A model generated the notes under the pieces. That model was not told the DNA's origin and searched no databases. It was given only the letters and a program-made list of their open reading frames with translations. A stretch of DNA of 64,000 bases from Candidatus Hydrothermus pacificus (GTDB taxonomy: Bacteria > Hydrothermota > Hydrothermia > Hydrothermales > Hydrothermaceae). Positions 1 through 64,000 of the stretch are shown piece after piece (positions within the stretch are counted from its first letter, which is position 1; each line of letters opens with the position of its first letter). Position numbers and translations under genes: made by a program. The stretch lies in contig MTOH01000008.1 in assembly GCA_002011615.1 (NCBI GenBank), forward strand, positions 6,460 to 70,459. The letters run 5' to 3'.

Positions 1-141
1 CCTTACATTCTTATTGTTGGTAAGAGGGAAAAAAGTGAGAATAAAGTGTCTATCAGAAAACATGGTGAGGGGGAGAAAGGAGTGATACAAATCAAAGAAT
101 TTATAAATACTCTTATGGAGGAACTTAAACAATATGGGTAG
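1..141 (+). CDS. thrS: Threonyl-tRNA synthetase, C-terminal fragment (5' partial, runs off window start)
   Basis: Frame-1 translation is ...PYILIVGKREKSENKVSIRKHGEGEKGVIQIKEFINTLMEELKQYG*, typical of the ThrRS anticodon-binding C-terminus. It sits in the conserved thrS-infC arrangement and its stop overlaps the infC start. Confidence 0.55.
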   Translation, partial: PYILIVGKREKSENKVSIRKHGEGEKGVIQIKEFINTLMEELKQYG

Positions 142-682
142 AAAAAGATTCTACAGGGGTCCTGTAAGAAGAGAACCCGAACCCTATAGAGTTAATGAAA
201 GGATAAGGTCAAGAGAAGTAAGAGTGATAGATGAAAACGGAAAACATCTCGGAATAATGGATATAAACTCAGCTCTTGAGATTGCATATTCAAGAGACCT
301 TGACCTCGTGGAAGTTGCCCCCAATCAGAAACCCCCTGTTTGTCGAATAACAGACTATGGTAGATTTAAATATGAAATGAAGAAAAAAGCCAGGGAATCC
401 AAAAAAACACATAGCGAGGTAAAAGAAATATCCTTCAGACCAACCACCTCTGAACACGACCTTGAAATAAAGCTAAAAAAAGCAAAAGAATTCCTTGAAG
501 ATGGGCATAGAGTTAAAATGCGACTCTTTTTTAAAGGCAGAGAAAAAGTCATGCTTCCAAAAGGTAAAGAAATATTCTATAAAATATTTGAAAAAATCTC
601 AGAATGGGCTGAAATAGAAAAAGAACCCGTTCAGTTAGGCTATAATCAATATGTTGCTGTAGTAAAGGCAAAAAAGAAATAA
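134..682 (+). CDS. infC: Translation initiation factor IF-3
   Basis: 182-aa ORF with the IF-3 N- and C-domain signature (VRVIDENGKHLGIM...DLVEV...PPVCRI...EIKLKKAKEFLEDGHRVKMRLFFKGRE). It lies immediately downstream of the thrS end. Confidence 0.9.
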   Translation: MGRKRFYRGPVRREPEPYRVNERIRSREVRVIDENGKHLGIMDINSALEIAYSRDLDLVEVAPNQKPPVCRITDYGRFKYEMKKKARESKKTHSEVKEISFRPTTSEHDLEIKLKKAKEFLEDGHRVKMRLFFKGREKVMLPKGKEIFYKIFEKISEWAEIEKEPVQLGYNQYVAVVKAKKK

Positions 683-702
683 AGGTCGCCTGATTTCTCT
701 AT

Positions 703-1713
703 TTAAAAAACAATATCTATTTTATTTCTACAATAAGGGCATCTATTATTTTTTACTCTGTTTTCAATAACCTCCATTATACCCCTTTTTATAAGCAGAT
801 TTTCACATGAAGGACACCATGTGTGATTGTATTTATGATAGGGAACATTCCCTATATATACATATTTAATTCCGATTTCTTTTAATCTTTCTATTATTTC
901 TTCCATTGTTTTGATATCGGTTTCAGGATTATTAAATTTATATGCAGGAAAATATCTCGTTATGTGCCATGGAATAAAATTTCCTATTTCATCAAGCATC
1001 CTTTTTGCCAGATTGCTGAATATATCAACCGAATCATTTACATCTGTTATGCACAATGAAACAACCTCTGTATGGATATTTTTTGCAGAAATTTTTATAT
1101 TTCTCCACACCTTTTCAAAATCAGCACCGCAATATTTTTTATAAACTTCTTCATCACCCTTTAAGTCTATATTTATTGCATCAAGCCCTGCGTCAATTAA
1201 CTGGTATAGAACCTTTTCAGTCATATAACCATTTGAAACATAGGTGTTATAAAGACCGTGTTTTTTTGCACTTTTGAAAACATCCAGCGACCATTCAAAC
1301 AAGAGTGTTGGTTCATTGAAACTTATGGATGTCCCGTTTGCCTTGTATTTTAAACATATTTCAACAAATTCCTCAGGAGATAAAAAGTATTTATTCTCTG
1401 GTGGAAATTTGCTTATCTCCCAGTTCTGACACCAGGGACACAGGAAATTACATCCCCATGTTCCAGCAGTCATCGCATATGTTCCGGGATAAAAGTGGTA
1501 AAAGGGTTTTTTTTCAACGGGGTTTAAGGAAATTGAAGAAATATTTCCATAAACAAGGGTGTAAATTTTACCACCAATATTTTTTCTTGTCTTACAAACT
1601 CCTACCTGTTCCTCCTTTAAATCGCATCTCCTCTCACATGTTTCACATATAACACCCTTTCTGGATTTTGAATAAAATCTGGCCTTATAGATTCTCATTT
1701 TACCTGTGTACAT
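703..1713 (-). CDS. Radical SAM protein (AmmeMemoRadiSam/PFL-activating-enzyme-like) with extra C-terminal Cys pairs
   Basis: CNFLCPWCQNW CxxxCxxC radical SAM motif and a glycine-rich SAM-binding region. A C-terminal CPSCEN...CPYCRN zinc-ribbon-like pair is present. Size is 336 aa. Confidence 0.55.
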   Translation of the reverse strand: MYTGKMRIYKARFYSKSRKGVICETCERRCDLKEEQVGVCKTRKNIGGKIYTLVYGNISSISLNPVEKKPFYHFYPGTYAMTAGTWGCNFLCPWCQNWEISKFPPENKYFLSPEEFVEICLKYKANGTSISFNEPTLLFEWSLDVFKSAKKHGLYNTYVSNGYMTEKVLYQLIDAGLDAINIDLKGDEEVYKKYCGADFEKVWRNIKISAKNIHTEVVSLCITDVNDSVDIFSNLAKRMLDEIGNFIPWHITRYFPAYKFNNPETDIKTMEEIIERLKEIGIKYVYIGNVPYHKYNHTWCPSCENLLIKRGIMEVIENRVKNNRCPYCRNKIDIVF

Positions 1714-1821
1714 ATTTTAATTATAAGGCAAGGAAAATAAAATCTGATACTTATGCGGAATGTAGCATAACTGACCAAACTTTTTTATTGTATGGATAAT
1801 TTCGGATTGTCGTTTTTAAAT

Positions 1822-2937
1822 TCACCTATTAAAAAATTCTATTATCTTTTCTATAACATATTCTACCTGTTCTTTTTTCATTGATGGATAAAGAGGCAGA
1901 GTTAATTCTGTGTCTCCTGCTTTTTCTGTCACAGGTAGCTTTACACCCGGATAAAGCTTTTTAAAGACTGTGAATTTATGAACAGGAACATAATGAACAG
2001 ATGTTTGAATACCTTTTTCCAGTAAAAATTTTCTTAAATTATTCCTTTCCTTTTTATTTTTACAGAAAGCAGGAAATATGTAATGAGAAGAAGGAAAAGT
2101 TTCATCAAAGGGAATTTTCAAATATTTTAAAAGTTTGTTCCTGTATTTTTTAACGATATTCTCTCTTTTCCTGTTATCTTTTTTAACTCTCTTTAACATT
2201 TCACAGGCAAGAGCACCCTGAATTTCTGTGGGTCTGTAATTAAACCCTATATCAATCACATCGTAAAGGCTACTCTTTTTAAATCTTTCAAAGGTATCTT
2301 TTGTCATACCATGAGACCTCAGAAGTTTCAATTTTTCATATAGTTTTTTATGGTCAGTCACCACTGCTCCACCCTCACCTATTGGCAGGTTTTTATTAGA
2401 AAAAAAGGAAAAAACACCTGCTTTTCCAAAAGTTCCGGCATATTTATCTTTGCTTACCGGTAAAGCATGTGCTGAATCCTCAATCAGAATTAATTTGTGT
2501 TCTCTGCAAAAATTAATAACTTCTTTCATATTTCTTAAATAACCTGCATAGTGCATATAGATAAGACCCTTCGTTTTTCTTGTAAGCCTCTTTTTCGCAT
2601 CTTTTATTGAAAGTAAAGGAAATTCAATAGACTCAATATCAACAAAAACAGGCTTTACACCGATATGTAAAAGAGGTGTAACTGTTGAAACAAAGGTAAA
2701 TGAAGGAACAAGAACCTCATCTCCTCTTTCAAAGCATGCGGAATATGTCATATGAAGTCCCGCGGTTGCTGAAGACACAAAGAGAGTATATTTAGAGTTA
2801 ATAAACTTTGAAAATTCTCTCTCAAATCTTTCACATTCAGGTCCAAAGGTTATCCATCCTCTATTAAGCACCTTCAAAACCCTCTCAATCTCTCTTTTTT
2901 CAAAATAAAGGTCAAATAAGGGAACCCTGTAATTCAT
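1822..2937 (-). CDS. DegT/DnrJ/EryC1/StrS family PLP-dependent sugar aminotransferase
   Basis: 371 aa. N-terminal VPLFDL...EIERVLKVLNRGWITFGPECERFE is the DegT signature. The SFFSNKNL PLP-lysine region is present. Confidence 0.8.
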   Translation of the reverse strand: MNYRVPLFDLYFEKREIERVLKVLNRGWITFGPECERFEREFSKFINSKYTLFVSSATAGLHMTYSACFERGDEVLVPSFTFVSTVTPLLHIGVKPVFVDIESIEFPLLSIKDAKKRLTRKTKGLIYMHYAGYLRNMKEVINFCREHKLILIEDSAHALPVSKDKYAGTFGKAGVFSFFSNKNLPIGEGGAVVTDHKKLYEKLKLLRSHGMTKDTFERFKKSSLYDVIDIGFNYRPTEIQGALACEMLKRVKKDNRKRENIVKKYRNKLLKYLKIPFDETFPSSHYIFPAFCKNKKERNNLRKFLLEKGIQTSVHYVPVHKFTVFKKLYPGVKLPVTEKAGDTELTLPLYPSMKKEQVEYVIEKIIEFFNR

Positions 2938-4093
2938 CTCTATTCTCCCTTAAAAATTTAAATGCATCATCCCTTGTTTTTATTTCACCCTTCATTTGTT
3001 TTATTTCAATCAAAGTTTTTATCTTTTCAACAAGTGCTTTTTCAAAACCCATTTCAATTATCTCGTTACCCTTAAGCAATTTTCTCAAACTTTTTTTCTT
3101 TTCAATATAACTCAAAATATCTTTTTCTTTTACACTTAAAAACATAAGAGAAAGTTCTTCAAATTTCTTCAGAACAGGATGCAGTTCAAGCACATCCCCT
3201 CCCCTGTTAAAATTCTTATTACCTTTTCTTATCTGATCAATTATTTTCTTTTCTTTGTTTGAGAGATAATCAAAAACCGCAGGAGGATTATTATTTAAAA
3301 AAAGATAAAAAAAGCATATCCATGAATTTTTTTCAAAGGGTAAAATTTCTGAAAGGTCATCTATTAAATCCTCACCAAGATTTAAGTTTTCATTAAAAAA
3401 ATATAGCATATTCTTAACGGCAATTTCTCTCCACATTCTATCTCTTTTCTCTTCACAGGATATCAGCTCAAGTTCCTTTTTTATTCTTGGAAATTTAACA
3501 TTCTTAATCGATTTCTCATAATTTGTGAACTCTTTTTCAGTATCTTCTGTGTAATGAAAATCCAATCTGTTTTTATACCTGATCGCTCTGAAGGCTCTTG
3601 TGGGGTCTTCATAAAAACTATTTTTATTTAAAACTCTTATCTTTTTATCTTTTATATCTTCTTCCCCTTTAAAAGGGTCATAGGTCCTGCCAAATTCGGG
3701 TGATAGTTCTATGGCTATTGAATTTATTGTAAAGTCCCTTCTGGAAAGGTCTTCATTTATATCCGTGGTTTTCTCAACAGAGGGTAAAGACCCCGGATAA
3801 AGATAATGTTCCCTCCTTGCCATCGCTATATCAATGTTTTTACCTTCAAACTCTATTTCAACAGTTTTAAAATCACTGTAATAAGCTATTTTTGAATTGA
3901 AATACCTTTTAAATTCTTTTGCAAGTCTCAGTGGGTCAGACATTACAACAAAGTCATAATCTTTAAAATTTTCCTTTCCCATAATCAAATCTCTCGGGAT
4001 ACCACCGACCACAAATATTTTCAGGTCCATCTCTTTTGCCTTTTCTTTGAAAAACACAATTATGGGGTTTTTTAAAAGGACCTGGGGTGACAT
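2912..4093 (-). CDS. cca: CCA-adding tRNA nucleotidyltransferase / poly(A) polymerase family protein
   Basis: VVGGIPRDLIMG (GG..RD) and RRDFTINSIAI motifs of the Pol-beta-like nucleotidyltransferase head domain. Size is 393 aa. Confidence 0.7.
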   Translation of the reverse strand: MSPQVLLKNPIIVFFKEKAKEMDLKIFVVGGIPRDLIMGKENFKDYDFVVMSDPLRLAKEFKRYFNSKIAYYSDFKTVEIEFEGKNIDIAMARREHYLYPGSLPSVEKTTDINEDLSRRDFTINSIAIELSPEFGRTYDPFKGEEDIKDKKIRVLNKNSFYEDPTRAFRAIRYKNRLDFHYTEDTEKEFTNYEKSIKNVKFPRIKKELELISCEEKRDRMWREIAVKNMLYFFNENLNLGEDLIDDLSEILPFEKNSWICFFYLFLNNNPPAVFDYLSNKEKKIIDQIRKGNKNFNRGGDVLELHPVLKKFEELSLMFLSVKEKDILSYIEKKKSLRKLLKGNEIIEMGFEKALVEKIKTLIEIKQMKGEIKTRDDAFKFLRENRDELQGSLI

Positions 4094-4956
4094 TTTTCAA
4101 CAGTCCTTTTTAAATGAGATATTTCAAGATGGGTGTAAATCTGGGTGGTAGAAAGAGAGGAATGACCCAGCAAAATCTGAAGGGTCCTCAAATCACATCC
4201 TCCTTCAAGCATATGGGTTGCAAAGGAGTGCCTGAGTATATGTGGATATATTTTTTTTATACCTGCAAGTTTTCCGTAATTTTTAAGAATTTTCCAGAAT
4301 CCAACCCTTGAAAGTTTGCCTCCGTTTTTATTCAGGAATACAAAGTCGCCTGAGCCTGGCTTTTTAATCTGGGGTCTGGCTTTTAAAAGATAAAGTTTTA
4401 AAAAATCAAGGGCAAATTTTGTAAGAGGAACAAGCCTTTCCTTATTACCTTTACCAACTATTCTGACATAACCCTCTTCAATAAATATATCTTTTATTCT
4501 CAAGTTTACTATTTCTGAAACTCTTGCTCCTGTTGCATACGCAAATTCCAGAAGAGCTCTGTCTCTTATTTTCAGAGATTTTTCAGGTTTTATAGAAGAA
4601 AGAAAACCTAAAACCTCTTCCTTCGTAAGGAACTCAGGTAATTTCTTCTTTTTCTTGGGAATTTCCAGAAATTCTGCGGGGTTCCTATTCCACTCTTCAG
4701 ACCATATAAGATATTTGAAAAAACTTCTCAGGCAGGACGATATCCTTTCCAAAGTAGCAGAACTGTAACCTTTATTTTTTAACTCCTGCATGAACTCAGT
4801 TATATCCTTTACTGAAATTTTTTCAAGCTTTGTATTTTTTCTTTTTATAAAATCAAGAAATTTTTCAAGGTCTTTTTTATAGCCTTTAACGGTATTTAAA
4901 GAAAAACCCCTTTCCAGTAAAAGATAGTTAAGGAAATTTGTAACAAGAGTTCTCAA
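4072..4956 (-). CDS. Tyrosine recombinase XerC/XerD family
   Basis: 294 aa with the N-terminal core-binding domain (LERGFSLNTVKGYKKDLEKF). Catalytic R...HxxR...Y residues are present (ATGARVSE...HILRHSFATHML...LGHSSLSTTQIYTHL). Confidence 0.85.
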   Translation of the reverse strand: MRTLVTNFLNYLLLERGFSLNTVKGYKKDLEKFLDFIKRKNTKLEKISVKDITEFMQELKNKGYSSATLERISSCLRSFFKYLIWSEEWNRNPAEFLEIPKKKKKLPEFLTKEEVLGFLSSIKPEKSLKIRDRALLEFAYATGARVSEIVNLRIKDIFIEEGYVRIVGKGNKERLVPLTKFALDFLKLYLLKARPQIKKPGSGDFVFLNKNGGKLSRVGFWKILKNYGKLAGIKKIYPHILRHSFATHMLEGGCDLRTLQILLGHSSLSTTQIYTHLEISHLKRTVEKCHPRSF

Positions 4957-5222
4957 ATTCCCTTCTCTTTCATTTCCTCTATGACCTTGATAGCTTCGTC
5001 ATATATGCCTGCATCTATAAAAGAAATGATAAGGTTTTTATATCTATCTCTTTCGCTCTGAGGTTCTTTTTTTTCAATATCCATATCAAAAGAGCCTCTC
5101 CCTTCTTCAAATATTAAAATATCTTCAGTTTTTTTAGATTCAGGCGGTGTTATAACAAGCCATCTTGCAAGCACACTTTTTTTTCTTTCATTTTCCTTTT
5201 TAATTTTATCCATCAGGGACAT
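4953..5222 (-). CDS. Hypothetical small protein (89 aa)
   Basis: ORF overlaps both neighbours on the same strand (4-nt and 10-nt overlaps), which suggests co-translation. No recognisable domain. Confidence 0.3.
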   Translation of the reverse strand: MSLMDKIKKENERKKSVLARWLVITPPESKKTEDILIFEEGRGSFDMDIEKKEPQSERDRYKNLIISFIDAGIYDEAIKVIEEMKEKGI

Positions 5223-6430
5223 AACACCTCCCCTTTTAAACCATCTTTAAAAATTTGTCCTGACTTAACATAAATAAATTTATTTAAAATTTTTCCTCTG
5301 TAATAAACTTTTACGTATTCATCAGATGTGCCCTTTGAAAAATCATCCTGTGTTTCTTCAGGGAGAACTTCAAGAACTCTGCCCTTAACTGAATTAAGAA
5401 AATTTATCTTCAATGTTCTGGCCAGCTCCATTAGTTTCCTGGTCCTTTCTTTTTTAACATTATTCGGTAATTCTTTTATATTTTCCAGTTCTGTAAAAGG
5501 TCTTCTGGAATATGTAAAAACATGGATATGAGAAAACTCCATTTCTCTCAGAAATTCAACTGTCTGATTAAAATCATCCTCACTTTCAAGGGGAAAACCT
5601 GTGATTACATCTGTTCCGAGACAGAAATAAGGAATCTCATTTCTAAGCAAGTTTATTTTTTCCTTAAAAAAAGATGTATTATAGGGTCTTCTCATTGCCC
5701 TGAGAATCCTGTTAGAACCCGATTGAAGGGGTATGTGAAAGTGTTTACATATTCGAGGGCTTTTCATAATGTTTATAAGCCTATTATTTAAATAAATGGG
5801 CTCTATCGAGGAAAGTCTGATACGGAAATCTCCTTTGAATTCCAGAAGATTTTCAAGCAACCATGAAAGGTCTTTTTTGAACTCTTTACCATAATCACCT
5901 ATCTGCGTGCCTGAAATAACGACTTCTTTAACCGATGATTTTATGGCATTATCAAAGTCCATAAAGATATCATCAGGATTTCTTGAGATCGATTTTCCTC
6001 TCACAAAAGGGATAATACAGTATGAACATTTAAAATTACATCCTTCTTGAATTTTAAGGAAAAATCTCGTATGTTTCAAATGGAATCTTTTTATGTTTTT
6101 CCTTTTTATTCCCAGCAAAGAGGGTATTTCTCTGTAATCGTGAATAAAATTCACCTTGCCTTTCCATCCATTCTCCTTTATCTTTTTTGAATAGCAACCT
6201 GTAAGAATCTTCAGGGCATTTTCTCTTCTAAGAAATCTGGATACAACCTTCCGGGCATCTCTTTCTGCCTTGTGAGTTACACAGCATGAATTCAAAATCA
6301 GGATATCCGCGTCTTCTTCTCTCTCACATTCTAAAAACCCCTCTTCCACAAAAATACTTCTTAACCACTCGGATTCATATATATTTGTTCTGCAACCATG
6401 CGTAAATATCTTAAACTTCTTCAGACTCAC
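5213..6430 (-). CDS. MiaB-like tRNA methylthiotransferase (MtaB/RimO family radical SAM)
   Basis: N-terminal MTTase domain Cys triad (HGCRTN...NSCCVT) plus radical SAM CNFKCSYC. Size is 405 aa. Confidence 0.8.
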   Translation of the reverse strand: MSLKKFKIFTHGCRTNIYESEWLRSIFVEEGFLECEREEDADILILNSCCVTHKAERDARKVVSRFLRRENALKILTGCYSKKIKENGWKGKVNFIHDYREIPSLLGIKRKNIKRFHLKHTRFFLKIQEGCNFKCSYCIIPFVRGKSISRNPDDIFMDFDNAIKSSVKEVVISGTQIGDYGKEFKKDLSWLLENLLEFKGDFRIRLSSIEPIYLNNRLINIMKSPRICKHFHIPLQSGSNRILRAMRRPYNTSFFKEKINLLRNEIPYFCLGTDVITGFPLESEDDFNQTVEFLREMEFSHIHVFTYSRRPFTELENIKELPNNVKKERTRKLMELARTLKINFLNSVKGRVLEVLPEETQDDFSKGTSDEYVKVYYRGKILNKFIYVKSGQIFKDGLKGEVLCP

Positions 6431-8150
6431 TTTCTTGTTTTTCTTCGGTTTCTTCCTCAGTTTCTTCTTCTATGTTAAACAACTTTTCAAATTCTCCTTT
6501 TAACACTTCTCCTAACTGAACTCTTGTGGGTTCCTCTGTTTTCTTTATGAATCTCTCTATTTCTTTTTTCTCAACAATTTTTTCATATTCTTTTTCGGAA
6601 AGCAGTATTCTTTTTCTCTGAGGTTCAACTTTCATCACCTTTAAGTTCAGTTCTTCTCTCTCCTTATAAACTTCTTTGAAATTGCCTTTTCGAGCAAGGT
6701 GCGTCCCGGGAACAAATCCCTCAAGTCCTTTATCAATTTCAACAATAACACCTCTACTGGTAATCTCAATTATAGGAGCCTTAAGAACTGTATCAGGAGT
6801 GAGTCTCTTTTTAAGTTCTTCCCATGGATTGGGTCTCAGATGTTTAAGAGAGAGCGAAAGAAGTCTGTTCTTTTTATCAACCTCAACTATCTTCAGCTTT
6901 AATCTCTGTCCCACTTTTAAAGCTTCTTCAGGAGAATGGAATCTTCTTGTCCATGAAATATCTGCTATATGAAGATAGCCTTCTATTCCTTCTTCTATTT
7001 CAATAAAGGCACCAAAATTATCAAATCCTTTAACCACTCCTTTTATAATTACACCTGGCGGGAATTTTTCTTCAACAGTTGACCATGGGTCTGGCTGTGT
7101 TTGCTTCATTCCCAGTGATATTCTTGCCTTTTCTTTATCAATATCAAGCACTATTGCATCCACATAATCGCCCTCACTCACTATTTCTGAGGGATGTCTG
7201 ATACTCTTTCTCCATGACATTTCAGAGAGATGAACAAACCCTATAACCTCTGGCTCAAGCTCTACAAGAATTCCATAATCCAGAATCTTTTTAACCTTAC
7301 CTCGCACTTTTTCACCCAGAGCGTATTTTTTCTCTATATCACTCCATATAGATGGCAAAAGAGCTTTTAAAGATAGCACAACAGTGGCATTCTCAAAATC
7401 AAGAGATATAACCTTTAACTTTAACTTGTCACCTATATTTACCACTTCCTTTGGATGTTTTACCTTTCTCGAAGAGAGTTCCTGAATTGTGACCACTCCA
7501 TCTATTCCATTCAAATCCACAAAAACCGCATAATTTGTAATCCCCTTTACCTCTGCATCAACAGTATCACCCACTTTAAATTCAGACTCCATTCTTTTTC
7601 TCTTTTGTTCAAGTTCTTCCTCAATTGCTGCTTTTCTGGATACAACTATATTTTTTCTCAACCTGTTCAATTTAAGTATTTTCACAGGCACTTCTTTACC
7701 AACCCATTGATTAAAGTTCTTAACAAGTTTAATATCTATATGGGAACCCGGGAGAAAAGCGTCCACTCCAAAAATATCAACCACAAGGCCTCCCTTAACC
7801 TTCCTTATAATCTTTCCAGTCACATTTCTCCCTTCGTCATGAGCATTTTTTATCTTATCCCATGCAAGCAGAAAATCCGCCTTATGCTTGGAAAGGACTA
7901 TAAACCCTTCCTCTCCCTCCGGCTCTTCTACATACACATGAACCATGGCCCCTCTTCTCAATTCCTCTGCATTTTTAAACTCCTCTAAGGGGCACACGCC
8001 TTCAGACTTGGCACCCAAATCTATAAACACTTCTCTCTCGGTTATTTTTAACACCTTTCCCTCCACAATTTCACCCTCTTTAACAGGTCTCAAACCTGCT
8101 TCCAGCATTTTTTCCAAGTCCTGTGACCCTAACTCCATTCCTTCTTCCAT
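6411..8150 (-). CDS. rpsA: 30S ribosomal protein S1
   Basis: 579 aa with six S1-like repeats (G..V.G.V..I...G.FV) and an acidic C-terminal tail. The conserved cmk-rpsA neighbourhood is present. Confidence 0.9.
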   Translation of the reverse strand: MEEGMELGSQDLEKMLEAGLRPVKEGEIVEGKVLKITEREVFIDLGAKSEGVCPLEEFKNAEELRRGAMVHVYVEEPEGEEGFIVLSKHKADFLLAWDKIKNAHDEGRNVTGKIIRKVKGGLVVDIFGVDAFLPGSHIDIKLVKNFNQWVGKEVPVKILKLNRLRKNIVVSRKAAIEEELEQKRKRMESEFKVGDTVDAEVKGITNYAVFVDLNGIDGVVTIQELSSRKVKHPKEVVNIGDKLKLKVISLDFENATVVLSLKALLPSIWSDIEKKYALGEKVRGKVKKILDYGILVELEPEVIGFVHLSEMSWRKSIRHPSEIVSEGDYVDAIVLDIDKEKARISLGMKQTQPDPWSTVEEKFPPGVIIKGVVKGFDNFGAFIEIEEGIEGYLHIADISWTRRFHSPEEALKVGQRLKLKIVEVDKKNRLLSLSLKHLRPNPWEELKKRLTPDTVLKAPIIEITSRGVIVEIDKGLEGFVPGTHLARKGNFKEVYKEREELNLKVMKVEPQRKRILLSEKEYEKIVEKKEIERFIKKTEEPTRVQLGEVLKGEFEKLFNIEEETEEETEEKQESESEEV

Positions 8151-8175
8151 CTTTCAAAACCTCCTGAACAGAGCC

Positions 8176-8796
8176 TCAATGGGCTCTGGTTTTTTTCTCC
8201 ACCAAATCTTTTAACTCAAGAACCTTTTTTCTTAAAGTTTCTGTAAGCTCATCCGTCGCTCTCCTGCCAGGTTCCGGGGGATATACAGGGTCTCCAAAGG
8301 CTATTGCAATCTTTTTCTTTCTAATCAGCCAGTTTAAAAAACCGTCTCTCGCACCCATAATATAAGCAGGTATTACAGGGCTTCTGGTTTTTATTGCAAG
8401 AAGCGCAACACCCTTTTTAAAAGGCAAAAGTTTGCCTGTTTTACTCCTTGTTCCTTCAGGGAAAATACACAGGCATAGATTTTTTTGAAGTAAATCCTTT
8501 GCCTTTTTCATCGCAGATATTCCACCCATTTCTCGTTTAAGAGGTATTGCATTATAGCTCCTTATAAGCCACCCAAAAAACCTGTTTGCTGTAAAAAGTT
8601 CTTCTTTTGCCAGGTAAAAAATCTCTCTTATTGATGCAAGGCCTATAAGTGGTGGATCCCACCAGGAAGTATGGTTTGGTGCTATTATAAGCCTTCCCTT
8701 TTTCGGGATTTTCTCTCTCCCGTACACTTTTATATTTATAAGTATCTTTGCTATCAAATTCAATATTAACCACGGTATAAACCATTTAGGCCTCAT
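8176..8796 (-). CDS. plsC: 1-acyl-sn-glycerol-3-phosphate acyltransferase
   Basis: NHTSWWD (HX4D) and FPEGTRS acyltransferase motifs. Size is 206 aa. Confidence 0.8.
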   Translation of the reverse strand: MRPKWFIPWLILNLIAKILINIKVYGREKIPKKGRLIIAPNHTSWWDPPLIGLASIREIFYLAKEELFTANRFFGWLIRSYNAIPLKREMGGISAMKKAKDLLQKNLCLCIFPEGTRSKTGKLLPFKKGVALLAIKTRSPVIPAYIMGARDGFLNWLIRKKKIAIAFGDPVYPPEPGRRATDELTETLRKKVLELKDLVEKKTRAH

Positions 8797-9466
8797 TCTC
8801 CATTTTTTTGAGGATTATTCTGTAAACCCTTTCAACCTGCTCTTCTACTGTAAGTTCGGTTGTATCAATATAAATCGCATCTTCTGCAATCTTTAAAGGG
8901 GCTACATCTCTTTTTGAATCCATCCGGTCTCTTTTTTCTATCTCTTTAATAAGCTCATCTTCTTTTATTCCTATTCTCTTCCTCTTAAAATCTTTTATTC
9001 TCCTTTTTGCCCTTATTTCTCTTTTTGCATCAAGAAATATTTTAACATCAGCATCAGGGAGAACAACAGTGCCTATATCTCTTCCTTCCATCACAACCCC
9101 ACCATCTCCTGCCAGTTCTTTCTCTATTTCAAGAATTTTACTTCTAACCTCTTTAATTTCTGAAATTTTTGAGACATTCTGTTCAACAATCCTATCCTTT
9201 AATTTTTCAGTCACGTCAATATCATTAAGAAATGTGCGAATCCTCCCTTTTTCATAAATCTGAGTTATTTTGATTTTTTCAAGAAGCTTTTTCAGTTTTT
9301 CTTTATCCTCCAAACCAATTCTTTGCTCCAGAACATAATAAGTTATTGCCCTAAAAATAGCACCTGTTTCCACAGGCTTATAACCAAGTTTTTCAGCAAG
9401 CCTCATTGCTGTAGTGGTTTTACCACTCCCTGCTGTCCCATCTATTGCTATCTTCAACCTTTTCAT
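8786..9466 (-). CDS. cmk: Cytidylate kinase
   Basis: P-loop IAIDGTAGSGKTT followed by Cmk-typical sequence. Size is 226 aa. Position is upstream of rpsA. Confidence 0.9.
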   Translation of the reverse strand: MKRLKIAIDGTAGSGKTTTAMRLAEKLGYKPVETGAIFRAITYYVLEQRIGLEDKEKLKKLLEKIKITQIYEKGRIRTFLNDIDVTEKLKDRIVEQNVSKISEIKEVRSKILEIEKELAGDGGVVMEGRDIGTVVLPDADVKIFLDAKREIRAKRRIKDFKRKRIGIKEDELIKEIEKRDRMDSKRDVAPLKIAEDAIYIDTTELTVEEQVERVYRIILKKMENEA

Positions 9467-9559
9467 ACAACTTGAGTCTTTTTATGTTAATATACTAATT
9501 ACCTGAAAGTCAATGTAATGAATAATACTATTTTAAAGAGTATAAATTTTTACAACCTC

Positions 9560-10345
9560 TTAAAAGCCTCTGGAATATTCCACACATTTACTCCAGTCCT
9601 CCTCATAAAATTCTCTGATTTTCTTTAATTTTTCATCGGATGGAAAGATGTTTGGTCTACGAATAATAAAATCAGGAAAAAACTTTGCAAGATAAAGAAC
9701 AGGATATCTTACAGGATAAACAAAAAAGTATTTTTTTAAAAAACCTCTGGGGATTAAATTAATATGACATGAAAGTTTATAAAGTATACTCAACTGCTTT
9801 TCATTATAAGATTTATGTTTTTTTCTGAGAGTTATATTTCTTCTGTCATATTCGGTTCCAGTATACTCTGCTATCCTGTTAAGAAAATTAAAAGGTTTTT
9901 CTTTCAGTTCATCGTAAATAAGAACAAGTGGTTTTTTTGTAAAAGTTCTCTCAACCAGTTTTATCTTTTCATAAAAATACAAATCCTTTACTTTAAAGTA
10001 TCCTTTATCTTCAAAATTAAAAAATTCCTCAAATTTCCATGTCCTTCCATTCTTAATTAGTCTTTTAAATTGAGAGTATATCCATTCATCCTGTCTTCTT
10101 AAAACCATTACAATTCCAGCGTCAGGAAAATCTTCTGCAAACCACCCCAACATCTCTTCAAACCTCTCATCACATTCGCGGGAAACAAGGAATTTACCTC
10201 TGCCCTTCTTTTTTATAATTTCCTTTGACTTTTTAAACTTTGTCATGGGGATGTAATTTATTCCCTTAAGTCTTGGGAAAAATTCAAACTGGAGATATTT
10301 TGTTCCTGTTTTCCCAAGCCCTATGTGAAAATAAACTTCAAGCAT
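9560..10345 (-). CDS. Sulfotransferase-family-like protein
   Basis: N-terminal HIGLGKTGTKYLQ resembles the PAPS 5'-phosphosulfate-binding loop of sulfotransferases. Size is 261 aa. No other recognised domain. Confidence 0.4.
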   Translation of the reverse strand: MLEVYFHIGLGKTGTKYLQFEFFPRLKGINYIPMTKFKKSKEIIKKKGRGKFLVSRECDERFEEMLGWFAEDFPDAGIVMVLRRQDEWIYSQFKRLIKNGRTWKFEEFFNFEDKGYFKVKDLYFYEKIKLVERTFTKKPLVLIYDELKEKPFNFLNRIAEYTGTEYDRRNITLRKKHKSYNEKQLSILYKLSCHINLIPRGFLKKYFFVYPVRYPVLYLAKFFPDFIIRRPNIFPSDEKLKKIREFYEEDWSKCVEYSRGF

Positions 10346-10349
10346 GTTT

Positions 10350-10694
10350 CTAACAGGTTAAATGCAAGGCACATACAACTTTTTTACCCTTTTTAACATA
10401 TTCATTAAATAATTTAACAGCCTCTCTGCTCTTTTTAACTTCAACCCTTATCCCCATTTTCCCCAACCTTCCAATCAAATCTTCAGGAACCTTCATAACC
10501 CCTGAATATCCTGTTCCTATTATTAAAACCTCGGGTTTGTATTCAACTACTCCTTCTAAGTCGTCCATACACAAGGAATGTCCCTCTTTTCTCCACCAGT
10601 TTTCTTTTATTCTATCAGGGAAAATTATTAAATCTTTTGTATATTTCTTATTCTCTATAACAATCTCACCGAATTCATACTTTTCTATTTTCAT
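10350..10694 (-). CDS. Mth938-like domain protein
   Basis: 114 aa small alpha/beta protein with a LIIGTG core. It is divergent from hypCD. Confidence 0.5.
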   Translation of the reverse strand: MKIEKYEFGEIVIENKKYTKDLIIFPDRIKENWWRKEGHSLCMDDLEGVVEYKPEVLIIGTGYSGVMKVPEDLIGRLGKMGIRVEVKKSREAVKLFNEYVKKGKKVVCALHLTC

Positions 10695-10734
10695 AGCCTT
10701 TTATTATAAAATATTTTTGCTTTATAATTAAACT

Positions 10735-10980
10735 ATGTGTTTGGGAATACCTGGAAAAGTGATTGAGGTCTATGAAAGGGATGGAACCAAAATGGGAAAG
10801 GTGGAATTCGGTAAGATAAAAAGGGAGGTGTGCCTTTCCTTTACTCCTGATGCAAAACCCGGTGATTATGTGATAGTTCATGTTGGTTTTGCTATAAGCA
10901 TACTCAATGAAAAAGAGGCAATGGAGATTTTTAAAACCTTTAAAGAAATTTCAAGAATAGAGGATGAAATTTCTAACTGA
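10735..10980 (+). CDS. hypC: Hydrogenase maturation factor HypC/HybG
   Basis: Starts MCLGIPGKVIEV, the invariant MC(L/I)(A/G)IP N-terminus. Size is 81 aa. Confidence 0.85.
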   Translation: MCLGIPGKVIEVYERDGTKMGKVEFGKIKREVCLSFTPDAKPGDYVIVHVGFAISILNEKEAMEIFKTFKEISRIEDEISN

Positions 10981-12043
10981 ATACAGAAACAAAGAGATAG
11001 CCCTTGCCTTTTCTAAAAAAATAAAGAGAATTGCAAAAAACAAATGGGTTATAATGGAAATATGCGGGAGCCAGACCCATACAATTTTAAGAGATGGAAT
11101 TGATTTACTTCTGCCAGAAAATGTAATTCTGGTTCATGGACCAGGATGTCCTGTATGTGTAACCCCTCTTGAAATAATCGACTATGCCCATGAACTTTCT
11201 TTAAGAAAAGACGTCATCCTCTGTTCCTACGGCGACATGTTGAGAGTCCCGGGGACAAAAGGAAGTTTAAACGATGCAAAGGCTAAGGGAGGGGATGTAA
11301 AAATGGTTTACTCACCCCTTGATGCCCTTGAAATTGCAAAAAACAACCCTGATAAAAAAATAGTATTTTTTGCCATAGGTTTTGAAACAACCACACCCAT
11401 GAATGCAAAGGCAATTGAGATTGCTGAAAAAGAAAAAATAGAAAACTTCTATGTGCTTACATCCCAGGTAAGGGTTCCCCCTGCAATAGAGGCAATCTTA
11501 AATTCACCGGGTTGCGAAATAAAAGGTTTCCTGGCACCAGGACATGTATGCACTGTAATGGGATATGAAGAATACGAGCCCATTACCGAGAAGTATAATG
11601 TGCCCATTGTTGTGACGGGATTTGAACCCCTTGACATGCTTGAAGGGATTTATCTATTGATAAAAGCATTGGAGGAGAAAAATTACACAGTCATAAACCA
11701 GTACAAAAGATCGGTAAGAAGAGAGGGAAATAAAGAGGCAAAGAAAACAATTCTTAAAATTTTTGAAACAGGAGATATGAGATGGAGGGGGATAGGTGTT
11801 ATTCCTGATTCCGGATTTGTTTTAAAACAAAGATACAAAAAATTTGATGCAAGAAATTTACTTGCTGATAAAATAAAATCCGAAGAAAATAAATTGTGTA
11901 TTGCAGCCGAAATTTTGCAGGGAAAGAAAAAACCAACCGATTGTTCAGCCTACAGGAGAATATGCACGCCCGAAAACCCTCTGGGCGCACCAATGGTATC
12001 ATCTGAAGGAGCATGTGCTGCTTATTATAAGTACGGAAAGTGA
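10964..12043 (+). CDS. hypD: Hydrogenase maturation factor HypD
   Basis: 359 aa with the CGSQTH, GPGCPVC and C-terminal CxxC...C Fe-S motifs of HypD. It overlaps the hypC end. Confidence 0.9.
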   Translation: MKFLTEYRNKEIALAFSKKIKRIAKNKWVIMEICGSQTHTILRDGIDLLLPENVILVHGPGCPVCVTPLEIIDYAHELSLRKDVILCSYGDMLRVPGTKGSLNDAKAKGGDVKMVYSPLDALEIAKNNPDKKIVFFAIGFETTTPMNAKAIEIAEKEKIENFYVLTSQVRVPPAIEAILNSPGCEIKGFLAPGHVCTVMGYEEYEPITEKYNVPIVVTGFEPLDMLEGIYLLIKALEEKNYTVINQYKRSVRREGNKEAKKTILKIFETGDMRWRGIGVIPDSGFVLKQRYKKFDARNLLADKIKSEENKLCIAAEILQGKKKPTDCSAYRRICTPENPLGAPMVSSEGACAAYYKYGK

Positions 12044-14382
12044 AAGTCTTAATACTTCTTTCTCTGTTTTTAAAAATTGAAGGGGTGGTATTTGATCGAG
12101 AGGATAAAAAGCCTGTTATAAATGCCCTGATTTTTAACAAAACAAAAAACATCAAAATATTCACGGATATAAACGGCTTTTTCAGCCATCCAGAATTATC
12201 AAAGGGTGACACACTTGTATTCTCCCATATAGGCTATAAACCCGAAACCCTTGTCGTTAAAGAAAAATTTATAAGAGTATTTATGCAAAAGTCTTTCATA
12301 GAACTTCCCGCTTTTGAGGTAAGGGCGCCACCTGTGGAAAAAAAATTTCAAACAACCGGAACTTACTACAGTAAAAAGGGTATAGAAATAGAACTCATAG
12401 GATGGGAAAATCCCCTTAAAGGCATATCCTCATATCCAGGAGTTATTCAGGGACACATAAGAGGCGGAAGACTTGATGAAGCCCTTTATACCCTTGATGG
12501 AGCTCCTGTAATTGACAATATGAAAAGAGAGGTGGCTTTTGAAATTCCGATATGGGCAATTTCAGAAATGGAACTCTATACAAGTGATTTTGAACCTGAA
12601 TTTGGCGATGTGACTTCAGGGCTTATAAATCTCAGTACAAAAAAATTGAATCTCAAGAATGAGTTAAGACTGATATCAAGAAGTGATTATGTAATGTCTG
12701 ATAAAGGATATAAAGAGGCGAGGTCAGGTGTTTTTCTGTCACGGAAAACCGGATTTTTCTCTTTAAGAGGAACTATAAGCGGGACAAGATTCTGGAAAAC
12801 ATGGGAAAGGTCATACACATATCCTTTTGAAAAGTCTATTGATTTGCTTGGTAACAAAACATTTATATTTGGAAAACACATCTTCATTCTTCAGGATATT
12901 TCACATTTGAAGGAGTGGAGAGAATATGAGCATTTATGGAGCAAATATCCAGAGGGTTTACCTCCAAGAAGAAGGGAAAGTCATAGATTCGGGATTTTGT
13001 ATTCCTATAATTTCAGACCAGGATGGATTCTTGACTTAAGTGCTTTTGACTATATACTGAATTACCAGATACCAGGTAAAGGCACAAGAGAATATGACAT
13101 TGTTTATGAATTTGATACACTCGGATTTGTAACAAAAGGGGACAAACCAATCTGGACAGACAGGTTTCAAAATAGAATATTTTTAAAAGCAAAAGCTCAG
13201 TATATAAGAAAAACCCATGAGTTCTACTTCGGAACAGAAAACAGCTTTTACGACCTTTATCTTAAAGAAGTCCGTCTATACTCAGATTATATAGAAGGTT
13301 ATCATTTTTATTCCTTTATGACTTATTATAACCATTATCATTACCGTCCTTATCAGAATGCGATGTTTTTATCATGGAAAATAAGAAGCGGAGAAACCCT
13401 TTTACATGCAGGATTGAGATACGATAGGTTTGATCCGAGAGCATGGAGACCAAAGGTGGAAATACCTCTTGAATATCCACCTCCTGAATGGGTTTATGAG
13501 ATAAAAGACAGTGTGAAGGCAAAACCAAAAGACCAGATAAGTCCGAGAATTGGTTTATCAATCAGAATGTATGATGCCATATTCAGATTGAATTACGGAA
13601 GGTATTTTAAAATCCCACAATTTGAATACCTTTACAGCAACCCTTTCTACAATATCCAGACAGGATATCTTCCCCTTTATGGAGACCCTGATTTAAAACC
13701 TTCCAGGACAGACATTTATGAAATCTCATGGACATATATCATGAACAGAAATCAGAACTTAAACATCAATTTCTTTTACAGAGAATCAAATAATCTCGTT
13801 GACGCATTGAGAGCAATGCCAGATACAGCATCACTCACTGACCTGAGTACAGGTTTTACCATATATGGAGATGTGGGAACTGCAACGGTTCATGGGATAG
13901 AGTTTTCCTGGGAGGGTTCATATCCTTCTTTGAGATGGGTTTTATCCTATACACTCATGAATGCAGTGGGCACTTTTGGAACATGGCTTGAAGAGCCCTC
14001 TGAACTTGAAGGCGTCTATATTGAACCCGGCGAAACCTATCCTTTAAGCTGGGACCAGAGACACACAATAGCCTTTGAGCTAACTTATGGAAAACCCGAT
14101 AAATCCTTTATTTCTCTTTATGGAAAATGGGGAAGCGGACTTCCCTACTCTCCGGAAAGTGGCAAACCAAATTCAAAAAGATTACCCCCCAATTTTGAAA
14201 GTAAACTCAGAATAGGAACAAGATGGAAAAAATTGCTTATCAGTTTTACAGTTGACAATATCATAAACAGAAGAAATGTCTTATGGGTTGATGGAAACGG
14301 GAATCCAGGAGGAAGATTAAATGACCCTATGGCCTATTCTGAAGGAAGGAGAATATGGTTAGAAATCTCCTTATACTTTTAA
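12040..14382 (+). CDS. TonB-dependent-receptor-like outer-membrane beta-barrel protein with N-terminal carboxypeptidase-regulatory-like domain
   Basis: 780 aa with a signal peptide. An N-terminal CarboxypepD_reg-like fold is followed by a plug-like region. The C-terminus is a long Tyr/Gly/aromatic-rich barrel ending ...WLEISLYF. The start ATG overlaps the hypD stop (ATGA). Confidence 0.6.
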   Translation: MKVLILLSLFLKIEGVVFDREDKKPVINALIFNKTKNIKIFTDINGFFSHPELSKGDTLVFSHIGYKPETLVVKEKFIRVFMQKSFIELPAFEVRAPPVEKKFQTTGTYYSKKGIEIELIGWENPLKGISSYPGVIQGHIRGGRLDEALYTLDGAPVIDNMKREVAFEIPIWAISEMELYTSDFEPEFGDVTSGLINLSTKKLNLKNELRLISRSDYVMSDKGYKEARSGVFLSRKTGFFSLRGTISGTRFWKTWERSYTYPFEKSIDLLGNKTFIFGKHIFILQDISHLKEWREYEHLWSKYPEGLPPRRRESHRFGILYSYNFRPGWILDLSAFDYILNYQIPGKGTREYDIVYEFDTLGFVTKGDKPIWTDRFQNRIFLKAKAQYIRKTHEFYFGTENSFYDLYLKEVRLYSDYIEGYHFYSFMTYYNHYHYRPYQNAMFLSWKIRSGETLLHAGLRYDRFDPRAWRPKVEIPLEYPPPEWVYEIKDSVKAKPKDQISPRIGLSIRMYDAIFRLNYGRYFKIPQFEYLYSNPFYNIQTGYLPLYGDPDLKPSRTDIYEISWTYIMNRNQNLNINFFYRESNNLVDALRAMPDTASLTDLSTGFTIYGDVGTATVHGIEFSWEGSYPSLRWVLSYTLMNAVGTFGTWLEEPSELEGVYIEPGETYPLSWDQRHTIAFELTYGKPDKSFISLYGKWGSGLPYSPESGKPNSKRLPPNFESKLRIGTRWKKLLISFTVDNIINRRNVLWVDGNGNPGGRLNDPMAYSEGRRIWLEISLYF

Positions 14383-14726
14383 TACTATTTACAATAATTG
14401 AAAATGGTTGTTTAAGGAAACAAAAAAACGTTATTCAGGAACCTGCCTGGCCAAGATATAAAGTTGAAGGATGGGTTTATGATACCACAACACTTCTGCC
14501 GATTGATAGTGCCACTGTGATAATTGTCCCCTATCTTTTCCTTTTTTCTGAAAATACTCCTCCTGAAACAACATTTACGGATTCCTCTGGATACTTCCTC
14601 TTTGAAGCAATACCTGCAAGTGCGGGGACATTGAAGGCATACAGGGCAGACTATCATGGATTAAAAAAAGAAGTGGTGATACAGAAAAACAGAGTATTTG
14701 AAATTTTCCTTAAACCCAGACCTTAG
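14355..14726 (+). CDS. Putative lipoprotein with carboxypeptidase-regulatory-like domain
   Basis: Signal peptide with lipobox (IENGC). The GWVYD...DSSGYFLFEAIPAG pattern is a CarboxypepD_reg fold. Size is 123 aa. Confidence 0.4.
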   Translation: MVRNLLILLILFTIIENGCLRKQKNVIQEPAWPRYKVEGWVYDTTTLLPIDSATVIIVPYLFLFSENTPPETTFTDSSGYFLFEAIPASAGTLKAYRADYHGLKKEVVIQKNRVFEIFLKPRP

Positions 14727-14768
14727 AGCATTTTGTAGTCGTTTTTTATTTCCTTTATACTTAAACAA

Positions 14769-16064
14769 ATGAAAAAGTTCAGCATAATAACCTTCGGATG
14801 TCAGATGAATGTGAGGGATTCTCATATTATAAGGGAAAAATTATTAGAAGAAAACTATATTGAGGAAAGTCCTGAAAATTGTGATTTTGTAGTAATAAAC
14901 ACCTGTTCTGTAAGAAAAAAGGCGGAAAATAAAGCAAAGGTTTATGTAAGGGAATATAAGAAAAAAGGCAAATCAGTAATAGTTGCGGGCTGTATTCCCC
15001 ATCATGATGAAAAAAATCTTTTAAAAATAGGAGCTGACATAGTAATAGGAACAAAAAATTATGCTTTTATCCACAAAATAATTAAAGAATGGCAAAACCA
15101 GAAAAAACCAGAGTCTTTTTTAAACAGGACACCGAAAAAGGAAATTTTTGAGCCGATTAAAAAGCCCGAGGATATATCAACCTTTGTTGATATAATGCAC
15201 GGATGCGATAATTTCTGCTCTTTCTGTGTTGTTCCTTATACAAGGGGTAGGGAGGTTTCAAGGGATGCTTTTGAAATAATAGAAGAAATAAAATGTCTGG
15301 TAAAACAGGGAGTAAAAGAAATAACCCTTATAGGTCAGAATGTAAACTCTTACTTTGATGGAAAATATGACTTTGCAGAACTCCTTGCAATTATAGAGGA
15401 AATTCCGGGCAAATTCTGGGTAAAGTATTCCTCACCCAATCCAAGAGATTTTTCTTATAAGGTTATAAAAACAATCAAAAATTCTGAGAAAATATCAAGA
15501 TGGTTTCATATGCCTCTGCAATCAGGCTCAACAAAAGTCCTTAAACTTATGAAAAGAGACTACACAAAGGAAGAATATCTTGATTTGATAAACCTGATAA
15601 GGGGTGAACTCCCGGAGGCGGTTATCACTACCGATACAATAACAGGATTTCCAGGGGAAGATGAAAAGGACTTTGAAGAAACCCTTGATGTGGTGAGAAA
15701 GGTTAAATTTGATATGGCTTTTATGTTCAAATATTCCAGAAGACCCAGAACGCCTGCATCCTTTTTAAAGAATCAGCTGTCCGAAAGGGTCAAGGCCGAA
15801 AGGCTTGATAAACTTATAAAAGAGGTAACAAAAGGCATTCTTGAAAGGAGAAAAGAGAGAATAGGAAAGGTTTATGAAATTTTAATCCTAGAAAAAGCAG
15901 AGAAATATAGAGGATACAGCAAAGGAATAACAAGGGAAAATGTCAAAATATTAATAAAAGGTGAATTTGAAAAAGGGGCGTTTATAACCTGTAAAATTAA
16001 AGAGTTAAAAGGTCATAGTTTAATAGGAGAAAATTTAAAGGAGGCTCAAAAATGTATTTTATAA
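14769..16064 (+). CDS. miaB: tRNA-i6A37 methylthiotransferase MiaB
   Basis: 431 aa with the MTTase N-domain (FGCQMN...NTCSVR), radical SAM CDNFCSFC and a C-terminal TRAM domain. Confidence 0.85.
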   Translation: MKKFSIITFGCQMNVRDSHIIREKLLEENYIEESPENCDFVVINTCSVRKKAENKAKVYVREYKKKGKSVIVAGCIPHHDEKNLLKIGADIVIGTKNYAFIHKIIKEWQNQKKPESFLNRTPKKEIFEPIKKPEDISTFVDIMHGCDNFCSFCVVPYTRGREVSRDAFEIIEEIKCLVKQGVKEITLIGQNVNSYFDGKYDFAELLAIIEEIPGKFWVKYSSPNPRDFSYKVIKTIKNSEKISRWFHMPLQSGSTKVLKLMKRDYTKEEYLDLINLIRGELPEAVITTDTITGFPGEDEKDFEETLDVVRKVKFDMAFMFKYSRRPRTPASFLKNQLSERVKAERLDKLIKEVTKGILERRKERIGKVYEILILEKAEKYRGYSKGITRENVKILIKGEFEKGAFITCKIKELKGHSLIGENLKEAQKCIL

Positions 16065-16396
16065 GACTTTTTATTTATCTTGCCTTCTTCTTCCTTCTCC
16101 TCTTCATAATGCTCCAGAACTCAATTGAAAAAGTAAATCTCTATTTCTTTAACATTACTTTTGAACAGTTACATGTATTCTGGATAATATTTTTCTCATT
16201 TCTCGCTGGCTCATTTTTTGCCTGGCTTATAACAGTATATCAGGAAATTGTTTACAGAGTTAAGATATTCAGGCAAAAAAATGAAATAAAAAATCTAAGG
16301 AAGGAAGTCCATAATCTCAGAAAAATGATTGTTGAAGAGCCTGAAACACCAGAAATTAAAGAAACAGAGAGCGGTGTGGAAGATGTTTCTGATTGA
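16052..16396 (+). CDS. LapA-like (DUF1049) inner-membrane protein
   Basis: Two TM helices followed by a charged coiled tail. It is paired with the downstream TPR/zinc-ribbon LapB-like gene. Confidence 0.5.
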   Translation: MYFIRLFIYLAFFFLLLFIMLQNSIEKVNLYFFNITFEQLHVFWIIFFSFLAGSFFAWLITVYQEIVYRVKIFRQKNEIKNLRKEVHNLRKMIVEEPETPEIKETESGVEDVSD

Positions 16397-17339
16397 GGAA
16401 TTTAAAAAGTTTCATAAAGGTAAATATCTTTCTCTGGAGGAATACCTAAATCTTGGAATAAGATTAAGAGAAGAAGGATTTTCTGAAAAGGCGGTAAAGA
16501 TTCACAAAAGCCTTCTCGCAATCCCTAATTTAAAAAAAGAGAATGAAAGGCAAATCAAAAAAGAACTGGGTTTTGATTATATGGATATGGGAGATTATAA
16601 AAATGCCTTGAAATATCTTGTTGAAGCGAACAAACTTTATAAAGGGAAGGAAAAACCTTTAAAGGAGAAATTGCTCTATGCTTTTGAAAAGAACAGGTTG
16701 TGGGAAGAAGCTGCGGATTTGAAAAAGAATATTTTAACCCAAGAAAAGAAATTTACTGAGAAAACTTTTTCCTTTTATCTTTCAAAGATAGGCGAAATAC
16801 TTTACTTTGAGGGAGATTACAAAAGGGCAAAAGATTTTTTCATAAAATCAATAAAAACATATCCCAATAATCCTGTGGTCTATTTTTATCTTGCGGAAAT
16901 GGAAAAAAACAAGAACAAAAAACTTGAATATTACAAAAAAGCCCTTGAAATTGATGGGAATATGAAAAAAATGGTGTACGAGAGGGTAAAAACCCTCTTA
17001 TTTGAGGAAAAAGATTATGAGGCCTTTCATAAATTTCTTGAGCAAGAAGATGACGAACTTGCAAAATGCTACCTTGCAGAATACCTTTTTCAGAAAGGGA
17101 GTGAAGAAGATTCAGAAAGGATACTCCGAGAATTAAACAGTTCTGAAGAAGAAGTAAATAAAAAAGGACTGGAAATAGCAATACTGCTTAAAAACATTTC
17201 ACTTATAGAAAAATTCAGCAAGGGCTTGAGCAATTCAAAGGCAAAAGAATATGAATGTAGAATATGCGGTTATACAAGCAATAATCATAGATTTTTCTGC
17301 CCTGAATGTGAAGGTGAATTTTCTTTTATAAGAACTTAA
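16383..17339 (+). CDS. LapB/YciM-like TPR protein with C-terminal rubredoxin-like zinc ribbon
   Basis: TPR repeats plus C-terminal CRICGYTSNNHRFFCPECEG. The ORF track starts at 16329. The internal ATG at 16383 gives a 14-nt overlap with lapA and is preferred. Confidence 0.6.
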   Translation: MFLIEEFKKFHKGKYLSLEEYLNLGIRLREEGFSEKAVKIHKSLLAIPNLKKENERQIKKELGFDYMDMGDYKNALKYLVEANKLYKGKEKPLKEKLLYAFEKNRLWEEAADLKKNILTQEKKFTEKTFSFYLSKIGEILYFEGDYKRAKDFFIKSIKTYPNNPVVYFYLAEMEKNKNKKLEYYKKALEIDGNMKKMVYERVKTLLFEEKDYEAFHKFLEQEDDELAKCYLAEYLFQKGSEEDSERILRELNSSEEEVNKKGLEIAILLKNISLIEKFSKGLSNSKAKEYECRICGYTSNNHRFFCPECEGEFSFIRT

Positions 17340-19862
17340 ATGGAGTTAACTCCTCTTCTTAAACAATACAATTCAATAAAGAAAAAATATACGGAAGAGT
17401 TATTACTTTTTAGAATGGGCGATTTCTATGAGTTTTTCTATGAAGATGCAAAAGTTGCATCAAAAGCTCTGGGGATTGTTCTGACCTCAAAACCTGTGGG
17501 CAAAAATACGAGAATCCCGATGGCAGGTGTTCCAGTAAAAGCTGCTGAAACTTATATAAAAGAGCTTTTGAAAAAAGGATTTAAAGTTGCTATATGTGAA
17601 CAGGTTGAGGAAGGTAAAAAACTTTTCAAAAGGGAAGTAATTGAAGTTTTAACACCTGGAACAATTACTCTACCATCTCTTTTAAAACCCGATGAAAAAA
17701 ACTTCATTTTGTCATTTTATACTCATAAAGATAGAATGGGTGTTTCTATACTTGAAATCACAACAGGCGAATTTATATCAGGTGAAATAAAAATAGACGA
17801 AATAAACATCCTTAAAGAAAAATACAGACCTTCTGAAGTTTTAGTCCCCAGAGAGAATGAAATTGAAAATTTTTTAAAAGAAATAACTGTGAATTTTTAC
17901 GAGACAGGCATATACGATATTGACAATGCGGAAAAGAGACTTTTAAGATTTTTTGGAGTTGCTTCTCTTGAAGGATTTGGTGTCAAAAAGGATTACGGCA
18001 TAATAGCAGGTTCTTATCTTCTTGACTATGTTGAAGACAAAAAGAAAAAAGGACTTGAGCATATAAAAAAGATAAAACCCCTGAACCTACAGAACAGAAT
18101 GGTTCTTGACAGACTCACAAAAAGGAATCTTGAAATAATTGAGAGAATACATCCTGAAGAAAAAGGAGCCACTCTTTTTGATGTTTTAAACAAGACAAGA
18201 ACACCTATGGGTAAAAGATTCCTTAAGGAAACCCTTATATCACCTCTTATGGACAAAGAAGAAATAGAGGAAAGAATTTCTGGCGTTGAGGTTCTTATAA
18301 AACATCCTTTTTTAAGAAAATCCATTGAAGAAATATTTGAGGAATTTTGTGATTTAGAAAGAACTCTTTCAAAAATATCAAATGAAAGATACCACCCGCA
18401 GGATATAAGAAAACTTGGAGAAAACCTATCCCTTGTTCCAAAATTAAAAGAAATACTGAAGGATGCTCCAACTGATATATTTAAAGAAATGGAGAAAGGA
18501 ATTTCAGAATTTTCAGAACTCTATAACCTTATTCTAAATCATATAAATGAAAATCCACCTGTTGTAGGTGAAGGAGAAGTTATAAAAAGGGGGGTTAATA
18601 AAGAACTCGATGAACTCAGGGAATGGAACCTGAACAGCAAAAAGAACTTAAAGGAAATTGAAAAAAGGGAAAGGAAAAAGACAGGCATTCCAAAATTACG
18701 CATAGGTTATAACTCGGTTTTTGGCTATTATATAGAAGTAACAAAGTCCTATTTAAATCTTGTTCCGGAAAACTATATAAGGAAACAAACTCTTACAAAC
18801 TCAGAGAGATTTATAACCGATGAGATAAAGGAAATTGAATCAAAGATTCTCGGAGGTGAGGAAAGAATAAAAGAGATAGAAAAACAGATATTAAAGGAAA
18901 TTGCAGAGAAGATTATTGAAAAATCCATAGAAATACAGGAACTTTCTGATAAAATAGCCCTGATTGATATGCTCCTTTCCTTTGCAGAAGTTTCAAAGGA
19001 ATACGGGTATAAAAAGCCCGAGATAACAGAAGAAAAGGAAATATACATAGAAAAGGGAAGGCATCCTGTTGTTGAAAGATTTGTAGATGAATTTGTTCCC
19101 AATGATACTGATTTAAATCCTGATGTATATTTCTGGATAATCACAGGACCCAACATGTCGGGTAAATCAACATATTTAAGGCAGGTGGCCTTAATAACCC
19201 TTTTAGCTCAGTGCGGGTGTTTTGTCCCTGCTGAGAGAGCAAGAATAGGCATTGTTGACAGGATATTCACAAGAATAGGTGCAACCGATGACCTATCAAG
19301 GGGAGTTTCAACCTTTTATGCTGAAATGCTTGAAACCGCAAACATATTGAACAATGCAACTGAAAAAAGTTTGATTTTACTCGATGAGATAGGAAGAGGA
19401 ACATCAACCTATGATGGGCTTGCCCTTGCATGGAGTGTATCAGAGGAAATAGCGGATAAACTCAGGGCAAGAACCCTTTTTGCAACCCATTATCATGAGT
19501 TAACATCCCTTGCTGAAAATAAAAAAGGAATGGAAAATTACACTGTTCTGGTAAAGGAATGGAAGGATGAGGTAATATTTTTAAGAAAAGTTGAAAAGGG
19601 AATACAGGATAAAAGTTATGGAATATATGTTGCAAAAATTGCGGGAATTCATGAAGGCATAATAAAAAGAGCAAAGGAAATCCTCAAATTTTTTGAAAGC
19701 AAAAGGGAGATGAAAAGATACATAAAAATAGAATATCCTCAACTCGAACTTTTTGAAAAAGAAGATAAAATTAAAGAGAGATTAAAAAACATAAATATTG
19801 ACGAACTTTCGCCCAAGGAAGCCCTTGACCTTCTTTACGAGATTAAAAAAGAGATAGAATAG
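17340..19862 (+). CDS. mutS: DNA mismatch repair protein MutS
   Basis: 840 aa with the N-terminal mismatch-binding motif (GDFYEFF) and Walker A GPNMSGKST in the C-terminal ATPase. Confidence 0.9.
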   Translation: MELTPLLKQYNSIKKKYTEELLLFRMGDFYEFFYEDAKVASKALGIVLTSKPVGKNTRIPMAGVPVKAAETYIKELLKKGFKVAICEQVEEGKKLFKREVIEVLTPGTITLPSLLKPDEKNFILSFYTHKDRMGVSILEITTGEFISGEIKIDEINILKEKYRPSEVLVPRENEIENFLKEITVNFYETGIYDIDNAEKRLLRFFGVASLEGFGVKKDYGIIAGSYLLDYVEDKKKKGLEHIKKIKPLNLQNRMVLDRLTKRNLEIIERIHPEEKGATLFDVLNKTRTPMGKRFLKETLISPLMDKEEIEERISGVEVLIKHPFLRKSIEEIFEEFCDLERTLSKISNERYHPQDIRKLGENLSLVPKLKEILKDAPTDIFKEMEKGISEFSELYNLILNHINENPPVVGEGEVIKRGVNKELDELREWNLNSKKNLKEIEKRERKKTGIPKLRIGYNSVFGYYIEVTKSYLNLVPENYIRKQTLTNSERFITDEIKEIESKILGGEERIKEIEKQILKEIAEKIIEKSIEIQELSDKIALIDMLLSFAEVSKEYGYKKPEITEEKEIYIEKGRHPVVERFVDEFVPNDTDLNPDVYFWIITGPNMSGKSTYLRQVALITLLAQCGCFVPAERARIGIVDRIFTRIGATDDLSRGVSTFYAEMLETANILNNATEKSLILLDEIGRGTSTYDGLALAWSVSEEIADKLRARTLFATHYHELTSLAENKKGMENYTVLVKEWKDEVIFLRKVEKGIQDKSYGIYVAKIAGIHEGIIKRAKEILKFFESKREMKRYIKIEYPQLELFEKEDKIKERLKNINIDELSPKEALDLLYEIKKEIE

Positions 19863-19995
19863 AATTTTCAATTAAGGTCTTTGCCAGGGAGTTGAATTGT
19901 CTCATTAAGAATTTAACTGAAATAAAAAAGTTAGATTTTATATGAGCTGAGGAGGTAAATTTTTTACCACCAGAAAAACGACACTTAAGAAGCAG

Positions 19996-21015
19996 TTATA
20001 TATACTTTTTCACACCCTCAATAATCTCTTTAAAGGGAGGAGTTTTAAACCACTTTCTTTTTGTTATTTCATTTGCATAGGATTTGTAGATATTTTCTAT
20101 TAGAACTTTCAGTTCTTCAGGAAGTTTTGGTGGAGGGTTTTCAACATAATCCTTCCAGTTTATTCTGTCTTTTTTCTTTGCGGATTCAACCTCTTTATAC
20201 CAATCTGTTTTTCTGTAATAAATCCTTGCGATTTCCTTGCTTACAGGGATTCCCTCATAGGTAAACCTGCATTCATCAAGGGTTCCAAGAGCATCAACAA
20301 GTATTACATTCCTTTTCTCATCAAAACCGTATTCAACTTTTCCATCCTCGTTGAAAAAACCCAGTTTTTTTGTTTCCTCTATTATCAAATTATTTATAAA
20401 TAAAGTTTTTTCTTTAATTTCTTTTAATTCCTCATCGGTTAAACCTGCAATCTCTTTTGCCTCCTCCCACTTAATGTATCTGTCTGTTTCCTCAAGTTTT
20501 GTTGAGACATCAAGAACTGGATTTTTAAGTTTCTGTCCTGGAACCGGCTCTGAATCAAGACCTAAATCTCTGTAGGTAATACTCCCCTCTTTTAATCTTC
20601 TGAAAACAGATGAGCCAGGAGGAAGGGAATTCCTGTAAATAATCTCAAGGGGAATTAAAAAATTAAATCTTTCCCTTTTATAAATTGAATAATCGTATCT
20701 GCCATTTTTAATTTCGGGTTTTAAAACCCTTAAAAGTTTTATCTCCATTACATTTGAAGGCTTTTCCAAGTCTTTAAGTCTTTTAACCTTCCCATCCTCA
20801 ACAAGACCTATGTAATGGGTTTTAAATCCCATATCTTCCAGTTTTTCAAAAAAATATGCTGTAACCAGGCAAATTGCACTACCTTTACCCTCTATATGGT
20901 CGGGCATTTCTCCCCAGTCAAAAACCGAATACCTGTCAGAGAATACAAATCTTCCTCTACCGGGCCTTGTGCCTTCGGATTTTTCAATCAAAACCAAATC
21001 TTTAACACTACCCAT
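19996..21015 (-). CDS. purC: Phosphoribosylaminoimidazole-succinocarboxamide synthase (SAICAR synthetase, long form)
   Basis: N-terminal GKVKDL...GRGRFVFSDRYSVFD matches the SAICAR synthetase ATP-binding region. It overlaps the purE end. Confidence 0.7.
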   Translation of the reverse strand: MGSVKDLVLIEKSEGTRPGRGRFVFSDRYSVFDWGEMPDHIEGKGSAICLVTAYFFEKLEDMGFKTHYIGLVEDGKVKRLKDLEKPSNVMEIKLLRVLKPEIKNGRYDYSIYKRERFNFLIPLEIIYRNSLPPGSSVFRRLKEGSITYRDLGLDSEPVPGQKLKNPVLDVSTKLEETDRYIKWEEAKEIAGLTDEELKEIKEKTLFINNLIIEETKKLGFFNEDGKVEYGFDEKRNVILVDALGTLDECRFTYEGIPVSKEIARIYYRKTDWYKEVESAKKKDRINWKDYVENPPPKLPEELKVLIENIYKSYANEITKRKWFKTPPFKEIIEGVKKYI

Positions 21016-21481
21016 CCTTTACCTCCTTATCCGCATCTTCAATTTCCTTTTTCTTTTTTTCCTGGTATTCTTTTATTTTTTCTCTTAGACTTTTATCCTT
21101 AATTGCAATTATTTTGGCAGCAGCAAGACCAGCCTGTTCAGGCTCTAAAACAGTTAAGGGAGCAACACCTGAAGGCATCCTCAATGTGGAAAATATGTCA
21201 GCACCACCGAATTTCTCGCTATAAGGAGGACAGGCAATAACAGGACTTGCAGTATTTGCGTCCACAAACCCGCTCAATGCATTGCTCCTTCCTGCAACAG
21301 TTATAAACACAACATCCTGATTTTCGTATTCTTTTATAATCTCCAGGACTTTTAAGGGAACCTTGTGGGCAGATGCAATCCTCATTTTGTAATCAATTCC
21401 GAATTCCTCAAGAGTTTTTGCAATCTTTTTTGAATGCTCTATATCCGATTTTGAACCCATTATAATAATAATTTTTGACAT
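21008..21481 (-). CDS. purE: N5-carboxyaminoimidazole ribonucleotide mutase
   Basis: IIIMGSKSD...ASAHKVP...VFITVAGRSNALSG PurE signature. Size is 157 aa. Confidence 0.9.
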   Translation of the reverse strand: MSKIIIIMGSKSDIEHSKKIAKTLEEFGIDYKMRIASAHKVPLKVLEIIKEYENQDVVFITVAGRSNALSGFVDANTASPVIACPPYSEKFGGADIFSTLRMPSGVAPLTVLEPEQAGLAAAKIIAIKDKSLREKIKEYQEKKKKEIEDADKEVKDG

Positions 21482-21536
21482 ATTTTTTTCTCCTTTTGAG
21501 GTTAATTATAAAGGAAACACAACCTTTTCTTTCAAA

Positions 21537-22502
21537 TCATATTTTTTCCATTGCTTTTTCTATTAACCGTTCTATAAAAAGTTTATAGGAAATTCCTGCA
21601 TAAAAAAGTGCCTTATAAAATCCAGAATCTCTTGAAATATCAGGATTTGGATTTGCTTCAATAAAATAAATTTCACCATTTTTATCCATTCTTAAGTCTA
21701 TCCTTCCGTAATCTCTCATCTCAAGAATTTTAAAAATTTTAATTGAAATTTCTTCAATTTCTTTTTTCTCTTTCTCATTAATCATTGCGGGATAATGGAC
21801 CGGGGTTTCTATATATTCTTTACTTTTTTTATTCCATTTTGAACTGTATGTTAATATTTTGGGTTCTGTTTTAAAAACTATCTCACCTATTGCTATAACC
21901 CTGTCATCAAATACTGAAACATTGAATTCTCTACCATCAATAAATTTTTCTGCAGAAAATTCTATATTTTTACCCTCAAGCTCCCTTACCCTCTTGTAAT
22001 ATTCTTCTTTTTTAAAAATTACATTTTTCTTTTCAATAAAAAGGCTTGCATCCTTTTTCCTTGGTTTTAAAATAAGGGGTAAAAAATCAGGGGATTCCTT
22101 ATCCGGAATAAAACAGGGTGGTGTTTTTATTCCATAATGAGAAACAATTATCTTTGCTTTTATTTTATCAAGGCATAGATAAAGAGCTGAAGGCGGAGAA
22201 CCTGTATAAGGAATTTTTAGAATTTCAAGAATTCCTGCTATGTGTGCTTCTCCTTCAGAATTTCCTTCAAAGTCCTCACACAGGTTAAAAACTAAATCAA
22301 AGTTTTTCTTTTTTAAAATATCAATCCACCTGTAATCTTTACTAACAGGTAAAAGAAAATAAGAATATCCTAAATCTGAAATGGTTTCTTTAACTAAATT
22401 TACCTCATCCATAACACCTTTTCTATCAGGTAAATCCCTTTCCTCGGGTTTGTTAAAAAGGATACATATTTTTCCTTTATCCTTTAATCCCATATCTTTC
22501 AA
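21537..22502 (-). CDS. D-alanine–D-alanine ligase-like ATP-grasp enzyme (paralogue A)
   Basis: 321 aa. It has the Ddl N-domain pattern (FNLCEDFEGNSEGEAHIAGILEILKIPYTGS), the ATP-grasp central region and the C-terminal EANPNPDISRDSGFYKALFYAGISY motif, which is Ddl-like. Confidence 0.7.
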   Translation of the reverse strand: MKDMGLKDKGKICILFNKPEERDLPDRKGVMDEVNLVKETISDLGYSYFLLPVSKDYRWIDILKKKNFDLVFNLCEDFEGNSEGEAHIAGILEILKIPYTGSPPSALYLCLDKIKAKIIVSHYGIKTPPCFIPDKESPDFLPLILKPRKKDASLFIEKKNVIFKKEEYYKRVRELEGKNIEFSAEKFIDGREFNVSVFDDRVIAIGEIVFKTEPKILTYSSKWNKKSKEYIETPVHYPAMINEKEKKEIEEISIKIFKILEMRDYGRIDLRMDKNGEIYFIEANPNPDISRDSGFYKALFYAGISYKLFIERLIEKAMEKI

Positions 22503-23469
22503 AGGCGCTTTCCAGAATATTTTTTATAATTTCTTCATATTTAAATCCCATTTTATAGGCCATTATAGGTAAATCACTTGTTTCTGGATTAAGACCAGGT
22601 AAAGGATTTATTTCAAGAAAATAGGGGTTATAGTTTTCATCAAGTCTGAAATCAAATCTTGAAAAATCTCTTAATCCAAGAAACTTAAAGAGTTTTAAAA
22701 CAGCTCTTTTTATCTCTTCTTGAGTTCTTTCTGGAATATCCGGTGGAACTATATACTCTACCTCTTCTTTAAAATTTCTTTTTACTTCAAGAGAATATAA
22801 AAATTCTGAGTTTTTAAGTTTTTTCGGGCTTATTTCCATTAAGCCAAAGAATTTTATATTTTCATTTCCTATAATTCCTGCTGTAATCTCCTTACCCCCT
22901 ATGAATTTTTCAACCAGGAGAGGTTTATTGTATTTATTAAAGAGTTCCTCTGCTTTTTCTTTCAGTTCGGAAAGGCTGTTTACCCTTGAAGATAGTCTGA
23001 GTCCTATGCTTGAACCCTCATCTTTAAGTTTTAAAACACATAGAGAATATTTAAATTTAAAATTTTTAATTTCCTTTTTGTTTTTAATTACTTTAAAAAA
23101 GGGGGTTTTAATTCCAAGAGATTTTGCAAATCTTTTACAGATTTCCTTATCAAGGGTTATGTTTAAAGCAAGGGGGTCAGAACCAGAATAGGGAATAGAA
23201 AGCATCTCACAAACAGAGGGCACATGTCCCTCCCTTGACCTTGTTCCGAACCCTTCTGCAATGTTGAAAACAAAGTCAGGTCTTTCTTTGAGTATTTTAT
23301 CAATAAAGCTTTTTCCACCTCCAAGTAGTGAAACTTCATGTCCAAAACCTTCAATTGTTTTTTTTAAAGCATCTACAACTTTCTCTGAGTCAAATTCTTC
23401 ATAAATATCTTCTGGAAAACCTTCAGGAATATTTTCTGGTTTTAAATCAAAGGAAATTCCGATTTTCAT
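22477..23469 (-). CDS. D-alanine–D-alanine ligase-like ATP-grasp enzyme (paralogue B)
   Basis: 330 aa. It has FNIAEGFGTRSREGHVPSVCEMLSIPYSGS, an ATP-grasp core and a C-terminal EINPLPGLNPETSDLPIMAYKMGFKY motif. It overlaps paralogue A by 26 nt. Confidence 0.7.
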   Translation of the reverse strand: MKIGISFDLKPENIPEGFPEDIYEEFDSEKVVDALKKTIEGFGHEVSLLGGGKSFIDKILKERPDFVFNIAEGFGTRSREGHVPSVCEMLSIPYSGSDPLALNITLDKEICKRFAKSLGIKTPFFKVIKNKKEIKNFKFKYSLCVLKLKDEGSSIGLRLSSRVNSLSELKEKAEELFNKYNKPLLVEKFIGGKEITAGIIGNENIKFFGLMEISPKKLKNSEFLYSLEVKRNFKEEVEYIVPPDIPERTQEEIKRAVLKLFKFLGLRDFSRFDFRLDENYNPYFLEINPLPGLNPETSDLPIMAYKMGFKYEEIIKNILESAFERYGIKG

Positions 23470-23616
23470 TCTTTAAAACTTCAAAACATAAACAGGATGA
23501 AGTTTTGCAACCGGTTTAAAGAGGGAAAGTTCTAAGGACCTTATAAATACCTTTTGCCCCCTGTATTCAAAGGGAAGGTCCCGTGGTGACCTTATGAATT
23601 CAACTCCTTCTGTTCC

Positions 23617-24687
23617 CTATGTTAAGAGAATTTCAAAAAGTCTTTTTTCTTCTATTTCTTTAACACCCTTTACCTTCAAAATATGGGGGAAATTATATCC
23701 GGAACCATGGGGAATTATATTGGCATTTTTCAGGGAATCCATCAAATTGTATTTTTTGGCTCTTTTATCAAATCCGAGAGTTTTTATCACCTCTTTTTTT
23801 ATATTCTTTATTCCCTTTACAAGATATGCTGGCAATTCTGACCTCATAACAAAGGGGAAAATCTTTTTATCATCCTCAAAAGAATGGGCTCCAAGAAGAA
23901 TTTCTCCTTTATTTAAAATTCCCTGATGGGTTTCATTTGATATAATGTCAAAAGACCCGAAGAGATTTTCAGCAGCCAAAAGCCTTTTTCTTTTTGAAAA
24001 CTCATCTGCATAAAAATAAAACTCATAATACTCCTGTGCATCTTTCCCTTCAAGATAATGGAGTTTCCCAAAGGGTGTATCAAGAACTTTCGCCTTCTCT
24101 TTTAATGCCCTGCTTTCATCAAAGTAAAGACCTATTCCCTTTTTTGTTTCCCCCTTAAGTTCAGAAGAGGATGTATGAAGTATAAAAGCATAGGAAGGAA
24201 AAGAATTTCCCTCAAGGGGTTCTACCTCAAAGATATCAATAAAGTGATTTGATTCATAAAAATCCCATTTTATCTTTATTCCATCAATTTTAATGTTTTT
24301 TTCTTGAAGTTTTAAAAGATTTTTTATAAGCTTTTCATAGGAAGGAAGGTAATTTATTCCTCCAACAAGCATTCCACAGGTATTTGGTTTTATATCAAGG
24401 GGGAAGACCTCCAGTTTTTCCTTTGAACCGAAAACAATCTTGCCTCCATATCCAAAACCCTGATTCCATCTCGTTTTATTTCTTGTGATTGTCATATCAG
24501 GAGTTCCTATAAAATGGGGAATCTCTTTTAATCCAAATTCCCTTTGCATAAAAAGGAGTTTTGCAATTCCGTATCTTGTATTCAAAATGCACATTTCCTC
24601 GGCAACATCCTTAACTCCCATTGAAAATATAAGTTTCTCTGCTTTTAAAAGCAGTTCCTTCTTTAAATCAATTTCTTTCAATTTCAT
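23617..24687 (-). CDS. Conserved hypothetical protein (356 aa), co-translated with kamA
   Basis: The start overlaps the kamA stop (ATGA). No domain recognised by eye (GTPDMTITRNKTRWNQGFGYGG, NHFIDIFEVEP, IIPHGSGYNFPH). Confidence 0.4.
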   Translation of the reverse strand: MKLKEIDLKKELLLKAEKLIFSMGVKDVAEEMCILNTRYGIAKLLFMQREFGLKEIPHFIGTPDMTITRNKTRWNQGFGYGGKIVFGSKEKLEVFPLDIKPNTCGMLVGGINYLPSYEKLIKNLLKLQEKNIKIDGIKIKWDFYESNHFIDIFEVEPLEGNSFPSYAFILHTSSSELKGETKKGIGLYFDESRALKEKAKVLDTPFGKLHYLEGKDAQEYYEFYFYADEFSKRKRLLAAENLFGSFDIISNETHQGILNKGEILLGAHSFEDDKKIFPFVMRSELPAYLVKGIKNIKKEVIKTLGFDKRAKKYNLMDSLKNANIIPHGSGYNFPHILKVKGVKEIEEKRLFEILLT

Positions 24688-26031
24688 CTATTCCTCCTTC
24701 TTTCAATTCTTTCTGTTTTCTCAGGAATTAAATAACCCCTTTTTCCCTTTAAAAGTCCGTATATACCCTCTTTATTTTCCCATAGAATATCTTCTTCCTT
24801 CTTTTTGTTCCAGGTGTATGATACAATCATTCCTTCATAATTTCTTAAAATTATTTTCCCATCTGACATTGAAATTACATAGTTGGGCATAACAGGAATT
24901 TTGCCTCCTCCGTGTGGCATATCTACTACATAGGTGGGAACAGAGAGTCCTGAAATATGACCTCTCAATCCCTCAATTATTTCAATTCCCTTGTAAACAG
25001 AGGTTCTGAAATGGGAGACTCCTTTTGTAGGGTCACAGTGAAAAAGATAATAGGGTCTTACCTTTATTTTTAAAAGACCTTTCAAAAGCTCTCTCATAAC
25101 AGGGACACTATCATTAATTCCTTTCAAAAGGACTGTCTGATTGTTAACAGGTATTCCGCATTTTAGAAGGTTTAAAATAGCCCTTTTTGAATATTCTGTT
25201 ATTTCTCTCGGGTGATTGAAATGGGTATTTAACCAGAGAAAATCGTATTGTGATAAAAGGTTTAAAAGCTCCCGGTCAAAAAGTCTCATGGGAAGCAAAA
25301 CAGGAATCCTGGAACCGATTCTAACAACCTCTATGGAGGGAATGGTTTTAAGACCATCTAAAATAAATTTTAATTTTAGTAAGGGCAGAGTTAAAGGGTC
25401 ACCTCCTGAAAGAATAACATCTGTTATTTCCGGATGATTTTTTAAATAATCTAAAACTCTTTCAAATTCCTGATAAATTTTTACTGTTCCTCCCTTACCA
25501 AGAAGTCTTTTTCTTGTGCAGTGTCTGCAATAGGTAGCACAGAAATTTGTTGTTATTAAAAGAACTCTGTCAGGGTACCTGTGAACAAGACCAGGAACAA
25601 CTTCATCCTCTTCTTCCTCAAGGGGGGTCTCTTTCGCCCTTATAGTCAAGTAGTTCATCAATAACTGGTATTGCCTGCTTTTTTACAGGGTCATCAGGGT
25701 CAAAGGGATCTATAAGGGAAAGATAATAGGGGGAAATAAGAAGGGGATAAATCCTGTGGACTCTTTTCACATTTTCTTTTTCTTCTGAATTTAAATAAGG
25801 GAAGGCTTCAAAAAGATGAGAAGGATTTTTTATCATGTTCTTTATCTGCCATCTCCAGTCAAGAAACACTTCAGGAGGAATATTTTTATAAAGAGGGAGT
25901 TTCTGCCAGGGATAGACTTCCCTCTCAATGACGAGAGAAAGGGAAGGGGGTTCTTCCTTATCTCCCCCGGTTTCTTTACCGGTAGAGAAATTATTCACCC
26001 TTTTAGTTTTCTCACCTTTTTTATTTTTCAT
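24684..26031 (-). CDS. kamA: Lysine (or other amino acid) 2,3-aminomutase family radical SAM enzyme (KamA), interrupted by an apparent frameshift
   Basis: The N-terminal ORF (25618..26031) carries the KamA N-region (LISPYYLSLIDPFDPDDPVKKQAIPVIDEL). The C-terminal ORF (24684..25661) carries VHRYPDRVLLITTNFCATYCRHCTRKR (CxxxCxxC) and the rest of the KamA core. The two frames overlap at a C6 run on the coding strand. Confidence 0.8.
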
Positions 26032-26153
26032 TTCTCCCTCTTAAAGTTTTAATTTACTTAACATAAATTTAAGTATTTTAATAATAATTCAATAATACAA
26101 AATTTGTCAAGTATAATTTGAAATTTTTACAAAAATAAGTTTATAATTAATGT

Positions 26154-26714
26154 ATGAATTTCGAAAAGGAAGTAGGTTATAGAATAAGAAAGATTAGAAA
26201 AAGTGAAGGCATAACTTTGAAGGAACTATCTTCAAGGGCGGGTATAACAAAGTCAGCCCTTTCCCAGATTGAAAGGGGAATAATAACACCCTCAATAGTC
26301 ACCTTCAAATCAATTCTTGATGCTCTTGGAGTTAGTTTTTCTGAATTCTTTGAAAAAGAAGATAAAGAAAGTTTTTTTGTTTTGAGAAAGAGCGATTATA
26401 AATACCTTGACAAAGAAGACATTGACCTTCTTCTTTTAACTCCTTTTGGCAGTAATAAATCCTTTGATATTTTAAGAATACGGATACCACCTTCTACATC
26501 CACAAGAGTTGAGTCTCCACATGATGGAGAGGAATCGGGCATTGTATTAAGAGGGGCAGTTTATTTTTACTTTGGTAAAAAGAAATTAAAAATAAAAAGA
26601 GGAGAAACTTATCTTTTTTATCCTGATAAGCCTCACTTTTTTGAAAATCGCTCTAAAAATAAACCCGTAGTATTACTTCATATTGTTTCCCCACCCAATA
26701 TTGATGTATTTTGA
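26154..26714 (+). CDS. XRE-family HTH transcriptional regulator with C-terminal cupin domain
   Basis: N-terminal HTH_3 (GITLKELSSRAGITKSALSQIERG) and a C-terminal cupin barrel. It is divergent from the kamA cassette. Confidence 0.8.
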   Translation: MNFEKEVGYRIRKIRKSEGITLKELSSRAGITKSALSQIERGIITPSIVTFKSILDALGVSFSEFFEKEDKESFFVLRKSDYKYLDKEDIDLLLLTPFGSNKSFDILRIRIPPSTSTRVESPHDGEESGIVLRGAVYFYFGKKKLKIKRGETYLFYPDKPHFFENRSKNKPVVLLHIVSPPNIDVF

Positions 26715-26860
26715 AAATTTCTCTTTTTTAATTTCGGGACTATTTTAAGAAGTATATTTGAAGGTTATTATCCCTTTTGGGAGTAATTTTGCAAGTTTTA
26801 TCAGTTTTTTACTTTTTATTTTTAATAATACCAAGGATAAGGGAGCCCAGCAAATAAATA

Positions 26861-26880
26861 ATTATTGAAATTTCAATAAT
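26861..26880. promoter_or_regulatory. 20-bp perfect palindrome ATTATTGAAATTTCAATAAT, candidate operator
   Basis: Seen directly in the sequence, about 57 bp upstream of the CDGSH gene ATG. Perfect dyad symmetry. Confidence 0.3.
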
Positions 26881-26936
26881 ACCTCCCTTAAAATAATTTT
26901 TTAATATAATAATCTTTTTGCAAGGAGGTTCACACC

Positions 26937-27152
26937 ATGAAAATAAAAATGGAGAAAAATGGACCCATCGTTGTAATGCTTAAAGAAAAGTCCAGGACAA
27001 AACTTAAAAGAGAAGATGGAGAAGAAGAAATTGAAACACAGGTTATAGCCTTATGCAGATGCGGTGCATCAAAAAACAAACCCTTCTGTGACGGAAGTCA
27101 TAAAGAAGCAAGATTTGAAGCTGATAAGATAGAACTGGAAATAACGGAGTAG
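26937..27152 (+). CDS. CDGSH-type iron-sulfur domain protein (mitoNEET-like)
   Basis: Contains the literal CxC...FCDGSH motif (CRCGASKNKPFCDGSHKE). Size is 71 aa. Confidence 0.75.
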   Translation: MKIKMEKNGPIVVMLKEKSRTKLKREDGEEEIETQVIALCRCGASKNKPFCDGSHKEARFEADKIELEITE

Positions 27153-27266
27153 ATTTTTCAGAGAATATCTTTAAATAAACATTTAATTTAGATTGTAGAT
27201 TTGAATTTCCAGTTTTATTTCCTTTATAATTAATAGTTAGTATTCCTAGCTTTAAGGAGGTTAAAA

Positions 27267-27797
27267 ATGAAGCCAACAGAAATTTTAAAACATGAACACA
27301 GGGTAATAGAAAAAATGATTTCCGTGCTCGATGCTTTTTGCAAAAATGTAGAAAAGGGAGACTTCAAAAGGGAAGATGCCCAAAAGATAGTTGACTTTTT
27401 TAAAACCTTTGCAGATAAGTGCCATCACGGAAAGGAAGAAAATATGCTATTTCCGGAAATGGAAAAGGCAGGGGTTCCCAAAGAAGGAGGTCCCATAGGT
27501 GTTATGCTTTTTGAACACAAGCAGGGAAGAAATTTTATAAAGGGAATGGATTCAGGAATTAAGGAAAACAATGCAAAAAGCTTTTTAGAAAATGCAAGAA
27601 ATTATATAAATCTTTTAAAAGAGCACATTTACAAGGAAGATAATATTCTCTTTAACATTGCAGAAGCACATTTAACATCCAAGGTGCAGGAAAATCTCAT
27701 TGAAAGGTTTGAAAAATTTGAAAATGAGGTTATAGGCAAAGAGGTTCATGAAAAATATCATGAACTTGTGCACCAGATGGAGAAAAAGTACATGTAA
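27267..27797 (+). CDS. Hemerythrin-like (HHE cation-binding) domain protein
   Basis: Spaced His/Glu ligand pattern (HEHRVIE...CHHGKEEN...FEHKQG...HIYKEDN...HE..H). It is preceded by a strong RBS AAGGAGG. Size is 176 aa. Confidence 0.6.
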   Translation: MKPTEILKHEHRVIEKMISVLDAFCKNVEKGDFKREDAQKIVDFFKTFADKCHHGKEENMLFPEMEKAGVPKEGGPIGVMLFEHKQGRNFIKGMDSGIKENNAKSFLENARNYINLLKEHIYKEDNILFNIAEAHLTSKVQENLIERFEKFENEVIGKEVHEKYHELVHQMEKKYM

Positions 27798-27799
27798 AC

Positions 27800-28606
27800 A
27801 TGGCTTTTAAAGATTTTTTGAAATTAATCCCCAAAAAACACGGAGCCTGGTCTATATTTTTTATCTCAATAATTACAGGAGCCTTTTGCGCAAAAAATTT
27901 TAAACCAGTTCCCTTTTTACTTTTATTTGTATCCTCACTGTCAGGTTTTCTTTTAAGGGAAAATATAAGTTTATTTTTAAAGTTAAAGAAAGAGGACAAA
28001 AGAAAAAAATTTGTTTTTAAAATTTCTTTAATTTATTTTTTCCTTATAATTCTTACCCTTTTGCCTTTACTTCTATTTTACAGATTTTATCTTTTGATCC
28101 CTATCTCAATGCTGGCAGGTTTTATAACAACTATAAGTTTTTACTTTTCATTAAATAAAAAAGAGTTAACAGTTCCCGCGGAAATCACGGGAATATTCGG
28201 TCTCTCCCTTTTGCTTTTAGCCTTTTATTATATATCAAAAGGGTTTATTGACAAAGAAGGAGTATTTTTATTTATCTTTGCTTTCCTGTTTTTCACAGGT
28301 AGTGTTTTTCATGTCAGGTATCTTGTAAGAAGCAAAAATATTCTGTCCGAGGATTTTCTAAAAAGACTAAAAGCGGGTAAATATTCTCTTTTATATCACA
28401 CATTTTTCTTTATAATTTCAATTTATCTATCTTTAAAAAATTACACGCCCTCCCTTGCCTATATTGCTGTTTTACCCGCATTATTTAAATCTTATTTTTT
28501 TGTTTTAAGAAAACTTAACAGGCCTTTGTCTATAAAAGAAGTGGGTTTTATAGAACTATCTGTATCAATTGCCTTTGCCTTGATTTTGATTGGTATTTAT
28601 TATTAA
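27800..28606 (+). CDS. Polytopic integral membrane protein (about 8 TM helices), unknown function
   Basis: Hydrophobic throughout. It starts 3 nt after the hemerythrin-like gene stop. Confidence 0.5.
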   Translation: MAFKDFLKLIPKKHGAWSIFFISIITGAFCAKNFKPVPFLLLFVSSLSGFLLRENISLFLKLKKEDKRKKFVFKISLIYFFLIILTLLPLLLFYRFYLLIPISMLAGFITTISFYFSLNKKELTVPAEITGIFGLSLLLLAFYYISKGFIDKEGVFLFIFAFLFFTGSVFHVRYLVRSKNILSEDFLKRLKAGKYSLLYHTFFFIISIYLSLKNYTPSLAYIAVLPALFKSYFFVLRKLNRPLSIKEVGFIELSVSIAFALILIGIYY

Positions 28607-28739
28607 AAAATCTATTTAACTGCTTTAGGTTTTAAAACAAACAGTATATTTTGAAATAATTTTTTATTTGAAATATATTGCTTTTATTTTTTTTATCTGA
28701 TTTTTTCCTATATAATATTATCTTTAACTTTAAAGGAGG

Positions 28740-29486
28740 TTGACAATGATGAGAATATCTGTTTCTCTATTTCTGATGTGTTTTGTTATATACGCATCTC
28801 AAGAATTCAAGAATCTAAAATTAGATGTTGAAAGTGGGATAGCTTTCAGTGGTTACAACGATGTACGGATTCCCAACGACGGAGGGACGTTGTTCTCTTT
28901 ATCCGAAGAACTTAAAGCAGAACCCACTTTCTTTTATAGAATTCGTACAATTTACAGATTTAAAAATAGGCATTATCTGGGATTACTTCTTGCTCCCCTT
29001 AAAATCCACTCTTCCGGAAAACTGAATAAGAATTTGATATTCCAAAATGACACATTTCCTGCAAATACGGAACTGGAAGCAATGTTTAAATTCAACTCAT
29101 ATCGTATTTTTTACTGGTATGATATTGTAAGAAGAGAAAAACTTGTTTTCGGACTTGGATTTACTGCGAAAATCCGTGATGCAAAGATAAGGATAAAAAG
29201 TAAAAATATTGAATCAGAAAACAGTAATGTTGGGTTTGTTCCTATCATACATTTCAGGTTTATCTACAGGTTAAACCCAAAACTTTCATTTCTTGTTGAC
29301 GGTGACGCCCTTGTGGCACCTCAGGGACGTGCTGAAGATATTCTTACTGCAATTAAATTTAATTTGAACGACAAAATTAATTTTAAGTTGGGTTATCGTA
29401 TATTAGAAGGTGGTTCTGATAGTGAAACTGTTTATACTTTTGCACTAATTCACTATGGAGTTCTTGGAGTAGAAGTTAAATTCTGA
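28740..29486 (+). CDS. Secreted outer-membrane beta-barrel-like protein
   Basis: Signal peptide, alternating amphipathic beta pattern and C-terminal ...LGVEVKF ending in Phe. Confidence 0.4.
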   Translation: MTMMRISVSLFLMCFVIYASQEFKNLKLDVESGIAFSGYNDVRIPNDGGTLFSLSEELKAEPTFFYRIRTIYRFKNRHYLGLLLAPLKIHSSGKLNKNLIFQNDTFPANTELEAMFKFNSYRIFYWYDIVRREKLVFGLGFTAKIRDAKIRIKSKNIESENSNVGFVPIIHFRFIYRLNPKLSFLVDGDALVAPQGRAEDILTAIKFNLNDKINFKLGYRILEGGSDSETVYTFALIHYGVLGVEVKF

Positions 29487-29490
29487 AACC

Positions 29491-29961
29491 TCATCTGTTA
29501 AGGATAAAAATAGAGTAATTTAAAATTGTCGCAAAACTTACCCATAGAAAGTAGGGCAGTAAAAGAACTCCTGCAAAAGTATTTATTTTAAGAAAGGCAA
29601 TAACATTTACAAATATTAAAATTAGAAGAAAAATTATATCAATTAAACCAAGAAAAGGGTTTTTCATTTTGAAAAAGAAAAATGACCATAAAATGTTTAA
29701 TAAGAGCTGAGCAGAATAAATTGTCAGAATAAAACAGGCTCTATTTCCAAAATTTTTTGTCCACACAATGAAAAAGGCAATCCCCATTAATATAAAAAGC
29801 AAAGTCCATACGGGTGCAAAAATCCAGTCAGGTGGATTAAAAAAGGGCTTTTTTATTGTTAAATACCATGTTTTAACCGACCGGGATGTAAAAAAAGAGC
29901 CTATAAATCCCACAATTAATGGTATTGAAATTGAAATAAAAAGTTTTAACAAGGATTTCAT
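29491..29961 (-). CDS. tspO: TspO/MBR (tryptophan-rich sensory protein) family
   Basis: 156 aa with 5 TM helices and conserved PPDWIFAPVWTLLF and LLLPYFLWVSFA motifs. Confidence 0.8.
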   Translation of the reverse strand: MKSLLKLFISISIPLIVGFIGSFFTSRSVKTWYLTIKKPFFNPPDWIFAPVWTLLFILMGIAFFIVWTKNFGNRACFILTIYSAQLLLNILWSFFFFKMKNPFLGLIDIIFLLILIFVNVIAFLKINTFAGVLLLPYFLWVSFATILNYSIFILNR

Positions 29962-30010
29962 TTAAAAACCTCCTTTTAAATTACAAATTTGTTTTTCCCA
30001 AAATTCCTTT

Positions 30011-30358
30011 TTACCTTCTATAATAACATAAAAAAATCGGATTCGGACAAGGTAGATTTACTTTAAGATTTCTAAGTTTAAAATAATTATCAGGTGTTCT
30101 ATTTTTCAACTTTTTAATGAGATATTCAAATTCAAACTTAAGCTGTCCTTTTTTCTCTGATTCTTCAAAAACCCAGAAAAGATATGAATTTATAGCACCT
30201 AAAGGTCTTTTATAATTCTTAAATCTTATAAGTCGGGGATGGTTTTTATAACCTCTTGTTTTCCCTTCCAAAACTTTTTTAGCCAGCAAACCTTCTTGCC
30301 AGAGAACAATAAAGCCAATTCTATCCAAATATTTGAGATGTATTGACCATATTCTCAT
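30011..30358 (-). CDS. Pyrimidine dimer DNA glycosylase family (T4 endonuclease V-like)
   Basis: N-terminal MRIWSIHLKYLDRIGFIVLWQEGLLAKKVLEGKTRGYKNHPRLIRF closely follows the Pyr_excise family N-terminus. Confidence 0.55.
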   Translation of the reverse strand: MRIWSIHLKYLDRIGFIVLWQEGLLAKKVLEGKTRGYKNHPRLIRFKNYKRPLGAINSYLFWVFEESEKKGQLKFEFEYLIKKLKNRTPDNYFKLRNLKVNLPCPNPIFLCYYRR

Positions 30359-30666
30359 ATTTTATTTATGAACTCAATGGTTAACCCATCACCTTTATAC
30401 ATTATCAGTACTTATATTTCCACAATTATTCCTTTAAGTTTTCGGATAGCATTATAATTATAATGAAAAAGAAAAGTCATATCAAATTTTAGTAAAAAAT
30501 TATACATACTTTTTATCCATGTCTTTATATAAAGGGCAAACCCTATAAACTTATAAATCACTTTTCTATTCTTTATAACATACTTATAGGAAATTGCACT
30601 CGCAGGTCCATACAAAAATTTAACTTTTTATTCTTGTTAGATGTTTGATTAAATAATTTAAAAAAT

Positions 30667-30696
30667 TTGACTTTTCCAGCCAGGATATATTATAAT
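30667..30696 (+). promoter_or_regulatory. Sigma-70-like promoter (TTGACT, 18-nt spacer, TATAAT) for the MarR-like gene
   Basis: Near-consensus −35/−10 hexamers read directly. The −10 ends about 16 nt before the ATG at 30713. Confidence 0.4.
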
Positions 30697-30712
30697 TAGA
30701 ATTCCTAATAAA

Positions 30713-31321
30713 ATGAAAAACACCGATGAAAAAATAATTCATCTTCTGGATAAGGTTTTACAGATTACAAGGTATATTCAATGGCAGATAAATAAAAAAA
30801 CAGGTATTTCTCCTTTAAGTGCCCAGATAATAGAGTACCTGGGGAATGCTTCCCGGGATTTAAGAACCCCTGCAAAAATTGCAGAGGAACTTGGCATCAC
30901 AAGACCAACTGTTACAGAGGCATTAAAATCACTCATTAAAAAAGGCTATATAAAGGAAAAGGTCAGCCCCAAGGATAAGAGGTTTAAAATTCTTTATCTA
31001 ACAGAGAAAGGGAAAAAGCTTTTAAAGAATTCAAATCTAAACTACAAAGATATATTAAAGAAGTCTATTAAAAATACTGATAAGGCTCAAAAAGAAAATT
31101 TATTTTATTCCCTTATAAACTTTGTTGCGGATTTAAATAAAAGGGGAATACTTCCCATTGCAAGAATATGTTTTAATTGTAAAAATTTTGAAAAAAATAA
31201 ATTTGAGGGCTCAAAAAAGCCCCATTATTGTAAACTTTTAAAACAGAGAATGGGTAATTTTGATTTAAATGTTAACTGTGAGGAGAATTTAAAAAGGAGG
31301 TCTTTATGGGTAAAAAAATGA
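30713..31321 (+). CDS. MarR-family winged-helix regulator with C-terminal Cys-rich extension
   Basis: wHTH region (AKIAEELGITRPTVTEALKSLIKKGYI) plus C-terminal CFNCKNF...HYCK...NCEE. Its end overlaps the cytochrome gene start. Confidence 0.65.
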   Translation: MKNTDEKIIHLLDKVLQITRYIQWQINKKTGISPLSAQIIEYLGNASRDLRTPAKIAEELGITRPTVTEALKSLIKKGYIKEKVSPKDKRFKILYLTEKGKKLLKNSNLNYKDILKKSIKNTDKAQKENLFYSLINFVADLNKRGILPIARICFNCKNFEKNKFEGSKKPHYCKLLKQRMGNFDLNVNCEENLKRRSLWVKK

Positions 31322-32511
31322 TGTATGTGCTTATAATTGCGGGATTTTTTATCCCGCAGGCTCTGAAAGCGAGTAAATGTGTAACCTGTCATAAAAAAAT
31401 AACACCAAGAATTGTTCAGCAGTGGAAAGAAAGCAAACATTCAAAGAATGATGTTGATTGCTCTGTGTGTCACGGTGAACACAGCAAAGGGATAAAGGAT
31501 ATAGACAAATTGAAAATGCCAACTCCTGAAACCTGTGCTCAGTGTCATGAGGAAAGGGTTAAAGAGTTTAAAGCAGGGAAGCATGCCCTTGCATGGGTGG
31601 CAATGAAGGCAATGCCAATGGTGATGCATCAGCCAATGCAGATAGCAGGCGAAAGAGGATTTAAAGGATGTTCGGGATGTCATAAAATAGGTTTAAAAAC
31701 AGAAGAAGAGATAAAGGAGGGTAAATTCAGATATGGGTCAGGTTCCTGTGATGCATGCCATACAAGGCATAAATTTTCAGTGGAAGAAGCAAAGGACCCG
31801 AGAGCATGCAGAACATGCCATATGGGATTTGACCATCCTCAATGGGAAATGTGGTCAACCTCAAAACACGGAACAATATGGGAAATTGAAGGCAATACTG
31901 GAAGAGCACCAACATGCCAGACCTGTCATATGGTAAATGGGAACCATGCGGTTATGACCGCCTGGGGATTCTTAGCGTTGAGAGTTCCTGAAGATGATAA
32001 AGAATGGTGGAATGATAGAGTAACAATCCTTCAGGCACTTGGTGTTCTTGATGAAAAGGGAAATCCTACAGAGAGATTTGAGGCGGTTAAACTTGCCAAG
32101 GTTGCAAGACTTACAAAAGAAGACTGGCAAAAAGAAAGGGATAAGATGATAAAAGTCTGTTCAAAATGTCATTCAAAAACATATGCAAAAGAACAACTTG
32201 AATCAGCTGATAAAGTTCTCAGGGAAGCAGATAAACTTATGGCAGAAGCAATAAGAACCGTAAAAGAACTCTATAAAAAAGGAACTTTAAAGACACCCAA
32301 GGGATGGAGATATGTTCCTGACCTCTTGCAGTTCTATGAGGCAAAGACATCAATTGAGCAGGAACTTTATGTTATGTTTCTTGAGTACAGAATGAGAACA
32401 TTCCAGGGTGCCTTTCACATGAATCCCGATTACATGCACTGGTACGGATGGGCAAAGATGAAAGAATCGCTTCAGAAAATAGAGGATGAAGCAGAGAAAT
32501 TAAAGAAATAA
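31306..32511 (+). CDS. Octahaem c-type cytochrome (epsilon-Hao / octahaem nitrite reductase-like)
   Basis: Signal peptide plus eight CxxCH motifs (CVTCH, CSVCH, CAQCH, CSGCH, CDACH, CRTCH, CQTCH, CSKCH) in 401 aa. Confidence 0.8.
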   Translation: MGKKMMYVLIIAGFFIPQALKASKCVTCHKKITPRIVQQWKESKHSKNDVDCSVCHGEHSKGIKDIDKLKMPTPETCAQCHEERVKEFKAGKHALAWVAMKAMPMVMHQPMQIAGERGFKGCSGCHKIGLKTEEEIKEGKFRYGSGSCDACHTRHKFSVEEAKDPRACRTCHMGFDHPQWEMWSTSKHGTIWEIEGNTGRAPTCQTCHMVNGNHAVMTAWGFLALRVPEDDKEWWNDRVTILQALGVLDEKGNPTERFEAVKLAKVARLTKEDWQKERDKMIKVCSKCHSKTYAKEQLESADKVLREADKLMAEAIRTVKELYKKGTLKTPKGWRYVPDLLQFYEAKTSIEQELYVMFLEYRMRTFQGAFHMNPDYMHWYGWAKMKESLQKIEDEAEKLKK

Positions 32512-32563
32512 AAAATTAATTTTAAAAACAAAGAAAACTTCAATTCCTTTATAATATATAGTT

Positions 32564-33352
32564 ATGAATTTTCTTGCTGATTTATTCTTAAAAATATCGG
32601 GTGGAAATATAATACTTCTCGGGCTTTATGGAGGAATTGTAATCACCCTTTTGAATATGATAGGGGCACTTCTTGTGCTCTTTTTTACAAAAGTATCTCA
32701 GAAACTTATGGATGCAATGCTCGGTTTTGCAGCAGGAATTATGCTCGCAGCAAGTTTCACCAGTTTAATTCTTCCAGGGATTGAAATAGGCGGTGTTCTA
32801 CCTGTTCTTGCAGGAGTTTTGATAGGAGCATTTATAATGGATTTAGGAGACCATTTAATCCCCCATATGCATTTTATAAAGGGAAAAGAAGGGATTAAAT
32901 CAGAGAGATTAAAGGCTGTCTGGCTCTTTATAATAGCAATAACCCTTCACAATATGCCAGAAGGGCTTGCAGTTGGGGTTGGATTTGGTTCAGGGAAATT
33001 AAAAGAAGCAATAGTTTTGATGATGGCAATAGGGATTCAGAATATTCCCGAGGGATTTTCAGTCGCAATATCTTCTATGAGTGCTGGATTCGGGAAAAGA
33101 TTTTATGCTGCGGTTGTAGGAATAAGGGCGGGGCTTGTTGAAATACCCCTTGCAATTCTGGGAGCCTGGCTTGTAAGTGTAATGAAGGCAGTCTTGCCCT
33201 ATGCAATGGGATTTGCAGCAGGAGCAATGCTCTATGTAATAAGTGATGAAATAGTCCCTGAAACCCATAGAAAAGGGCATGAAAGACTCGCAACCTTTGG
33301 AACAATACTTGGCGTTGTTGTTATGCTTTATTTAGATATTGCTCTGGGATAA
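32564..33352 (+). CDS. ZIP-family metal cation transporter (ZupT/GufA-like)
   Basis: 8 TM helices with the HNMPEGLAVG and EGF.V ZIP signatures. Confidence 0.85.
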   Translation: MNFLADLFLKISGGNIILLGLYGGIVITLLNMIGALLVLFFTKVSQKLMDAMLGFAAGIMLAASFTSLILPGIEIGGVLPVLAGVLIGAFIMDLGDHLIPHMHFIKGKEGIKSERLKAVWLFIIAITLHNMPEGLAVGVGFGSGKLKEAIVLMMAIGIQNIPEGFSVAISSMSAGFGKRFYAAVVGIRAGLVEIPLAILGAWLVSVMKAVLPYAMGFAAGAMLYVISDEIVPETHRKGHERLATFGTILGVVVMLYLDIALG

Positions 33353-33436
33353 TAAAACTGTATTCTGCCCTTTACTTTATCATAATATCCTATCGTTTAT
33401 AATTATTTTTGACCATTCTCAATTATTCTTTTATAT

Positions 33437-34414
33437 TCACAAATTCCCTTCCTCTATATCTTTTTTAACTCGCTCCTCTATCCATTTATATGTTATTTCA
33501 AGCCCTTTCTTTATCGTGTATCCCGGTTTCCAGCCAAGGGAATATATTTTCTCATGGCTGAAGTTCCTTGATTGAACTCCTACAGGACCTGAAACCCATT
33601 TTACATTTAATTTCACTCCTGCTATTTCAAATATCATATCAACAAGTTCCTTTACAGAAATATATTCTTCTGTCCCTATATTTACAGGTTCCTCAACATC
33701 TGATTGCATCAACATATAAACTGCAGATACAAGGTCATCTACATATACATAATTTCTTATTGCACTTCCATCACCCCAAACCTCTATATGGTCCTCGCCT
33801 TTTAACTTTGCGGTTGCAACCTTCCGGCATATTGCAGCAGGAGCTTTTTCTCTCCCTCCTTTATATGTGCCCTCAGGTCCAAAACAATTTTCAAATCTTG
33901 CTATTCTAACCTTCATTCCATAACGCTTTGCATAAGATAGAGCAACCCTTTCTGAGTATAGTTTTTCCCAGCCATATTCATTATCGGGCATTGCAGGATA
34001 AGCATCTTTTTCATACAGTTTTGGTTCACCGGGTTCCATATCACGGTAAATACATACAGAGGATGAAAAAAAATACCTTTGAATTTCCATTTCTGCAGAT
34101 GTTTTTATCATATAAATGTTTATAAGAACATTATTTGTGAGTGTTTCACATTCTGCCCATGAGATAAAACCCATGCCTCCCATATCTGCGGCGAGTTGAT
34201 AGACTTCATCAAACTTGCCTTCATGAAGGGTCAATGCTTTTTTGCAATTTTCAGGTTCTCTTAAATCCAGAATCAGAAATTCATCAGCCTGTGTTGGAGA
34301 GAATTCAGGATACTTTAAATCAACACCCCTCACCCAGTATCCTTTGTTTTTTAAACACTTCACAAGATGATGACCTATAAATCCACCAGCGCCACAAACA
34401 AGTGCTTTTTTCAT
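33437..34414 (-). CDS. NAD-dependent nucleotide-sugar epimerase/dehydratase (GDP-mannose 3,5-epimerase-like)
   Basis: GAGGFIGHHL Rossmann motif and a Y..K catalytic dyad. Size is 325 aa. Confidence 0.8.
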   Translation of the reverse strand: MKKALVCGAGGFIGHHLVKCLKNKGYWVRGVDLKYPEFSPTQADEFLILDLREPENCKKALTLHEGKFDEVYQLAADMGGMGFISWAECETLTNNVLINIYMIKTSAEMEIQRYFFSSSVCIYRDMEPGEPKLYEKDAYPAMPDNEYGWEKLYSERVALSYAKRYGMKVRIARFENCFGPEGTYKGGREKAPAAICRKVATAKLKGEDHIEVWGDGSAIRNYVYVDDLVSAVYMLMQSDVEEPVNIGTEEYISVKELVDMIFEIAGVKLNVKWVSGPVGVQSRNFSHEKIYSLGWKPGYTIKKGLEITYKWIEERVKKDIEEGNL

Positions 34415-34536
34415 TAAACCTCCTTTTTCGTATTTATTGCGTTAGCCTTGTTAATTAATTTCAAATTTAGCAACCCGAATTTTTCCTCTCCTCTTCCAGT
34501 TTTCTTACCCCCTGCCCTTCCTATTAAGGAATGGGA

Positions 34537-34563
34537 GATTTTGTGAGCAGGTTGTTATTTTAC
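34537..34563 (-). promoter_or_regulatory. Polysaccharide-locus leader core motif, copy 1 (GATTTTGTGAGCAGGTTGTTATTTTAC on + strand)
   Basis: 27–28-nt element present 4 times in the window. Each copy is in the 5' region of a minus-strand polysaccharide gene. This copy is about 125–150 nt upstream of the epimerase start. Confidence 0.45.
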
Positions 34564-34583
34564 TCATCCACCCATTCATTCAT

Positions 34584-35957
34584 CTACCCATCAACCATTT
34601 CTTCAAATTTATACAACATAAGATTTGGAGGACGGGTTTTGCTTAACTCAGGAGAAAAACCGGATAGAGAGAAAAAAGCATAGTAAATTTTTTTAACTTT
34701 GAGCGGAAATTTCTTTGATTTCTCACACAGCTTTTTGAAATCTTTTTCATTAACGGGTTTATTACTGTATTTGCATTCCCCGAGAAGAAACTCTTTATCT
34801 CCGATAAGAACAATATCAATTTCCAGATTTCCGTCCCAGAAACTTCCTGCTTTTTTGAATTTAAAAGGAATGAGATGGGGTCTCTGATTGATAATTTGTA
34901 ATATTACCTCTTCAAATATTTTACCCATATAGGTATCAAAATCTCTTTTTATAAAGTTTAACAATTCACCGCTTCTACCGGTTTCTATAAGATGGGAGTT
35001 ACCGAATACATACCTGAACCAGAATCTGAAGAAGTAATCTTTTATGATATAAATTCCCTTTCTTGATTTTCGTTTTCTCTCGGTAACCGGAATTTTTCTT
35101 TCTACTAAATCCATTTCCTGAAGAGAAGAAAGGTGTTTTGAAACAACACGGGAATCGGTATGCATGGAAGAGGATATTTCGGATAGTTTTACCTTCCCTT
35201 CTCCTATGCTTTTCATAATTGTAAAATAACCGAAAGGTGACCTTATCTCTTCAGGAAGTATGATTTGGGGTTCCATATACAGGGGAGAGATGGGATTCAA
35301 GAGTTTTTCTTTTATATTTTCCCATAGAGTTTTTTTTATGTCTATCTCAAGGATATACCTGGGGGTACCTCCGAATACCCCGTAAAATCTGAGAAGAGTT
35401 TTATAATCATGACCGGGAAAAAATTTTATAAAATCAAGAAATTTGAAGGGTAAGATTTTCAGCTGTCCTGTTCTTCTGCCATAAAGAGGATGGGCATAGG
35501 AATTTATCATCTTTTCCATCATTGAAATATGGGAACCGCAAAGAATTATCATTATTTTTTTGTCTTTTAAATGCAGGTCCCATACTTTCTGTAAAATAGA
35601 ATCTATGGATGGCTCAACGATCCGAAGATAGGGATATTCATCAATTATAAGTAATATTTTTTGTTTTATTTTTTGCGAAATATACCTGAAAATAGGTTCA
35701 AAGGAATCAAATTTACTTTCTCTGAATACAGAATCTTTGAAGAAATCTGCCACTGTTTCCTTAAAGGAGTTTATCTGATACATCCTATCGGTAAGGTCTG
35801 CAATATAAAAAATAGCGGGTTTTCTCTTGGAAAATGTTTTAAGAAGTTCGGTTTTACCCACCCTTCTCCTTCCCCACATTATTATAAGACTGGATCTGCT
35901 TGAAAGATATTCCTTCTCCAGAAAATCAATCTCGGCTTCTCGATTTATAAATTTCAT
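34584..35957 (-). CDS. AAA ATPase (archaeal-ATPase PF01637-like) with C-terminal DUF234 domain
   Basis: Walker A GRRRVGKTEL near the N-terminus. A Walker B LLIIDEYP motif follows. Size is 457 aa. Confidence 0.7.
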   Translation of the reverse strand: MKFINREAEIDFLEKEYLSSRSSLIIMWGRRRVGKTELLKTFSKRKPAIFYIADLTDRMYQINSFKETVADFFKDSVFRESKFDSFEPIFRYISQKIKQKILLIIDEYPYLRIVEPSIDSILQKVWDLHLKDKKIMIILCGSHISMMEKMINSYAHPLYGRRTGQLKILPFKFLDFIKFFPGHDYKTLLRFYGVFGGTPRYILEIDIKKTLWENIKEKLLNPISPLYMEPQIILPEEIRSPFGYFTIMKSIGEGKVKLSEISSSMHTDSRVVSKHLSSLQEMDLVERKIPVTERKRKSRKGIYIIKDYFFRFWFRYVFGNSHLIETGRSGELLNFIKRDFDTYMGKIFEEVILQIINQRPHLIPFKFKKAGSFWDGNLEIDIVLIGDKEFLLGECKYSNKPVNEKDFKKLCEKSKKFPLKVKKIYYAFFSLSGFSPELSKTRPPNLMLYKFEEMVDG

Positions 35958-36016
35958 AATATGAGTAGACTAATTATAATATGAAAAAGGGGTAAATTGC
36001 AACATTTGAGTTAATT

Positions 36017-36070
36017 GCGTTTATCGTGTTTATTGGGTTTATTGAGTTTATTGCGTTTTTTGGGTTTTGC
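36017..36070. repeat. Six tandem 9-nt repeats GNGTTTATT immediately 3' of the BY-kinase gene
   Basis: Units gcgtttatc/gtgtttatt/gggtttatt/gagtttatt/gcgtttttt/gggttttgc read directly. The same family recurs in-frame inside the kinase gene at 36484..36546. Confidence 0.5.
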
Positions 36071-36128
36071 ATTTCGCAATCCGAAATCCAAATTTCCTTT
36101 TCATCCTTTCACCCTTTCACCCATTCCC

Positions 36129-37361
36129 TTATTTTGCTTTTTCCCCATAATATTTACTGTAATATTTGTAATGGTAATAGTAGTAATAGCTTCCTCTTTT
36201 TTTGGGGACTGCGTTCATCACAACCCCTATTATTTCTGCTCTTGAGGCAAGAAGGATATCCCTTGCATCTTCAAGTTCTTTGAAGTTTGTTTTTCCGTAT
36301 CTTGCTGTTATTAACACTCCATCAGCATAAAGGGCAAGATATGCTGCATCTGCGAAAAGAAGAACAGGAACACCGTCTATGATTATATAGTCATATTCTT
36401 TTTTTAAGGTATGTATTAACTCCTTCATTTTTTCTGACTGGAGAAAGATGAAGGGATTTGGAGGGATGTTTCCAACAGGTAAAGCGTTAATCGCGTTTAT
36501 TGAGTTTGTTGGGTTTTCAGGGTTTATTGCGTTATTTGCGTTTTTTGTGGGAGTGAGGGTGATGACGGCTTCTTTGAGGTCTATTTCACCTTTTAATACA
36601 TCAAAGAGTCCTTCTTCTTTTTTGAGTTTTGTTATATCGGTTAAGTGTCCTTTTTTCTTTCTGAAATCGGTATCAACTACTATTATTTTTTTGCCCACCT
36701 GAGAAAGGACTGCGGAAAGGTTTAAGGCAACAAAGGTTTTTCCTTCTTCAGGGCCCAGGGAAGTTACATATATTACTTTATATTTTTTCTCAGGATGGGC
36801 AAATTCAAGGTTTATTGAGAGCTTTCTGAAGGCTTCAAATTCTCCTGATGATGAATCCTGAGAGAATATTTTTAATTCTTCACTTAATTTTTCTCTTCTT
36901 ATTAAATCGGTTATTTTTCTTTTTTCTCTATCAGCAAGGGGTATTGAGGCAAATACGGGTAATCCTGTTCTTGCTTTTACAAGGTCGGGGGCTTTTACTG
37001 TATTGTCAATGTATTCTGCTATGAAGACAGCAAAACCTCCTACAAGGAGGCTTATTATGAAAGAGAGCAGAAGAATTAAAAGGGGTTTTTTTGCATTTAC
37101 AGGTTTTGGAGATATGATGGGGGGGTTTATTATTTTTAAATCACTTGTTACACCCGCCTCTTTTACCCTTATTTCTTCAAGTTTTTCTGCAAAAAAGGTG
37201 TAGAGTTTTTCTGCTGTTTCTTTATCTCTTTCAAGTCTTGCAAGTTCTACTTCGTCCTGAGGAACATCTTTGAGTCTCACCTGCAAAAGAGCTATCTGGT
37301 TTTTTACGCTCTGTATCTCTGTTTTTATTGAGGACATCCTTTTTGTTATTTCTTCTTTCAT
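36129..37361 (-). CDS. Polysaccharide co-polymerase coiled-coil/TM2 region fused to bacterial tyrosine (BY) autokinase (Wzc C-terminal part)
   Basis: Coiled coil, TM helix, P-loop GKTFVALNLSAVLSQ, Walker B VVDTD and a C-terminal tyrosine cluster SYYYYYHYKYYSKYY. It contains the NAINPENPTNSINAINA low-complexity insert. Confidence 0.8.
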   Translation of the reverse strand: MKEEITKRMSSIKTEIQSVKNQIALLQVRLKDVPQDEVELARLERDKETAEKLYTFFAEKLEEIRVKEAGVTSDLKIINPPIISPKPVNAKKPLLILLLSFIISLLVGGFAVFIAEYIDNTVKAPDLVKARTGLPVFASIPLADREKRKITDLIRREKLSEELKIFSQDSSSGEFEAFRKLSINLEFAHPEKKYKVIYVTSLGPEEGKTFVALNLSAVLSQVGKKIIVVDTDFRKKKGHLTDITKLKKEEGLFDVLKGEIDLKEAVITLTPTKNANNAINPENPTNSINAINALPVGNIPPNPFIFLQSEKMKELIHTLKKEYDYIIIDGVPVLLFADAAYLALYADGVLITARYGKTNFKELEDARDILLASRAEIIGVVMNAVPKKRGSYYYYYHYKYYSKYYGEKAK

Positions 37362-37441
37362 CTGTTCTTTTAAACCCTCAAGTTGTGCTTTTATTTCAAG
37401 AACTTTTGGGTGGGAGGAGGAGTATTCTTTTAAGAGCCCTT

Positions 37442-38623
37442 TTAACCGGGCTTCAACCTGTAGAAGCTCTGTAAAACAGGGTCTGATACAAGGGCAACTG
37501 CAAAGTTCAGGGTTGTATCACCTGAATGACCTGATGCGAGGTATTCGCCAAGGTCTTTAAGTATTTTTTGTTCTATTTCCAGTTGATTTTTTCTTGATTC
37601 AAGCTGGGAAACCTGTGAAATGAGGCTCTGGGTGGAGGCTCTTAAATCCGCAATTCTCTTTTTTTCTTTGAAATCTTTGATTTTTTCCTCAAGTTCTGTG
37701 AGTTTTTGTTGATAAAGGGAAAGCTGGGACCCCACGAATTCTCTTGATTGAATGAACTGCAATGATTTTTCTTTTATATCTTCTTTTATTATCTGGTCAG
37801 ATAGGACCTGTGCTATTTTTAATGCATCTTCAGGATTTCCCCAGTAAACGTTTATCCTTAATATTCCTATCAGGTTTAGACCAGGGAATATTGTTCTTGC
37901 GGTTACCAGTTTTTTTGAGGCTGCCTCACCTGAAAAGGGGACACCACCGAAACCAACTTCTTTTTCTATTTTGTCTGCTTCAAGAACTTTTATTGAGAGG
38001 GAATTTCTTAATGAAAGGGCTACTTTCTTTTTGGGATAAAAGGTGACTTTGAATTCTTTTCGAAGTTTTTTCTCCTCTGATTTTTCAAGGGGAATTATCC
38101 TGAATTTTAAAACTCCAAGGTTTATGTATTCTTCAACAATTCCTTCCTTTATTTTTCTGCCCTTTTCATCGTAAACCTCTACATTTTTTCCATCTATCTT
38201 TATTTTTAAAGGTCCTATCGGGTCTTTGAAGTTGTAAAGGATTTTTGTCTGAACTTTTATGTCACTGACTCCATCTTTTACATGGGCATAAAGGGAAAGG
38301 CTGTCAACAACTTTTTCTGCAAGATTTGTTGATAAGAGGTTTGATATTATTCTCTGGGTTACTGTTCCTATCTGGATTGTAGGCGTTTCGGATGCTGGTG
38401 AGAAAAAGGCTTCCATAGGTTTTTCCTCTGATATTCCAATGTCAAAGGTTGCAAGATAGATGGGGGTGTGGGGTCTTAAAAACTGGAAAAGGATTATTGC
38501 AATGAAAAGGATAAGGGAAACAGAAAAGAAAAGTCCTTTCCTCCTCAGGAATATGTTTAATATATCCCTGAGGGTTATTTCTTTTTCTTCATAAAAATTT
38601 TCTTTAATTTCTTTCATTTGCAT
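37442..38623 (-). CDS. Wzz/chain-length-determinant periplasmic domain protein (Wzc N-terminal part)
   Basis: N-terminal TM helix and a periplasmic Wzz-like domain. The reading frame of the downstream kinase ORF stays open back across this stop, so the two ORFs read as one frameshifted wzc-like gene. Confidence 0.7.
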   Translation of the reverse strand: MQMKEIKENFYEEKEITLRDILNIFLRRKGLFFSVSLILFIAIILFQFLRPHTPIYLATFDIGISEEKPMEAFFSPASETPTIQIGTVTQRIISNLLSTNLAEKVVDSLSLYAHVKDGVSDIKVQTKILYNFKDPIGPLKIKIDGKNVEVYDEKGRKIKEGIVEEYINLGVLKFRIIPLEKSEEKKLRKEFKVTFYPKKKVALSLRNSLSIKVLEADKIEKEVGFGGVPFSGEAASKKLVTARTIFPGLNLIGILRINVYWGNPEDALKIAQVLSDQIIKEDIKEKSLQFIQSREFVGSQLSLYQQKLTELEEKIKDFKEKKRIADLRASTQSLISQVSQLESRKNQLEIEQKILKDLGEYLASGHSGDTTLNFAVALVSDPVLQSFYRLKPG

Positions 38624-38642
38624 TACTTGCGTTTATAGAGAA

Positions 38643-38670
38643 GATTTTGTGGGCAGGTTGTTGTTTTATT
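38643..38670 (-). promoter_or_regulatory. Polysaccharide-locus leader core motif, copy 2 (GATTTTGTGGGCAGGTTGTTGTTTTATT)
   Basis: Begins about 20 nt upstream of the Wzz-domain gene start and is flanked by a GTGAATGGATAAATGAAT purine tract. Confidence 0.45.
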
Positions 38671-39812
38671 CATTTATCCATTCACCATTTTCTTCTCTAC
38701 TTAACAATTTTCTCATTCCAAGGTATAATAAATAGGGTTCTTTTAAAAGCATCTGGAAGAAGAATTTTCTTGCCCTGTCTCTTGAAAGATGATAGAATAT
38801 TGATTTAAGTTTTTTTGAAACTTTTAAAAGAAGCCTGTCATATTCGTCATTATTCATTTTTGAAAGGACTTTCCTTATGTAAAAGTGTATGTCCATTTCC
38901 CTTTTTAAGTTTTTATAAAGTTCTTTTAAACTCCTGTTTTCTGAGATTGCACGGGAGGTTACGAAGGCGCCCCAGAAACCCGTGAAGGTTCCTCCAACTG
39001 TTGTCATTTTTACCTGAAAACCTGCATCTCCCACCAGAAAGGCTTTTATACCGTTAAAGTGGACTTCGGGGCAGAAGGAAGGTTCATAACAGGATGTGAA
39101 ACCCTCTTCATACTCTATTACTTCAAAATTTCTTTCTTTTAAAAATTGGTCAAGTTTTTGTCTCACATTTTCTTCATCTGCGCACAAACCACAAACTCCT
39201 GTTTTTTTTTGAGTCAGGTATCAGCCATATGAAGTAATCGGTAAATCTTTTGTCAAACCATATTTTTACAACATCTGAGTTTGATTCAGGAGGTAATGCA
39301 ATTTTTGCCTGAATGAGATGGATTTTTTTGGGAGTTATGTGAAAGCTTTTCGCAACCCTGCTCTGCACACCATCTGCGCCAACTATGGCGCTGACTTCAA
39401 AGTGTTCTTTTTTGTCGGTTCCCTTTAATTTGAACTCGGTTATTGTTTTTTTTCGGTCATTAAAAATTTTTATAAATTCTCTGCCTTTGAGTAAAGAAAC
39501 TCCTTTTGAAATTGCAATTTTTTCAAGGTATTTTATTAAATCGCTCCTTTGAATAACAAGGTCTGGTTCTTTCAAGGGAATCGTGATTTTTTGATTCTTT
39601 GAAAAGATTTCAAAAGTTTTTACCCTGTTTAAGACGAGGTTCTCTGGTATGTGGAGAAAGCTGGAAACTTCGGGCGTTATTATAAGAGTTCTTTTTGAGG
39701 GAACCTGGTTATCATCTCTTTTTTCAAAAACAATTGATTTTATGCCCCTTCTGGCAAGACTTATGCCTGTATATAAACCACTGCTCGAAGCACCGATGAT
39801 TATTGCATTCAT
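38666..39812 (-). CDS. FAD-dependent oxidoreductase of the geranylgeranyl-reductase family, interrupted by an apparent frameshift
   Basis: The N-terminal ORF (39174..39812) has the FAD-binding IIGASSSGLYTG motif. The C-terminal ORF (38666..39187) has VGDAGFQVKMTTVGG, the GDAxG motif. The frames meet at an A9 coding-strand homopolymer. Confidence 0.6.
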
Positions 39813-39850
39813 TTTGCCCTATTTTGACACCCCGGGGGTGTAAATGGGCT

Positions 39851-40477
39851 TCATTTTACTCTTTCAAGGGTTATGTAAAGGTTGAGGACCGAGACTGCAA
39901 GGGCAAGGGTGTTTAAAATTATTCCCCAGTTTATCCTGAATTTTTTGGGAATGTAAACCCAGTCCCCTGATTTAAGTTCAAAGTTTTTATCAGTAAGACC
40001 CTTTTTAAGGATTTCGTCAACGTTTATTTTAAGAGAAACAGGTTTTCCCTCCGCGAATCTGACAACCATTACACCTTTAAGGTTTGCATCGGGTGTGGGC
40101 CCTCCTGCAAGGGCTATGTAGTCAGTGATTTTCAGGCCTCGCTGATATTCAACTGCTCCGGGTCTTAAAACTTCTCCGAAAACTGATACATGAGGTAATG
40201 TGGGGCTTTTTAATATTACTGATACAACAGGATGGGTGAAATAGTTTTTAAGTTTCTGTGCAATGAGTTTGCCTGCTTCCTCGGTTGTTAATCCTGCTAT
40301 TTTTACTTCACCTATCAGGGGAAAAGAGATGTTTCCATTGTGCATTACCATAACGGTTCTTGAGAGTTCCTCCTCACCGAGAATTAATATCTCAAGCACA
40401 TCACCGGGTTCAATGTGATAGACTTCCTCTGCAAACAGAGGAAAGATCAAAAACAAAGTTATTAGAAATTTTTTCAT
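39851..40477 (-). CDS. Polysaccharide export protein (Wza-like periplasmic Poly_export/SLBB)
   Basis: Signal peptide, PGDVLEI motif and SLBB-like region. Size is 208 aa. Confidence 0.75.
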   Translation of the reverse strand: MKKFLITLFLIFPLFAEEVYHIEPGDVLEILILGEEELSRTVMVMHNGNISFPLIGEVKIAGLTTEEAGKLIAQKLKNYFTHPVVSVILKSPTLPHVSVFGEVLRPGAVEYQRGLKITDYIALAGGPTPDANLKGVMVVRFAEGKPVSLKINVDEILKKGLTDKNFELKSGDWVYIPKKFRINWGIILNTLALAVSVLNLYITLERVK

Positions 40478-40804
40478 GGTCTCTATTACTTAATATTTTT
40501 TAAAAAAAATTAGACTCCGCCCATCCCGTTTTGTTAAAAAACGGGTATCCATTCTTAAACTCCTATAAAGTAAGCACAGATAAATATTTTACTTCAGTAA
40601 ATTGTTTTTTGTCAATAGCAATAATACCATTTTTTTAAATTTTTTTGTTGCATATTTGCAACTATATTAAAAGTTTTTACATGTAAAATTTTTACATCAT
40701 TTGCGTTAGCTGGCTTCGTATTTCTTTTCAACCCATTAATCATTTATTCATTCTCCCATTCACTGTTTTCACCCTCCATTCAGCCTTTCCATCAGGAGAG
40801 GAAA

Positions 40805-41094
40805 GATTTTGTGGGCAGGTTGTTGTTTTATTTGCCTTGATTTTTTCACCCCCCTCTTTGTCTCCCCCCATCAAGGGGGGAGAAATGGAAGAAGGTAACT
40901 CCGTCAAGGGGGGAGAAGTGGAGGGAAACGATTCCATTAAGAGGAGAGAAGCGAAAGAAGGTAACTCCATCAAGGAGAGGGAACAGAAAAAAGTGGCTCT
41001 TTCAAAGGGAGAGAAGTGGGAAAAAGTGCTTCTATTAAAGAAGAAATGGGAAAAAATGGCTCCATTAAGGGGAAAGGGAGGAAAAGCACCCTGG
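40805..41094 (-). repeat. Composite leader element A: core motif copy 3, a C6/G6 hairpin and 7 degenerate 33-nt tandem repeats
   Basis: Core motif at 40805..40832. Palindrome TCTCCCCCC-ATCAA-GGGGGGAGA at 40861..40883. Tandem units (A/G)TCAAGGGGGGAGAARTGGARGAAGGTAACTCC at 40870..41094. Positions 40807..40916 are about 95% identical to 43717..43826. Confidence 0.6.
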
Positions 41095-41202
41095 CCTTTG
41101 CCGATTCTATCATTTGTGCTGATTGCAATCATTGCGTTTGTTGTGTTAGTCTGGTCCGGTTTGTTCATTTGCTAAAACCTGTGGTCTAGTTCTAATTTTC
41201 GC

Positions 41203-41733
41203 TCAAATCCATTTTAAAAACTCTTCTTTTTTTATCTGAAAAGCACTCCCCGCAAATATTTCTTTTATCCACGCGATTATGAGGTTGTTTTTTTCATTAA
41301 ATTCTTTCACAACTACTGTATAACCTGCAAAAGGACCATTTCTAAAGGTTATTTCTTTACCTCCTTCTATGTTGTAAACAGGGAAAATCTTATCTTTCTT
41401 GTTCTCAACAAGTCTTTTTAGAGAAAATATTTCTTTTTCATCAATTATAGAAGGAATGCCATTAAATTTTACATAACCCATTGAACCCTTTAAATCCATT
41501 GCTATATAAAAGTGTTTTGTTCTTGGAATTGTTTTTAAGAACACGTAAGAGCGAAAAAGAGGAATCTCTACTTCTTTAAAGTTCTTAGACCTTATAATTC
41601 TGGTTGGAAGAAATGATTCTATCTGGAAAGTCTGTAATATATTATAGACTTTTTTCTCATTATTTGGTTTTGTGTAGAGAACGAGCCAAACAGGGTAATT
41701 TATCTCGTAGAAAAAATTCTTCATTCCCTCCAT
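41203..41733 (-). CDS. NusG-family specialised paralogue (RfaH/UpxY/LoaP-like transcription antiterminator)
   Basis: N-terminal NGN domain (WLVLYTKPNNEKKVYNILQTFQIESFLP) and a C-terminal KOW-like region (GPFAGYTVVVKEFN). Size is 176 aa. It is embedded in the polysaccharide locus, 10 nt downstream of the preceding gene. Confidence 0.7.
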   Translation of the reverse strand: MEGMKNFFYEINYPVWLVLYTKPNNEKKVYNILQTFQIESFLPTRIIRSKNFKEVEIPLFRSYVFLKTIPRTKHFYIAMDLKGSMGYVKFNGIPSIIDEKEIFSLKRLVENKKDKIFPVYNIEGGKEITFRNGPFAGYTVVVKEFNEKNNLIIAWIKEIFAGSAFQIKKEEFLKWI

Positions 41734-41743
41734 TTATAGGATT

Positions 41744-43381
41744 CTATTTACCGAGAAGTTTTAATCTTCTTTCAGTCTTTTTGAGGTATTCTCTTGCCTT
41801 TGAATTACCGGGGTCGGCTGCAAGGACTTTTTTGAGAAGCTCTTTTGCCCTGCCGTAATTGGCTTTCTGGTATTCCGTTATTGCCTGATTGAGCATCCTC
41901 TGAATCTGAGACTTTGTATAGGCGGGTTTTGAAGGCTTTTTGGCAGGCTTCTTCGGTGTAACTTTTTTTCTTGCCAGTTCTTCTGAAAGGGATTTTATCT
42001 TTGCACTTGCTTCCTCATTCTCAGGGTCAAGTTTTAAAACCTCCTGCCATGCCTTTATTGCATTCTGTAATTGCCCTTTTGATTCGTATTCAAGAGCAGA
42101 ACTTCTTGCAGATACTATTTTGTTCTGATAAAGGGTCAGGAATTGAGAATATTCTTTTGAAAGACCGGGATATGCGGGATATATCTTTTTAGCCTGCTCA
42201 TAGTCCTTTTTTGCCTGATAAAAGTTGCCTTTTTCCACATTCTCCCTCGCTGATTTTATGTAGGTAAAGGCTCTTTCTTTTCTTGTTATTTTTAGAGTTA
42301 AAGGGATTTTCACGGTTAATCTTTTTCTTCCTTTTTTGATATTCAGTTTAACCTTAAGGGTTTTATATTCGGGCATGCTTATTTTAACCATGTAAATTCC
42401 TGGCATGAGTTCGTAAGAAACATTTCCTTTTTCATCGGTTTTTAAAGGAGGAAGTTTTGTTTCAGTAAAGCTTATAATTGCATTTTTTAAGGGTTCTTTT
42501 ATCTCTTTATCGTAAACGCTAAAGGTTACATACACAGGAAGGGGTTTTGTCGGTATTATATTTGAATTTACTGTTAAGGCTCCTGTGAATCTGTAAAAGG
42601 GATGTTCCTCCTCTTTTACAAAGAATAGTCCTTCAAGTTTTGTGAAGGCAAGAGCAAAACTAAATCCACCTGTTTGAACTTTCAAGCCCATATTCAGGTC
42701 TCTTCCGTCTATCTCGGTTATGAATGAAAGATATGGGAGAATGTTTATTTTAGCACCTCCAAAAAGTCCCAGAGAAAGGTCGTGATAGGAGTCCATGTAG
42801 TGATCTATATTTAGATATTTGCTTCTGGGTCCGTATCCTATGAACTCACCTCTTCCAAGACCCAGACTCATTTCAAACCTTTCACCAAAGGTCTTTGTGG
42901 CAACGAGATAGAGGGAAAATATTTCAGGATTTCTTCTGAATTTGCCTTTATAGTTTTCGTCTCTGAAACCACCTTCAGGAGGCTCTCCACCTGCCGGATT
43001 TATATACCTTTTATAGGAAATATTTCTTATCCCAACTGCAAGGGCAGGATAATTGGCAAATTCCTCCATTATCAAGTAGGAAAAATCTGCTGATATTTCG
43101 CTCAGAGTGTATATCTTTAATCCTATCATATACTTTTTAAAGAAACTGACATATCCAAAAAGGTCAAAGTTTGAGGGGTGAGGCTCTATAGATTTATCAT
43201 AATTTTTGAGGGCAATTGAAGATGTGAGGCCTGCCTCCCAGTAAATGTTTTCTACAGGGAATTTTGCAGTAGGGGACTCGAAAATAGTGCTGGAATTGAT
43301 TGCTTGAGAGAAAAGTAAAGATATTATAAAAAGATTTATAAATACACCACACCCCACTTTTTTTATGCACCTCATTTGCAC
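41744..43381 (-). CDS. Secreted protein with N-terminal beta-rich domain, Ig/CarboxypepD_reg-like domain and C-terminal TPR repeats
   Basis: Signal peptide and a PKKPAKKPSKP basic linker, with TPR-like helices at both ends. Size is 545 aa. It is the first gene downstream of leader element B. Confidence 0.5.
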   Translation of the reverse strand: MQMRCIKKVGCGVFINLFIISLLFSQAINSSTIFESPTAKFPVENIYWEAGLTSSIALKNYDKSIEPHPSNFDLFGYVSFFKKYMIGLKIYTLSEISADFSYLIMEEFANYPALAVGIRNISYKRYINPAGGEPPEGGFRDENYKGKFRRNPEIFSLYLVATKTFGERFEMSLGLGRGEFIGYGPRSKYLNIDHYMDSYHDLSLGLFGGAKINILPYLSFITEIDGRDLNMGLKVQTGGFSFALAFTKLEGLFFVKEEEHPFYRFTGALTVNSNIIPTKPLPVYVTFSVYDKEIKEPLKNAIISFTETKLPPLKTDEKGNVSYELMPGIYMVKISMPEYKTLKVKLNIKKGRKRLTVKIPLTLKITRKERAFTYIKSARENVEKGNFYQAKKDYEQAKKIYPAYPGLSKEYSQFLTLYQNKIVSARSSALEYESKGQLQNAIKAWQEVLKLDPENEEASAKIKSLSEELARKKVTPKKPAKKPSKPAYTKSQIQRMLNQAITEYQKANYGRAKELLKKVLAADPGNSKAREYLKKTERRLKLLGK

Positions 43382-43714
43382 CTCCTAAGAATAAAAAAAA
43401 TTATACACTAAAAAAAACCGGTTTGTCAACAAGAAGGATTAAAAAATATCTGGGTCCGGGCTTGTAAATTTACTTTAACTATCATATATAATTATAATAT
43501 CTTTGGTTTTATTTATTTTAAAAAGGCTCCGCCCTGTTTTACATGTATAGCATAATTATAATATTTAAATATTAAGACTTTATAAAAATTTTGTAAAGAT
43601 TTTGTTAATTTTTGTATTTTTCACTTATTTTTCGTTATTTTAGTTTTTAATATTTTTACTCATTCTCCCATTTGATATTTTCACCTTCCCTTAATCTTCT
43701 TATCAAGGCAGAGA

Positions 43715-43909
43715 AGGTTTTGTGGGCGGGTTGTTATTTTATTTGCCTTGATTTTTTCACCCCCCTCTTTGTCTCCCCCCATCAAGGGGGGAGAAGTGAA
43801 GGAAGGTAACTCTGTCAAAGAGAAGGAATAGAAAAAAGTGCTCTCATCAAGGCAGGAGAAATGGAAGGGAACGGTTACATCAAGGAGTGAGAAATATGAG
43901 AAAGGGTTT
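43715..43909 (-). repeat. Composite leader element B: core motif copy 4, a C6/G6 hairpin and 4 degenerate 33-nt tandem repeats
   Basis: Core GGTTTTGTGGGCGGGTTGTTATTTTATT at 43715..43742. Hairpin at 43771..43793. Tandem units at 43780..43909. It is a paralogue of element A. Confidence 0.6.
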
Positions 43910-43954
43910 GTTTTGACTTTCTATTTTTTCACAACTTCTAATTTTTGTATACCA

Positions 43955-44587
43955 TTAGAATTTATATTCTACAAAAATCTTTCCCCTGTCCTTTTGCATC
44001 CTGAATCCCATTTTCCATTTCTCTATTTTTTTCTTTGAAAGGAAGTAGGTTTCTATAAAAGAAGTGATATGATTTAAAACAATGCCCAGGAAAACAAGTC
44101 TTTTCCGTTGTTCCAGTTTTCTCTCCTTTGCTCTCAGGTTGATAAATCTTATCCATTCCCTTTCTGATGACCATTTCCATTTGTCTTTTATCCTGTGTTT
44201 TTCCACATATTCTTCCTGTGCCTTTAAATCGTTCGGGTAGATACTTCTTGCCTGTCTTCTTAAGTATTCAATATACTGGTCATAGGAAAAATAGTCCTCA
44301 ACCTTTATCCAGTAGTCCTCGGATTTTATACCGGGGTTGGCATCTGCATAAATATTTGCGAAAACGCGATAATCGCTCACAATATTGTTAACATTGTTGT
44401 TCATAAGGAAATAGGAAAATAAAAGGGTAGCTTCAGAAAAAAAGAAGAGTTTTGCAACTTCTTTATCTCCTGAAAGGTAGTTTCCAAGACCGGGAACAAT
44501 TCCTGAAAATCCTGCATAAATCAGAGGATTTTCAAACTTTGGCATGCTGAAATTAAATATTATCTCCATAAGAATTAAGGCTTTCAA
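43955..44587 (-). CDS. Hypothetical membrane protein (210 aa)
   Basis: N- and C-terminal hydrophobic helices. The start overlaps the gyrA stop region. Confidence 0.35.
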
Positions 44588-47010
44588 ATTTCTTCCTCCT
44601 TTTTTATAACGCAGGCATCAACAAGAACATCGTTCTTTTTAAGCCTTATAAGTTTTATGCCTGACGCTCCTCTTTTAAGTCTTTTTATACTGGAAACTTT
44701 GATTCTTAAAACATTACCTTCTTTTGTCATCAAAATAATCTCATCATCTTTACCTGCACTTTTTACCCATAGCAGATTGCCTGTCTTTTCAATAATCTTA
44801 TGAAACAGGATTCCCTTGCCTCCTCTATGGAAAGCTCTTATCTCCTCTGGTTTAACTCTTTTACCAAATCCTTTTTCTGTTATTGATATTATGTCTTCTC
44901 CTTCTCTCACCACAGTTCCTCTTGCAACCTGCTCACCTTCAGAAACTTTTATACCTTTAACCCCGTAAGCATTCCTGCCCATAGACCTTACCTCATCTGA
45001 ATTTATCTTTATTGCAAGTCCTGTATTTTTGGCAAATATGACTTCGTCACTCTTTTTAAGTTTCAAAACATCAACAAGTTCGTCATTTTTCGGTAGAGAA
45101 AGAGAAATAATTCCTCTCCTTCCTGCATTTCTAAATGCATACACGGGAGTCTTTTTTATAATTCCTCTTTTGGTTATAAAGAACACATATTCTTCTGAAG
45201 TCCATGCGGTGGTGCTTATCATATCAACTATTTTCTCATCCTCTGTAACAGGGAAAATAGTGCTTATGTGTTTACCTCTGCTCTGCAGGCTGCCTTCGGG
45301 AATTTCAAACCCCTTTACAGAATAACATTTCCCTCTATGAGTAAAAAGAAGCACATAATCATGGGTATCACATGTAAATATAACCTTTGGAAAATCTCCT
45401 TCATAGAGAAATACTCCGCTCCTTCCGACCCCTCCTTTTCTCTGAGACCTTATTGAAGAAACAGGAATGCGTTTTACAAAACCTGATTCTGTAAGGATAA
45501 CCATAATTTTTTCCTGCTGGATAAGGTCTTCAATCTTTATTTCCTCACGTTCTTTTTCAAGAATAAGTGTTTTTCTCTCATCTCCATATTTTTTCTTTAT
45601 TTCTTCAAACTCCTTCTGGATTACATCGAGTAGTAATTTCCTATTTCTCAGGGTAGTTCTATATTTTTCAATATCCTTAATTAAATTCGCGTATTCTTCT
45701 TCAATTTTATTTCTCTCAAGCCTTGTAAGGTTCTGGAGTCTCATATCCAGAATCGCCTGTGCCTGTTTTTCCGTGAGTGAGAATTCTTTCATCAGTTTTT
45801 CCCTTGCTTCTTTTGGTTCTTTTGAGGTTTTTATAAGGTTGACCACCTTATCTATATTGGCAATTGCAACCTTGAAGCCTTCCAGTATATGTGCTCTTTC
45901 CTCTGCCTTTTTTAAAAGGAACTCTATTTTTCTTCTTGTAACTTCTTCTCTGTGTTTTAAATAAAGAAAAATCATATCCTTAAGAGACAGGATTTTAGGT
46001 TCACCATCCACAAGGGCAAGCATTATTGCGCCAAAGGTAATCTCAAGGGGTGCTAATTTGTAAAGAAGGTTCATAACAACATTTTCATTAATCCCTCTTT
46101 TTAACTCCAGAACAATTCTTATACCTTCTCTGTCAGATTCATCTCTCAGGTCAGATATGCCCTCTATTCTTTTTTCCCTGACAAGCCTGGCTATTTTTTC
46201 AATCAGAGATGACTTGTTAACCTGATACGGGATTTCTGTTATAACTATCTTTTTGTGCCCTCTTGTGCCTTCTTCAACAGTTGCTTTTCCTCTTAAAACA
46301 ATTCTGCCTCTACCTGTGAGATAACAGTCCCTTATGCCTGATTTGCCCAGTATGATTCCACCTGTGGGAAAATCAGGTCCTTTAACTATTTTCATTATCT
46401 CTTCATCATCTGCATCAGGATTGTTTATAAGAAGGATGAGGGCATCAATTATTTCTTTTATATTGTGAGGAGGTATATTGGTTGCCATTCCTACAGCTAT
46501 ACCTGAAGAACCGTTTACAAGAAGGTTTGGAAACTTTGAAGGCAAGACAAAAGGCTCTTTTAATTTGCCATCAAAATTCGGGATAAAATCAACAGTGTTT
46601 TTATCAATATCTTCAAGCATTAACATGGCAAAAGGTGAAAGTTTTGCTTCTGTATATCTATAAGCAGCAGGCGGGTCACCATCAACAGAGCCAAAATTCC
46701 CCTGTCCGTTAATTAAAGGGTATCTGAGTGAGAAATTCTGAGCCATTCTGACAAGAGCATCGTAAACAGCCATGTCTCCGTGAGGGTGGTATTTACCGAG
46801 AACCTCTCCCACAACATTTGCACATTTTTTAAAGGGCTTATCAGGAGTTAAGTCGAGTTCAAGCATTGCATATAGAATTCTCCTGTGAACAGGTTTTAAA
46901 CCATCTCTTACATCGGGAAGAGCCCTTCCAACTATCACACTCATAGCATAATCTATATAACTGGTCTTCATCTCGTCTTCTATATACACAAGATCTATTT
47001 TTTCAGGCAT
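44584..47010 (-). CDS. gyrA: DNA gyrase subunit A
   Basis: 808 aa with an AAMRYTE-type active-site Tyr region ([10 protein letters not shown]) and a QRDR-like region ([17 protein letters not shown]). C-terminal beta-pinwheel repeats are present. Confidence 0.95.
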
Positions 47011-47022
47011 ATTCTGACCTCC

Positions 47023-48006
47023 TTAAAAATTTATTTTTACAAACTTTTCTCTGCATTTTTTGATTTTACCGAGAAAATAACAGGGTTCTTTTTTTCTTTT
47101 AAAATAGTTGTTTATTTTTATTTTATCTTTTTTATCCACTATCATTATGATTCCTATTCCCATATTAAACACCCTGAACATTTCTTCCCATTCAACATTG
47201 CCTTTTTCTTTAATAAATTTGAAGATTTCAGGAAATTTAAAATCTTTAAAATCAATTTCAGCACAGAGATTTTCTGATAAAACCCTTTTAAGGTTTCCTT
47301 CAAAACCACCGCCTGTTATATGGACAAGAGCTTTAATATAATTCTTTTTAATTAAAGGATAAACAAGTTTGTAATAACTTTTATGGGGTTTAAGAAGTAT
47401 GTTTTTTAACTTCTTTCCTTTTAATTTTGAATCCAGATTTATCCTGTTGTTTTTTAAGATTTTTCTAACAAGAGAATAACCGTTGGTATGCAGACCCGAA
47501 GATGCAAGCCCGTATAATAAATCACCCGGTTTTAACCTCTTTGGCAGGATTTCTTTTCTGCCGGCTATCCCGACCATGCATCCAACAAGGTCAAAGTTAC
47601 CACTTTTATAGACATCGGGCATCTCAGCAGTTTCACCTCCCAGCAGAAAAGCATCGTTATCTCTCAATGCCCTGTTTATGCCTTTTACAATCTGGAGAGT
47701 GTCAACTTCTTTAAGATTTGAGGATGCAATGTAATCAAGGAAAAAAAGTGGTCTTGCACCGGAACATAAAAGGTCGTTCACACAGTGATTAACAATATCA
47801 ACTCCTACACCCTCCAGATAACCTGCCTCTCTTGCAAGAATAACCTTGGTTCCCACACCGTCTATTGTGGCGGAAAGGTATTTATCCTTTTCTATTTTGA
47901 TGAGGCCGGCAAATCTCTCTTTTGAAATGTTCTGAAGAAATTTTTTAATTTTTGTCTTCAGCGCATCAGCATAATCTATGTCAACTCCTGCTTCTTTATA
48001 TTTCAT
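47023..48006 (-). CDS. purM: Phosphoribosylformylglycinamidine cyclo-ligase (AIR synthetase)
   Basis: GVDIDYADAL...TIDGVGTKV... PurM N-domain signature. Size is 327 aa. Confidence 0.9.
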   Translation of the reverse strand: MKYKEAGVDIDYADALKTKIKKFLQNISKERFAGLIKIEKDKYLSATIDGVGTKVILAREAGYLEGVGVDIVNHCVNDLLCSGARPLFFLDYIASSNLKEVDTLQIVKGINRALRDNDAFLLGGETAEMPDVYKSGNFDLVGCMVGIAGRKEILPKRLKPGDLLYGLASSGLHTNGYSLVRKILKNNRINLDSKLKGKKLKNILLKPHKSYYKLVYPLIKKNYIKALVHITGGGFEGNLKRVLSENLCAEIDFKDFKFPEIFKFIKEKGNVEWEEMFRVFNMGIGIIMIVDKKDKIKINNYFKRKKEPCYFLGKIKKCREKFVKINF

Positions 48007-49108
48007 ATCTCCACATTATGTCTTCTGCTATTCTTTTTATCGGATTTTTCATTAATTTTAAAACTTTTCTGTATTCTTCAATGTCCTTACCATAGGGGTC
48101 ATAAATATCCATCTTATTTGATGAATAGCCTGAAAGAAGCCTGACTTTTTCTCCAAAACCGAGATAGGAGAGTCTGGCAAAATGTTTTCTTTCCATTACA
48201 AATATAAAATCAGCCCATTCAAGGGTCTCAACATCAATGGGTCGCGCTTTATGGAAAGATAAATCCATTCCCATTTCTTTGAGAACCTTCATGGCATTTT
48301 CACTTAGCCGACTTCCCGGAACAGGGTTTATGCCCCTTGATTTTATTCTCACAATTTTCCTTAAACCAGAGGGTAAATATTTTTTCATAAGTCCCATTGC
48401 CATGGGTGACCTGCAGGTATTGCCGGTGCATATAAAGAGTATATTAAGAGTAATATCTCTGTTCAGTTTAATCTTCCGCAGGATTGTTTCTTCTATTGTA
48501 ACTATTGATACAGGACCTTTACGTAAAAGTTTAAAGGGGTGTGTTGAAACATCAAGCACAGTAGAAGGGGGAAGCCCATAGGAATTCTCCGGGAGCACAT
48601 AATCAACCTGTTTTTTTATAAGTGAATCAATCCTTTTGTATCCTCTAACAGGAGATTTCCCTGAAACATTGGCTGATGTAGTCGCAAGTGGTCCTGTTTT
48701 ATCAATTAATTCAAGGATTAAAGGATAATCAGGAATCCTTATACCCACCTTTTTATCCTTTGATATCCATAAAAAATTTGCGTTCAGTTTTGATTTAAAA
48801 ACAAGGGTCAGAGGGCCTGGCCAGAATTCGGAAATTATTTTTTCTCTCAAAATTCCGAGCTTTAAAGGCATCACAAATTTTTTTAATTCATTTTTGCTGT
48901 TAATAAATATAATGAGAGGTTTATCAAATTTTCTTTTTTTTATAGAATATATTTTTTTCTGACCTTTGAGGTTTAAAAAATGGGTCCCCAGACCCATCAC
49001 TGTATCTGTAGGTAATGCTATTACACCACCTTTCTTTATAACTTCACCTGCTTTCTCTATCTCCAGCTTTCTTGTGAGAGCATTCATAAAAACTAACAGA
49101 AAGCCCAC
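47996..49108 (-). CDS. L-threonylcarbamoyladenylate synthase (Sua5/YrdC/TsaC) fused to a low-molecular-weight protein tyrosine/arginine phosphatase
   Basis: N-terminal YrdC fold (GGVIALPTDTVMGLG). The C-terminal LMW-PTP P-loop is ILFICTGNTCRSPMAMG (CX5R). Size is 370 aa. Confidence 0.75.
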   Translation of the reverse strand: MGFLLVFMNALTRKLEIEKAGEVIKKGGVIALPTDTVMGLGTHFLNLKGQKKIYSIKKRKFDKPLIIFINSKNELKKFVMPLKLGILREKIISEFWPGPLTLVFKSKLNANFLWISKDKKVGIRIPDYPLILELIDKTGPLATTSANVSGKSPVRGYKRIDSLIKKQVDYVLPENSYGLPPSTVLDVSTHPFKLLRKGPVSIVTIEETILRKIKLNRDITLNILFICTGNTCRSPMAMGLMKKYLPSGLRKIVRIKSRGINPVPGSRLSENAMKVLKEMGMDLSFHKARPIDVETLEWADFIFVMERKHFARLSYLGFGEKVRLLSGYSSNKMDIYDPYGKDIEEYRKVLKLMKNPIKRIAEDIMWRYEI

Positions 49109-49174
49109 GGACGGAATTGAACCGCCGACCTCGTCCTTACCAAGGACGTGCTCTGCCGACTGAGCTACGTGGGC
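49102..49174 (-). tRNA. tRNA-Thr (anticodon GGU)
   Basis: Reverse complement GCCCACGTAGCTCAGTCGGCAGAGCACGTCCTTGGTAAGGACGAGGTCGGCGGTTCAATTCCGTCCGTGGGCT folds as a cloverleaf. It has a 7-bp acceptor stem, a GGT anticodon in the CTTGGTAAG loop and a TTCAATT T-loop. No encoded CCA. Confidence 0.85.
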
Positions 49175-49201
49175 ATTTTTACTTTATTATTATAAGGAAA
49201 A

Positions 49202-49924
49202 CTACTGAGATTCTTCAATAAGGCCGTCTTTCATCCTGTAAGTCTTTCTTGCATGTTTTGCAATTTCAGGGTCATGAGTGACAACAATGATAGTCTTTCC
49301 TTCATGATTCAAACGGTTAAATATTTCCATTATTTCTTCACCGGTTTTTGTATCAAGATTGCCGGTGGGTTCATCTGCAAGCACTAAATTGGTTCCGGTG
49401 ACAAGGGCTCTGGCTATTGCAACTCTTTGATTTTCTCCACCTGAAAGTTCTGTTGGTCTATGAGAGCCTCTTTTTCCGAGTCCCACTTTTTCAAGCATTT
49501 CATAAGCGGTTTTTCTCCTCTCTTTTGCCGGCATCCCCATGTACATCAGTGGAAGTTCAACATTCTGTAAAGCATTTATCCTTGGAATTAAATTAAAAAA
49601 TTGAAATACAAAACCTATTTTCCTATTCCTGATATTTGCCAGGGACTCGTCATCAAATGCCTGAACCTCACTGCCCTCAAAAAGATATCTCCCGCTGGTG
49701 GGTCTGTCCAGGAAACCGATTATATGCATGAGCGTGCTTTTACCTGACCCGGAGGGACCCATCAGAGCTATATAGTCACCATAATGAACTTCCAGATTTA
49801 CACCCCTTAAAGCATGAATTTCAACCTCTCCCATACGATATACTTTGTGGATATTTTCAAGTTTTAGAATTGTCTTATTTTTCATTCTTAATCTTTTTAT
49901 TCTCTTCTTTTTGTCTGTCTTCAC
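49202..49924 (-). CDS. ABC transporter ATP-binding protein (LolD/MacB/DevA-type)
   Basis: Walker A GPSGSGKST, LSGGENQRVAIARAL signature and Walker B LVLADEPTGNLD. Size is 240 aa. Confidence 0.85.
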   Translation of the reverse strand: MKTDKKKRIKRLRMKNKTILKLENIHKVYRMGEVEIHALRGVNLEVHYGDYIALMGPSGSGKSTLMHIIGFLDRPTSGRYLFEGSEVQAFDDESLANIRNRKIGFVFQFFNLIPRINALQNVELPLMYMGMPAKERRKTAYEMLEKVGLGKRGSHRPTELSGGENQRVAIARALVTGTNLVLADEPTGNLDTKTGEEIMEIFNRLNHEGKTIIVVTHDPEIAKHARKTYRMKDGLIEESQ

Positions 49925-51035
49925 TCTTTTCCTTTATTTTTACATCTACCTTCTCACCGTCTTTAAGGACAAGAAGGCTTTTCTGAGGACCAATCAAAAC
50001 GGTATCTTTTTCTGAAAGTCCTTCAATCACCTCTATATAATCCTTACCCTGAATCCCTGTTTTTATAAATACTTTTTTCGCTTTGCCCTGTTTTTTGACA
50101 AAAACATAATATTTTTCTTTCTCCTTGCCAACTGCAGAATAGGGTAACCTTAATATGTTGTTTTTCTCCCGGGTTATGATTTCACATGTTGCATTCATTC
50201 CGGGCATTAAAAGAGAATCTTTTTCCAGAAACATAACCTCAATCGGAAAAAGAGCGCTTCCTTCCTGTAATGAAGTGGATAAAGGGAGTCCGCCCACTGT
50301 TTCAACCATCCCTTTAAACTCTTTTCCTGGAAGGGCATCTACTTTAATTATGGCTCTGTTACCTTTTTTTATTTTCGGGATCTCGGTTTCATCCACCTCT
50401 CCTTTCAAAACCATTCTGTTTCTATCTGCCAGAACCATTATTATACTACCAGGAGTGCTTATAGTCCCCACAATAACCATCTCCCCTTCTTCCTTGTCTA
50501 TTCTTAAAACTTCCCCATCAATAGGAGATTTTATATAACACTTTTTTAAATTTTCCTCGGCTTCTTTTAAAGCAAAACTATCTGACTGGAGTTGTGCCTT
50601 TGTGGAAAGATAGTCTGCTTCAACTTTTTCAAACTCACTTTTTGAAATCAGGTTTTTTGAAAAGAGTTCTTTTGAACGTTCATAGTCATTTTTTAAAACC
50701 CTGTATCTTGCAAGGTCTGCTATAAGACGGGATTTTATCTCGTCTCTTCTTGCTTTATAGGTCTCGGGGTCAATTATGCATAAAAGGTCCCCCTTTTTAA
50801 CATTCTGTCTTTCTTTAACAAGTATCTTCTCTATTCTTCCCATAACATCAGAACCGACTTCCACCTGTTTGTAGGCCTCTACCTGACCATCCATCTTGAC
50901 AGTTTCCTTTATATCACCTTTCTCCAGTATGGCTCCCTGCATGTTTTTGCTCTTTTCACCCTGAACCACATTTAAAAGGATTATAAGAAATAGAACCAGA
51001 ATGACCACAGCTCCTATTAAAATTTTCTTTTTCAT
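49875..51035 (-). CDS. Efflux transporter periplasmic adaptor (HlyD/MacA membrane-fusion family)
   Basis: N-terminal TM anchor, coiled-coil hairpin and beta-barrel/lipoyl-like domains. Size is 386 aa. Confidence 0.8.
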   Translation of the reverse strand: MKKKILIGAVVILVLFLIILLNVVQGEKSKNMQGAILEKGDIKETVKMDGQVEAYKQVEVGSDVMGRIEKILVKERQNVKKGDLLCIIDPETYKARRDEIKSRLIADLARYRVLKNDYERSKELFSKNLISKSEFEKVEADYLSTKAQLQSDSFALKEAEENLKKCYIKSPIDGEVLRIDKEEGEMVIVGTISTPGSIIMVLADRNRMVLKGEVDETEIPKIKKGNRAIIKVDALPGKEFKGMVETVGGLPLSTSLQEGSALFPIEVMFLEKDSLLMPGMNATCEIITREKNNILRLPYSAVGKEKEKYYVFVKKQGKAKKVFIKTGIQGKDYIEVIEGLSEKDTVLIGPQKSLLVLKDGEKVDVKIKEKSEDRQKEENKKIKNEK

Positions 51036-52312
51036 CTTATTTCCTCCTCCAGAAAACCTGTTAAAAATAAAAGGTTATACTTGTATTTAAGATAATCAAA
51101 CTGAGAGGATATATAGCTTAGCCGAGCATTTAACATGTTTTCCTCTGCATTTAAAAACTCAACGTAAGATATTTTACCCAGCTCATACTGAGCCTTTGCA
51201 AGTTTGTAGGCTTCCTCTGCCATCTCAAGAGAGGAAAGAGAAAGGGAAAATCTTTCTTTTTCCAGTTTTAAAGAACTGAGGATATTTTCTATTTGACTGT
51301 ATAAGTCGAATAGACTTTTTTTAACATAAAGTTTTTGAATATTGTAATTTTTTTTAGATTGCATTATATCAAAAGGATAATCAAAGAATTTAAATCCCAG
51401 AGAAATATAAAAACCTTTTGACCTTTGAGAATTATCCCAGAGATAGTTGTAACTTTTTGGAAAGAGAGTATCCTGATAGGTTATATAATAACCCCATTCA
51501 ATTTCGGGTAAGAAGGAAAAGGAAGTAAATAAAAAATCAAAGAATGCACTCCTTTTTTCCTCTTTTAAGGAAAGAATTGTATTCTTTTTTGATTCACCGA
51601 TTTTCATAAGCTCGCTGAATTCATAGTCTATGTCTTCAACATTTATGTTCAGTTCCTGCAGAGTTAACTCTTTTTCTTCTTTTATACCGAGAACCAGAAG
51701 TAATTTCCATTTTGTGTCATTAAGGTTTTTTAAAGCTTCTTTGTATTCTATTTCTCTTTGTTTTAAATTTACCTCTGAGTTTAAGTGGTTAAGCTTTGAA
51801 ACAGCATTCAATCTGTATTTTTCTCTGAAAATTCTTGCATTTTCCCGGGCACTTTCAAGGGCTTTTTCTTTAACCTCCAAGAATTTTTCTGCTTTTAAAA
51901 AGTCCACATAGTTTGAAAGCACATTGATAAAAAGGGAAAGTTTTTTGTCAACCTGCATAAATTTCTGGGACTTTTTTGAGTAAAAACCATCAAGTATTCT
52001 CTGGATAGAAACAGGTGAAAATATTTTTTGAGCAAGATTCATAGTTAAGTAATAACCTTCTCCAGAAGAGATATATCCCGGCAATCCCGGGGTGGGAGCA
52101 AAACGGGTTTCAGTGCTGGAATAACTACCTGAAACAGAAAAAGTGGGGAGGTAAGAGAAAAAAGCCTTATAAAAGGAGACATTCTGAAGACTGGTTTTTT
52201 CCATCTCTATCCTGTAATCAGGATTGTTCCTGAGGGCAATCTTATAAGCTGTATGCAAGTCAAGATTTAAAGTGTCCAGTGTTATTAAAAATAAAATTAA
52301 AAAACTATTCAT
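51032..52312 (-). CDS. TolC-family outer-membrane efflux protein
   Basis: 426 aa with duplicated coiled-coil/beta-barrel repeats typical of OEP/TolC. The start overlaps the adaptor gene. Confidence 0.7.
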   Translation of the reverse strand: MNSFLILFLITLDTLNLDLHTAYKIALRNNPDYRIEMEKTSLQNVSFYKAFFSYLPTFSVSGSYSSTETRFAPTPGLPGYISSGEGYYLTMNLAQKIFSPVSIQRILDGFYSKKSQKFMQVDKKLSLFINVLSNYVDFLKAEKFLEVKEKALESARENARIFREKYRLNAVSKLNHLNSEVNLKQREIEYKEALKNLNDTKWKLLLVLGIKEEKELTLQELNINVEDIDYEFSELMKIGESKKNTILSLKEEKRSAFFDFLFTSFSFLPEIEWGYYITYQDTLFPKSYNYLWDNSQRSKGFYISLGFKFFDYPFDIMQSKKNYNIQKLYVKKSLFDLYSQIENILSSLKLEKERFSLSLSSLEMAEEAYKLAKAQYELGKISYVEFLNAEENMLNARLSYISSQFDYLKYKYNLLFLTGFLEEEIR

Positions 52313-53564
52313 ATCTTAATGCCTCTATAGGGTCAAGTTTTGAGGCCTTTGTTGCAGGGTATATACCGAAGAAAAGCCCCACAATCATTGAAAATCCGAT
52401 TGCTATCAGTATGCTCCATACAGGGATATGGGAGGGCAATGGAGTGAGAATATCAACTATCTTTGCAAGCCCGGCGCCGAGAAAAAGCCCGAGAACACCT
52501 CCAACTCCTGTAAGAAACACGGCTTCACTCAGAAATTGCATGAGAATATCTCTTCTCTTCGCACCCACAGCCATTCTTATGCCTATCTCCTTTGTTCTCT
52601 CAGAAACCGATACAAGCATTATATTCATTATTCCTATTCCTCCCACAATCAGTGCAAGAGAGGCTATTCCGACCATTGCGAAAAATATTCCCATTGTTAG
52701 ATTTTTATACATTGAAAGAAGCATTTCCTGGGTGTTTAAAGCAAAATCGTCTTCCTGGTTAAAAAACAAATTCCTTCTCTTTCTCAAGAGTTTTCTTATA
52801 TCCTGTTTTGCCTGTTCAACTGTAAAACCTTTTTCTACCTTTGCGGCAATTTGCAAACTCTGGAAAACTCCTCTCCACCCACGAACAGGGGGTTTAAAAT
52901 ATAAAAGAGCTGTTTTCAGGGGAATGAAAATGACATTGTCAAGATTGTTTCCAAGGAGTTCTCCTTTTTTATCAGTTATTCCCACCACGGTAAATCTATG
53001 TCTTCCTATTATTATTTCCTTGCCCATTGGGTTTTCCTTATCAAAAAGATTTTCTGCCACAAAAGGTCCTATTATACATACTTTTCTTTTGAAATCATTA
53101 TCCGCATCTACAAAACTCCTTCCCTCTTCAACAGTTCTTCCTGAAACAAAAAAGTAATCTCCTGTAATACCGGCTACATCATTAACATTGAGAGTCTTAT
53201 TCTTATATCTAACTTCTCCCACACTGAACACAGGATAAGTGGGAGCAACCTTTGATATGCTTTTTAAGTTTTCAATTGCCCGGGCATCCTCAATTGTCAG
53301 GTCCTCTCTTTTGGCCATTTTTCTCCACCATTCCCTATCCCTGCTTCCGACAAAAAATGCCCATTTCCATTTCTGAACATATATCACATCAGAACCCACA
53401 CCCCCAAAAGCCCTGTAAACAAAGGCATTAACCCCTTCTATTATCGCAACCATTGTGATAACCGTTGCAACACCTATAATTATGCCGAGAGTGGTGAGAA
53501 CCGACCTTAACTTATGGGTTCTCAATCCATGAAAACTTGTATATATTAAATCATAAAATTTCAT
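52305..53564 (-). CDS. ABC transporter permease (MacB/FtsX-like, 4 TM with large periplasmic domain)
   Basis: N-terminal TM helix, about 220-aa periplasmic domain and a C-terminal FtsX 3-TM module. Size is 419 aa. Confidence 0.8.
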   Translation of the reverse strand: MKFYDLIYTSFHGLRTHKLRSVLTTLGIIIGVATVITMVAIIEGVNAFVYRAFGGVGSDVIYVQKWKWAFFVGSRDREWWRKMAKREDLTIEDARAIENLKSISKVAPTYPVFSVGEVRYKNKTLNVNDVAGITGDYFFVSGRTVEEGRSFVDADNDFKRKVCIIGPFVAENLFDKENPMGKEIIIGRHRFTVVGITDKKGELLGNNLDNVIFIPLKTALLYFKPPVRGWRGVFQSLQIAAKVEKGFTVEQAKQDIRKLLRKRRNLFFNQEDDFALNTQEMLLSMYKNLTMGIFFAMVGIASLALIVGGIGIMNIMLVSVSERTKEIGIRMAVGAKRRDILMQFLSEAVFLTGVGGVLGLFLGAGLAKIVDILTPLPSHIPVWSILIAIGFSMIVGLFFGIYPATKASKLDPIEALRYE

Positions 53565-53605
53565 TTTCTATACTATGTTATAACGAAATTTTTATTTAAA
53601 AAGTT

Positions 53606-54283
53606 TCAACCTGTAAATCTCCCTCCTGCTTTAAAACCTATGATAGAAATAACAATTGAAATCAAAAACCATAAAACATAAACAAATATGAGGGCATTTT
53701 TCTTTTTCACCTTTGATAAAACAGCCATACCACATGCAGTAACATAAAGTGAGTAGAGGGTAAAAATATCAACCTGTGTTAAAAGAATATAAAGAAAGTT
53801 TTTACCTTTTAAAAAAGGGAAAAGCAGGGCAAGGTCTGTGTGAATGCGAACCTTTTTTACAAGAAGTGATACCGGAAATTTTATGTAAGCGGAAAGAAGA
53901 TTTATAAACTTCGCATATACAACATAAAGAAATGTAAATTCAAATTTCGATTCTCCTCCAAGAAAACCCGTTGCGAGATGATAAACAAGAGCAGTAATGA
54001 GCAATACTACCGGGAGTCCTATAAGAGTTTGCAGGAAAGTGGTTATATTTAAGAAGGGTCTGGACATAAACCTCTGAGCCCTTTCCATGGCTTCCGGTGG
54101 CATCTGACCTGATTGCAAGAATTCCATTCTTCTGGGATAAACAATATAGTTAACATAGAGAAGGGCTATAATAACAGAAAGGACAAGAAGAATTAAAAAA
54201 GGAATCCATAATTCCCTTTTTGCTTCTTCTACTTCTTTAAAAGCATCTTCCGGTGCATAAAATATTTTTATTAAAGATTTCAT
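53606..54283 (-). CDS. Yip1-like/DUF1282 polytopic membrane protein
   Basis: 5 TM helices. The start overlaps the SPFH gene end. Confidence 0.4.
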   Translation of the reverse strand: MKSLIKIFYAPEDAFKEVEEAKRELWIPFLILLVLSVIIALLYVNYIVYPRRMEFLQSGQMPPEAMERAQRFMSRPFLNITTFLQTLIGLPVVLLITALVYHLATGFLGGESKFEFTFLYVVYAKFINLLSAYIKFPVSLLVKKVRIHTDLALLFPFLKGKNFLYILLTQVDIFTLYSLYVTACGMAVLSKVKKKNALIFVYVLWFLISIVISIIGFKAGGRFTG

Positions 54284-55230
54284 TTTTCAAGAATCCCCTT
54301 TAAATCCAGGATAGTTCCCTGGTCAGAAACTATGACTTTGACCTTATCAGAAAGTTTGTCAACATAAAGATATTTTATATATTGTGGATTTTTTTTGAGC
54401 TCTTCACTTATAATCTTTATGGCTCTTGCCTTACCCTCTGCTTCTATTTTTTTTCTATCAGCTTCCTTTTTTTCTTTATCCAGAACATATTCCATTTTTT
54501 CTGCTTCCTGCTGGGCAATCTGCTTTTCCTCAATAGCACGGGCAAAATCAGGCGAAAACCTTACATCTCTCAAAATAATTTCTTCTATCATAAATCCATC
54601 TTTTTCAAGCATCTCTCTTACCTTTCCCTCTATCTCATGCTCAGCTTCTTTTCTTCTGATTGAATAAATTTCAGTAACTGAGTAAGATGAAACAACGTGT
54701 CTCACTATTGACCTGACTGCTGGTCTTATAACTTTTGTAAGATAATCAGGACCTATATTTTTATGAATATCAATTATCTTATCCTTTCTGGGTCTGAACC
54801 AGCAGGTGAGGTCTATACCTATATGGAGTCCCTCTTTTGTAGGTGACCAGAGAGAATCCTCCTTTTTCTTCTGTTCTTCCTCAGTCCGGGTAGATGTCAT
54901 TGTGTATTCCTGTCTTCTTATATCATAAATATAAGTTTTGTAGAAAAACAAGGGAACAATTTGAAGTCCTTCGCCTGTCACGCTGTATTTTTTCGTCAAC
55001 ACATTGAATTTCAGAAGAGCATGACCTATCGGAACATATTTAAAACTCAGTAGTAGATAAAGCAGTGCAATTCCGCCCACAAGAATAGCGATTATCAAGG
55101 GATTAAAGGCTATCTTTCTCACCGTGATTATTTCACCTTTCTTCTCTGTGAGTATAACTTTTACACCATATTTATATACAAAATAGCCAATCAGCCACAG
55201 AAAAAAGAGAATAAGTAATAATTTTAACAT
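54280..55230 (-). CDS. SPFH/band-7 (prohibitin/stomatin-like) domain protein
   Basis: N-terminal TM helices, SPFH domain and C-terminal coiled coil rich in E/K (AQQEAEKMEY...KKIEAEGKARAIK). Confidence 0.8.
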   Translation of the reverse strand: MLKLLLILFFLWLIGYFVYKYGVKVILTEKKGEIITVRKIAFNPLIIAILVGGIALLYLLLSFKYVPIGHALLKFNVLTKKYSVTGEGLQIVPLFFYKTYIYDIRRQEYTMTSTRTEEEQKKKEDSLWSPTKEGLHIGIDLTCWFRPRKDKIIDIHKNIGPDYLTKVIRPAVRSIVRHVVSSYSVTEIYSIRRKEAEHEIEGKVREMLEKDGFMIEEIILRDVRFSPDFARAIEEKQIAQQEAEKMEYVLDKEKKEADRKKIEAEGKARAIKIISEELKKNPQYIKYLYVDKLSDKVKVIVSDQGTILDLKGILEK

Positions 55231-55323
55231 TTCAAAAATCCTCTTTTAATTGACAAATTATGTTTAATTATGTATAATTTTAATGTAAATTTTGTTTAAA
55301 AAGTCAAATAAAAAGGAGGTTAT

Positions 55324-56361
55324 ATGCTTGGTAGAAAAAAGGGACTATTAGGATTAGATATAGGGAGTTCAAGTTTAAAGATAGCAACAGTGGCAAGAAA
55401 GGGCAAACAGCCAGTAGTAAAGGAATTATGGGAAAAAGAATTTCCTCCGGATACAATTGTAGAGGGAGAAATAATGGACAGGGAAACTGTTATACAATTC
55501 ATACAGGAATTTATTGATGAAAAGAAACCAAAAACAAGAGATGTAGCAACCTTTCTTCCAGCAAATAAAGGTGTTATTTTGAAAAGAGTTAAAACAGAAA
55601 AAATGCCTGTAGAAGAAGCCAGAGAAAGCATTAAGTGGAATGCTGACCAGTACATACCCTATGACCCATCCGAAGTATCTCTTGATGTTGCAATAGTAAA
55701 CCCGAATGCAGGTGAAAACGAGATGGAGGCAATACTTGTCGCAGCAAGAAGTGATATACTCACTGACTACCTCTCTCTTTTAAGAGAGGCAAACCTGAAT
55801 CCTCAAATTCTGGACATATCCATACTCGTATTGCATAACATTTATGAAATAAATCATATGCAAAAAGGTAAAGATGAAGTGGTAGCACTTATTCATATCG
55901 GCAAAAACTTTACCCATATTATATATACAGGAAATACAGGACCTCTTCTTTATAGAGATATAACCACAGGAGTAAAAGACCTTATAAGAATGATACAGGA
56001 CAGATATGGTATTACCTCTACAGAATCCGAAAAAATTATAATGGGTAAAGAGGAAAGAAGCCTCACCGAACTTCTTGACCTATGTACATCCTTTTCAGAG
56101 ATCTTAAGTGATGAAATAGTTAAAAGTTTTGCATACCTTCCCGGTAAGGAAAAACCTGAGAGAATACTGATATCCGGTGGTGGTGCGGTTGTTCCTGATA
56201 TAGATAAGAAAATAGAGGAAAGGTCAGCGGTTCCAACTGAAAAGATTAATGTATTTAATAAAATAGATATAGATGAAAAACTGCTTGCTTTTGGTAATCT
56301 TGAAAAATATAATTATTTGTTTCCTCTGGCAATAGGGCTTTCAATGAGAGGTGTAGCATGA
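55324..56361 (+). CDS. pilM: Type IV pilus assembly protein PilM
   Basis: Actin-like ATPase fold starting GLDIGSSSLKIA. Size is 345 aa. It is the first gene of a pilMNOP block. Confidence 0.85.
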   Translation: MLGRKKGLLGLDIGSSSLKIATVARKGKQPVVKELWEKEFPPDTIVEGEIMDRETVIQFIQEFIDEKKPKTRDVATFLPANKGVILKRVKTEKMPVEEARESIKWNADQYIPYDPSEVSLDVAIVNPNAGENEMEAILVAARSDILTDYLSLLREANLNPQILDISILVLHNIYEINHMQKGKDEVVALIHIGKNFTHIIYTGNTGPLLYRDITTGVKDLIRMIQDRYGITSTESEKIIMGKEERSLTELLDLCTSFSEILSDEIVKSFAYLPGKEKPERILISGGGAVVPDIDKKIEERSAVPTEKINVFNKIDIDEKLLAFGNLEKYNYLFPLAIGLSMRGVA

Positions 56362-56954
56362 TTAAAATAAATTTAATACCACCCGTTGAACGGGTTAAAG
56401 AGAGACCTAAAATAGCTTTACCACCAATAGCTATATATGATGTAGTAGGTGTCCTTGTTCTTGTCGCAGTCCTCCTGTGGATTTTCTTCAGTTGCACAAT
56501 TACAAAATCAAACATTGCAGGCACAAAATCACGTATAAACACGGTTAAAAAAGAACTTTCTGCTCTTCAGGAAGTGGTGAACAGAGTGAATCATTTGAAA
56601 AAAAGAAAGAGTGAACTTCAGGGGCTTGTTTCCCAGATTGAAGGTCTGAAACCATACACGGTTCAGGAAGTTATTGTGCTTGATGAGATATCCAAGATAT
56701 TACCAGATTATATGTGGATAAACAAATTTAATCACAATAGTAGTGCCAACACGATATCAATTGAAGGCACAACCTTTTCAGCTCTGTCCCTTGCTGATTT
56801 CATAACCAATATAAAAAAATCAAATCTATTTGAAAATGTTACTCTAAAATCTTTCTCCAAAAGAGAGCAGGAAAAAGTAGAGGTTATTACTTTCCAGATG
56901 GAGATTAATGTAGCTTTTGACCAGGTTCTTAAAATTGCAAAAAAGGAGGGTTAA
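56358..56954 (+). CDS. pilN: Type IV pilus assembly protein PilN
   Basis: Starts MIKINLIPP and has a single TM helix plus a periplasmic domain. It overlaps pilM by 4 nt. Confidence 0.7.
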   Translation: MIKINLIPPVERVKERPKIALPPIAIYDVVGVLVLVAVLLWIFFSCTITKSNIAGTKSRINTVKKELSALQEVVNRVNHLKKRKSELQGLVSQIEGLKPYTVQEVIVLDEISKILPDYMWINKFNHNSSANTISIEGTTFSALSLADFITNIKKSNLFENVTLKSFSKREQEKVEVITFQMEINVAFDQVLKIAKKEG

Positions 56955-57560
56955 ATGAATCTTGCAAAATACAGATTTATAATAGTGAGTGTTTTGATCT
57001 CTCTGATTCTTTTTGTTATTTATCACTTCATGTTTTATACAAAATGGCAAAAAGAACTGGGGCAGTTGAAAAAAGAACTTAATGCACTGGAAACAGAGCT
57101 TTCTTCTGCAAGACAGGCAATTCGAGACCTGCCAAGACTGGAAAAGGAGATTAAATCTCTTGAGTACAAATGGCAGCTTTCTCAGAGGCTCCTTCCTCCT
57201 GAAGAGAAAATAGATGATGTCATAAGGCTTATAACCCAGAGAGCAATGGAATCAGGAGTTAAAGTTATTGAATTAACAAGGGGTAGCCCTACTGGATACA
57301 CTGCTCGACCTACACCTGCCCCTGCAGGTCAAAAACCCGGAGCTCCTGCGCCCGTATCTCCTGGAAGAATACAACAGATACCTCTCGGTTTAAAAATAAA
57401 ATCTGACTTTTACAGCCTGTGTGGATTTCTGGCACAAATTTCTACCCTTCAAAGATTGATAACAACATGGAATGTAAATATATCCTCCAAAATAGAGGAT
57501 GGGTATACCCTTGAAGGAACTCTTCAGGCAAGAATTTATACATTTGGAGGTGCAAAATGA
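56955..57560 (+). CDS. pilO: Type IV pilus assembly protein PilO
   Basis: TM helix plus coiled coil (LKKELNALETELSSARQ) and a periplasmic domain. Position is after pilN. Confidence 0.65.
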   Translation: MNLAKYRFIIVSVLISLILFVIYHFMFYTKWQKELGQLKKELNALETELSSARQAIRDLPRLEKEIKSLEYKWQLSQRLLPPEEKIDDVIRLITQRAMESGVKVIELTRGSPTGYTARPTPAPAGQKPGAPAPVSPGRIQQIPLGLKIKSDFYSLCGFLAQISTLQRLITTWNVNISSKIEDGYTLEGTLQARIYTFGGAK

Positions 57561-58015
57561 AAAAAATTATCCCTTTAATTATCCTGGTTTCATTTTTTTA
57601 CCATTGTCCAAAAGCGAAGAAAGAAGACCAGACAATTGCCAAGTTTGAAATTCCTAAAATTAATCCTGAAGACATAAAAATAGACACAGCTGCGATTAAA
57701 GACACCTTCATGCCAAAAGGTTATTCCTATGAGGCTCCCGGGAGGTCAGATCCATTAAAGCCCCTTGTGGGTGTCACTGTAAAGGAAGAACAGAAAGAAA
57801 TAGACCTTTCCACACTTAAGCTTGTTGGGATTCTGAGAGGGGTAAAAGGCAATGCCGCTCTTTTTGAAGGAAGCGATGGAAGAGCCTATTTTATTAGACA
57901 GGGAGATAGAGTGAGAGGGGGTTATGTTAAAACTATAAGTGCAAGGGAGGTTATAGTTGAAATAACAATATACGGAAAGCCTATAGAGGTTAGATATTCG
58001 TTAAAGTCAGAGTAG
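57557..58015 (+). CDS. pilP: Type IV pilus assembly lipoprotein PilP
   Basis: Lipoprotein signal (FFYHC) and a beta-rich C-domain. Position is after pilO. Confidence 0.55.
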   Translation: MKKIIPLIILVSFFYHCPKAKKEDQTIAKFEIPKINPEDIKIDTAAIKDTFMPKGYSYEAPGRSDPLKPLVGVTVKEEQKEIDLSTLKLVGILRGVKGNAALFEGSDGRAYFIRQGDRVRGGYVKTISAREVIVEITIYGKPIEVRYSLKSE

Positions 58016-58019
58016 ATTA

Positions 58020-59840
58020 ATGTGTGGAATTATAGGGTATATCGGGAAAAAAAATGTAGATAGTGTTCTGATTGTCGGACTCGAAAAATTAGAATACAGG
58101 GGTTATGATTCTGCGGGAATAGCTATACTTAGTGATAATGGTATATATTTAAAAAAGAAAAAAGGTAGGATTTCAGACCTTGCACAGGCACTTAATGGCA
58201 CTCCTTTGAAGGCCCGAGTAGGAATAGGACACACAAGATGGGCAACTCACGGAAAACCAAATGACATCAATGCACACCCTCATATTGATTGTAAAAAAAA
58301 TTTTGCAGTGGTCCACAACGGAGTTATAGAAAATTTTGAGAGAATAAGAAAAAACTTAATAAAGAAAGGGCACAGGTTCTTATCAGAAACTGATACTGAA
58401 ATTATTCCCCATCTACTTGAAGAGAATTATAAGGGTGACCTGCTTTCTGCTGTTCTTAAAGTTATAAAAGAGTTGAAGGGCTCTTTTGCACTTGCAATTA
58501 TATCCAAATATCATCCCGATAAAATAATAGGTGTAAGAAAAGGTAGTCCTCTTGTAATTGGAGTGGGAGAAAAGGAAAATCTTCTTGCCTCAGACATACC
58601 TGCTATTTTATCACACACAAGAAAAATAATCTCAATGCATGATGGTGAAATAGCGGTAATTGAGAAAGAAAAAGTAAAAGTGTATAATTTCTCAGGTAAA
58701 GAGAAAAGAAAGAAAGTAAGATATGTTGACTGGGAAGAAGATATGATTGAAAAAAGCGGTTATGCGCATTTCATGCTTAAAGAGATTCACGAACAACCAC
58801 GTGTAATAGAAGAAAATCTTGAAAGGATAATTTTAAATGGCAAAATCAGCATACAGAATAATGAATTTCTAAAATTATTTGAGGATAAAACTCATATAAT
58901 ATTTCAGGCTGCGGGCACGAGCTTTCATGCAACTCTTTATGCAAAATATATTTTTGAAAAATATCTGAAACTCTTTATAGAAAGCGACCTTTCTTCAGAG
59001 TTCAGATATCGTGAACCTCTGATTGCCAGAAATTCTATTATGATAGCAGTATCTCAATCAGGTGAAACCGCAGATACCCTTGAAGGCATAAGGCTTGCAA
59101 AGAGAAAAAAGATACCTGTTATATCCCTGGTAAATGTAAAAGGTAGCACAATAGATAGAGAATCAAACCACACAATCTACATAAATGCGGGTCCTGAAAT
59201 AGGTGTAGCATCCACCAAAGCCTACACTGCTCAACTGTTATACCTGCTTTTACTATGCATGCTCCTCTCACATAAGAAAAGAAAGGTTACCAAAAAATTC
59301 ATCAAAGATACCCTGAAAGAACTTTTCACACTACCTGATAAAATCAGGTATATTCTGGGTAAAGAGGAAGAAATAGCTGGAATTGCCAGGAAATACTACA
59401 CATTTAATAATGCTCTTTTTCTCGGTAGAGGATTAAATTATGTAACCGCTCTTGAAGGAGCGTTGAAATTAAAAGAAATTTCCTATATTCATGCAACAGG
59501 ATATGCTGCAGGAGAAATGAAACACGGGCCAATCGCGTTGATAGATGAGAACTGGCCTGTAGTCAACATATGCACAAAAAATTATCTCTATCCTAAAATG
59601 ATTTCAAACATAATGGAGGTAAAAGCCAGGGATGGCATAATAATAGCAGTAACCAACCCACCTGTCGCCGGGTTAAAAGAAATAGCAGATGAAATAATAT
59701 CTATACCAAAAACATCCTTAATACTGGAACCCATACTCACAATAATCCCGCTTCAATTATTAGCCTATCACATTGCTTTGCTCAGAGGATGCGATGTTGA
59801 TAAACCAAGGAACCTGGCCAAGAGTGTGACAGTGGAATAG
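58020..59840 (+). CDS. glmS: Glutamine–fructose-6-phosphate aminotransferase
   Basis: Starts MCGIIGY (Ntn Cys) and has two SIS domains. The C-terminus ends ...AKSVTVE. Size is 606 aa. Confidence 0.95.
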   Translation: MCGIIGYIGKKNVDSVLIVGLEKLEYRGYDSAGIAILSDNGIYLKKKKGRISDLAQALNGTPLKARVGIGHTRWATHGKPNDINAHPHIDCKKNFAVVHNGVIENFERIRKNLIKKGHRFLSETDTEIIPHLLEENYKGDLLSAVLKVIKELKGSFALAIISKYHPDKIIGVRKGSPLVIGVGEKENLLASDIPAILSHTRKIISMHDGEIAVIEKEKVKVYNFSGKEKRKKVRYVDWEEDMIEKSGYAHFMLKEIHEQPRVIEENLERIILNGKISIQNNEFLKLFEDKTHIIFQAAGTSFHATLYAKYIFEKYLKLFIESDLSSEFRYREPLIARNSIMIAVSQSGETADTLEGIRLAKRKKIPVISLVNVKGSTIDRESNHTIYINAGPEIGVASTKAYTAQLLYLLLLCMLLSHKKRKVTKKFIKDTLKELFTLPDKIRYILGKEEEIAGIARKYYTFNNALFLGRGLNYVTALEGALKLKEISYIHATGYAAGEMKHGPIALIDENWPVVNICTKNYLYPKMISNIMEVKARDGIIIAVTNPPVAGLKEIADEIISIPKTSLILEPILTIIPLQLLAYHIALLRGCDVDKPRNLAKSVTVE

Positions 59841-59841
59841 T

Positions 59842-61524
59842 ATGAAGCAAAACAATGAAAACATAAAGGAAGAAAAAGAAATTATTGAGAGATTAAAAAA
59901 GTCTCTTCTTAATAAAAAAAGTATTGTAGAATTCAAAATTGGCAAAGAGAATTGTTTAATATATGTTCTAACTAAGGATTGGGCGGGTCTTGTAGATGCA
60001 GTAGCAGGACTTTTACACAGGAGAAAATTCAACTTAAAATTTATAAAGGGAGAGGTTCTGGAGGAAGATATTGCAAGCCTTGTAATAGAAATAGAGTTTA
60101 AAAATCAGGAAGAGAAAAAAAACTTTGTCAGGCAAAAAGAAGAAATTAAAAGAAAAATAGAGTTAGTTTCAGAATATGACCCCGGTATGACCGAGATTCT
60201 CAAGAGCGGTATGATTAAAGTTGAAAAATTTAAAGAAACTTTGAGTCTATTATTTGAGAAAACAAAGGATAAAAGCGAGGATTACAGGCAAGGAATTTTA
60301 AAAGAGATAGAAAAGTTCTTTGCTTCCAGGTCGTGGTCTTATATAGATGAAAGAAAGTCTGAAGACCTCGCAAGGCAGATATTGACCAACTATGAATTAC
60401 AGATGGAAGTTAAAGAAAAAGGGGAGATTGCTGTAAACATAGAAAATGTAAAAACTTCAAGAGAACATCTTACATGCATTACTGTGGCCTGGTGGGACAG
60501 ATTTCTATATCTTGACTTTTTACTTGATATTTTAAGAGAAGTATTACCAAATTTCAAAAGGAAATTTGACAAACTGTTTACCACACCCGAAGGTATAACT
60601 GTAATAAGATTGGAAATCACTGATGAAAATGACAACCCTATTCCTTCGAATAAACATGCCTTTATAGAGAACTATATTAAAACCCATTTAAAAAAGGTCA
60701 CTTTGCCTCCACCAGAAAAAGTTCGCATAAGCCCGGAAATGGTGGGAAGGGTTCTTATACCAAGATTGATTGAAGAAACCAGGAAAACGAGTATACCTCA
60801 TGTCTATTTTATCTTGTCTGGAAGCACAAGAGAATATTTCTATATAAAAACTGTGTTTGTAACCCGGAACAGTAAGGAACATTATGTTAAAAATCTCTTA
60901 CAGATTCTGAAAAACAATGAAAATGTTTCAGTTGCCTCAATTAAACCTCCAACCAGAAGTGACGGTATGGAAATAAATATAGTGGACCTGAGGGCTTCAA
61001 GAAAAAATCTACCCTCCTATGAGGAATTTTACAGGGAAATAAAAGATATTTTTAAGAAAGTCTTGGGAAATTACAGAGATTTTGATGAAGGGATGAGACA
61101 GTTAGAGATAAAGAATCTTGAAGAGATTATGAAAATTTTATATTCCTATGACGCGGACCAGAATGATATAAAAAAGTTTTTTTACAGCCTTGATGAGTTC
61201 TATAGAGTTTCAACAAAACCAAAAGAACTCTCAAGGGCTTTTAAATTTATGTGGGAGACCCTGAAAAGTTCTGTTGCAGAGGGTGGTGGCTTTAAACTCG
61301 CAAAAAAACATTTAAAACAATCAAGTCTTTTGTGTATAACCGGCAGAGGAGCAGATAAATTTTTTGAAAGTCTTATAGAACATATATATGAAGGAGAAAA
61401 CTATATACTGAAATTTGAAGAGTTTGGCATTACAACATATCTTATAATTCTTTCTAAAAAGGGTGAAAAACTCAAGGATAAAGAGATCGATACAATATTG
61501 CAAAATGTTTCAATAAAATTTTAA
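59842..61524 (+). CDS. Hypothetical protein with N-terminal ACT-like domain(s) (560 aa)
   Basis: LIYVLTKDWAGLVDAVAGLLHRRKFNL resembles an ACT regulatory fold. The rest is unrecognised. It starts 2 nt after the glmS stop. Confidence 0.35.
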   Translation: MKQNNENIKEEKEIIERLKKSLLNKKSIVEFKIGKENCLIYVLTKDWAGLVDAVAGLLHRRKFNLKFIKGEVLEEDIASLVIEIEFKNQEEKKNFVRQKEEIKRKIELVSEYDPGMTEILKSGMIKVEKFKETLSLLFEKTKDKSEDYRQGILKEIEKFFASRSWSYIDERKSEDLARQILTNYELQMEVKEKGEIAVNIENVKTSREHLTCITVAWWDRFLYLDFLLDILREVLPNFKRKFDKLFTTPEGITVIRLEITDENDNPIPSNKHAFIENYIKTHLKKVTLPPPEKVRISPEMVGRVLIPRLIEETRKTSIPHVYFILSGSTREYFYIKTVFVTRNSKEHYVKNLLQILKNNENVSVASIKPPTRSDGMEINIVDLRASRKNLPSYEEFYREIKDIFKKVLGNYRDFDEGMRQLEIKNLEEIMKILYSYDADQNDIKKFFYSLDEFYRVSTKPKELSRAFKFMWETLKSSVAEGGGFKLAKKHLKQSSLLCITGRGADKFFESLIEHIYEGENYILKFEEFGITTYLIILSKKGEKLKDKEIDTILQNVSIKF

Positions 61525-61601
61525 TGGAATATTTGACAAAAATTTTTTATATACCTTAAAATGGTTTATGATTTATCAAGATTTTAAAGGAGGTTTTTAA
61601 A

Positions 61602-64000
61602 ATGTTGACTATATTGATGATTGCAGGAATAATCCTGAATCAAGGGAACCAAACAAAAGTGGAGATTACAATCGCCGGTAAAAGTCTCTCTCACTTATCT
61701 CTCAAACTCTCTTTGAAAGAACTCTCCTATTCCATTCAGAATTACGAAGGTGAGAGTTTTACTGCTTTTAATTTGAAAAATGTTGGAGTAACCGAAAAAG
61801 TAGGCTATCCAGAATTACCTGTTTTGAGAAAACTTTTTGAAATTCCTGAAAATGCAGAGGTGGATTTTCAGATAATATCTTTAAAAGAAGAAAAAATATC
61901 TCTAAAAGAATTAAACCTGCCTTTTGTAAAGCCAAGACTACCATCGGTTCCAAAAATAAAAGGAGCAAAACAGGAGTTTGTGATTGATAATAAAGTTTAC
62001 TCTACAGATAAATTTTTTCCTGAAAAGATTTTTGAAATCAAGCAGGCCGGAGTCATAAGAGGTCATGAAATAGCACAACTATGTTTTTATCCTGTAAGGT
62101 ATAATCCTGTTAAAAATGAGATTATAGTTATAACCGGATGTGATATAGAGATAACTTTCAGGGGCGGGAATCAGTCAAAAACTTTAAAAGCATATCAGGA
62201 AAGGGATAATGTGGTTTTTAAAGATTTTTTTAAAGACCATATATTAAACTACCCTCTTTTTAATCCAAACCCTCCTCCTCTACCTGTTGGTATGCTTATA
62301 ATTGTTCCGGATGAATGGGCTGATGAAATAACAACTCTTGCAAACTGGAAAAAGCAAAAAGGTTATTATGTAAAAATTGCAAAACTTTCGGAAACCGGTT
62401 CTGATACAATTTCCATAAGAAACTATATAATCAATCTTTACAACACATGGGACAAAAATTTAACTTTTGTCCTTCTTGTAGGAGATGTGGATAAAATTCC
62501 TTATTTCAGGTCTAATGAAGCAAATAATCCTGTAAACGATTTAAAATATGGACTTGTTGATGGAAATGATTATTTTCCTGACATATATGTTGGAAGAATA
62601 AGTGTTCTGGATACTGCTGAACTTCTAAATGTTACAAATAAAATAATCACTTATGAGAAGGTTCTATGGTCACAGGGAGAGGACTGGGCACAGAAGGCAT
62701 ACTTTATGGCATCGGATGATGGAGGATTTCATCAGGTTGCAGAATCAACCCATGTTTACTGTATGCAAATTGTCAGAAATCATGGAATGAACGCGGATAG
62801 CCTCTTCTATTACTACAACTCAGGAACACCTGTAGCAACGGCTTTTAATGATGGAAGGTCCTTAGGAACATATTCAGGTCACGGCTATGAACAGGGGTGG
62901 GCAGGTCCTCCTTTTGATATAAATGATGTATACAACCTGACGAACACGGACAAATACTCTTTTGTCCAGTCCTATGCATGTCTGACAGGTAAATTTGACC
63001 TTTCTGAATGCTACATGGAAGCATGGATAAGAGCACCTTCAAAAGGAGCAATAGCTTCATTCGGCTCATCGGTCTACTCTTACTGGGATGAGGATGATAT
63101 TCTGCAAAGAAGAGTATTTGATGAACTCTTTGACACAAATTATGTATGGGTTATGGGAGCAATAAATGAGGGAAAGATAGAGCTTTATAATCATTATGGG
63201 AATACCCCAATGATTCACAGATATTTTCAGATGTATAATCTTTTTGGGGACCCTTCCCTTGTTTTATTTACGAATGTTCCACTTGATTTAACCGTGAATC
63301 ATCCCTCTGCCATCCCGATGGGGAATGTTCAGATAGATGTAAATGTGAGTGATATAAACGGTGGTGTTGAAAATGCTCTTGTATGTGCAATGCAGAATGA
63401 TTCAATTCTTGATACAAAATATACAGATATTGTTGGAAATACCACTTTAAATTTAAACATAACATCAACAGATACAGTTTTTGTAAATGTAAATTCCTAC
63501 AATCACAAACCTTATACAGGATTTATACTTATTGTAACATCAGGACCTTATGTAATAAAAGGTTATTCAATTGCAAATGACCCATCAGGAAACAACAACG
63601 GAATTATAAATCCGGGTGAGGCCATTGACTACTCGGTCTATGCTGAAAATGTTGGTTCTGACCCTGCCTACGGTGTTTACGGAATTCTCACATCCACAGA
63701 CGCTACCGTTATTCAGGACTCCGCATGGTTCGGTAATATCCCTGCGGGTGATTCCTCTCTCGGCTCACCTGTATATCAGTTTCAGGTTCCTTCAAATGCC
63801 CAGAACAACCAGAACCTTTCGTTCACATTAACATTCCATGACTCAAATGACAGCACCTGGATAAGCAACTTCAGTCTAACTGTTTATAAGCCCGTTATCT
63901 CAAAGGAAAGGGAATATGTGACAAATGATGGAAACGGTAACGGTGTTTTAGAACCCGATGAACAGGGCGATTTAATCGTTGTAATTAAGAATACAGGTGG
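61602..64000 (+). CDS. Gingipain-like cysteine peptidase (family C25) with propeptide and C-terminal Ig/CARDB-like domains, 3' partial
   Basis: Signal/TM region followed by a C25 catalytic core with His (YSGHGYEQGW) and Cys (QSYACLTGKFD). The open frame runs to the end of the window. RBS AAGGAGG upstream. Confidence 0.65.
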   Translation, partial: MLTILMIAGIILNQGNQTKVEITIAGKSLSHLSLKLSLKELSYSIQNYEGESFTAFNLKNVGVTEKVGYPELPVLRKLFEIPENAEVDFQIISLKEEKISLKELNLPFVKPRLPSVPKIKGAKQEFVIDNKVYSTDKFFPEKIFEIKQAGVIRGHEIAQLCFYPVRYNPVKNEIIVITGCDIEITFRGGNQSKTLKAYQERDNVVFKDFFKDHILNYPLFNPNPPPLPVGMLIIVPDEWADEITTLANWKKQKGYYVKIAKLSETGSDTISIRNYIINLYNTWDKNLTFVLLVGDVDKIPYFRSNEANNPVNDLKYGLVDGNDYFPDIYVGRISVLDTAELLNVTNKIITYEKVLWSQGEDWAQKAYFMASDDGGFHQVAESTHVYCMQIVRNHGMNADSLFYYYNSGTPVATAFNDGRSLGTYSGHGYEQGWAGPPFDINDVYNLTNTDKYSFVQSYACLTGKFDLSECYMEAWIRAPSKGAIASFGSSVYSYWDEDDILQRRVFDELFDTNYVWVMGAINEGKIELYNHYGNTPMIHRYFQMYNLFGDPSLVLFTNVPLDLTVNHPSAIPMGNVQIDVNVSDINGGVENALVCAMQNDSILDTKYTDIVGNTTLNLNITSTDTVFVNVNSYNHKPYTGFILIVTSGPYVIKGYSIANDPSGNNNGIINPGEAIDYSVYAENVGSDPAYGVYGILTSTDATVIQDSAWFGNIPAGDSSLGSPVYQFQVPSNAQNNQNLSFTLTFHDSNDSTWISNFSLTVYKPVISKEREYVTNDGNGNGVLEPDEQGDLIVVIKNTG

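What the first reader, a model, noticed from the sequence alone, without database searches (positions are those of the whole stretch)
21537..26714. KamA 2,3-aminomutase – unknown protein – two tandem Ddl-like ATP-grasp ligases in one operon with a divergent XRE–cupin regulator
A full-length KamA-family radical SAM aminomutase is co-translated (ATGA overlap) with a 356-aa protein of unrecognisable family. After a 147-bp gap, two D-Ala–D-Ala-ligase-like ATP-grasp genes follow and overlap each other by 26 nt. All are on the same strand, upstream of purE-purC. Aminomutase plus carboxylate–amine ligases is the logic of a pathway that makes a beta-amino acid (beta-lysine or beta-glutamate) and then condenses it into a dipeptide or oligopeptide. 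That could be a compatible solute, a cell-wall stem peptide variant or a protein/EF-P-type modification. The locus is not near mur/ftsQ, so neither ligase looks like the housekeeping ddl. Ddl homologues that ligate non-canonical substrates are known (e.g. MysD in mycosporine biosynthesis). I know of no described pathway that pairs KamA with paired Ddl-like ligases.
Basis: partly seen in the sequence, partly recalled or inferred. Interest (0 to 1): 0.7.

Follow-up and report, generated by a model that had tools for sequence, protein, structure and literature searches.

The report
Broken beta-lysine peptide operon with RtcB-like gene
This is one bacterium's apparently inactivated copy of a widespread, unstudied gene set that probably turns lysine into beta-lysine and joins it into a small peptide, and its "unknown" gene encodes a very divergent relative of the RNA-joining enzyme RtcB.

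Summary
KamA is not intact: an extra C in a C-run (25622-25627) splits it into two ORFs. The "356-aa unknown" is a 404-aa gene (23473-24687) cut by an in-frame TAG that replaces a conserved Trp, so the "147-bp gap" is coding. Relatives with 88% DNA identity carry both genes intact.

KamA-LigA-LigB, usually followed by a small GNAT, is a widespread cassette in many anaerobic phyla. I found no paper describing it. In the WOR-3 clade the GNAT is absent and the RtcB-like gene sits inside the operon. Spirochaete loci join the same gene types in a different order.

Best reading: a beta-lysine-containing small amide product, with the RtcB-like enzyme as an accessory nucleotidyl-transfer step. The product and the RtcB-like role are inferred, not shown.

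The parts
26154..26714 (+). Divergent XRE-HTH plus cupin regulator (186 aa), weakly PuuR-like
   Evidence: Pfam HTH_3 9.5e-16 and Cupin_2 1.4e-11. NCBIfam PuuR 83.6 bits, below the 211 cutoff. The same divergent gene is present in L002, L083/L084 and L174.
26032..26153 (.). Intergenic region holding back-to-back promoter-like sites
   Evidence: The two best sigma-70-like matches of the scanned region lie here: minus strand TTGACA-18-TATTAT (26110..26081) and plus strand TTGAAA-18-TATAAT (26118..26147), 11/12 each. The total number of matches in the region is not above chance. No Rfam riboswitch was found.
24684..26031 (-). KamA-family lysine 2,3-aminomutase gene, interrupted by a +1 frameshift (448 aa when one C is removed)
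   Evidence: It appears as ORFs 25618-26031 and 24684-25661 in different frames. The repaired protein matches C. subterminale LAM 2A5H at E 1.6e-127, with CxxxCxxC, R134, D293, D330 and K337 conserved. Intact 448-451-aa orthologues are in L083-L086, L002 and L174.
25622..25627 (-). C6 homopolymer carrying the 1-nt insertion that breaks KamA
   Evidence: Sequence read directly. In the alignment to L083/L085 the window has GACCCCCCTTGA against GACCCTC-TTGA. The split products are on record from NCBI, JGI/IMG, Logan and MetaClust.
23473..24687 (-). RtcB-fold protein gene (404 codons) with a premature amber codon. It was read as a 356-aa ORF plus a 147-bp 'gap'.
23617..23619 (-). In-frame TAG replacing the conserved Trp codon TGG (codon 357)
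   Evidence: ACATAGGGAAC in the window against ACATGGGGAAC in L083/L085 and TGG in L001/L002. A 404-aa member of the same 90% cluster exists (P0121).
22477..23469 (-). LigA: Ddl-fold ATP-grasp ligase (330 aa), intact
21537..22502 (-). LigB: second Ddl-type ATP-grasp ligase (321 aa from TTG, 318 aa from ATG), 30% identical to LigA
   Evidence: Pfam Dala_Dala_lig_C 1.2e-24. Best Ddl model 138 bits, below 243. Catalytic residues are kept; at the E15 position the window has D while the LigB family mostly has A; also H63->E, S150->A, Y216->W, G276->D.
19996..21481 (-). purE (21008-21481) and purC (19996-21015), co-oriented downstream. Probably co-transcribed but not part of the pathway.
   Evidence: Pfam AIRC 5.6e-47 and SAICAR_synt 1.8e-25. 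They abut LigB in L002 and L174 but are absent after LigB in the closest relative L083.

Best explanation
The locus is the WOR-3/Hydrothermales version of a widespread, uncharacterised cassette for a beta-lysine-containing small amide compound. In this genome it is probably freshly inactivated.

Proposed steps:
1. KamA (radical SAM, PLP) isomerises L-lysine to beta-lysine. This is inferred from fully conserved lysine-binding residues.
2. LigA and LigB are two catalytically complete Ddl-fold ATP-grasp enzymes with remodelled substrate pockets. Each makes one amide bond through an acyl-phosphate, giving a beta-lysine di- or tripeptide or a short oligomer. LigA keeps the Glu/Ser that hold a free amino group of the acyl donor. 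LigB families mostly lack that Glu and gain an Asp in the pocket. This fits LigB extending LigA's product or binding a cationic side chain.
3. In most lineages a small RimI-like GNAT then N-acetylates the product. That step resembles N-epsilon-acetyl-beta-lysine or NAGGN-type solutes, or streptothricin-type self-protection.
4. In the WOR-3 clade the GNAT is missing. Instead, an RtcB-fold enzyme is translationally coupled between KamA and LigA. It keeps the candidate metal-binding Cys/His and the nucleophilic His. It most likely performs an NTP-dependent nucleotidyl-transfer or phosphate-activating step on the product or a precursor.

The XRE-cupin protein is the likely local, ligand-sensing regulator. 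In this window a frameshift in KamA and an amber codon in the RtcB-like gene mean the pathway is probably off.

Shown: gene anatomy, both lesions, folds, residue conservation and synteny. Inferred: the substrate, the order of steps, the product, and any role for the RtcB-like protein.
For: KamA:
- E 1.6e-127 to lysine 2,3-aminomutase 2A5H.
- C125/C129/C132, R134, D293, D330 and K337 are conserved in the window and in all 47 cassette KamAs.

Ligases:
- K97, K144, E180, K215, R255, D257, E270 and N272 are kept.
- H63, Y216, E15/S150 (in LigB) and G276 (in LigB) are replaced, and the replacements are family-wide.
- Scores are below every Ddl cutoff.

Cassette:
- KamA-LigA-LigB-GNAT is found in L087, L088 and L089.
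- Among 83 LigA loci with enough sequence: KamA adjacent in 33/55, LigB adjacent in 37/60, GNAT present in 36/54, all four genes in 22/38.
- About 9 further loci have LigA...KamA-LigB.

RtcB-like gene:
- C104, H148, H171, H254, H327, R376 and K403 are invariant and Y375 is nearly invariant (>=90%).
- Colinear hhalign matches of NHF, LH(S/T), HG(A/S)G and the C-terminal motif to RtcB.
- The same operon is found in L001, L002, L083-L086 and L174.
- There is an independent linkage in Spirochaetales and L067, with a different gene order and a different ligase subtype.
- A kinase-RtcB-like fusion lies in a radical SAM/ATP-grasp/PLP cluster.

Lesions.
Against: - No product, substrate or activity has been measured for any gene of the cassette.
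- 75 of 80 RtcB-like loci lack KamA and the ligases. Their commonest neighbour is an HD phosphohydrolase (31/80), so the family's core job may have nothing to do with beta-lysine.
- None of the 83 LigA loci from other phyla has the RtcB-like gene.
- Beta-lysine peptides have no obvious phosphate or hydroxyl group for RtcB-type chemistry.
- The sequence alignments to RtcB are individually weak (E 0.04-0.07).
- The GNAT is only weakly RimI-like and could act on a protein.
- Amino-acid change in the window lineage is not accelerated, so the two lesions could still be sequencing errors rather than true inactivation.
Confidence: 0.5

Rival explanations
1. The RtcB-like gene is an RNA (or DNA) end-joining or repair enzyme. 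It merely shares a stress-induced transcript with a beta-lysine-peptide pathway and takes no part in the chemistry of that pathway.
For: - The fold is that of RNA ligase RtcB.
- The family mostly occurs away from KamA and the ligases, next to an HD phosphohydrolase (31/80), a TIGR00375-type protein (8/80) or a DksA-type zinc finger (9/80).
- The cassette works without it in 83 other loci.
Against: - It has a 4-nt start/stop overlap with KamA and a 3-nt spacer to LigA, conserved over relatives with 71-88% DNA identity.
- A second, independent arrangement occurs in Spirochaetales/L067 with different ligase subtypes.
- A third context has a radical SAM mutase-like enzyme, an ATP-grasp, a PLP enzyme and a fused small-molecule-type kinase.
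- No RtcA, archease or RtcR was noticed among the recurrent neighbours, although I did not search for them specifically.
Confidence: 0.25
2. The cassette modifies a protein rather than making a free metabolite. Beta-lysine would be ligated to a side chain or terminus, as in EF-P beta-lysylation or RimK/LysX-type tailing, and the RimI-like GNAT would acetylate the same protein.
For: - KamA paralogue EpmB makes beta-lysine for EF-P (established knowledge).
- The GNATs of the cassette hit only the RimI model, and weakly (E 9e-15 to 6e-7, below cutoff).
Against: - The KamAs score far higher to AblA (441-495 bits) than to EpmB (229-245 bits, cutoff 369).
- No EpmA-like gene and no conserved candidate target gene appears among the recurrent neighbours.
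Confidence: 0.12
3. The two ligases supply an unusual peptidoglycan stem-peptide dipeptide containing beta-lysine, making them a cell-wall variant of Ddl.
For: Their closest relatives in sequence and structure are Ddl and VanA.
Against: - There are no mur/fts neighbours in the window or in related loci.
- The D-Ala1/D-Ala2 contact residues are replaced.
- Scores are below the Ddl cutoffs.
- The cassette occurs in Dehalococcoidales MAGs, an order whose cultured members lack peptidoglycan. This last point is my own knowledge and was not tested for this MAG.
- The frequent GNAT partner has no role in stem-peptide synthesis.
Confidence: 0.04
4. The frameshift and the amber codon are sequencing or assembly errors, and the operon is intact and active in the real organism.
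For: - One lesion lies in a homopolymer, a classic error site.
- Amino-acid change relative to the sister lineage is not accelerated in any of the four genes.
Against: - The truncated products are on record from several sources and on contigs of different length (71069, 70459, 32114 bp).
- TGG->TAG is a substitution, not a homopolymer slip.
- The rest of the 64-kb window shows no other obviously split gene. Both lesions fall in adjacent genes of one operon.
Confidence: 0.25

Closest known systems
AblA/AblB pathway for N-epsilon-acetyl-beta-lysine (methanogens and some bacteria)
   Same: A lysine-type KamA enzyme makes beta-lysine. In most versions of the cassette a GNAT acetyltransferase follows. 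The KamAs score best to the AblA model.
   Different: Two ATP-grasp ligases are inserted between the aminomutase and the GNAT. The GNAT is about 160 aa and does not hit an AblB model. KamA is below the AblA equivalog cutoff (441-495 bits against 525). In the window clade there is no GNAT at all.
PylB-PylC steps of pyrrolysine biosynthesis
   Same: The logic is the same: a radical SAM enzyme rearranges lysine, then an ATP-grasp ligase joins the rearranged amino acid to an amine. This is established knowledge. PylC was recovered as a structural neighbour of LigA.
D-alanine-D-alanine ligase / VanA family
   Same: Fold and all ATP/Mg/catalytic residues are shared. These are the best sequence hits in PDB and NCBIfam.
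   Different: Identity to DdlB is 23-24%. Scores fall below every curated cutoff. H63, Y216, S281/L282 and, in LigB, E15/S150/G276 are replaced. There is no cell-wall gene context.
RtcB 3'-phosphate/5'-hydroxyl RNA ligase
   Different: About 80 residues shorter, with 10-15% identity. The Pfam RtcB model does not detect it (1 of 36 members at E 0.11). The first metal-site Asp position is D or N (pattern). It lies in metabolic-looking operons or next to an HD protein.
NAGGN (N-acetylglutaminylglutamine amide) synthesis by Ngg/AsnO
   Same: A GNAT activity combined with ATP-grasp dipeptide ligation yields an N-acetylated small peptide used as an osmolyte. This comparison is from my own knowledge.
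   Different: Different ATP-grasp subfamily, no aminomutase, no beta-amino acid. I did not test this comparison with tools.

Membership tests
KamA family / lysine 2,3-aminomutase | CxxxCxxC radical SAM cluster motif and PLP-binding Lys337 | tested here: met
   C164/C168/C171 and K377 of the repaired protein align to C125/C129/C132 and K337 of 2A5H. They are conserved in 47/47 cassette KamAs.
KamA family / lysine 2,3-aminomutase | Lysine-binding residues: Asp293 and Asp330 for the epsilon-ammonium, Arg134 for the carboxylate. Glutamate 2,3-aminomutase has Lys/Asn instead. | tested here: met
   D333, D370 and R173 in the window protein; D/D/R in 47/47.
KamA family / lysine 2,3-aminomutase | Curated model score | tested here: inconclusive
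   The intact sister protein scores 309 bits against the TIGR00238 KamA-family cutoff of 199 (met). It scores 470.7 bits against the AblA equivalog cutoff of 525.4 (not met).
KamA family / lysine 2,3-aminomutase | Uninterrupted reading frame in this window | tested here: not met
   A +1 insertion in the C6 run at 25622-25627.
KamA family / lysine 2,3-aminomutase | Inter-subunit zinc site (Cys268 plus C-terminal Cys375/377/380 of the clostridial enzyme) | tested here: not met
   The C268 position is S here and never C in 47 sequences. The C-terminal tail of the window protein contains no Cys.
[quoted passage not shown] | ATP-grasp fold with catalytic K97, K144, E180, K215, R255, D257, E270, N272 | tested here: met
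[quoted passage not shown] | D-Ala-binding residues (E15-S150-Y216 triad, H63, S281, L282) | tested here: not met
   H63->E in both families. Y216->R in LigA and ->W in LigB. In LigB, E15->A/D and S150->A. Positions 281/282 are variable.
[quoted passage not shown] | Curated model score | tested here: not met
   Best model PRK01372: 168.2 bits (LigA) and 138.1 bits (LigB) against a cutoff of 243.
[quoted passage not shown] | mur/fts cell-wall gene neighbourhood | tested here: not met
   No such genes flank the operon in the window or in L083, L087-L089 or L174.
RtcB RNA ligase | RtcB fold | tested here: met
RtcB RNA ligase | Match to the family's sequence model (Pfam PF01139) | tested here: not met
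   No hit for the window protein. 1 of 36 family members hits at E 0.11. A profile search of PDB gives RtcB at E 1.7.
RtcB RNA ligase | Metal-binding Cys/His set and nucleophilic His that accepts GMP | tested here: inconclusive
   C104, H148, H171, H254 and H327 are invariant. NHF and LH(S/T) align to E. coli N167-H168 and H185 (E 0.066). HGSG aligns to H337-GAG (E 0.039). I had no residue-level structural superposition.
RtcB RNA ligase | GTP/Mn-dependent sealing of 3'-P or 2',3'-cyclic-P RNA ends to 5'-OH ends | not testable with these tools
   This needs a biochemical assay.
AblA/AblB N-epsilon-acetyl-beta-lysine pathway | AblB-type beta-lysine acetyltransferase adjacent to the aminomutase | tested here: not met
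   There is no GNAT of the cassette type anywhere in the window. The cassette GNATs elsewhere hit only RimI and AAC(6') models, weakly, and no AblB model.
EpmA/EpmB EF-P beta-lysylation | EpmB-type KamA paralogue | tested here: not met
   The EpmB model TIGR03821 gives 197-245 bits against a cutoff of 369.3, well below the scores to AblA.

The most novel reading that the evidence does not exclude
The 404-aa protein would be the first RtcB-fold enzyme that works on a small molecule instead of a nucleic acid. It would use a His-NMP intermediate to activate or nucleotidylate a beta-lysine peptide or a phosphorylated precursor, and in WOR-3 and some spirochaetes it would take the place that N-acetylation holds in the common KamA-LigA-LigB-GNAT cassette. 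That would mean RtcB chemistry has been recruited into metabolite biosynthesis. The APH-kinase fusion in L171 points the same way.
Probability: 0.25. Interest if true: 0.85.

Novelty: new variant of a known kind. Interest (0 to 1): 0.62.

Why it matters
- A cassette of lysine 2,3-aminomutase plus two non-Ddl ATP-grasp ligases, usually with a GNAT, is common in uncultured anaerobic phyla: WOR-3/Hydrothermales, Dehalococcoidia, Aminicenantia, Acidobacteriota, Omnitrophota and Dadabacteria. I could find no described product for it. Solving it would probably reveal a new beta-lysine-based solute, polycation or modification.
- The 404-aa gene defines a compact, strongly conserved RtcB-fold family shared by bacteria and archaea. 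Current domain libraries miss it. Its genomic company (HD phosphohydrolase, a kinase fusion, radical SAM/ATP-grasp clusters) hints at a role outside classical RNA ligation.
- For annotation: these ligases are being named 'D-alanine--D-alanine ligase' in public records. That name is likely wrong.

Tried and rejected
Searches that gave nothing:
- Pfam, NCBIfam and PDB sequence searches of the 356-aa ORF. Only structure prediction resolved it.
- Profile search of PDB: RtcB only at E 1.7, behind chance hits such as MqsA.
- The afdb50 fold library was not available.
- Exact look-up of the truncated protein's contigs failed.
- Literature searches on KamA, ATP-grasp, Ddl, RtcB and beta-lysyl found no paper on this cassette or this RtcB-like family.
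- PADLOC: no defence-system match.
- Phage collection: no homologue of the RtcB-like protein.
- Rfam: no riboswitch; the only hit in the window is a tRNA.

Tests that did not discriminate:
- A relative-rate test for relaxed selection in the window lineage showed no excess change.
- Contexts of distant RtcB-like members (L172, L173) were uninformative.

Ideas considered and rejected:
- Beta-glutamate or beta-arginine as the product. Asp293/Asp330 are conserved and the AblA model is the best hit.
- Lysine fermentation. No kamDE, kdd, kce or kal genes are nearby.
- purE-purC as part of the pathway. They are absent from the closest relative's locus.
- The amber codon as pyrrolysine or programmed readthrough. 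Every relative has TGG at that position.

Full report
ANATOMY. On the minus strand the window carries, from 26031 down to 19996, a KamA-type gene, the 'unknown' gene, two Dala_Dala_lig_C ATP-grasp genes, purE and purC. An XRE-HTH/cupin regulator lies divergently at 26154-26714. The two best promoter-like matches of the scanned region sit back to back in the 122-bp KamA-regulator spacer, although the total number of such matches is not above chance. Rfam finds no riboswitch.

KamA is not one ORF. A 137-aa piece (25618-26031) and a 325-aa piece (24684-25661) lie in different frames. The junction is GAGACCCCCCTTGAGG, with a C6 run at 25622-25627. Removing one C restores ...ERDPLEEEEDEVVPGLVHRYPDRV..., a 448-aa protein.

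The '356-aa' ORF ends at a TAG (23617-23619). All homologues have Trp at that position. The next 48 codons still read GTEGVEFIRSPRDLPFEYRGQKVFIRSLELSLFKPVAKLHPVYVLKF, nearly identical to the 404-aa relatives. The true gene is therefore 23473-24687.

A sister lineage seen in four samples (L083-L086) is 88% identical in DNA over the whole operon. It has GACCCTC-TTGA and TGG at the two sites and encodes an intact 448-aa KamA and a 404-aa protein. More distant WOR-3 MAGs (L001, L002, L174) are intact too.

The truncated products are on record from NCBI, JGI/IMG, Logan and MetaClust, on contigs of 71069, 70459 and 32114 bp. The rest of the 64-kb window shows no other obviously split gene. A relative-rate test shows no extra amino-acid change in the window lineage. 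The lesions are therefore either very recent or, less likely, errors.

KamA. The repaired protein matches Clostridium subterminale lysine 2,3-aminomutase (2A5H) at E 1.6e-127. The three cluster cysteines, Arg134, Asp293, Asp330 and the PLP lysine Lys337 are all conserved. The same holds for all 47 KamAs collected from related cassettes. The zinc-site cysteines are absent. The proteins score best to the AblA model but below its equivalog cutoff, and far below the EpmB cutoff.

I aligned E. coli DdlB with 71 LigA and 33 LigB sequences. All ATP, Mg and catalytic residues are conserved. The D-Ala contacts are not:
- His63 is Glu in both families.
- Tyr216 is Arg in LigA and Trp in LigB.
- LigB has also lost Glu15 (mostly Ala in the family, Asp in the window) and Ser150 (Ala), and has Asp in place of Gly276.

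They are therefore active amide ligases with new substrates, not housekeeping Ddl. No mur or fts genes are nearby.

THE CASSETTE IS WIDESPREAD. LigA has thousands of homologues at 45-55% identity. The source names given include WOR-3/Hydrothermales, Aminicenantia, Acidobacteriota, Thermodesulfobacteriota, Chloroflexi/Dehalococcoidia, Dadabacteria and Omnitrophota. Most are labelled 'D-alanine--D-alanine ligase'.

Three long contigs show KamA-LigA-LigB-GNAT as overlapping genes. Across 83 LigA loci, counting only those with enough sequence:
- KamA is immediately upstream in 33/55.
- LigB is immediately downstream in 37/60.
- A roughly 160-aa GNAT follows in 36/54.
- All four genes are present in 22/38.

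Most of the remaining loci show a second layout: LigA, a histidine kinase, a sigma-54 response regulator, then KamA-LigB. The GNAT hits only RimI and AAC(6') models, weakly, and no AblB model. None of the 83 loci carries the RtcB-like gene. The window carries no GNAT of this type, no HD partner and no canonical RtcB. Seven literature searches found no paper on this cassette.

In 36 family members, Cys104, His148, His171, His254, His327, Arg376 and Lys403 are invariant, and Tyr375 is conserved in at least 90% of them. Weak but colinear profile alignments place the following:
- SNHFID on RtcB's GNHFIE.
- LHTSS on LHSGS.
- IPHGSGY on the HGAGR motif that carries the GMP-accepting histidine.
- The C-terminal PxEYRG...YVLK on RtcB's PxAYK...VK.

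I read this as a probably active nucleotidyl-transferase or ligase. I had no residue-level superposition, so the site assignment is provisional.

The family is compact, with 344 representatives at 50% clustering in 1.8 billion proteins. It is nevertheless found in many bacterial and archaeal phyla at 43-50% identity.

WHAT THE RtcB-LIKE GENE KEEPS COMPANY WITH. In 80 genome loci:
- The commonest neighbour is an adjacent, co-oriented HD phosphohydrolase (31 loci).
- A DksA-type zinc finger occurs in 9 loci.
- A TIGR00375-type protein occurs in 8 loci.
- Ddl-like ligases occur in 7 loci and KamA in 5.

The KamA-linked loci fall into two kinds. The WOR-3 kind has the window's order, KamA-RtcBL-LigA-LigB. 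A Spirochaetales/unclassified kind has KamA-Lig-RtcBL(-203-aa Cys-rich protein-Lig). Its ligases are only 34-37% identical to LigA and carry different pocket residues. Two gene orders and two ligase subtypes linked to the same family argue for a functional link rather than accident.

There is a third hint. One member is fused to an N-terminal APH-type kinase. It lies between two HydE/PylB-like radical SAM enzymes, an ATP-grasp, a HisC/CobD-like PLP enzyme, an SDR and HAD hydrolases. That looks like small-molecule biosynthesis involving a phosphorylated intermediate. RtcB chemistry guanylylates a phosphate monoester, and a hydroxyl then displaces the GMP. From my own knowledge, this is formally the same as the CobU/CobS steps of cobalamin nucleotide-loop assembly, so a small-molecule role is chemically reasonable. 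It is unproven.

MOST LIKELY MECHANISM. Lysine is converted to beta-lysine by KamA. Two successive ATP-grasp ligations by LigA and LigB give a small beta-lysine peptide. The product is then capped, by N-acetylation in most phyla. In the WOR-3 clade an RtcB-like nucleotidyl-transfer step of unknown target takes that position. The whole operon is under an XRE-cupin ligand-sensing regulator. This regulator is conserved divergently in L002, L083 and L174, and a weaker homologue lies upstream in L091 and L120.

I favour a free metabolite, either an osmolyte-like or a polycationic compound, over a protein or cell-wall modification. The reasons are that LigA is structurally a Ddl-clade small-molecule ligase and that no target or mur genes travel with the cassette. 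In this particular genome the pathway is probably switched off by the two lesions.

VERDICT. The finding is more interesting than ordinary. It is an uncharacterised, phylogenetically broad beta-lysine cassette, and here it is joined to a new RtcB-fold family. All functional statements beyond folds, residues and synteny are inference.

Noticed in passing
L003-L080 (for example L059 7330-7986, L003 9254-9922): The RtcB-like family's commonest neighbour is an adjacent, co-oriented HD-domain phosphohydrolase of about 216 aa (31 of 80 loci). It hits Pfam HD at 1.9e-13 and is only weakly like TIGR00295/HDIG. This pair may be the family's ancestral functional unit.
   Followed up: partly
L171 6001-8232 (P0258): A 743-aa fusion of an APH-type kinase domain with the RtcB-like domain. 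It lies in a cluster with two HydE/PylB-like radical SAM enzymes, an ATP-grasp, a HisC/CobD-like PLP enzyme, an SDR and HAD hydrolases.
   Followed up: partly
L104, L110, L124, L129, L146, L148, L153, L167: An alternative layout of the cassette: LigA, then a histidine kinase and a sigma-54-type response regulator, then KamA-LigB 4-5 kb downstream, with TatC upstream. This suggests two-component control in one lineage.
   Followed up: no
L087 8524-10781: In one cassette the GNAT is followed by a Peptidase_S51 (cyanophycinase/dipeptidase E family) gene and a DcuC-type transporter. These could be a degradation or export pair for the product. The peptidase was seen in only 1 of 83 loci.
   Followed up: partly
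L056 9239-9850, L047 6690-7295: A 203-aa cysteine-rich protein with no Pfam match sits between the RtcB-like gene and the second ligase in the spirochaete version of the operon.
   Followed up: no
P0030 and P0045: One Desulfobacteraceae MAG (4.99-Mb contig) carries two copies of the RtcB-like gene (JSV50_09755 and JSV50_10180), so the family can be paralogous within a genome.
   Followed up: no
window 19996-21481; L002 11096-12576; L174 11169-12625: purE-purC abut or overlap the end of LigB in three WOR-3 genomes but not in the closest relative (L083). They seem to ride on the same transcript in part of the clade.
   Followed up: partly
window 31306-32511: A 401-aa ORF with several CxxCH haem-binding motifs (a multihaem cytochrome c-like protein) follows a MarR-like ORF at 30713-31321. 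This was judged by eye from the translation only.
   Followed up: no
window 49102-49174: The only RNA gene found in the window is tRNA-Thr (GGT), on the minus strand.
   Followed up: yes
public annotations of LigA homologues: Many members of the LigA family are named 'D-alanine--D-alanine ligase' in NCBI/JGI records. They score below the curated Ddl cutoffs and have different substrate-pocket residues, so the name is probably wrong.
   Followed up: partly

Follow-up and report, generated by a model that had tools for sequence, protein, structure and literature searches.

An UpxY-type NusG paralogue and a candidate ops-like loading site in the polysaccharide export loci of WOR-3 bacteria

The presence of a gene for a NusG paralogue inside a polysaccharide export locus raises the question of whether it encodes a dedicated regulator of that locus and, if so, at which element of the DNA this regulator would be loaded. 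Two families of repeated elements surround the gene in the 64-kb stretch of DNA analysed here (hereafter the window), and the initial annotation had taken one of them, a core motif shared by the downstream units, as the partner of the protein. UpxY proteins are reportedly the NusG paralogues of Bacteroides capsule loci, recruited at opsX sites (Chatzidaki-Livanis et al. 2009/2010; Saba et al. 2024), and the UpxY/opsX scheme has, to our knowledge, been shown experimentally only in Bacteroides fragilis. We propose that the protein, a specialised NusG paralogue (NusG-SP) of the UpxY type from a WOR-3 bacterium, probably loads in the leader that follows its own gene, at an ops-like site, and would make transcription of the export operon processive. 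What we establish by comparing sequences is the family of the protein, the order of the genes, and where the motif lies and how well it is conserved.

A NusG paralogue within a conserved export locus

The polysaccharide locus is an export and regulation module of about 10 kb (33.4-43.9 kb of the window), and the remainder of the window is occupied by housekeeping genes, e.g. gyrA, purine genes, mutS, hypD, and rpsA. Downstream of the paralogue, the minus strand encodes Wza (Poly_export and SLBB domains), an FAD oxidoreductase, Wzz, a kinase with GNVR and AAA_31 domains, a DUF234 ATPase, and an epimerase (Table 1). Immediately upstream lies the gene of a TPR protein, the N-terminus of which resembles a signal peptide when the translation is judged by eye. 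The paralogue had been described as the second gene of its operon, and this is upheld both by the position of the stop codon of the 545-aa TPR gene, 10 nt before the start of the paralogue, and by the pairing of the two genes in relatives.

Table 1. Features of the export locus and its leaders, with positions in the window.
Feature	Position	Strand	Basis or remark
Upstream partner gene, 545 aa, CarboxypepD_reg-like domain and C-terminal TPRs	41744..43381	minus	ORF and domain search
NusG paralogue gene, 176 aa, NGN and KOW-like C-terminal domain	41203..41733	minus	ORF translation and domain search
Presumed target operon	36129..40477	minus	Wza 39851-40477; FAD oxidoreductase 38666-39812; Wzz/BY-kinase 36129-38623
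Promoter-like P1, TTGACA-18-TATAAT, 12/12	43400..43429	minus	about 20 nt upstream of the Shine-Dalgarno sequence of the TPR gene
Promoter-like P2, TTGACA-18-TAAAAT, 11/12	40586..40615	minus	Wza unit
Ops-like copy 1, GGGCGGAGCC, then T	43524..43534	minus	perfect copy; only GCGNAGC in the 64-kb window
Ops-like copy 2, GGGCGGAGTC, then T	40512..40522	minus	35 nt upstream of the Wza ATG; position kept in relatives
Candidate pause hairpin, CCCGTTTT-ttaac-AAAACGGG	40525..40545	minus	ends 2 nt before the ops-like motif
Lineage-specific repeat insertion, about 440 nt	40700..41139	minus	alignment with the L168 leader
Copies of the core motif AACAACCTGCCCACAAAATCT	34536-34556, 38642-38662, 40804-40824, 43715-43735	minus	motif scan

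The initial description of a 176-aa product with an NGN domain and a KOW-like end also agrees with our searches. In Pfam, the NGN domain is matched strongly (PF02357, residues 16-105, E=2e-12, 47.9 bits for a cut-off of 22.2) and the KOW domain weakly (residues 132-152, E=0.022, 15 bits, below the cut-off of 22.3). A C-terminal pattern, GxxIxFxxGPFxG, is kept across the paralogue family, and in the AlphaFold2 model the C-terminus (approximately residues 121-176, pLDDT 70-86) folds into four beta strands at 126-168 that resemble a KOW barrel; the mean pLDDT of the whole model is 59, with low confidence in the NGN domain. The top PDB matches of this model in Foldseek are NusG and RfaH, and when the PDB profile search is included the top matches are NusG, RfaH, and Spt5 proteins only. 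From this model and the weak domain match, the C-terminus may be KOW-like.

The association of the paralogue with export genes is conserved. Loci of relatives, each covering the gene and at most 10 kb of flanking sequence, are designated here by L numbers, and the order TPR protein, paralogue, and then Wza and/or a Wzc-like Wzz-kinase was found in L004-L006, L008, L009, L088-L091, L168, L170, and L171. This order is kept in all sampled species-level relatives but one: in L007/L010 (56% identity), the gene lies in an unrelated context, with neither TPR nor Wza neighbours and with no ops-like motif. In L004, the downstream operon runs on along the same strand for over 10 kb and includes genes for methyltransferases, a flippase, and glycosyltransferases. 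The possibility that relatives have no linkage to EPS loci, raised in the initial annotation, is thus contradicted by the conserved linkage to Wza/Wzc. The distance from the paralogue to Wza or Wzc is 80-270 nt in relatives (about 80 nt in L004) and 725 nt in the window. No UpxZ gene was found right after the paralogue in the window or in the relatives' loci, the gap in the window holding only repeat-derived ORFs, and the TPR protein itself is unlikely to be a cytoplasmic UpxZ-like partner because of its signal-peptide-like N-terminus. In the WOR-3 locus L019 (412-2258), a NusG-like gene 28% identical to the paralogue comes directly after a homologue of the TPR-protein gene, which suggests that the pairing is older than the close paralogue family.

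Two genes of the presumed target operon are interrupted in the window. The Wzz/BY-kinase is split by a frameshift at about 37440, between 37442-38623 and 36129-37361, which is either an assembly error or the mark of a pseudogene; Wzz and BY-kinase form one Wzc-like ORF of about 800 aa in L004, L008, L088, L090, and L091. The FAD-dependent oxidoreductase is frameshifted at about 39185, at a run of nine A (39174-39812 / 38666-39187), and is a single ORF in L008; an error in sequencing might explain this, or else variation by strand slippage. Further downstream, the DUF234/ATPase_2 gene (34584-35957, minus strand) is 89% identical to a gene of L091 (14987-16357), with the flanking locus genes at only about 60%, which suggests a recently transferred cassette. 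This gene has a promoter-like site of its own (35973-36002), and the 9-nt tandem repeats that precede it (36006-36067) recur within the kinase ORF (36468-36562). About 4.6 kb upstream of the TPR gene, a minus-strand gene (47996-49108) encodes a fusion of a Sua5/YciO/YrdC domain with a low-molecular-weight phosphotyrosine phosphatase domain, and this protein may serve the Wzc-type kinase as a Wzb-like partner.

Conserved and lineage-specific elements of the leaders

One motif accompanies the paralogue from species to species. The sequence AAGAkGGGCGGAGCCT occurs in gene orientation downstream of the paralogue in all of the species-level loci for which a leader is available (10/10). When its central part is searched as GGC[AG]GAG[CT]C in these 10 species-level loci, the sense-strand leaders that follow the paralogue, 2.9 kb in all, contain 12 of the 13 occurrences (Poisson P ~2e-20); the remaining 307 kb contain a single one, which precedes the TPR gene of the window. 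Across the alignment GGCGGAG, C, and T are invariant and AAGA is nearly so; written as a hairpin, G-GCG-G-AGC-C-T is invariant in the 10 aligned instances save for one stem C-to-T change, in the Wza-leader copy of the window. This copy reads GCGGAGT, with a G-T pair in the stem, and that of L168 (in full, GGGCAGAGCC) reads GCAGAGC, i.e. there is one stem change in each; L090 and L091 carry two copies of the motif. The additional copy of the window, ops-like copy 1, is about 100 nt upstream of P1, within a partial duplicate of the repeat-bearing leader, and is possibly involved in autoregulation.

The surroundings of the motif are also conserved in part. The best predicted promoter of the TPR gene is P1, with hexamers kept in L168 and L171, and the hexamers of P2 are kept, with variable spacers, in L168, L008, and L009. 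In the window and in these last three loci, the ops-like site follows TTGACA/TAAAAT hexamers and precedes the start codon by 19-35 nt. Since it lies downstream of conserved promoter hexamers, the site is presumably transcribed. Just before it, the window and L168 have a candidate pause hairpin with a perfect 8-bp stem ending at -14, the stem being identical in the two and the loop different, whereas the RNA pause hairpin of class-1 opsX sites ends at about -9 to -14; in other WOR-3 leaders the upstream hairpin is absent or weak and AT-rich. Two palindromes just upstream of the Wza promoter, TTTTACATGTAAAA (40675-40688) and GTTGCAAATATGCAAC (40647-40662), both given on the minus strand, are kept in L168 and are likely operator sites for DNA-binding regulators. 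A scan of positions 33000-45000 against Rfam at E<=1 gave no known RNA family, and a simple scan for intrinsic terminators in the operon, which the paralogue might let polymerase pass, found fewer than in shuffled sequences and none in the minus-strand intergenic regions.

The motif resembles the sites at which specialised NusG paralogues are known to load. In B. fragilis, UpxY proteins are recruited in leaders at opsX, a site that combines a pause hairpin stabilised by NusA with a hairpin of the non-template DNA, 5'-YGCGNAGCR (Saba et al. 2024, PMC11685472); the stems of opsE, CTGCGAAGCATA, and opsA, CCGCGTAGCGCA, resemble the ops of RfaH, GCGGTAGC (PMC11685472). The WOR-3 motif aligns with opsE without gaps, from GCG through a one-base loop to AGC, its flanking bases being complementary and its T falling on the -1 pause position, and it is also in register with opsA; the flanking pair is G:C, not Y:R as in class-1 opsX. 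The classical ops, GGCGGTAGnnTG, was not found in the window at up to 1 mismatch. It shares the GCG/AGC stem and the T where polymerase pauses, with a loop of 2 nt where that of WOR-3 has one base, and an ungapped comparison with GGGCGGAGCCT gives 7/11 matches. Related sequences accompany UpxY-like genes elsewhere: GGCG[AG]AGC in sense orientation, no more than 400 nt from such a gene, has a density of 0.47/kb, against a background of 0.021/kb (22-fold), and is present in 50 of 137 loci. GGCGAAGC is the commonest GC-rich 8-mer in the flanks of the 137 UpxY-like genes. In seven loci from outside WOR-3 (L029, L032, L070, L071, L094, L152, and L162, three of them Bacteroidota MAGs), a clear hairpin is followed by GAAAG and then GGCGGAGCC beside the UpxY-like gene, and the hairpin arms vary in a compensating manner (GGTTACA/TGTGACT, GGTCAC/GTGACT, GGTTCT/GGGACT). 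By these sequence criteria, a general signature resembling opsX seems to be spread far more widely than B. fragilis.

Could GGGCGGAGCC be kept for another reason, as an operator, a promoter element, or a LoaP-like signal in the nascent RNA, with the paralogue recruited differently or non-specifically? A few observations lean this way. The tie between motif and protein is drawn from sequence, the copies of L090 and L091 lie 240-430 nt upstream of Wza and are followed by a TATAAT near its start codon, copy 1 of the window is upstream of promoter P1, and LoaP has been proposed to use an RNA hairpin (PMC11685472). Yet the motif is strand-specific and non-palindromic, is located downstream of conserved promoter hexamers in four species, and matches opsE in register, including the pyrimidine at -1, and the enrichment of the related 8-mer beside UpxY-like genes concerns other phyla. 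We therefore regard such another role as unlikely, and keep GGGCGGAGCC as the candidate loading site.

The core motif of the initial annotation, AACAACCTGCCCACAAAATCT, has a weaker claim to be that site. The motif is real: its four copies (at most 2 mismatches), all on the minus strand and intergenic, are confined to the 10-kb locus, where 0.01 would be expected by chance in the whole window; the other 54 kb contain no copy. The annotation had the paralogue acting through the copy at the head of each downstream unit. Such a role could draw on the clustering of the copies in gene orientation and on a related repeat found in L168, at another place, 3' of Wza, where the contig ends, which indicates some affinity of the element family for the locus. 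Against it, no match with up to 5 mismatches was found in the other relatives' loci scanned (L004-L010, L088-L091, and L168-L171), where the protein is 56-82% identical, and the motif has no likeness to known ops or opsX sites. Moreover, the copy between paralogue and Wza sits in the repeat insertion: the leader has 725 nt in the window and 266 nt in L168, the orthologue of which is 82% identical, both leaders agree closely over the 225 nt next to the promoter, and the insertion is missing from that of L168. Because it is missing from the L168 leader and from the relatives' loci scanned, we interpret AACAACCTGCCCACAAAATCT as a lineage-specific repeat and not as the partner of a conserved protein, and reject it as the recruitment site; a role of this kind seems very improbable. 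The regulator and its cis elements had been thought to be visible together through this shared core; the conserved element is instead GGGCGGAGCC, which, unlike AACAACCTGCCCACAAAATCT, co-occurs with the paralogue across species.

The repeat insertion has a composite structure. It contains an array of degenerate 33-nt units with CTCC-TTGAT-GGAG mini hairpins, then the AACAACCTGCCCACAAAATCT copy at 40804-40824 and a GAATGG-rich tail, and the element is bounded by AACGCAATGAT and AACGCAAATGAT. A partial copy is found at 43650-43900, and all the copies found are within the export locus in gene orientation. The many (A/G)ATGGA motifs of the element recall the GGA repeats bound by CsrA/RsmA. The array also contains ORFs of 142 aa (40740-41168, minus strand) and 112 aa (40837-41175, plus strand), the latter made of 11-aa repeats and a hydrophobic tail, and gene callers have annotated ORFs of this kind elsewhere (assemblies L001-L003). 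Given that the corresponding L168 leader does without the array, they are probably spurious, and for the same reason we reject them as real genes or as an analogue of UpxZ. A repeat that catches the eye in a leader is thus not necessarily what the regulator recognises. A rather doubtful possibility is that the lineage-specific repeat insertions add barriers of pausing or termination that make the operon dependent on the paralogue.

Family assignment of the paralogue

Among the curated NCBIfam models, UpxY (NF033644) fits the paralogue best, with 83.6 bits, a score under the cut-off of 100. The cut-offs are likewise not reached for RfaH (TIGR01955, 47.7 bits for 144.5), LoaP (NF033641, 44.1 bits for 125), and housekeeping NusG (TIGR00922, 35.1 bits for 135.7), and UpxY is the best-scoring model in all the family members (12/12). 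An exhaustive phmmer search in a library of 1.84 billion representative proteins retrieved 1729 proteins at E<=1e-3; the paralogue family is the single cluster with at least 50% identity, and the next identity is 38%. All the nearest neighbours that were scanned (113/113) match UpxY at E<=1e-20, 56 of them also match RfaH, and none matches TIGR00922 at that level. In a search of contigs, the closest genomes (56-70% identity) are MAGs of candidate division WOR-3, followed at 28-40% by more WOR-3, Bacteroidota, Fidelibacterota, and Marinimicrobia MAGs and some unclassified bacterial MAGs, and the identity of the paralogue to any protein from outside WOR-3 is at most about 40%. The beta2-beta3 segment of the family, LPTRIIRSKNFKEVEIP, resembles that of class-1 UpxY, LPTQFVIRQLYKRR[R/K]RVEVP (PMC11685472), and the pattern LPT...VE[IV]P is common to this segment of the paralogue family and UpxY.

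As far as these profiles and alignments tell, the paralogue family branches divergently among the specialised NusG paralogues of the UpxY type. The view of the gene as a specialised, locus-embedded NusG paralogue thus holds, borne by the UpxY model, the UpxY-like neighbours, and the conserved Wza/Wzc linkage. It is extremely improbable that the gene is instead the divergent housekeeping NusG of the organism, for which one could invoke the automatic JGI name 'transcription antitermination factor NusG' and a 64-kb window without another nusG, because the TIGR00922 score is far under its cut-off, the neighbours are TPR and Wza genes and not secE-nusG-rplK, a single cluster at 50% identity is followed by a gap down to 38%, the number of proteins retrieved implies that canonical NusGs are mostly not even detected, and a universal essential factor is expected to give graded orthologues across the phylum. 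This argument from model scores, gene context, narrow clustering, and the identity gap is indirect but strong. Searches with Escherichia coli queries found no canonical nusG or rplK (L11) in the window or in the 167 loci L001-L167, i.e. none nearby. The comparison shows that genes annotated as 'NusG' in WOR-3 export loci are, by sequence affiliation, specialised paralogues.

A putative UpxY/opsX scheme with a different layout

The comparison with known systems places the WOR-3 loci closest to UpxY, with differences in arrangement. As in UpxY, the paralogue has an NGN domain, here with a putative KOW domain, and is embedded in the polysaccharide locus it would control, and as in opsX, some leaders have a hairpin just upstream of the site. 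The paralogue gene is second, behind an exported TPR protein, whereas the UpxY gene is first in its operon. The ops-like site is downstream of the regulator and before Wza/Wzc, whereas opsX is upstream of the regulator; only the window has an extra upstream copy. The WOR-3 loci have no UpxZ gene and no evident invertible promoter; some Bacteroides UpxY are also without UpxZ (PMC7593976). The phylum is WOR-3 instead of Bacteroidota, with a score under the NCBIfam cut-off for the family.

The other relatives are more remote. RfaH of enterobacteria, with its ops or JUMPStart element, is likewise a specialised NusG paralogue for long envelope-polysaccharide operons, the target operon of the WOR-3 protein being presumed, and the two are about 25% identical, an approximate figure. 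RfaH is encoded away from its targets and the paralogue within its locus, and the C-terminal domain of the latter is modelled, with modest confidence, as beta strands, the alpha-hairpin of RfaH not being seen. LoaP, of Firmicutes and Actinobacteria, is also a NusG paralogue, found beside the polysaccharide operon (or secondary-metabolite operon) that it activates, and also involves a leader hairpin, but it is proposed to read a hairpin of the nascent RNA, not of the non-template DNA. With housekeeping NusG the paralogue has in common the two-domain fold family, and it differs from that factor by a narrow distribution, linkage to the export locus, and the lack of secE/rplK neighbours.

The process, of which the first two steps rest on sequence and its conservation and the later ones are inferred, would probably involve 1) joint transcription of the TPR gene and the paralogue from P1, a sigma-70-like promoter; 2) transcription of the leader from P2, or by read-through where the gap is about 80 nt, as in L004, along a layout that would comprise the promoter, an optional pause hairpin, AAGAkG-GGCGGAGCC-T, a T-rich tract, a Shine-Dalgarno sequence, and the start of Wza or Wzc; 3) pausing of RNA polymerase at the invariant T after GGGCGGAGYC; 4) folding of the non-template G-GCG-G-AGC-C, which can form a small hairpin as in class-1 opsX of B. 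fragilis; 5) binding of the paralogue to the exposed non-template hairpin and to the upstream AAGA duplex; 6) displacement of housekeeping NusG by the loaded paralogue; and 7) processive transcription of the long export and biosynthesis operon by the modified complex. The pausing, recruitment, and antitermination at the ops-like site would be as they are in the systems that it resembles. The WOR-3 system thus appears to be of the UpxY/opsX kind, in a new phylum and with a somewhat different layout.

A broader and more speculative reading is that much of the NusG-SP radiation inherited the recognition of the ops hairpin from a common ancestor and did not invent it several times, and that the WOR-3 family is a minimal version with one regulator and one site, devoid of UpxZ and with the site following the regulator gene. 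It is suggested by the occurrence of N-GCG-N-AGC-N' and the pause T in the same register in WOR-3, in many UpxY loci of the Bacteroidota type, and, with a 2-nt loop, in the proteobacterial ops. We offer it tentatively and consider it rather doubtful.

The loci described here would extend the UpxY/opsX scheme to the uncultured phylum WOR-3, with GGGCGGAGCC-T, at 40512-40522 and 43524-43534 of the window, as the candidate recruitment site. The site is GC-rich and stands out in AT-rich leaders, and each locus has one regulator and does without UpxZ. As a result, these loci may offer a simple setting in which to learn what bases, in the hairpin and in the upstream AAGA box, determine the specificity of recruitment.
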